Source: Kofleriaceae bacterium
GTDB lineage: Bacteria > Myxococcota_A > Polyangia > Haliangiales > Haliangiaceae
Reading direction: 5' to 3'
DNA: 23,377 nucleotides
Assembly: GCA_046597055.1 (NCBI GenBank)
Contig: JBKJLC010000220.1
Coordinates: forward strand, 1-23,377
How positions within the stretch are numbered: the stretch's first letter is position 1; each line of letters opens with the position of its first letter. A program made the translations under genes and the position numbers. The notes under the pieces are model-generated. The model was not told the origin of the DNA. It saw only the letters and a program-made list of their open reading frames with translations, and ran no database searches. This document shows, one piece after another, positions 1-23,377 of this stretch.

Positions 1-23
1 GGATCGAGCTTCTTGAAAAACAT
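1..23 (-). CDS. 5' end of a gene running off the left edge (MFFKKLD...), product unknown
   Basis: Minus-strand ATG TTT TTC AAG AAG CTC GAT starting at 23, with GGAGG about 13 nt upstream and an extended -10-like element at 72-80. Only 7 codons are visible. Confidence 0.45.
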
Positions 24-71
24 GGCGGGCTGGATGCCTCCGCGGGGCGGCATTGCGCCGACCCGCCGGGG

Positions 72-80
72 ATTCTAACA
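72..80 (-). promoter_or_regulatory. Putative extended -10 promoter element (TGtTAGAAT) for the gene starting at 23
   Basis: Reverse complement of attctaaca is TGTTAGAAT, matching TGn+TATAAT at 5/6 in the hexamer. It is an AT-rich island in GC-rich intergenic DNA. Confidence 0.45.
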
Positions 81-151
81 CTAGCGACGAGGCGGCCGCG
101 ACCCGACTGACTAGGCAGGCACCGGCAGGATGCCGGCCAACCCGGGCCGGG

Positions 152-1687
152 TCACTTGGGCTGATAGACCCAGATGTGGAACATGTTCACGTCGCGGCCG
201 GCGGTGAGCGCCATCTGCTTGACGGTGAGCGTCGAGTCGGTGACCAGCTCGGCCGGGACCATCGCCGGCCAGTTACGCCAGCGGTGGACGCGGTCGGTGC
301 CGACGCACGGGACCACGCCCATCGACTTCCCGTTGATCTGGAACTCGAGCTCGTAGTCGCCATAGACGTAGTCCATGCGGCGCAGGATCACGAGCGGACG
401 CCCGGGCGTGGCGTTCAGGATCTTGAACTCGGTGAAGCCACCGACGTGGGCGCGGCCGACGCCCTCGATCACGGTGCCATCGGGGTACTTGAGCTTCTGC
501 CGCGACCGGTAGCTGTCGCGCGCCTCCTTGATGTTGAAGGCGTGCTTGGTCTCGGAGTCGGTGTCGAGAATCTTGATCTCGTCGACCATCAGCCAGGTGA
601 GGCCGTCGAGGTCCATCGACTCCTTGGGATTGGGCATGACCTTGACGCCCTCCCAGTCCTTGATGTCGGCGAGCTTGATCTCGGGCTCCTTCGGCGTCTC
701 CTTGACGTCGACCAGGAGCTTCTCGCCGGCGATCGCCGCGTTCGAGATCTCGTTCAGCTTCGACTGGAAGGCCAGCATGTTGTTGAACGACTCGGGCGTG
801 AACTTCCCCTCGGCGATGAGGCCGCGGAGGATCTCGACGTGGCGCCGGAACTCGGAGAACTCCTTCTTCTGCGCGATCGCCGGGTGGTGGGCGTCGACGT
901 CGAGCGCCATCTCGCCCTCGCTCTCGATCAGCAGGTAGAAGATGTCGAAGATGTTCCGCAGGTCGATCATGTTCGACGCGTCGAGCATGAGCGCGGTGTT
1001 GCAGCACTGGACGACGTTGTTGGCCGAGTGCACGCCGCGCCGCGAGTACTCGAGCGACGAGCGACGGATCTGCCACAGGAGGTTCTGCAGGCGCAGGCGC
1101 TGGGCGGGCGCCATGAACGAGCCGGCGCGGCCGGCCCGCGGCACGTAGCGGAGATCGATCTCGTTGGCGCGCGGGTCGGCGGCATCGCGGGCGTCGCGGA
1201 TGCGGTTGGCCCCCTTCTCGAGGTAGATGCGGCCGAGCTCGACCTCGCGGGCGATGTCGGGCTCGGTCTGCGAGATCTCGACCTTGCAGCTCTCGAGGAC
1301 GCGACGGTGGCCCTTGTACTCGAGGTTCTCCTTGTAGGCGATGAAGTCGGTGAGCTCCTCGTAGAAGCGCAGGACGATGTAGATCGTCTGCGGCAGCCGG
1401 AACTCCTCGGGGTTCACGTTCTTGATCTGCGCGTCGAACACGACCAGATCGTGGCCCAGCGCATCGACCGCGTAGCCCGGCTGGATCTCGACCGACAGGT
1501 CACCACGCGCGCGCGCGTTGACGCGCAGATCGCCGCCGTGCCCGAACGCCACTCCGGGGGAGTGGAACATCCGGTTGTGCAGCGCCCGCTTGTCGATGTG
1601 ATACTTCTCGGCCTCGTTCCAGTCCTTCTCGGTGGTGAGGAACCCCTTGAAGAAGTTGATGCGCTTGAAACCGGTTTGCTCGCTCAT
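152..1687 (-). CDS. eCIS baseplate-anchored accessory / tail-fibre-position protein (511 aa) with C-terminal beta-sandwich domain
   Basis: The N-terminus RINFFKGFLTTEKDWNEAEKYHIDKRALHNRMFHSPGV..G.DLRV...VEIQPGYAVDALGHDL resembles the anchor domain of eCIS fibre/baseplate proteins. It is the last gene after the baseplate genes and has strong GC3 codon bias. Confidence 0.75.
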   Translation of the reverse strand: MSEQTGFKRINFFKGFLTTEKDWNEAEKYHIDKRALHNRMFHSPGVAFGHGGDLRVNARARGDLSVEIQPGYAVDALGHDLVVFDAQIKNVNPEEFRLPQTIYIVLRFYEELTDFIAYKENLEYKGHRRVLESCKVEISQTEPDIAREVELGRIYLEKGANRIRDARDAADPRANEIDLRYVPRAGRAGSFMAPAQRLRLQNLLWQIRRSSLEYSRRGVHSANNVVQCCNTALMLDASNMIDLRNIFDIFYLLIESEGEMALDVDAHHPAIAQKKEFSEFRRHVEILRGLIAEGKFTPESFNNMLAFQSKLNEISNAAIAGEKLLVDVKETPKEPEIKLADIKDWEGVKVMPNPKESMDLDGLTWLMVDEIKILDTDSETKHAFNIKEARDSYRSRQKLKYPDGTVIEGVGRAHVGGFTEFKILNATPGRPLVILRRMDYVYGDYELEFQINGKSMGVVPCVGTDRVHRWRNWPAMVPAELVTDSTLTVKQMALTAGRDVNMFHIWVYQPK

Positions 1688-1754
1688 GTAGGTGCTCCAA
1701 CCGAGTGCTGGTCCGCGGGCGTCGTGGCCGAGTAGGTGTGAGTTCGCGCGAGCA

Positions 1755-2618
1755 CTACGAGTCTTCCTCGACGACCTCGGCCCCGATGCCGATGCCGGAC
1801 CGGGTGCCGATCGAGAAGAACTCGCGCAGCTCGACGTCGCCTTCCTCTTCGAGGAAGCGCAGGTAGTAGTGCGTGTGGGCCGGCTTCTCCATCTGCACGA
1901 TCTGGTGCACGCGGAACACCAGCTCCGGCGTCACGTCGTCGAACTTCACCGGGATGGTGATGATGTAGCAGTGGGCCAGATTGACCGGCGGCAGGATCAC
2001 CGAGTCGATGCCGATGCGGGCCTCGGTCTCGACGCGAAAGCCCTTGAACGGCCAGACGTTCTCGGTGATGTCGGGCTCGTAGCCGGTGAACAGCTTCAGG
2101 AACAGCGCGAGCGCCCGCTTGGTGCCGCGGATCCGGTACAGGTCGACCGCGCGCTTGATGAGCGCGCGTTTGCGCGACTCCGGCCAGTCGAGGTCGACCG
2201 TGAAGGCCATCCACGACGCCAGCCACGGCAGGAACTCCGTCGGCGTGGTGTGCGGATCGTAGTACTTGAAGTTGCTCTCGATCTTCTTGTCGATCGCGCC
2301 GAACATGTGCTCGAAGAGGAAGCACAGGTCGCGGACGACGTTGTGGCCGATCGCGTCCGAGCGGCGGTACAGCGCCGGCAGGTGCTGCAGATAGCCGCGC
2401 CGCGCGATCCACAGCGTGACCTCGGTGCCCTCGTAGACCATCTGGCCGCGCGCCGGCCGCTGATCGACGACGGTGTCGGGCTCCTCGTAGCCCTCGCGGA
2501 ACAGCACGACCAGCTTGCCGAGGCTGGCATCCTCCATGAGGATGCGCGCCTTCTCGATCGAGAGTCCGGCGACCTCGGGGACCCGGACGACTTTGCGGTT
2601 GACGAGCTCGGCCACCAT
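1755..2618 (-). CDS. Baseplate wedge protein, P2 tail protein I-like, with N-terminal PASTA domain (287 aa)
   Basis: YLQHLPALYR, DPHTTPTEFLPWLASW, AVDLYRIRGTKRAL and EKPAHT are Tail_P2_I-type motifs. Residues ~10-73 (VPEVAGLSIEKARILM...DTVVDQRPARGQMVYEGTEVTLWIA) fit the PASTA consensus. It starts 2 nt after the baseplate J stop. Confidence 0.85.
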   Translation of the reverse strand: MVAELVNRKVVRVPEVAGLSIEKARILMEDASLGKLVVLFREGYEEPDTVVDQRPARGQMVYEGTEVTLWIARRGYLQHLPALYRRSDAIGHNVVRDLCFLFEHMFGAIDKKIESNFKYYDPHTTPTEFLPWLASWMAFTVDLDWPESRKRALIKRAVDLYRIRGTKRALALFLKLFTGYEPDITENVWPFKGFRVETEARIGIDSVILPPVNLAHCYIITIPVKFDDVTPELVFRVHQIVQMEKPAHTHYYLRFLEEEGDVELREFFSIGTRSGIGIGAEVVEEDS

Positions 2619-2620
2619 GG

Positions 2621-5650
<3,030 letters not shown>

Positions 5651-5704
5651 GTGGTCGCCCAGGTGTGAGTGCAGCGGTGGTGGCGGAGGGAGCGGCGACG
5701 CCGA

Positions 5705-6121
5705 TCAGCTCGCCACCTCGTCCGGCTGGCGCAGGTAGAAGGGGTAGACCAGGTTCTTCACGTGGGTCTGGCCGATGATCTTGTACGTGATCCGGATGTC
5801 GAGGCGGTTCGGCTCGGTCTTCGACGGCTCGGCCTTGACCGTCAGCTCGTCGATGCGCGGCTCGAACTTGTAGAGCGCCTCTTCGCAGAAGAACTCGGCG
5901 CGGGCCGAGGTGACGTAGTTGTTCGGCGCAAACATCAGGTCGTGGATCCGGCAGCCGAACTGAGGGCGCCGGACGCGCTCGCCCGGCGCGGTGCCCATGA
6001 TGATGAACATCGACTCGCGAACGTTCTCCTCGAGCGACGAGGAGGAGATGCCGCCGGTGAGGTTGATCGCCACCGGGAAGCGCCAGCCCTTGCCGAGGAA
6101 AGCACGGTCGTCGGCCATCAA
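5705..6121 (-). CDS. GPW/gp25-family baseplate protein (Afp9-like)
   Basis: [10 protein letters not shown]...[19 protein letters not shown]...FEPRI...NLVYPFYL. The start may be the second ATG (6118). Confidence 0.93.
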
Positions 6122-6226
6122 TCAGTCCCCCGTAATTGGAGTCGTGACCGCCCGGTTTGTGACAGGCGGACCTTCGTGGATGTCGTCATGAGCGTCCCCC
6201 GACGCGATGACGCTGAACATTCGAGC

Positions 6227-6412
6227 TCAGGGCGGCGCGAACCGGCCCTGGATGTACTTGCCGCACTTCGAGCACGAGATGCGCGTCGACCACTCGAGCT
6301 CTTCGACAGTGAGCGGCCGGTGCTTGCAGAGCGGGCACGTGAGATCACCCGGCCGCCCTGCCATGATCTGATCGAGCACGTCCTGCCATACGATCAGCTC
6401 TTCCTCGTCCAC
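6227..6412 (-). CDS. Small Zn-ribbon protein (61 aa, CxxC...CxxC)
   Basis: GTG start with AAAGGA RBS, CPLC and CSKC pairs, GC3-biased codons, and a promoter immediately upstream. Confidence 0.75.
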
Positions 6413-6451
6413 CGCGGTCCTTTCGCGGGGGACAGTTCCCGCCGCGGGGTA

Positions 6452-6480
6452 ATCCTATGGAACCGGTCAGAAGCGGTCAA
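6452..6480 (-). promoter_or_regulatory. Internal sigma70-like promoter TTGACC-N17-TAGGAT
   Basis: -35 box TTGACC (6480-6475), 17-nt spacer, -10 box TAGGAT (6457-6452), about 40 nt upstream of the GTG at 6412. Confidence 0.65.
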
Positions 6481-6493
6481 CGCGTCGACCCTT

Positions 6494-6521
6494 GTTTTCC
6501 GGCCGGAAGCCGGCGGAAAAA
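6494..6521. promoter_or_regulatory. Inverted repeat just upstream of the -35 box (operator or hairpin)
   Basis: gttttccg-g-ccgg-aag-ccgg-cggaaaac: 8-bp plus 4-bp arms with one bulged base. Confidence 0.45.
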
Positions 6522-6747
6522 CTCGACTGTCGAGCATCCCCAGGCCGCGCTGCGGCATGACCATGGCGTCGTCATCGCAGAGCAACGATGCGGCGTCAAT
6601 CCGGAGACCAGCGCCGCGCTCGAGCTTGCCGGAACCTGCCCGAGGTAGCCGCCGGGACCTGCAGGTTCCCGTGCATGACCTCACCCAGCACTCGCGCCAC
6701 CGCCCGCGCTCGCCGGGCCCATGCCGGGCGTCGACCGAGCCTCCCGA

Positions 6748-9669
6748 TCAGTCGATCTTGCCCTTCACCCCGGACGGATCGGCGTCGATCGTCGCGCGGG
6801 TGTCGGGCATGCCCGGGTCGGCGACGCTATCGATGCCGGCCTCGGTCGAGCGCTTCGCCGAGCCCTGCGCGTCGCGCGCGCCGCGGGTCGCCTCGACGCT
6901 GTCGCGGGTGCCCTCGGTCGCTGCCGCGGTCGCCGCGCCCTTGGGCGCACCGGCCGTGGTGTCGATCTTCGTGTCGATCGTTGCCCGGGTGTCGCTGACG
7001 TCGCCGACGTCATCGAGCTGACGGACCTCGCGCTCCTTGCCGCGCAGCTCTGACTGGCCACCGGTGACGTTGGCCTGCGCCGGCGCCGCCTGCGCGCGCG
7101 CCTTGCCGTCGACATCGGTGGCGCCGCGCACGTCGCCTTCGGCGCGCGCTTGCGTACCGCCCGCCTTCGATTCCGCACCGCGCTGTGCGGTCTGGGCGTC
7201 AGACAGTCCGGAGGCATCTTTGCCCTGGGCGGTCGCGCGCCCGGTCTGGGCCTCGGCCGCGGAGCCATCGGGCACGCGCCCGGTCCCCGCGCTGACGTCG
7301 CCGCTTGCCGCGGCGCCTGCGGTACCACCGCCCGCCATACCCGCGACGTCACCCGACGCCGCCGCCGAAGCCGGACGGCCGCCGACATCACCCGCGGTGG
7401 GCGCCGCGACGCTCACGCTGCCGCTCGCACCCGAGGCGACGCCCGCGCTTCCGGCGCCACCGACGCTCGCGCCGCCGACGTTGGCGGACGCCGCGCCCGA
7501 CGTGCTGGTGGCCGCGGTCGCGCCGGCCTTGGCAGCGTCACCCTTGGCACCGACCTGCGCGGCGGGCGCGCTGGTGGCCGCGCCCGCGGCACCCGAAGCA
7601 TCGCCACGTGCGGCCGCGCCGGCGGCCGCGCTGCCGGTCGCGCCACCAACGTCGCCGCTCGCGGCCGCGCCCGCCTTGGCGCCACCGGCAGCGGTGGCGG
7701 CCCCGGTCGCATCACCGGACGCGGCCGCGCCGGCCGCACCGCCACCGGCCGCGCCCTTCACGTCGCCGGATGCCGCCGCCCCGGCCTGGGCGCCTCCGCC
7801 GGCGGTGACCGCACCCTTCGCGTCGCCGCTGGCCGCGGCCCCCGCCGCGCCGCCACCGGCCGCGCCCGCGACGTTGCCACTCGCGGCTGCGCCCGCCTGC
7901 GCGCCGGCGCCCGCCGTGACGGCGCCCTTGGCGTCGCCGCTGGCCGCTGCGCCGGCGGCGCCACCACCGGCCGCGCCCGAGACATTGCCCGACGCCGCCG
8001 CGCCCGCCTGGGCGCCACCACCGGCGGCGACCGCGCCCTTGGCATCGCCGCTGGCCGCCGCGCCCGCGGCGCCGCCACCGGCCGCACCCGAGACGTTGCC
8101 ACTCGCGGCCGCGCCCGCGGCACCACCACCGACCGCGCCCTTCGCGTCACCGCTCGCGGCTGCGCCGGCCGCGCCGCCCCCCGCGGCTGCCGACACGTTG
8201 CCCGAGGCGGCCGCGCCGGCCTGCCCGCCACCGACCGCGCCCTTCACGTCGCCACTCGCGGCCGCGCCGGCCGCCCCGCCACCGGCCGCCGCCGAGACGT
8301 TGCCCGCGGCGGCCGCCTTGCCGGACGCGCTCGCCGAGCCCGACGCGCCCGCTGCGCCCGCCGCCCCGGTCGCCCCGGCCTTGCCGGACGCGCTCGCCGA
8401 GCCCGCTGCGCCCGCTGCGCCCGCCACCCCGGACGCGCCGGCCGAGCCCGACGCGCCCGCTGCGCCCGCCGCCCCGGCCGCGCCCGATGCGCTCGCCGAG
8501 CCCGACGCGCCCGCCGCACCGGCGGCGCCCGACGCACTCGCCGAGCCCGACGCACTCGCCGAGCCCGACACCCCGGCGGCGCCGGCCGCGCCCGACGCGC
8601 TCGCGGATCCGGACGCGGTCGCAGACCCGCTCACGTCCGCGGTCGACCCGCCCTGGGCCGCGCTGTCGCGCGCGGCTGGCGTCCCACCCGCAGGAGGCGC
8701 GCTCGGCGCGTCGGCGGCCGCGGCCCCCCCGGCCGCGGCTGCACCAGGCGCCGATGCGTCCCGCGACGCCGCCTCGCGCTGACCGGGCGTGCCGCCCGCG
8801 GGCGCGCCCCCGGCGTCGGTGCCCGCGGCACCGCCCGCACCACCGGCGCCGGCACCACCGCCGCCCGCGCCACCGGCCCCGCCACCGCCGCCCGCGCCAC
8901 CACCGCCGCCGCCGCCCGCGCCACCACCCGGCGTGACCTGACTGCCGGCGTCCGCGCCGGTCAGCGCCTGCACCGCGGCAACCACGGCCTGCACGATGGC
9001 CGCCATCGCGCCCATGTTGACCTGCACCTGCGAGCCGATCTTCAGCTCGCCCGAGCCCTTCATGTTGAGCGCGCCCTGCGTCGTCACCGCGATCGTCGCG
9101 CCCTCCGCCTTGATCGCGCCGGACTTGGACGTGACCTTCACGGCCTTGCCCTGGATGATCACGTTGCCCTGCGCCTTGATCGTGATGTCGCCCGACGACT
9201 CGATGCTCGTCGTCTTCTCGGCGACGTCCATCGAGATCTTGTTCTTCTTGGTCGAGTCGACGATCGTGACCTTCTCGGCACCGCTGGTGTCGTCGAAGAT
9301 GATGCGGTGACCGCTCTTCGACTTGATGACCTTGACGTCGTTCTTGCCGTCGGCGTTGGTCTCGGGCGGCGGCTCGGTCTCGTTCCACAGACAGCCGATC
9401 ACGATCGGCCGCTCGATCTCGCCGTACTCGAACACCACCAGGACCTGATCCTCCTTCTCCGGGAGGAAATAGGTCCCGCGGTCGGGTCCCGCCATCGGCA
9501 CCGCGATACGCGCCCAGAACGTCTTCTCGTCGCCGGGCAGCCACGGGTACCGGACCTTGACCCGGTAGGGCTGGCCGTCGTCCTTGTTGTCGACGACCAC
9601 GGCGAGATGCACGCCCCGAATCTTTTCGGCGCGGGTCGAGGCGGGGTGGAAGCTGTCGCGGTTGATCAC
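6748..9669 (-). CDS. gp5/gpV-type spike protein (OB fold + beta-helix) with ~750-aa Gly/Ala-rich C-terminal extension (~973 aa)
   Basis: GVHLAVVVDN...RVKVRYPWL...WARIAVPMAGPDRGTYFLPEKEDQVLVVFEYG...PIVIGCLWN and IKSKSGHRIIFDD motifs. Start placed at GTG 9669, directly after the upstream stop at 9672, rather than at 9726. Confidence 0.88.
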   Translation of the reverse strand: MINRDSFHPASTRAEKIRGVHLAVVVDNKDDGQPYRVKVRYPWLPGDEKTFWARIAVPMAGPDRGTYFLPEKEDQVLVVFEYGEIERPIVIGCLWNETEPPPETNADGKNDVKVIKSKSGHRIIFDDTSGAEKVTIVDSTKKNKISMDVAEKTTSIESSGDITIKAQGNVIIQGKAVKVTSKSGAIKAEGATIAVTTQGALNMKGSGELKIGSQVQVNMGAMAAIVQAVVAAVQALTGADAGSQVTPGGGAGGGGGGGAGGGGGAGGAGGGGAGAGGAGGAAGTDAGGAPAGGTPGQREAASRDASAPGAAAAGGAAAADAPSAPPAGGTPAARDSAAQGGSTADVSGSATASGSASASGAAGAAGVSGSASASGSASASGAAGAAGASGSASASGAAGAAGAAGASGSAGASGVAGAAGAAGSASASGKAGATGAAGAAGASGSASASGKAAAAGNVSAAAGGGAAGAAASGDVKGAVGGGQAGAAASGNVSAAAGGGAAGAAASGDAKGAVGGGAAGAAASGNVSGAAGGGAAGAAASGDAKGAVAAGGGAQAGAAASGNVSGAAGGGAAGAAASGDAKGAVTAGAGAQAGAAASGNVAGAAGGGAAGAAASGDAKGAVTAGGGAQAGAAASGDVKGAAGGGAAGAAASGDATGAATAAGGAKAGAAASGDVGGATGSAAAGAAARGDASGAAGAATSAPAAQVGAKGDAAKAGATAATSTSGAASANVGGASVGGAGSAGVASGASGSVSVAAPTAGDVGGRPASAAASGDVAGMAGGGTAGAAASGDVSAGTGRVPDGSAAEAQTGRATAQGKDASGLSDAQTAQRGAESKAGGTQARAEGDVRGATDVDGKARAQAAPAQANVTGGQSELRGKEREVRQLDDVGDVSDTRATIDTKIDTTAGAPKGAATAAATEGTRDSVEATRGARDAQGSAKRSTEAGIDSVADPGMPDTRATIDADPSGVKGKID
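7590..8315 (-). repeat. About 14 tandem coding repeats of 17 or 20 aa, AAASG[D/N][V/A]xGA...G[A/Q]AG
   Basis: Counted in the translation. N-type (AAASGNVSGAAGGGAAG) and D-type (AAASGDAKGAVTAGGGAQAG) units alternate. Boundaries are approximate. Confidence 0.85.
8315..8636 (-). repeat. About 6 degenerate coding repeats ASGSASASGAAGAAG
   Basis: Recurrent gacgcgctcgccgagcccgacgc DNA motif with a matching peptide repeat. Boundaries are approximate. Confidence 0.8.
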
Positions 9670-9671
9670 GG

Positions 9672-10394
9672 CTAACCTACGGTGGTGGTCGCGCCCTCGT
9701 ACTTGCCGGCCTGCGAGGACACGCACTCGGCCGAGCCGCTTCCCTTGAAGCTCAGCTCGCCGGTGGCCTTGATGTCCATCTTGTCATCGGCGCGGATCTC
9801 GACCTTCATCCCCTCGATCGACAGCTTCCCGTTGGGACAGAGGATGTTCAGCTTGCCCGAGGTCGACGAGATCGCGACGCCGGTGCCGGCCGCGCCGCCA
9901 CACTTGGTGGCTTCGTGCGCGTTGGGGCCGCCGCCGCCCTTGTCGAAGTTGCCGACGGTGAGCTGCAGCGCGTTGCTCTTGTCGCGCATGGAGACCTTGG
10001 ACTTCGACGAGTCATCGAGCAGGAACCGGCTGCCCGACCGGCTGCGATAGCCGCGGAACTCGTTCTTGCCGTCGGTGACCGGCTCGGGCGCGGCGTCGGT
10101 CTTGCTCCAGATGCCGCCGAGCACGATCGGCTGCCAGATGCTGCCGGCGACGAACACCACCGCGACCACGTCGTCGATCTCGGGCAGCATCCACCAGCCG
10201 AACTTGTTGCCGCACATGGGCGTGGCGAGCTGGGCCCAGTGAGCCTGGTCCTGATCACCGCCGGGCATCCACGGGAACCGCACCTTGAGGCGGCCGAGCT
10301 TCTTCTCCGCGTCCTTGTTCTGGCAGACGATGCCGTAGTAGACGCCGCACAGCGTCCCGTCGTTGCTCCACGGCCGCGCCCCGCCCGCGAGCAC
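9672..10394 (-). CDS. gp5/gpV-type spike protein, phage baseplate assembly protein V family (240 aa)
   Basis: GVYYGIVCQNKD...LGRLKVRFPW...WAQLATPMCG...GWWMLPEIDDVVAVVF..G....PIVLGGIW and RSRSGSRFLLDD, followed by beta-helix-like repeats. Confidence 0.9.
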   Translation of the reverse strand: MLAGGARPWSNDGTLCGVYYGIVCQNKDAEKKLGRLKVRFPWMPGGDQDQAHWAQLATPMCGNKFGWWMLPEIDDVVAVVFVAGSIWQPIVLGGIWSKTDAAPEPVTDGKNEFRGYRSRSGSRFLLDDSSKSKVSMRDKSNALQLTVGNFDKGGGGPNAHEATKCGGAAGTGVAISSTSGKLNILCPNGKLSIEGMKVEIRADDKMDIKATGELSFKGSGSAECVSSQAGKYEGATTTVG

Positions 10395-10397
10395 CGA

Positions 10398-11492
10398 TCA
10401 GCTGCCCTTCTCGGCGTCGCGCACCAGGCGCATGAGGGTCGTGTAGCCGCCCTCGCCGCCCTTCTGCTCGGCGTACCGGTGCGTGCAGCCCTGCACGAGG
10501 TACTTGCCGTTGAAGCGATCGGTCGGGGTGTCCTGGTTCACCGTGATCTTGACGACGATGCCGGCCTTGACCTTGTTGTTGCCCATCGCCTCCGCCTCGG
10601 CGGTCAGGTAGCTCATCGCCAGCTCGCCCAGCCGCGACTTCGCGATCGCGTCGGCTTCTTCCTTGGACGCGATCGGGCTGTCGACGGTGAAGGTCAACAC
10701 CTCGCCGAAGTCGCTGAGCGAGGCCGCGCCATTGCTCGAGCCGAGGGGCGAGCTCGCCGCCGACGCCTCGCCCACGATCTCCTTCTTCTTCTCGGGATCC
10801 CAGCCGCGGACGGTGACCTTCTTCACGACCTGCGCGTTGGACAGCCGGCCGTGGAACGACTTCAGCTTCTGCGCGGCGTCCTTGTCGAGCTTGAACTCGA
10901 GGCCAGAGTCCTCACCGAGCTTGGGCGCGTCGAAGAACAGCTTGTCGTCCTCGCACCAGATCGCGAAGCCGAGCCGGGCCGCGCGCGTGCGCAGGAACTC
11001 GATCGACGACTGATTGTGGCGATAGACGTGCTTGTGCGTGATCTTCGGCGACGAGCCGCAGGTCGCGGTCAGCCCGTGTTCCTGGGCGATCGCGCTGACG
11101 ATGTCCTGGTCACTCTGGTCCTGGTACGTCTTCGAGGCCCGGCCGCGAGTGAGCTTGTGCAGCTTGTCGTAGGCGCGGAGGACGATCTTGCTCTCGCCGC
11201 CCTGCTTGTAGGTCGGCTCGATCCCGACCAGCAGCCCCTTGAAGATGGTGGGCTTGGCGCCGGCACCGGTCCCGTCCTCGCTGTTGCGGGTGTCACCGCC
11301 GACCTTCACCTCGACCGGCTGGCCCGGCTTGTACTTGTCGTTGTAGACGTGGTTCTGGTTGCGCAGCGAGACGACGCACATCCTCGGCATGTTGAGGTCG
11401 TGATCGACCACGAACCCCACGACGTCGCCGTCAGGGATCTCGGCCCCATTCACCAGCACATCGAAGTCTACGGTCGCCGCAGTGTTGCTCAC
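10398..11492 (-). CDS. Baseplate hub, phage late control D / gp27-like (VgrG N-terminal, Afp8-like) (364 aa)
   Basis: LRAYDKLHKLTRG, QSSIEFLRTRAARLGF, VTVRGWDPEKK and RFNGKYLVQGCTHRY motifs. GTG start with GAGGTG RBS. Confidence 0.92.
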   Translation of the reverse strand: MSNTAATVDFDVLVNGAEIPDGDVVGFVVDHDLNMPRMCVVSLRNQNHVYNDKYKPGQPVEVKVGGDTRNSEDGTGAGAKPTIFKGLLVGIEPTYKQGGESKIVLRAYDKLHKLTRGRASKTYQDQSDQDIVSAIAQEHGLTATCGSSPKITHKHVYRHNQSSIEFLRTRAARLGFAIWCEDDKLFFDAPKLGEDSGLEFKLDKDAAQKLKSFHGRLSNAQVVKKVTVRGWDPEKKKEIVGEASAASSPLGSSNGAASLSDFGEVLTFTVDSPIASKEEADAIAKSRLGELAMSYLTAEAEAMGNNKVKAGIVVKITVNQDTPTDRFNGKYLVQGCTHRYAEQKGGEGGYTTLMRLVRDAEKGS

Positions 11493-11529
11493 AGAATCAC
11501 CTCGCCTGAGATCGAACCCACCGGCTCAG

Positions 11530-12006
11530 TCACTTCTTCTTGAACGAGGCCCGGCTGGCTTCTTTGATCTTCACGTTGCAGGTAGCGCGCACCGGCGTGC
11601 CGTCGGGGAGGAACATCGTGTACTTGGTGCCGACCGACTCGATCACGCCCTCGAAGACCGGCAGGATGCCGGCGCCCCACCGGACCTGGACCCGGGTGGG
11701 ACGCTTCCTGTCCTCGGTCCCGTTGGGGTCCATCACCATCGCCAGCGACAGCAGCCTGGCGACGTGGGTGGAGTGGACGTCGATCCCGAGCTCGTAGGTG
11801 TCGAACATGAGCTCGAACGACATCGACCGGCCCTCGGCACCGCTGAACTCGACGTGGGGCTGATCCGACTTCGAGTCCTTGTGCTTGGACCACGGCACCG
11901 ACTTGTCGACCTGGACCTCCTTCGGGTTGTACTGCGCGATGACCTCGACGTCGTTGTCCAGCCCGATGATGGTGACCTTGGTCGTCGGCGTGAAGGTGAT
12001 GCTCAT
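11530..12006 (-). CDS. CIS tube-initiator protein (Afp7-like N-terminal domain, no LysM) (158 aa)
   Basis: QYNPKEV, SFELMFDTYE, RPTRVQVRWG, FEGVIESV..KYTMFLPDGTPVRATCNVKIKE. Its ATG overlaps the upstream stop (ATGA). Confidence 0.9.
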   Translation of the reverse strand: MSITFTPTTKVTIIGLDNDVEVIAQYNPKEVQVDKSVPWSKHKDSKSDQPHVEFSGAEGRSMSFELMFDTYELGIDVHSTHVARLLSLAMVMDPNGTEDRKRPTRVQVRWGAGILPVFEGVIESVGTKYTMFLPDGTPVRATCNVKIKEASRASFKKK

Positions 12007-15000
12007 TGGAACGGGTCCCCGCTGCGCTCACGCGCGATGTCGATGAGTTTCAGCACCTCGAGGTAGACCTCGTGCGCCAGCTTGTCGATGTTAGGCTTCT
12101 CGCCGTCCTGCGCGCCGCGGGCCCCACCACCGGCCGGCGCAGCCGACGCCGGCGTCGATGAGGCGCCGCGGGTCGCCGCCGCGATCGCGCGCGACGGCGT
12201 GGCGGTCACCAGCACCAGCTCCGCGAGCGACATGCCGCTCCCTGGATTGCTCGCGTCGAGCATGCGGCGCGCCGCCGACTCGAACCACGCCGGGATCTCC
12301 GGCTCGTTACCGCCGACCTGGCTGAAGGTCCGCCCCGGCCGCGCCATCGCCTGCCTGGGCGCGGACGCCGACGCGCTGCTGGTATCGACATAGACCGGCG
12401 CCTGGGCCCGGTCGGCCGCGCGCGAGCCGCTGCTGCGCTGGTCGTCGTAGCCGCCGGCGGTCGCCAGCTCGTGGCCGCTGGGCGCGACGAACGAGCCGAG
12501 CGACTCGCCCGCGCGGGCGGCGAGCCCGGCGAGCCCGGGCCGCATGTCGACATGGACGAAGTCGTCACCGGCGTCACCGTCGGTGGCCGCGCTGGCACGG
12601 GGCGCCACCACGTCGAGGCCACCGTCGTAGATCTGCGGCAGCACTGACCAAGCCGCGACCGCGCGGTCGCGTGCGCTGAGCTGGCCGCCGTCGCTGCGAG
12701 CGAGCATCGCCATCGCGCGGGCCGCGCGCGCCGACGGCGACAGCGACTGGCCCTCGCTCGACTGCGCGAGCGCGACGTAGATCGCCTGGAAGCGGGCGCG
12801 CACCTCGGCGACCGCACCGGGGCCGGTCCAGGCGGCGCCCTCGTCGGCATCGGGTGCACCGGCGCCCTCGGCGGTCGCGCGAGCGACCCGCTCGGCGGCC
12901 GTGCGCGGGCGCAGCGTCTCGAGGAACGGGGCGGTTCCAGCCGGCGCGCTGCCGTCGGGACCCGCGGCGGACGGCGACGCGGGCGAGCCTGCCGCCTGAG
13001 CCGTCGCGCCGGAGGCGGCCAGCGCCGTCGGCGCGACGATCGGCCCGCCGGCGCCGCGGATGATGTTGCTGATCGCGGCCTGGTCGGCGCTCGGGAACGC
13101 GGTGACCCAGGTGCCGAGATCCGCGACCGCGGCTGCGGCGAGCAGCTCGAGCGCGACGATCGGCATGCCCGCCACGCCGTCGGGCGACAGCGCCTTCAGG
13201 CCGAGCGCCGCGACCGTGGCCGCCGGCCACAAGAACGCGCCGCGCGGCAGACGGCTCGAGGCGCCGGGCGCGCCCGGCATCGCTGGCATGTCCGACCACG
13301 CGACATCGACGTCCGTACCCGACGGTGCGGTCGCGAGCGGGCCGGCGCCGCCGGCCGGCGCGGAGGCACCGGGCCCTGCAGTACCCGGGGCGAGCGACGA
13401 CGTCGACGAGGTGCCGGTGAGCTGCTCGAACCGGATCGGCTCGCCGGCCGCGTCGGCCGGCGACGCCTGGGTGGCGCGCGGTGCCGGGCCACCCGCACCG
13501 GCCTGCTGGCCGTGCAGCTGGGAGGACTGCTGGGCCTGCGCCTGCTGGAACGTGCGCAAGAACGTCAGGTCGAGCGAGGTCGCCAGGCTGGCCATCGCGC
13601 CCGGTCCCGCGACCGCGAGGCGCGTCGCCTGCGCGGCGGCCGCCGGCGTCAAGCCGTATACCTTCGCCGCGAGCACCATCTCGGGCGCGACGAAGTCGAA
13701 CGACAGGTCCGCCGACGCGCGCTCCTCGGCCACCGACCACGCCAGCGCGCTCTCGGCGAGCGCGCCGGGACGACCGGCGGAGATCTGCGGCGACGGCGCG
13801 TGCATGCTGGCGGCCCCGGTGGCGAGCTCACCCGCGATGCCCGAGACCGAGCTCGCCATGCCGGCCGCACCGGCGACGGGCGACATGCCAGGCATGCCCG
13901 GCATCATGGCGGTGGTCGCGTTCGGGGTCGTCGCGCCCGAGACCGACGGAAGCGGCAACGCCGGGGCGCGGCGTGCCAGCACCGACGCCGTCGCCGGAGC
14001 GCCCTCCGCGTCGACATCGAGATCCGGCGTCCCGGGGAACGACCAGGCCGGGGCGCTCATCAGCGGCCGGTAGCCGGCGTGCGCGAGCGGCGCGGAGGTC
14101 ACGTCGGACGCGGCGAGCAGCGCCGAGCGCAGCGCCAGGAGTTCCGGCTCGAGGTTCGCGCGCTCGACTGGACGAAGCGCCGCATCGGCCGCGGCCACCG
14201 CAGCAGCCACGCCCGGTGCATCGGCGCCAGCGGCCGCATCTGCCGCATCGGCGGTCGCCGGCGTCGCCGGCGTCGCCGCGAGCTCGGCCTGCACCTCGCG
14301 AGGCTCGCGCGTCACCGCGTCGCGCATCAGGCGCGCGGTCTCGGCGCGAGACACCCCGGTCGGAGCACCCGCAGGCGCCAGGACCGGCTGGTCCGGGCTC
14401 ACGACCTGGCGCTCACCCGCCGCGAGCTGGACGGCGAGCCCCGCCGGGCTGTGATCCCAGGGGCGCGCGCCGCCACGGCGGAGCACGACGTCGACGTCAC
14501 CACCGGTCATCACCTGCGAGGGCGCCGCCTCGGCGACCCGCAGGCTCGCCGGAGTGATCGCCAGATCGCGGCGCGACCACGCGCGGGCCTCGGCCATCGC
14601 GGCGATGCCGCCGGGACCCGCGAAGGGCGTCGGCCCGCCGGGCCCGAACGGCGCACGACCCGTCGCGGGCGCGAGCGGCGAGACCACCGGCATCGACGGC
14701 GCGCCGGCGCCGAGCGCGCTCGGGGTGCCCGGTGCGAATCCGAACCCGGGGTCGAACCCAGCCCCCGGCCGGCCGGCGAACCCGGGCGCGGCGAACCCAC
14801 CCGCGCTGACCAGCGCCGCCGCGGTCGGCGCGCCGGTGAGCACGCCGATCGGCGCGGCCGAGCGGGCGAGCAGCCCGCCGAGGTACGCGGCGCTGACCCC
14901 CTCGGTGAACAGCGAGCGCGGATCGAACGTCGGGGCGACCGGCAGCGGCAGCACCCCGGCCATCGCCGGCGCCATCGGCGACGACGCGAGCCCGGGCGCG

Positions 15001-17087
15001 AGCCCGGCATCGGGCGCCGGCGGCGCCGCGATCGAGATCAGGTCGGCCATGGTCGGACGCGCGCCCCCACGGACCCGATCGGCCGCCGTCGCGCGGGGCG
15101 GCTCGGCCGCAGCCGCGGCGGCTGCAGCGGCGGCCGCGGCGCGGGCCACCGGCGAGACCGTCGGCGCCACGGGCGCGACCGACGCCGCGGCGATCGCAGC
15201 AAAGACGTCGTCCGAGACGGCCTCCCCGTCGTCGATGCGGAACGCGCGATCGGGCCGCGCGCCCGGGAACGACGGCCGCGCCGGCACCGGGCGGGCCTCG
15301 CCGGGCGCGACGAACGCGGATGCGGTGAGCGCATCGGCGAGCGTGCGCGATGCGATCGGCGGACGCAGATACACGGCCTCGGGCGCGTTCGGCGACCAGA
15401 CCCGGCCCTGCGGCGCGCTCTCGCTCTGCGCCACGTCGAGCGCGGCCAGCGCGACCGGCGACGCGCCGGCGAACCGGGCCAGCCAGCGATCGCTCCACGC
15501 GAGGTGATCTACCGCCTTGGCGCGATCGCCGGCGATCGACCCGAGCGCGGTCGCGGGCTGCGCCCACACCGGCGCGAAGCCACGCGCCGCCACCGCGGGC
15601 AGCGTCATCGCGCCGATCGGCGGCCGGTCGGCCTGCTCGGCCGCGGCGAGCGCGGGCATCGGAAACGAGCGAGCGGCCCGCGGCGCGGCGAGCGCGCCGG
15701 TCTCGGGGGCTGCCTCGGTCGCCGCCAGCATGCGCGCCATCGGATGACTGATCGCGTGCGACGCGCCGAGCGACATCACCAGGCCGCCAAGGCCAGCCGG
15801 CATCGCGACCCGCGGACCGGCCGCAGGCGCCAGGGTCGGGCCGGCCGCGGGCGCGTAGCTGCCGTCGGCACGGACGGTCGCCGCCGACGGCGACGCCGAG
15901 TGCAGCAGCAGATCGATCGCACGCAGGGCGCCGGACATGCGCGGCGACGCCGAGGCCGCGACCGCCAGGGAGCGCTCGGCCGCGGAGGCCGGCGCGGTCG
16001 TGGCGTCCGTCTCGCTCGAGCTCGAGCTCGACACGTCGGATGCGCTGGGGATCGCGGCCCCAGCCGACCCCGCCGAGGTCGGCTCCGTCATCGACGCCAC
16101 CGACGCATCCGCAGCCGCCGTCGGCGGCGCCGCATCGTGCCGGCGCTGCTGGTCGACCCGCGCGATCGCTTCCATCGCGGCCTGCATGGTCGCGCTCTGC
16201 TGCGCGGTCGCGGCGGCCGCGGGGCGGCTCGCCATCGAGTACGTCGACGGCGCCGGCGCGGACGTCGAGGTCGAGGGCGCATAGGTCGACGTCGACGGGG
16301 CGGCCGTCGACAGGGCCGACGGCGAGGTGCTCGCCTCCTCGAACGCCCGGGTCGCCGCCGGCGCCCACGGGCTCGGCGCCTCGGCCCGGCGCGCGCTGGC
16401 GAGCGCCGCGGGCGTCACCATGGTCAGGCCGGCGACGATCGGCGAGCGGTCGGCCGCGGTCGACAGCCCGCTGCGGCTGGCCGCGCTGACCGCACCGGCG
16501 ATCACCTCGGCCGCCGACGCGGCAGCGAACGACACCGACGGGCTCCACGCACGCAGGCCGCGCTGCATCTGCCCCGCGCCGCTGTCGAGCGACGACACCA
16601 GCGCATCCTCGCGCGTCGCGACCGGCGGCATCGCCGGCCATCCGGCCGACAGCGACGGCGCGACCATCTCGGGTGCGATCATCGGCATCGCCACGTCGCG
16701 CGGCGACGAGTGCGTGCTCTCGTAGGTCCCGCGGGTCGTGAGGAACTGCGGGCGCGCCTCGGCACCCTGGCGAGCCGCCGCCATCCAGTCCAGCTCGTCC
16801 TGGAACCACGGACGCGGGAACAGCCACGACACCCCCGGCGCGTTGCGCTCGCCGAGCGGATTGCCCAGCATCTGCGCACCGCGCGACTGCATCGCGACGT
16901 TCATCCACGGCGACGCGACCCGGTCCGCGAACGCCAGCGAGCCGAGACCGCGCGAACGGGTCACCGCGGCACCTTCTGGCGCCCAGCGCTCGACGTGACG
17001 TTCGCTGGTGTGCAGCGCCGAACGCGTCGCCGCCCCCTGGAAGGCAGGTCCCGACAGCGCAGCGTTGAGGGCGCGGGTCTCGGTCAT
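12003..17087 (-). CDS. Very large Ala/Pro-rich eCIS protein (1694 aa), tape-measure / Afp6-position candidate
   Basis: Uninterrupted ORF between the tube and tube-initiator genes with a GGAG RBS and a coupled stop. The C-terminal PNIDKLAHEVYLEVLKLIDIARERSG resembles the motif ending proteins at this position in eCIS loci. Function is inferred. Confidence 0.75.
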   Translation of the reverse strand: MTETRALNAALSGPAFQGAATRSALHTSERHVERWAPEGAAVTRSRGLGSLAFADRVASPWMNVAMQSRGAQMLGNPLGERNAPGVSWLFPRPWFQDELDWMAAARQGAEARPQFLTTRGTYESTHSSPRDVAMPMIAPEMVAPSLSAGWPAMPPVATREDALVSSLDSGAGQMQRGLRAWSPSVSFAAASAAEVIAGAVSAASRSGLSTAADRSPIVAGLTMVTPAALASARRAEAPSPWAPAATRAFEEASTSPSALSTAAPSTSTYAPSTSTSAPAPSTYSMASRPAAAATAQQSATMQAAMEAIARVDQQRRHDAAPPTAAADASVASMTEPTSAGSAGAAIPSASDVSSSSSSETDATTAPASAAERSLAVAASASPRMSGALRAIDLLLHSASPSAATVRADGSYAPAAGPTLAPAAGPRVAMPAGLGGLVMSLGASHAISHPMARMLAATEAAPETGALAAPRAARSFPMPALAAAEQADRPPIGAMTLPAVAARGFAPVWAQPATALGSIAGDRAKAVDHLAWSDRWLARFAGASPVALAALDVAQSESAPQGRVWSPNAPEAVYLRPPIASRTLADALTASAFVAPGEARPVPARPSFPGARPDRAFRIDDGEAVSDDVFAAIAAASVAPVAPTVSPVARAAAAAAAAAAAAEPPRATAADRVRGGARPTMADLISIAAPPAPDAGLAPGLASSPMAPAMAGVLPLPVAPTFDPRSLFTEGVSAAYLGGLLARSAAPIGVLTGAPTAAALVSAGGFAAPGFAGRPGAGFDPGFGFAPGTPSALGAGAPSMPVVSPLAPATGRAPFGPGGPTPFAGPGGIAAMAEARAWSRRDLAITPASLRVAEAAPSQVMTGGDVDVVLRRGGARPWDHSPAGLAVQLAAGERQVVSPDQPVLAPAGAPTGVSRAETARLMRDAVTREPREVQAELAATPATPATADAADAAAGADAPGVAAAVAAADAALRPVERANLEPELLALRSALLAASDVTSAPLAHAGYRPLMSAPAWSFPGTPDLDVDAEGAPATASVLARRAPALPLPSVSGATTPNATTAMMPGMPGMSPVAGAAGMASSVSGIAGELATGAASMHAPSPQISAGRPGALAESALAWSVAEERASADLSFDFVAPEMVLAAKVYGLTPAAAAQATRLAVAGPGAMASLATSLDLTFLRTFQQAQAQQSSQLHGQQAGAGGPAPRATQASPADAAGEPIRFEQLTGTSSTSSLAPGTAGPGASAPAGGAGPLATAPSGTDVDVAWSDMPAMPGAPGASSRLPRGAFLWPAATVAALGLKALSPDGVAGMPIVALELLAAAAVADLGTWVTAFPSADQAAISNIIRGAGGPIVAPTALAASGATAQAAGSPASPSAAGPDGSAPAGTAPFLETLRPRTAAERVARATAEGAGAPDADEGAAWTGPGAVAEVRARFQAIYVALAQSSEGQSLSPSARAARAMAMLARSDGGQLSARDRAVAAWSVLPQIYDGGLDVVAPRASAATDGDAGDDFVHVDMRPGLAGLAARAGESLGSFVAPSGHELATAGGYDDQRSSGSRAADRAQAPVYVDTSSASASAPRQAMARPGRTFSQVGGNEPEIPAWFESAARRMLDASNPGSGMSLAELVLVTATPSRAIAAATRGASSTPASAAPAGGGARGAQDGEKPNIDKLAHEVYLEVLKLIDIARERSGDPFQ

Positions 17088-17115
17088 GGTGTCTCCGGTA
17101 CGAGTGCCAGCTCGC

Positions 17116-17580
17116 TCAGCCGAACGTCAGGCCCTCGTGGGCGATCTCGAGCGTCTCGATCGAGATCTCGTTCTTCGAGGCGTCGAGCTCCGAGAGCTCC
17201 CACTTCACCGGCCAGCCGCGGGTGAAGGTCCACTTGGCCTTCGCCGTCGTGTCGTTCGGATTGGTGCCGAGCTGCTCGATCGTCCCGGACACGCGCACCT
17301 TGGTTCCAGCCGGGGCCAACCACAGCTCGCGCCATGCGATGAGCTCGGCCCCGCCGAACCCCCGCTTGAGGACGAGGTTCTTCCACTTGGTGGCGCCGAC
17401 CAGCTTGTGGGTCGAGTTGTTGACCCCGCCCTCGCGGTAGTCGACCACCTCGGTCTCGTAGGACAGACCGCCCACGCTCTTGAAGAAGCCGGTGACCTCG
17501 CTCAACCCGGTCACGCCCACGATGGTGACCTTGAAGCAGAAGGCGAGGAAGGGGTCGCGGCGGTCGGACGGGTTGGCCAT
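17116..17580 (-). CDS. T4 gp19-like tail tube protein (Afp1/Afp5 family) (154 aa)
   Basis: RDPFLAFCFKVTI, YREGGVN...KLVG..KW.NLVLKRG, WTF..GWPVKW...ELDASKNEISIETLEIAHEGL. AGGAG RBS. Confidence 0.95.
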   Translation of the reverse strand: MANPSDRRDPFLAFCFKVTIVGVTGLSEVTGFFKSVGGLSYETEVVDYREGGVNNSTHKLVGATKWKNLVLKRGFGGAELIAWRELWLAPAGTKVRVSGTIEQLGTNPNDTTAKAKWTFTRGWPVKWELSELDASKNEISIETLEIAHEGLTFG

Positions 17581-17602
17581 GTTCGGGTGACTCCTGGAGC
17601 GC

Positions 17603-19387
17603 TCAACCAGCAGCGGGGGTATTCATCTCTTGCACCATCGACACCATGATGAACTCGGTCGGGGAGACCGGGGCCACACCGATGTCGCAGATCAAGATCC
17701 CGTTATCGATGTTCTCGAGCGGGTTCGTCTCTGCATCGCATTTTACGAAGAACGCGTCCTCACCCTTCCCTCCGGCGAGCATCCCGCGCTTCCAGAGCCC
17801 GGTCAGGAACTCGGCCACGGTGCGCTGGACGTAGTCCCATGTAGGATAGTTGTTGGGCTCGAACGTGACCCAGGCGAACCCCGACTCGAGGCTGCGCCGC
17901 AGCATGATGAACAGGCGTCGGACGGTCAGGTAGCGCCACTCCGGGTCGCTCGAGGCGGTCCGGGCCCCCCAGGGCCGTACCCCGCGCTGGATCCGGAAGG
18001 TGTTGACCGCGTCGTGGTTCAGGAGGCCGAGATCGTCCTCGCTGACCCGCAGGCTCAGGTCATCGGCGCCGACGAGCTCGACGTTTGCCGGCGAGACGTG
18101 GACCCCGTGCTCCTTGTCCTTGGCCCCGGCGACCCCGGTGACGTAGCCCGAGGGCGGCAGGTCACGCTGCACGCCCGCCACGGTCGTGCTCTTGATCCAC
18201 GGCCAGTAGTAGGCGCAGAAGGACGAGTCAGTCCGCCGGCGCCACGACTTGGCCCACTCGACCACCTGGTTCGGGGGCACCTGCTTCACCGGCGGGTGCG
18301 GGATGTCGAGGATCGCGAACCGGTCCTTCTGGTTCTCGCAGATCGCGATCATCTGGTCCTGGACCCGCTGGGCGCGCATCTCGCCCGCCGGCCCCGGCTC
18401 GCGCTGGTACAGCACCATCGCATCCGGGCAGGCCAGCATGGCGACCTCGTCGATCGCGGCCATCCCGAGCAGGCCCTTGCGCTCCGACGGCCCGAAGTCG
18501 ACGCCGACGAAGTCCTCGGGCGTGAGCTTCTCGGTGCCATCGCGACCGCCCGCCAGCTTGGTCAGCGGCAGCGACTCGGGCAGGTTGTGCGGCACCGGCG
18601 ACTTCGTGAGCAGGTCGTCGAGGCGCACCAGCCGTGACCGCTGCGAGACCACCCGCGGCGCGTAGTTGCGTGACAGCGGATGCATCTGGAGGCTCTTGAA
18701 GACCTCCTTGCGATCCTTGAGCGTCACGTGGAGGTCGAACTCGAGCACCTCCATGTGAGTCGGCGCCGCCGCTCGGTGACGGCGGTTGACCGGCGTCTCC
18801 TTGCCCCACTTGATGAGGCGGTCGCCGATCTCCGTCAGCACGACGTAGTCGGAGTTCTCGCGGTCGAAGATGCGGACCAGGCTGCCGACCTCGAAGCCAC
18901 GGGTCGACTTGACGTGGGCCTCGCCGGCCCCGATGTCGAGGTCGCGGGTCAAGAGCGTGCTGGCGCCGGTCTTGTGCTCGCACTTGACCCAGATGCTGTT
19001 GCCCCAGCGCCCCTCGTTGAGCGCGCGGATCTTGAGCGATGGCTTGCGCCAGTCGTCGACCTGGATGTGCTCGGCGCAGACCGCGTGGTCGAGGCCGATC
19101 GCCTCGTCGGCGGCCGGCATGTGCGCGATGCGCGTGATCCAGCACGGCCCGCCCCCGTTACGGAAGTGCGCGTAGACCGAATCGGACGTGTAGAACTCGT
19201 CGGCGTAGCCGAAGCCTTCGATGAACTCGTCCCAGTTGGCGACCCGAACCGGGTCGTTGATCGGCCCCTTCTGGGTCAGCCCGACGAAGCCGGTGACGCG
19301 GGTGTCCGCCACCTCGAGCATGGGACGCTCGGGCTCGCTGAACGTCGCGTACACGCCCGGGGCACGGTAGTCGGCAGCAGATCGCAT
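17603..19387 (-). CDS. Contractile tail sheath protein 2 (594 aa)
   Basis: YRAPGVY, GFVGLTQKGP, DRFAILDIP, YYWPW, PPSG, PAN, WGART..SDPEWRYLTVRRL, WVTFEPN, AFFVKCDAETNP, IGVAPVSPTEFI. Confidence 0.95.
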   Translation of the reverse strand: MRSAADYRAPGVYATFSEPERPMLEVADTRVTGFVGLTQKGPINDPVRVANWDEFIEGFGYADEFYTSDSVYAHFRNGGGPCWITRIAHMPAADEAIGLDHAVCAEHIQVDDWRKPSLKIRALNEGRWGNSIWVKCEHKTGASTLLTRDLDIGAGEAHVKSTRGFEVGSLVRIFDRENSDYVVLTEIGDRLIKWGKETPVNRRHRAAAPTHMEVLEFDLHVTLKDRKEVFKSLQMHPLSRNYAPRVVSQRSRLVRLDDLLTKSPVPHNLPESLPLTKLAGGRDGTEKLTPEDFVGVDFGPSERKGLLGMAAIDEVAMLACPDAMVLYQREPGPAGEMRAQRVQDQMIAICENQKDRFAILDIPHPPVKQVPPNQVVEWAKSWRRRTDSSFCAYYWPWIKSTTVAGVQRDLPPSGYVTGVAGAKDKEHGVHVSPANVELVGADDLSLRVSEDDLGLLNHDAVNTFRIQRGVRPWGARTASSDPEWRYLTVRRLFIMLRRSLESGFAWVTFEPNNYPTWDYVQRTVAEFLTGLWKRGMLAGGKGEDAFFVKCDAETNPLENIDNGILICDIGVAPVSPTEFIMVSMVQEMNTPAAG

Positions 19388-19429
19388 GGCTTCCCTCTTC
19401 GACGAACGCAGACGCGAGACAACGTAGCG

Positions 19430-19452
19430 ACCTGTCCGGCACCCGGACAGGT
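19430..19452. promoter_or_regulatory. Perfect 10-bp intergenic hairpin
   Basis: acctgtccgg-cac-ccggacaggt lies between the DUF6760-like stop and sheath 2. No U-tract follows it. Confidence 0.5.
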
Positions 19453-19493
19453 GGCAGGAAGCGGTCAGAATTCAGGGCGGCGGTCGGAGGCGG

Positions 19494-19676
19494 CTACTGG
19501 CGGCGGGCTTCGTTGATCTCGCGGTTGATGCGCGCGATCTCGCGGAGCCAGGTGTGCCGTTCCTCATGTTCCATATCGAGTACCGAGTCGAGCGGCCAGT
19601 GGAAGTGATAGGCGATGTACGCCATCTCCTGGTAAAGCTGCTCACGCGGATACGTCGCGACCGCCGCCCAGACTAC
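19494..19676 (-). CDS. DUF6760-like tail chaperone second module (gpT-like), probably reached by -1 frameshift from the upstream gene; absent from the ORF track
   Basis: Frame reads VVWAAVATYPREQLYQEMAYIAYHFHWPLDSVLDMEHEERHTWLREIARINREINEARRQ*. It is open from 19700, but the first ATG/GTG/TTG (19625) lies inside the conserved motif. Confidence 0.8.
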   Translation of the reverse strand, partial: VVWAAVATYPREQLYQEMAYIAYHFHWPLDSVLDMEHEERHTWLREIARINREINEARRQ

Positions 19677-20077
19677 CCCGGGGGCCGGCCCTCCCCACCC
19701 TCAGCCGTGACGACGGCGCCCGTCGCCATGTCGATGTCGAACTCGTGCGCGCACTTCGGGCACGCCACGTGGTGCTTCGGCGTGCCCTGCTCCTCGTTGA
19801 TCTTGCGGTAGAACTCCTGCAAGTAGGCGAGGTCGGTCGAGAACAAGTTCTCGACCAGGTCCACGGTCACCCGCTCGATGTCACCCAGCTTGGTGACCAC
19901 CCGCGACAGCAAAATGATCACCAGGTACGCGCGGTTCGACTGAACCCGGTAGTCCTGTAGCGGGATGATCTCGTCGCGCGCGGTAGCGAGGCGCATCACG
20001 CCGTCGCGATGGACGTTGCCCTCGCCGTCGACAAACCCGCGGGGCAGGCGGAAGCGAAACTCGGTCTTCATTCCCAT
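19673..20077 (-). CDS. Tail assembly chaperone (gpG-like) of eCIS (134 aa)
   Basis: TEFRFRLPRGFVDGEGNVHRDGVMRLATARDEI...LLSRVVTKLG...ENLFSTDLAYLQEFYRKIN...CPKCAHEF matches the small protein that follows the tube gene in eCIS loci. Confidence 0.85.
   Translation of the reverse strand: MGMKTEFRFRLPRGFVDGEGNVHRDGVMRLATARDEIIPLQDYRVQSNRAYLVIILLSRVVTKLGDIERVTVDLVENLFSTDLAYLQEFYRKINEEQGTPKHHVACPKCAHEFDIDMATGAVVTAEGGEGRPPG
19676..19682 (-). promoter_or_regulatory. Putative -1 ribosomal frameshift heptamer C CCG GGG
   Basis: X XXY YYZ pattern in the correct phase immediately before the TAG at 19675-19673. An SD-like GGGGAGGG lies at 19696-19689. Confidence 0.65.
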
Positions 20078-20119
20078 GTGGAATCGGTCTCGAGGTGAGA
20101 GTTAGACGTCGGGTCCCCT

Positions 20120-20158
20120 GAAACACGACGGCCCACCTTCGGGATCGAAGGCGGGCCG
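20120..20158 (-). terminator. Intrinsic terminator-like hairpin downstream of the tandem tube gene
   Basis: Minus-strand RNA CGGCCCGCCUUCG-AUCC-CGAAGGUGGGCCG forms a 13-bp stem with one G-U pair that works only on this strand, followed by UCGUGUUUC. Confidence 0.7.
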
Positions 20159-20195
20159 CAAAGGTATCACAGAGACGGAGGAAACAGGCGGAGGG

Positions 20196-21110
20196 TCAGA
20201 CCCAGGTCCGCTTGAGCCGGCAACCCTCCAGCATCCACTCCACAGTCAGGATGGCCATGCCGTCCGCACCACCCTTGAGCTCGGGTGCCCAGGTGAACTT
20301 CGAAGGCGCAGTGGCCTCGAACGTGAAGCTTGCGAGCTCCTTCGCCATCGTCTGGTCCTTGACAAACACTGCCCAGTCTTCGAACTCGTGATCTTCAATA
20401 ATGCCGTTTTGTAGCACCTTGACGCACAAGTCTTGGACCGGCAGATAGTTGTGCGACGAGTGCTCGGTCGTCAAGCCGGAGACCTCCCACGCCGCGTAAT
20501 GCTTCGTGGACAACCGCATCATGCCGGTATGCTCCTCGGCAATCTTGGCCACGCTCTTTGGCAGCGTAATCGCTGTCACGCCGAGCGGATCGATGCCGCC
20601 AGGCATCCCGCTCGGCTCGAAGTTCGAGACGAGCCAGTTCTTGGCCTTCTTGCTCAGCGCGGCCTTGATGACGTTGTTGTCACCGGCAGCGTACGTGGCG
20701 CCTTCGCACACGGCGGTGACGGTCATCTCCATGTGCTTCTTGCCGTCCTTGGCATCGAGCTTGGGAAACGACAACTCCTTCACGAGGCAGCCCGCCATGT
20801 CGATGCGGCGCTTGGCCTTGTAGTTCTGGTCAGCCAGGATCACGGCCATCTGGAATTCGGTGCAGCTCTTGTTGAGCACCGATTCCATGACAGTCCACAT
20901 CGGTCCCGCATCCGCCATGTTGACGACGAGCTTGGGGTCGCCGAACTTGACGTTCCCGTGCATCTGCTTGGTCTCGCCGCCCGGACCGAGCGCCTGCGAA
21001 ATCTTTTCGGTCTCCAGGGTCGGCGCCGTGAAGGACGACAGGTAGCCAGGTTCGCCGTTATCGATCGTGCACATGAAGTTCGAAACGTTGTATCCAGCTT
21101 TCAGTGCCAT
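20196..21110 (-). CDS. Divergent tail-tube-like protein with two tandem gp19-like domains (~304 aa)
   Basis: Occupies the tube slot after sheath 1. Each half begins with VSNF and ends with a P.L.....EG segment (ELSFPKLDAK...VCEG; FTWAPELKGG...MLEG). Start placed at 21110, 8 nt after AAGGGAG, not at 21170. Confidence 0.7.
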   Translation of the reverse strand: MALKAGYNVSNFMCTIDNGEPGYLSSFTAPTLETEKISQALGPGGETKQMHGNVKFGDPKLVVNMADAGPMWTVMESVLNKSCTEFQMAVILADQNYKAKRRIDMAGCLVKELSFPKLDAKDGKKHMEMTVTAVCEGATYAAGDNNVIKAALSKKAKNWLVSNFEPSGMPGGIDPLGVTAITLPKSVAKIAEEHTGMMRLSTKHYAAWEVSGLTTEHSSHNYLPVQDLCVKVLQNGIIEDHEFEDWAVFVKDQTMAKELASFTFEATAPSKFTWAPELKGGADGMAILTVEWMLEGCRLKRTWV

Positions 21111-21166
21111 GCTCATCGCTCCCTTGCGTGTAACGGTTTGAGTCGTTGCACGGAGGCTGCTGAGAA

Positions 21167-21192
21167 TCATCGAGCCCTGTCAGGCTCGATGA
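21167..21192. promoter_or_regulatory. Perfect 10-bp hairpin in the leader of the tandem tube gene
   Basis: tcatcgagcc-ctgtca-ggctcgatga. Confidence 0.5.
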
Positions 21193-21245
21193 CTCGCGGC
21201 GACCCCCCTGTTTCAAACAGAATAAGTAGTCGTTCGTAGTACGGG

Positions 21246-21274
21246 GGGGAGCGGGAAATTCTTCCCCTGCTCCC
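21246..21274 (-). promoter_or_regulatory. Stem-loop immediately after the sheath 1 stop
   Basis: Minus-strand RNA GGGAGC(A)GGGGAA-GAA-UUUCCCGCUCCC. There is no clear U-tract. Confidence 0.5.
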
Positions 21275-21288
21275 TCACCCGTCGTGAA

Positions 21289-22509
<1,221 letters not shown>

Positions 22510-22590
22510 TTCGTAACCCTCCCTCAGATGTTTCTTTGGTTGGCGGCCCAGAGTGGGCCACCGATTTTCGCCGAGCTCAGCCCGGCCGAA

Positions 22591-23286
22591 TCATTTGGTG
22601 CGACCTCCGCGGAGGTCGAGACGGCGCGCGAATGGGTTGGGGCTGGGCCCCTCCTCGCGCACCTGCGGATCGTGGATGTTGCGGTATTGGAGCTGGCGCG
22701 TCCGCACACGCTGGAACTCGTCCATCTTCTCGGGAATAATGGGCACAGCTGTCCACACCGAGACAGCCGGGCGCACCGGCTGGTTCAGGCTGCCCCAGAA
22801 GCGCGCGAGCGTCCCCTCATCGAGGCGGGTCGAAAGAATGAGCGGCAAGCCTTCCCCCTCATCGAGGGACTCCTCGAAGGTGGTGCCCTTGAGCCGGTCT
22901 TTTGGGATCTCCGGGTTGTCGATCACGGTGCGCAGGATCAACCCGAGCAGCAGCTGCTCGTCTTCCGGCGTCTGCGCCCAGGCCGACACCAGATAGTCGC
23001 AACGGATCAACAAGCGACGCCGTCGCATGAACTCCTTGACCGTACCGTCGTCCTGCGCGACCTCGACGATCTCGGAGGTCGCGTTTGCGCTGAGGCCTTC
23101 CGGATCGAGCGCGAGCTGGTAGAGGTAGACCGAGACCGCGGGCAGCTTGCCCTCGATGGTGTCGGGTTTCGGCGCCTGACCGACGATGTGGACGCGCTTG
23201 TAGCCCGCGCGGCGGAACTCATCCTGGAGGAACCTCGACAGCGTGTCCGAGGTGTCCTTGATGATGTGATGCTGCGGTGACTGCAT
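22591..23286 (-). CDS. Pvc16/Afp16-like (DUF4255) cap / tail terminator protein (231 aa)
   Basis: IIKDTSDTL..FL, VSVYLYQL, YLVSAWA...EDEQLLLG..LR, FWGSLNQPVRPAV. It is the first gene before the sheath, as in many eCIS loci. Confidence 0.88.
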   Translation of the reverse strand: MQSPQHHIIKDTSDTLSRFLQDEFRRAGYKRVHIVGQAPKPDTIEGKLPAVSVYLYQLALDPEGLSANATSEIVEVAQDDGTVKEFMRRRRLLIRCDYLVSAWAQTPEDEQLLLGLILRTVIDNPEIPKDRLKGTTFEESLDEGEGLPLILSTRLDEGTLARFWGSLNQPVRPAVSVWTAVPIIPEKMDEFQRVRTRQLQYRNIHDPQVREEGPSPNPFARRLDLRGGRTK

Positions 23287-23377
23287 TTCCGCTGAGGACG
23301 CGAGGGATTAGAAATCGGGGAAAGGATGCGGGCAAGGGCCGGCGGTGGCTTTCACCCGCCGGGGTTCCTCGCGCGCC

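Follow-up and report, generated by a model that had tools for sequence, protein, structure and literature searches.

Gene order and the chaperone/DUF6760 junction

The window, i.e., the whole stretch of DNA that was analysed (23,377 nucleotides, nt), comprises the entire contig C74 of an 8.4-Mb Kofleriaceae genome, in which the chaperone and DUF6760 each occur once. Across the window, Pfam identified an eCIS gene set consisting of sheath, tube, tube initiator, VgrG/spike, gp25, baseplate J, and Pvc16. On the minus strand, the order is Pvc16, sheath, tube, a 134-aa ORF, a DUF6760 frame, a second sheath, and a second tube, followed by a 1694-aa ORF, the tube initiator, VgrG, two spike OB-fold genes, gp25, baseplate J, and Tail_P2_I. 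Neither capsid or terminase genes nor an Afp15-type AAA+ ATPase were found among the 16 window ORFs scanned. The features of the chaperone region are as follows (coordinates, strand, feature, and basis).

20196..21170, minus: upstream tube gene, gp19-like, probably two tube domains (PF06841 E 2.6e-10; weak second domain E 2.7e-5)
19673..20077, minus: predicted tail assembly chaperone G, 134 aa (PHROG 508 E 3.9e-8; structure model)
19701..19703, minus: in-frame TGA closing the -1 frame upstream (sequence)
19689..19702, minus: internal SD-like sequences (GGAGG and GAGGGT)
19676..19682, minus: predicted -1 slip site C CCG GGG, whose core G GGG abuts the stop (sequence, clade comparison)
19673..19675, minus: stop TAG that ends the short product; with GGG in the P site, it occupies the A site (sequence)
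19494..19676, minus: putative -1-frame extension T, 60 aa, an 8-residue linker plus DUF6760, GpE-like (PF20546 E 6e-15; PF06528 E 1.5e-4)
17603..19387, minus: second sheath gene, directly after the extension (PF04984, PF17482)
17116..17580, minus: second tube gene, gp19-like, 154 aa (PF06841 E 4e-28)
12003..17087, minus: Ala-rich ORF, 1694 aa, between tube and tube-initiator genes (position)

Several other genes of the region have unusual layouts. The first tube gene (324 aa) looks like two tandem gp19-type domains, and two further double-tube ORFs lie on other contigs of the same genome (G000 C286 and C252). One spike OB-fold gene (9672-10394) is short and adjoins a second (6748-9726, minus strand) with a very long Gly/Ala repeat region. 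The Tail_P2_I protein (1755-2618, minus strand) starts with an N-terminal PASTA domain, and a 511-aa ORF (152-1687, minus strand) has a weak CIS13-family N-terminus (E 6e-11, far under the cut-off).

Judged by profile and fold matches, the 134-aa ORF is a tail-assembly chaperone, as the initial annotation had proposed. In addition to the PHROG 508 match, comparison of its structure model (pLDDT 84.9) with 48,161 chains (VIA) returned only three matches with Z ≥5, all of them modest (under 8), namely, 3klu YqbN (Z 6.7, rmsd 4.2, 90 aligned), the HK97 chaperone 2ob9 (Z 6.2, rmsd 4.0, 85 aligned), and 3fgx (Z 5.4, rmsd 6.6, 88 aligned); YqbN and 3fgx are, we assume, likewise tail chaperones. The protein is laid out as a chaperone fold (residues ~1-98), a CPxC zinc-ribbon-like motif (C106 and C109, both invariant in 65 sequences), and a Gly-rich tail. 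Two distant homologues weakly match PF10109 (E 0.002 and 0.06). For the chaperone itself there was no Pfam or NCBIfam match, no PDB sequence match, and no usable Atlas match, and a tblastn search of 50,697 phage records returned none. Its nearest relatives, among the matches listed, are encoded by Kofleriaceae/Haliangiales MAGs. The contigs of the three DNA runs all disagree with the window at two bases inside the gene (window positions 19912-19913), well away from the junction and with no change of frame.

The chaperone ORF (20077 to 19673, minus strand) ends in CGG CCC CCG GGG TAG, and the stop directly follows GGG in all 82 distinct junctions of the window's clade. Upstream, the -1 frame is closed by a TGA at 19703-19701, so that a shift could take place only within the 25 nt preceding the chaperone stop. 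This frame is open from 19700 to 19497, with its own stop at 19496-19494, and has no ATG, GTG, or TTG ahead of the Tyr codon at 19652, which belongs to a conserved Tyr-Pro, the first ATG being at 19625. If ribosomes slipped back by one base at C CCG GGG, CCG would re-pair to CCC and GGG to GGG, and reading would go on with GTA GTC TGG, giving a predicted fusion of 134 + 60 = 194 aa with R-P-P-G-V-V-W-A-A-V-A-T-Y-P-R across the junction. Just 5' of the heptamer lies the SD-like sequence GGGGAGGG (19696-19689), with GGAGG ending 7 nt upstream of it, and a weaker GAGGGT ends 14 nt upstream. What had been read from the letters of this region (the end of the 134-aa ORF, the phase of the heptamer, the limits of the -1 frame, the SD-like sequence, and the lack of a start before the peptide motif encoded in the -1 frame) holds in every coordinate. 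A sequencing indel at the G/C run had been named as a possible artifact. Contigs of three of three DNA runs (from one study, possibly the source) span the junction gap-free, and the same phase recurs in 82/82 clade junctions; the junction is therefore not an assembly indel.

The extension matches DUF6760 (PF20546) well and Phage_P2_GpE (PF06528) at a level below the Pfam cut-off; likewise, 14 of 91 aligned DUF6760 members match PF06528 at E ≤0.01, all below curated cut-offs. Within the linker, changes counted by codon position of the -1 frame fall mainly at third positions (87, versus 17 and 8 at the other two), which indicates coding constraint upstream of the ATG at 19625. We considered this ATG as a start and rejected it: it is kept in only 5 of 82 clade junctions, and its use would remove an invariant Tyr and Glu. 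In RefSeq, DUF6760 is a separate gene that overlaps by 4 nt, and its annotated start is ATA in Nostoc and CTG in S. cadmiisoli and Kitasatospora. Among 13 candidates for longer proteins carrying the extension, there were three hits and none was a chaperone fusion, which is weak evidence.

A single natural fusion was found in the second eCIS of a same-genus genome, in which a 289-aa ORF directly follows a tube gene (G150:C18, L294:10445-11314, minus strand; the same ORF as L200:245-1114). According to hhalign, its N-terminus is chaperone-like (probability, 85.7%) and its C-terminus is DUF6760-like (93.9%), both in the same frame, and the protein weakly matches T4_baseplate (PF12322/PHROG 150). 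This one example shows that chaperone and DUF6760-like parts can work as a single chain.

Reading frame and slip site across 293 loci

We assembled 293 loci that were picked by protein similarity and not by their junctions: the best 80 of 292 genome-contig matches, 89 DUF6760 matches from a phylum search, 24 of 46 plasmid records (leaving out 15 near-duplicate S. clavuligerus records and 7 others), the best 80 of at least 595 metagenome stretches, 19 viral-collection loci, and the window. These loci gave 281 chaperone/DUF6760 pairs with 275 distinct junctions; many are close kin, such that the counts below overstate independence. A conserved -1 overlap had been set beforehand as a test of the recoding proposal. 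Relative to the chaperone, DUF6760 lies in the -1 frame at 272 of 275 junctions, in frame 0 at three, and in the +1 frame at none. Of the frame-0 exceptions, L128 has a chaperone with an internal indel and an otherwise normal junction; L203, a metagenome contig, looks like a homopolymer error, because its G run and C run are both shorter than usual; and L200 is the different, natively fused 289-aa protein. Carriers identified by name, all from the 24 plasmid records except the myxobacterial ones, include Nostoc, Brasilonema, Streptomyces, Kitasatospora, Rhodococcus, Paenibacillus, Paraburkholderia, Burkholderia, Rhizobium, and Treponema, which cover five phyla besides the window's own and hence six bacterial phyla.

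An in-phase G_GGG is present at 267 of the 272 junctions, compared with 98 of 29,916 codons (0.33%) in chaperone bodies, and its occurrence at the junctions is far beyond chance. The distance from G_GGG to the DUF6760 Tyr is five to six codons (nine in the window's clade, with one outlier of 12), and the chaperone stop floats zero to nine codons after G_GGG. The codon that follows it (n = 267) is GAA in 122 loci, GAG in 21, GGA and GGG in 18 each, and a stop in 88; outside the window's clade, the site is mostly G_GGG_GAA. The frames overlap by ≤19 nt in 110/272 loci. Within the window's clade, the junction reads CCG GGG-stop in 82/82 cases, even though, within the gene bodies, only 51 of 516 Gly codons are GGG, while the codon preceding GGG elsewhere is mostly CTG, CCG, GTG, or TCG. 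This variety suggests that the essential event is probably re-pairing of the Gly-tRNA; tandem slippage at C_CCG_GGG, as far as the codons indicate, is probably an option special to the window's clade. The slippery heptamer proposed initially stands in its G_GGG core, but the whole C_CCG_GGG belongs mainly to the window's clade and is not family-wide.

Fifteen of the chaperone hits lacked a DUF6760 partner. Four of them lie at contig ends; the other 11 are three from Deinococcus, three short paralogues from cyanobacteria, two fragments of a Treponema gene interrupted by an IS, and three further cases. Inspection by eye of the final eight codons of these 11 showed no in-phase G_GGG; the three Deinococcus chaperones, in particular, have neither DUF6760 nor a G run.

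Some of these loci have further peculiarities. In cyanobacteria, the short paralogue (L123:2998-3755, L128:2995-3660, and L126:2998-3321) lacks both CPxC and the extension and, in two cases, directly precedes the copy with the frameshift junction. On a Treponema succinifaciens plasmid (L134:4545-6208), an ISAs1 transposase interrupts a second copy of the chaperone, in which the G_GGG_GAA junction and the extension are nonetheless kept.

The five junctions without G_GGG include L292, which has a plain ATGA overlap, and two haloarchaea, Haloferax (L116:3513) and Halogeometricum (L120:3519), in which the chaperone tail is long and acidic and an ATGA overlap leads into an 89-aa DUF6760 gene. In both haloarchaea, a G_GGA_AAY also lies in phase, three codons ahead of the stop, and thus coupling and frameshifting are both possible there.

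Stimulatory elements and competing explanations

SD-like sequences precede the slip site across the family, in keeping with what had been noticed in the window. An SD 5-mer lies ≤29 nt upstream in 197 of 267 loci, compared with 250 of 2,746 control windows (9%), and pairing with what we take to be the anti-SD core sequence exceeds that of synonymous controls in 75-95% of the loci of each group. SD-to-GGG spacing varies from 6 to 24 nt, and 70 of 267 loci have no SD 5-mer. In the window's clade, a strong SD lies 18 nt before GGG in 69 of 82 junctions, which in most is 14 nt from the heptamer. An SD 9-14 nt upstream is described as optimal for -1 shifts (PMC5009743), a range that takes in the 14 nt of most of the clade; the window's best GGAGG, at 7 nt, falls short of it, and the weaker GAGGGT, at 14 nt, lies within it.

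Downstream of the slip site, the window's clade and the other clades differ. More specifically, a hairpin begins 5-6 nt past the heptamer in 177 other-clade loci, with a folding energy of -21.4 kcal/mol versus -10.8 kcal/mol for synonymous controls (mean z -3.44; control region, z -0.17). Codon choice within it is skewed, Val being GTA in 150 of 165 cases (background, 6%) and Pro being CCC in 154 of 166 (background, 34%), and one pair covaries (Watson-Crick in 57% versus 28% if independent). This evidence consists of per-sequence folding and pair counts, and RNAalifold found no consensus structure in 174 other-clade sequences; as with the SD counts, related loci are not independent and the figures overstate. 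In contrast, a 3' hairpin is unsupported in the window's clade relative to synonymous controls (mean z -0.23 for 82 loci; window, z -1.0). A hairpin or pseudoknot was considered there as well, and a 13-pair stem can be drawn, but it is no more stable than the synonymous controls.

The best explanation of these observations is that a programmed -1 ribosomal frameshift yields both G (134 aa) and G-T (194 aa), which we regard as very probable. We infer the frameshift itself from the sequence and its comparison across loci. The main competing explanation, which we consider unlikely, is that DUF6760 is made as a separate small protein by translational coupling or re-initiation at a start overlapping the stop (ATGA/GTGA or a non-canonical ATA/GTA/CTG), in which case the G run would be its ribosome-binding site. 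A 4-nt overlap would likewise give the -1 frame, and genes of this kind are called by RefSeq; furthermore, a canonical start lies between slip site and Tyr in 99 of 267 loci, in which re-initiation may therefore occur too, and ATGA without G_GGG is present in the two haloarchaea and L292. Coupling can also coexist with frameshifting in homologous genes (PMC3711429). However, 168 of 267 loci, including the window, have no ATG, GTG, or TTG in that interval (114 of 272 have none in the whole open frame before Tyr), and the presence or absence of a canonical start changes at least 55 times over a 271-row tree, a count without a shuffled baseline. The codon overlapping the stop takes nine different values across the family, and RefSeq had to resort to ATA or CTG. 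In the window's clade, this codon is Val in 82/82 junctions (GTA in 41, GTG in 41, with at least 20 switches on the tree), and TGA, the stop required for GTG, makes up 75% of the stops in the window's genome and only half of those at clade junctions.

TAA, for its part, is the stop at 28 of 82 junctions of this Kofleriaceae-like clade and at 117 of 3,703 stops in the window's genome.

The position of the signals also argues against coupling. In the window's clade, the G run touches the stop with no spacer and the strong SD lies those 18 nt before GGG, whereas in other clades a strong hairpin follows a few bases past the supposed start. Moreover, the phase of the G run and its spacing from the domain are constant, and its spacing from the stop is not. 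Homologues with a conserved independent start and a random relative frame had been named as the pattern that would speak against recoding, and neither feature was found. Thus, the comparison favors the initial reading of the small DUF6760 'gene' as a recoded extension over an independently translated protein.

Transcriptional slippage, in which RNA polymerase would add one G or C within the C/G run and normal translation would then give G-T, is a considerably weaker candidate and in our view improbable. The homopolymer run (G4-G7) is conserved at the junction, and orthologous genes can switch between the two mechanisms (PMC3711429), but the run is short, its codon phase is fixed in 267/272 junctions, and the upstream SD and the hairpin 5-6 nt downstream are ribosomal signals. 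Finally, a sequencing indel or a decayed fused gene has a negligible probability and is refuted for practical purposes by conservation across phyla, since 272 of 275 junctions agree and contigs of all three DNA runs have no indel, and the metagenome contig L203, with both parts in one frame, has the shortened runs of a homopolymer error.

Under the favored ribosomal frameshift, most ribosomes would release the 134-aa chaperone G at the stop and a minority would shift at C CCG GGG into DUF6760. The Gly-tRNA, here possibly together with the Pro-tRNA, would re-pair one base back while a pause imposed by the stop or the hairpin slows the ribosome; in the window's clade, the stop in the A site may supply this pause in place of a hairpin, and the SD would act as a stimulator by pairing with 16S rRNA. 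The related heptamers C_CCG_GGC/GGU shift poorly (PMC5009743), which fits a low ratio of fusion to short product or could mean that very little fusion is made. By analogy to lambda (PMC5009743), many copies of G would then cover a long protein of the tape-measure type, for which the 1694-aa ORF is the probable candidate, and the less abundant G-T would link that protein to tube subunits, starting tube polymerisation.

The gene order provides candidates for both partners. In the window, the chaperone gene follows a tube gene, and the sheath and second tube genes separate the chaperone pair from the 1694-aa ORF, such that no recognised tape-measure gene adjoins the pair. In lambda and many tailed phages, as the initial annotation noted, such a frameshift lies upstream of the tape measure gene; here, the pair is not directly upstream of a recognised one. 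The 1694-aa ORF (25% Ala) has no match in Pfam, NCBIfam, or PHROG; counterparts of 1,000-1,900 aa occur in many clade relatives, which have only a C-terminal helix in common. Several actinobacterial loci carry an ORF of ~1,000-1,240 aa directly after the chaperone/DUF6760 pair. From its position, the 1694-aa ORF is a candidate tape-measure-like client of the chaperones. Likewise, by analogy to lambda, the second tube protein is a candidate binding partner of the T extension; a complex prediction for the extension with this 154-aa protein scored 0.00 and is uninformative either way.

In the three Deinococcus loci, a helix like that of the relatives of the 1694-aa ORF is, by eye, a small separate ORF after the chaperone.

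Relation to known systems

The initial annotation had regarded this frameshift as not well documented for eCIS, and our literature searches found no description of it. 'Frameshift' does not occur in the main texts of the CIS papers searched, nor in the supplements that were searched for some of them, and the passages returned from CIS papers do not call the chaperone/DUF6760 genes tail chaperones. DUF6760 is unmentioned in the literature searched, a body that lacks most subscription papers and some supplements and in which an earlier listing may have gone unnoticed. Thus, although the mechanism is known from phages, its setting, breadth, and signal architecture in eCIS/CIS appear to be undescribed.

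Taken together, the observations allow a broader reading, for which we see about even chances: many lineage II CIS, in at least six bacterial phyla and perhaps haloarchaea, would keep the phage G/G-T frameshift as a cell-encoded cassette (SD, G_GGG, and hairpin or stop), DUF6760 would be a T domain rather than a protein family, the pair would load tape-measure-derived cargo or effectors into the tube, and the efficiency of the shift would set the chaperone ratio and so particle assembly. To our knowledge, few conserved -1 frameshifts occur in bacterial genes that are cell-encoded and do not belong to transposons (dnaX and copA), and the eCIS frameshift would span several phyla with interchangeable stimulators, i.e., a hairpin or an adjacent stop. 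Two conserved unknown genes of widespread injection machines would gain a function and a corrected gene model, and the Pfam family DUF6760 would become a predicted recoding product; in practice, deletion, tagging, or recoding of the chaperone gene would silently alter a second product. If the broader reading is true, a tape measure is in use even where systems have been described as having none. The proposed frameshift predicts a tape-measure-like client for systems that reportedly have no tape measure (PMC6899500, PMC10066040, and PMC11566945), and such a client would fit the tape-measure-related effector Tme (PMC11126660).

The closest parallel is lambda gpG/gpGT, in which G binds the tape measure protein and forms a coat on it, T attaches to the major tail subunit, and the G:GT ratio is ~30:1 (PMC5009743). 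Both systems have a short chaperone with a C-terminal extension in the -1 frame reached via a slippery site near the stop, and in both the pair belongs to a tail-tube module. Unlike in lambda, the eCIS pair is cell-encoded and part of a contractile injection system, the chaperone has CPxC, the slip core is G_GGG, and the gene in the window is without a recognised tape-measure neighbour.

P2 gpE/gpE' (PF10109 Phage_TAC_7 and PF06528) shares the contractile tail, and weak matches connect it with both DUF6760 and the chaperone homologues; we take PF06528 to be the frameshift-only part of gpE/gpE'. The P2 slip site is a T run, whereas that of eCIS is a G run, and all family matches are below curated cut-offs.

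In actinobacteriophages, GGGGGAA is a motif across the frameshifts annotated by SEA-PHAGES, nearly all of which are in tail chaperones (PMC10885494). An identical heptamer is present in 122 of 267 eCIS loci, whereas the window's clade uses C_CCG_GGG-stop; eCIS sites further differ in carrying a conserved SD-like element and, outside the window's clade, a hairpin. The tail-chaperone cluster tested with GeneTack is HK97-like and of phage origin (PMC3711429).

Within eCIS, the 289-aa T4_baseplate-like protein resembles the frameshifted pair in its position after the tube gene and in its chaperone-like and DUF6760-like ends, but both of its ends are read in a single frame without a frameshift, and it has an additional region between them. 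The lineage II systems (CIS-Sc of S. coelicolor and the CIS of S. davawensis and H. borinquense) have the same gene set from sheath to Pvc16. The H. borinquense locus has the same chaperone/DUF6760 pair, and SCO4251 of S. coelicolor would, by position, be the orthologue. In dbeCIS, lineage II is described as having no afp14 tape measure and as having conserved genes without known domain (PMC6899500). In S. davawensis, Tme lies upstream of the baseplate genes (PMC11126660), a position like that occupied by the 1694-aa ORF in the window.
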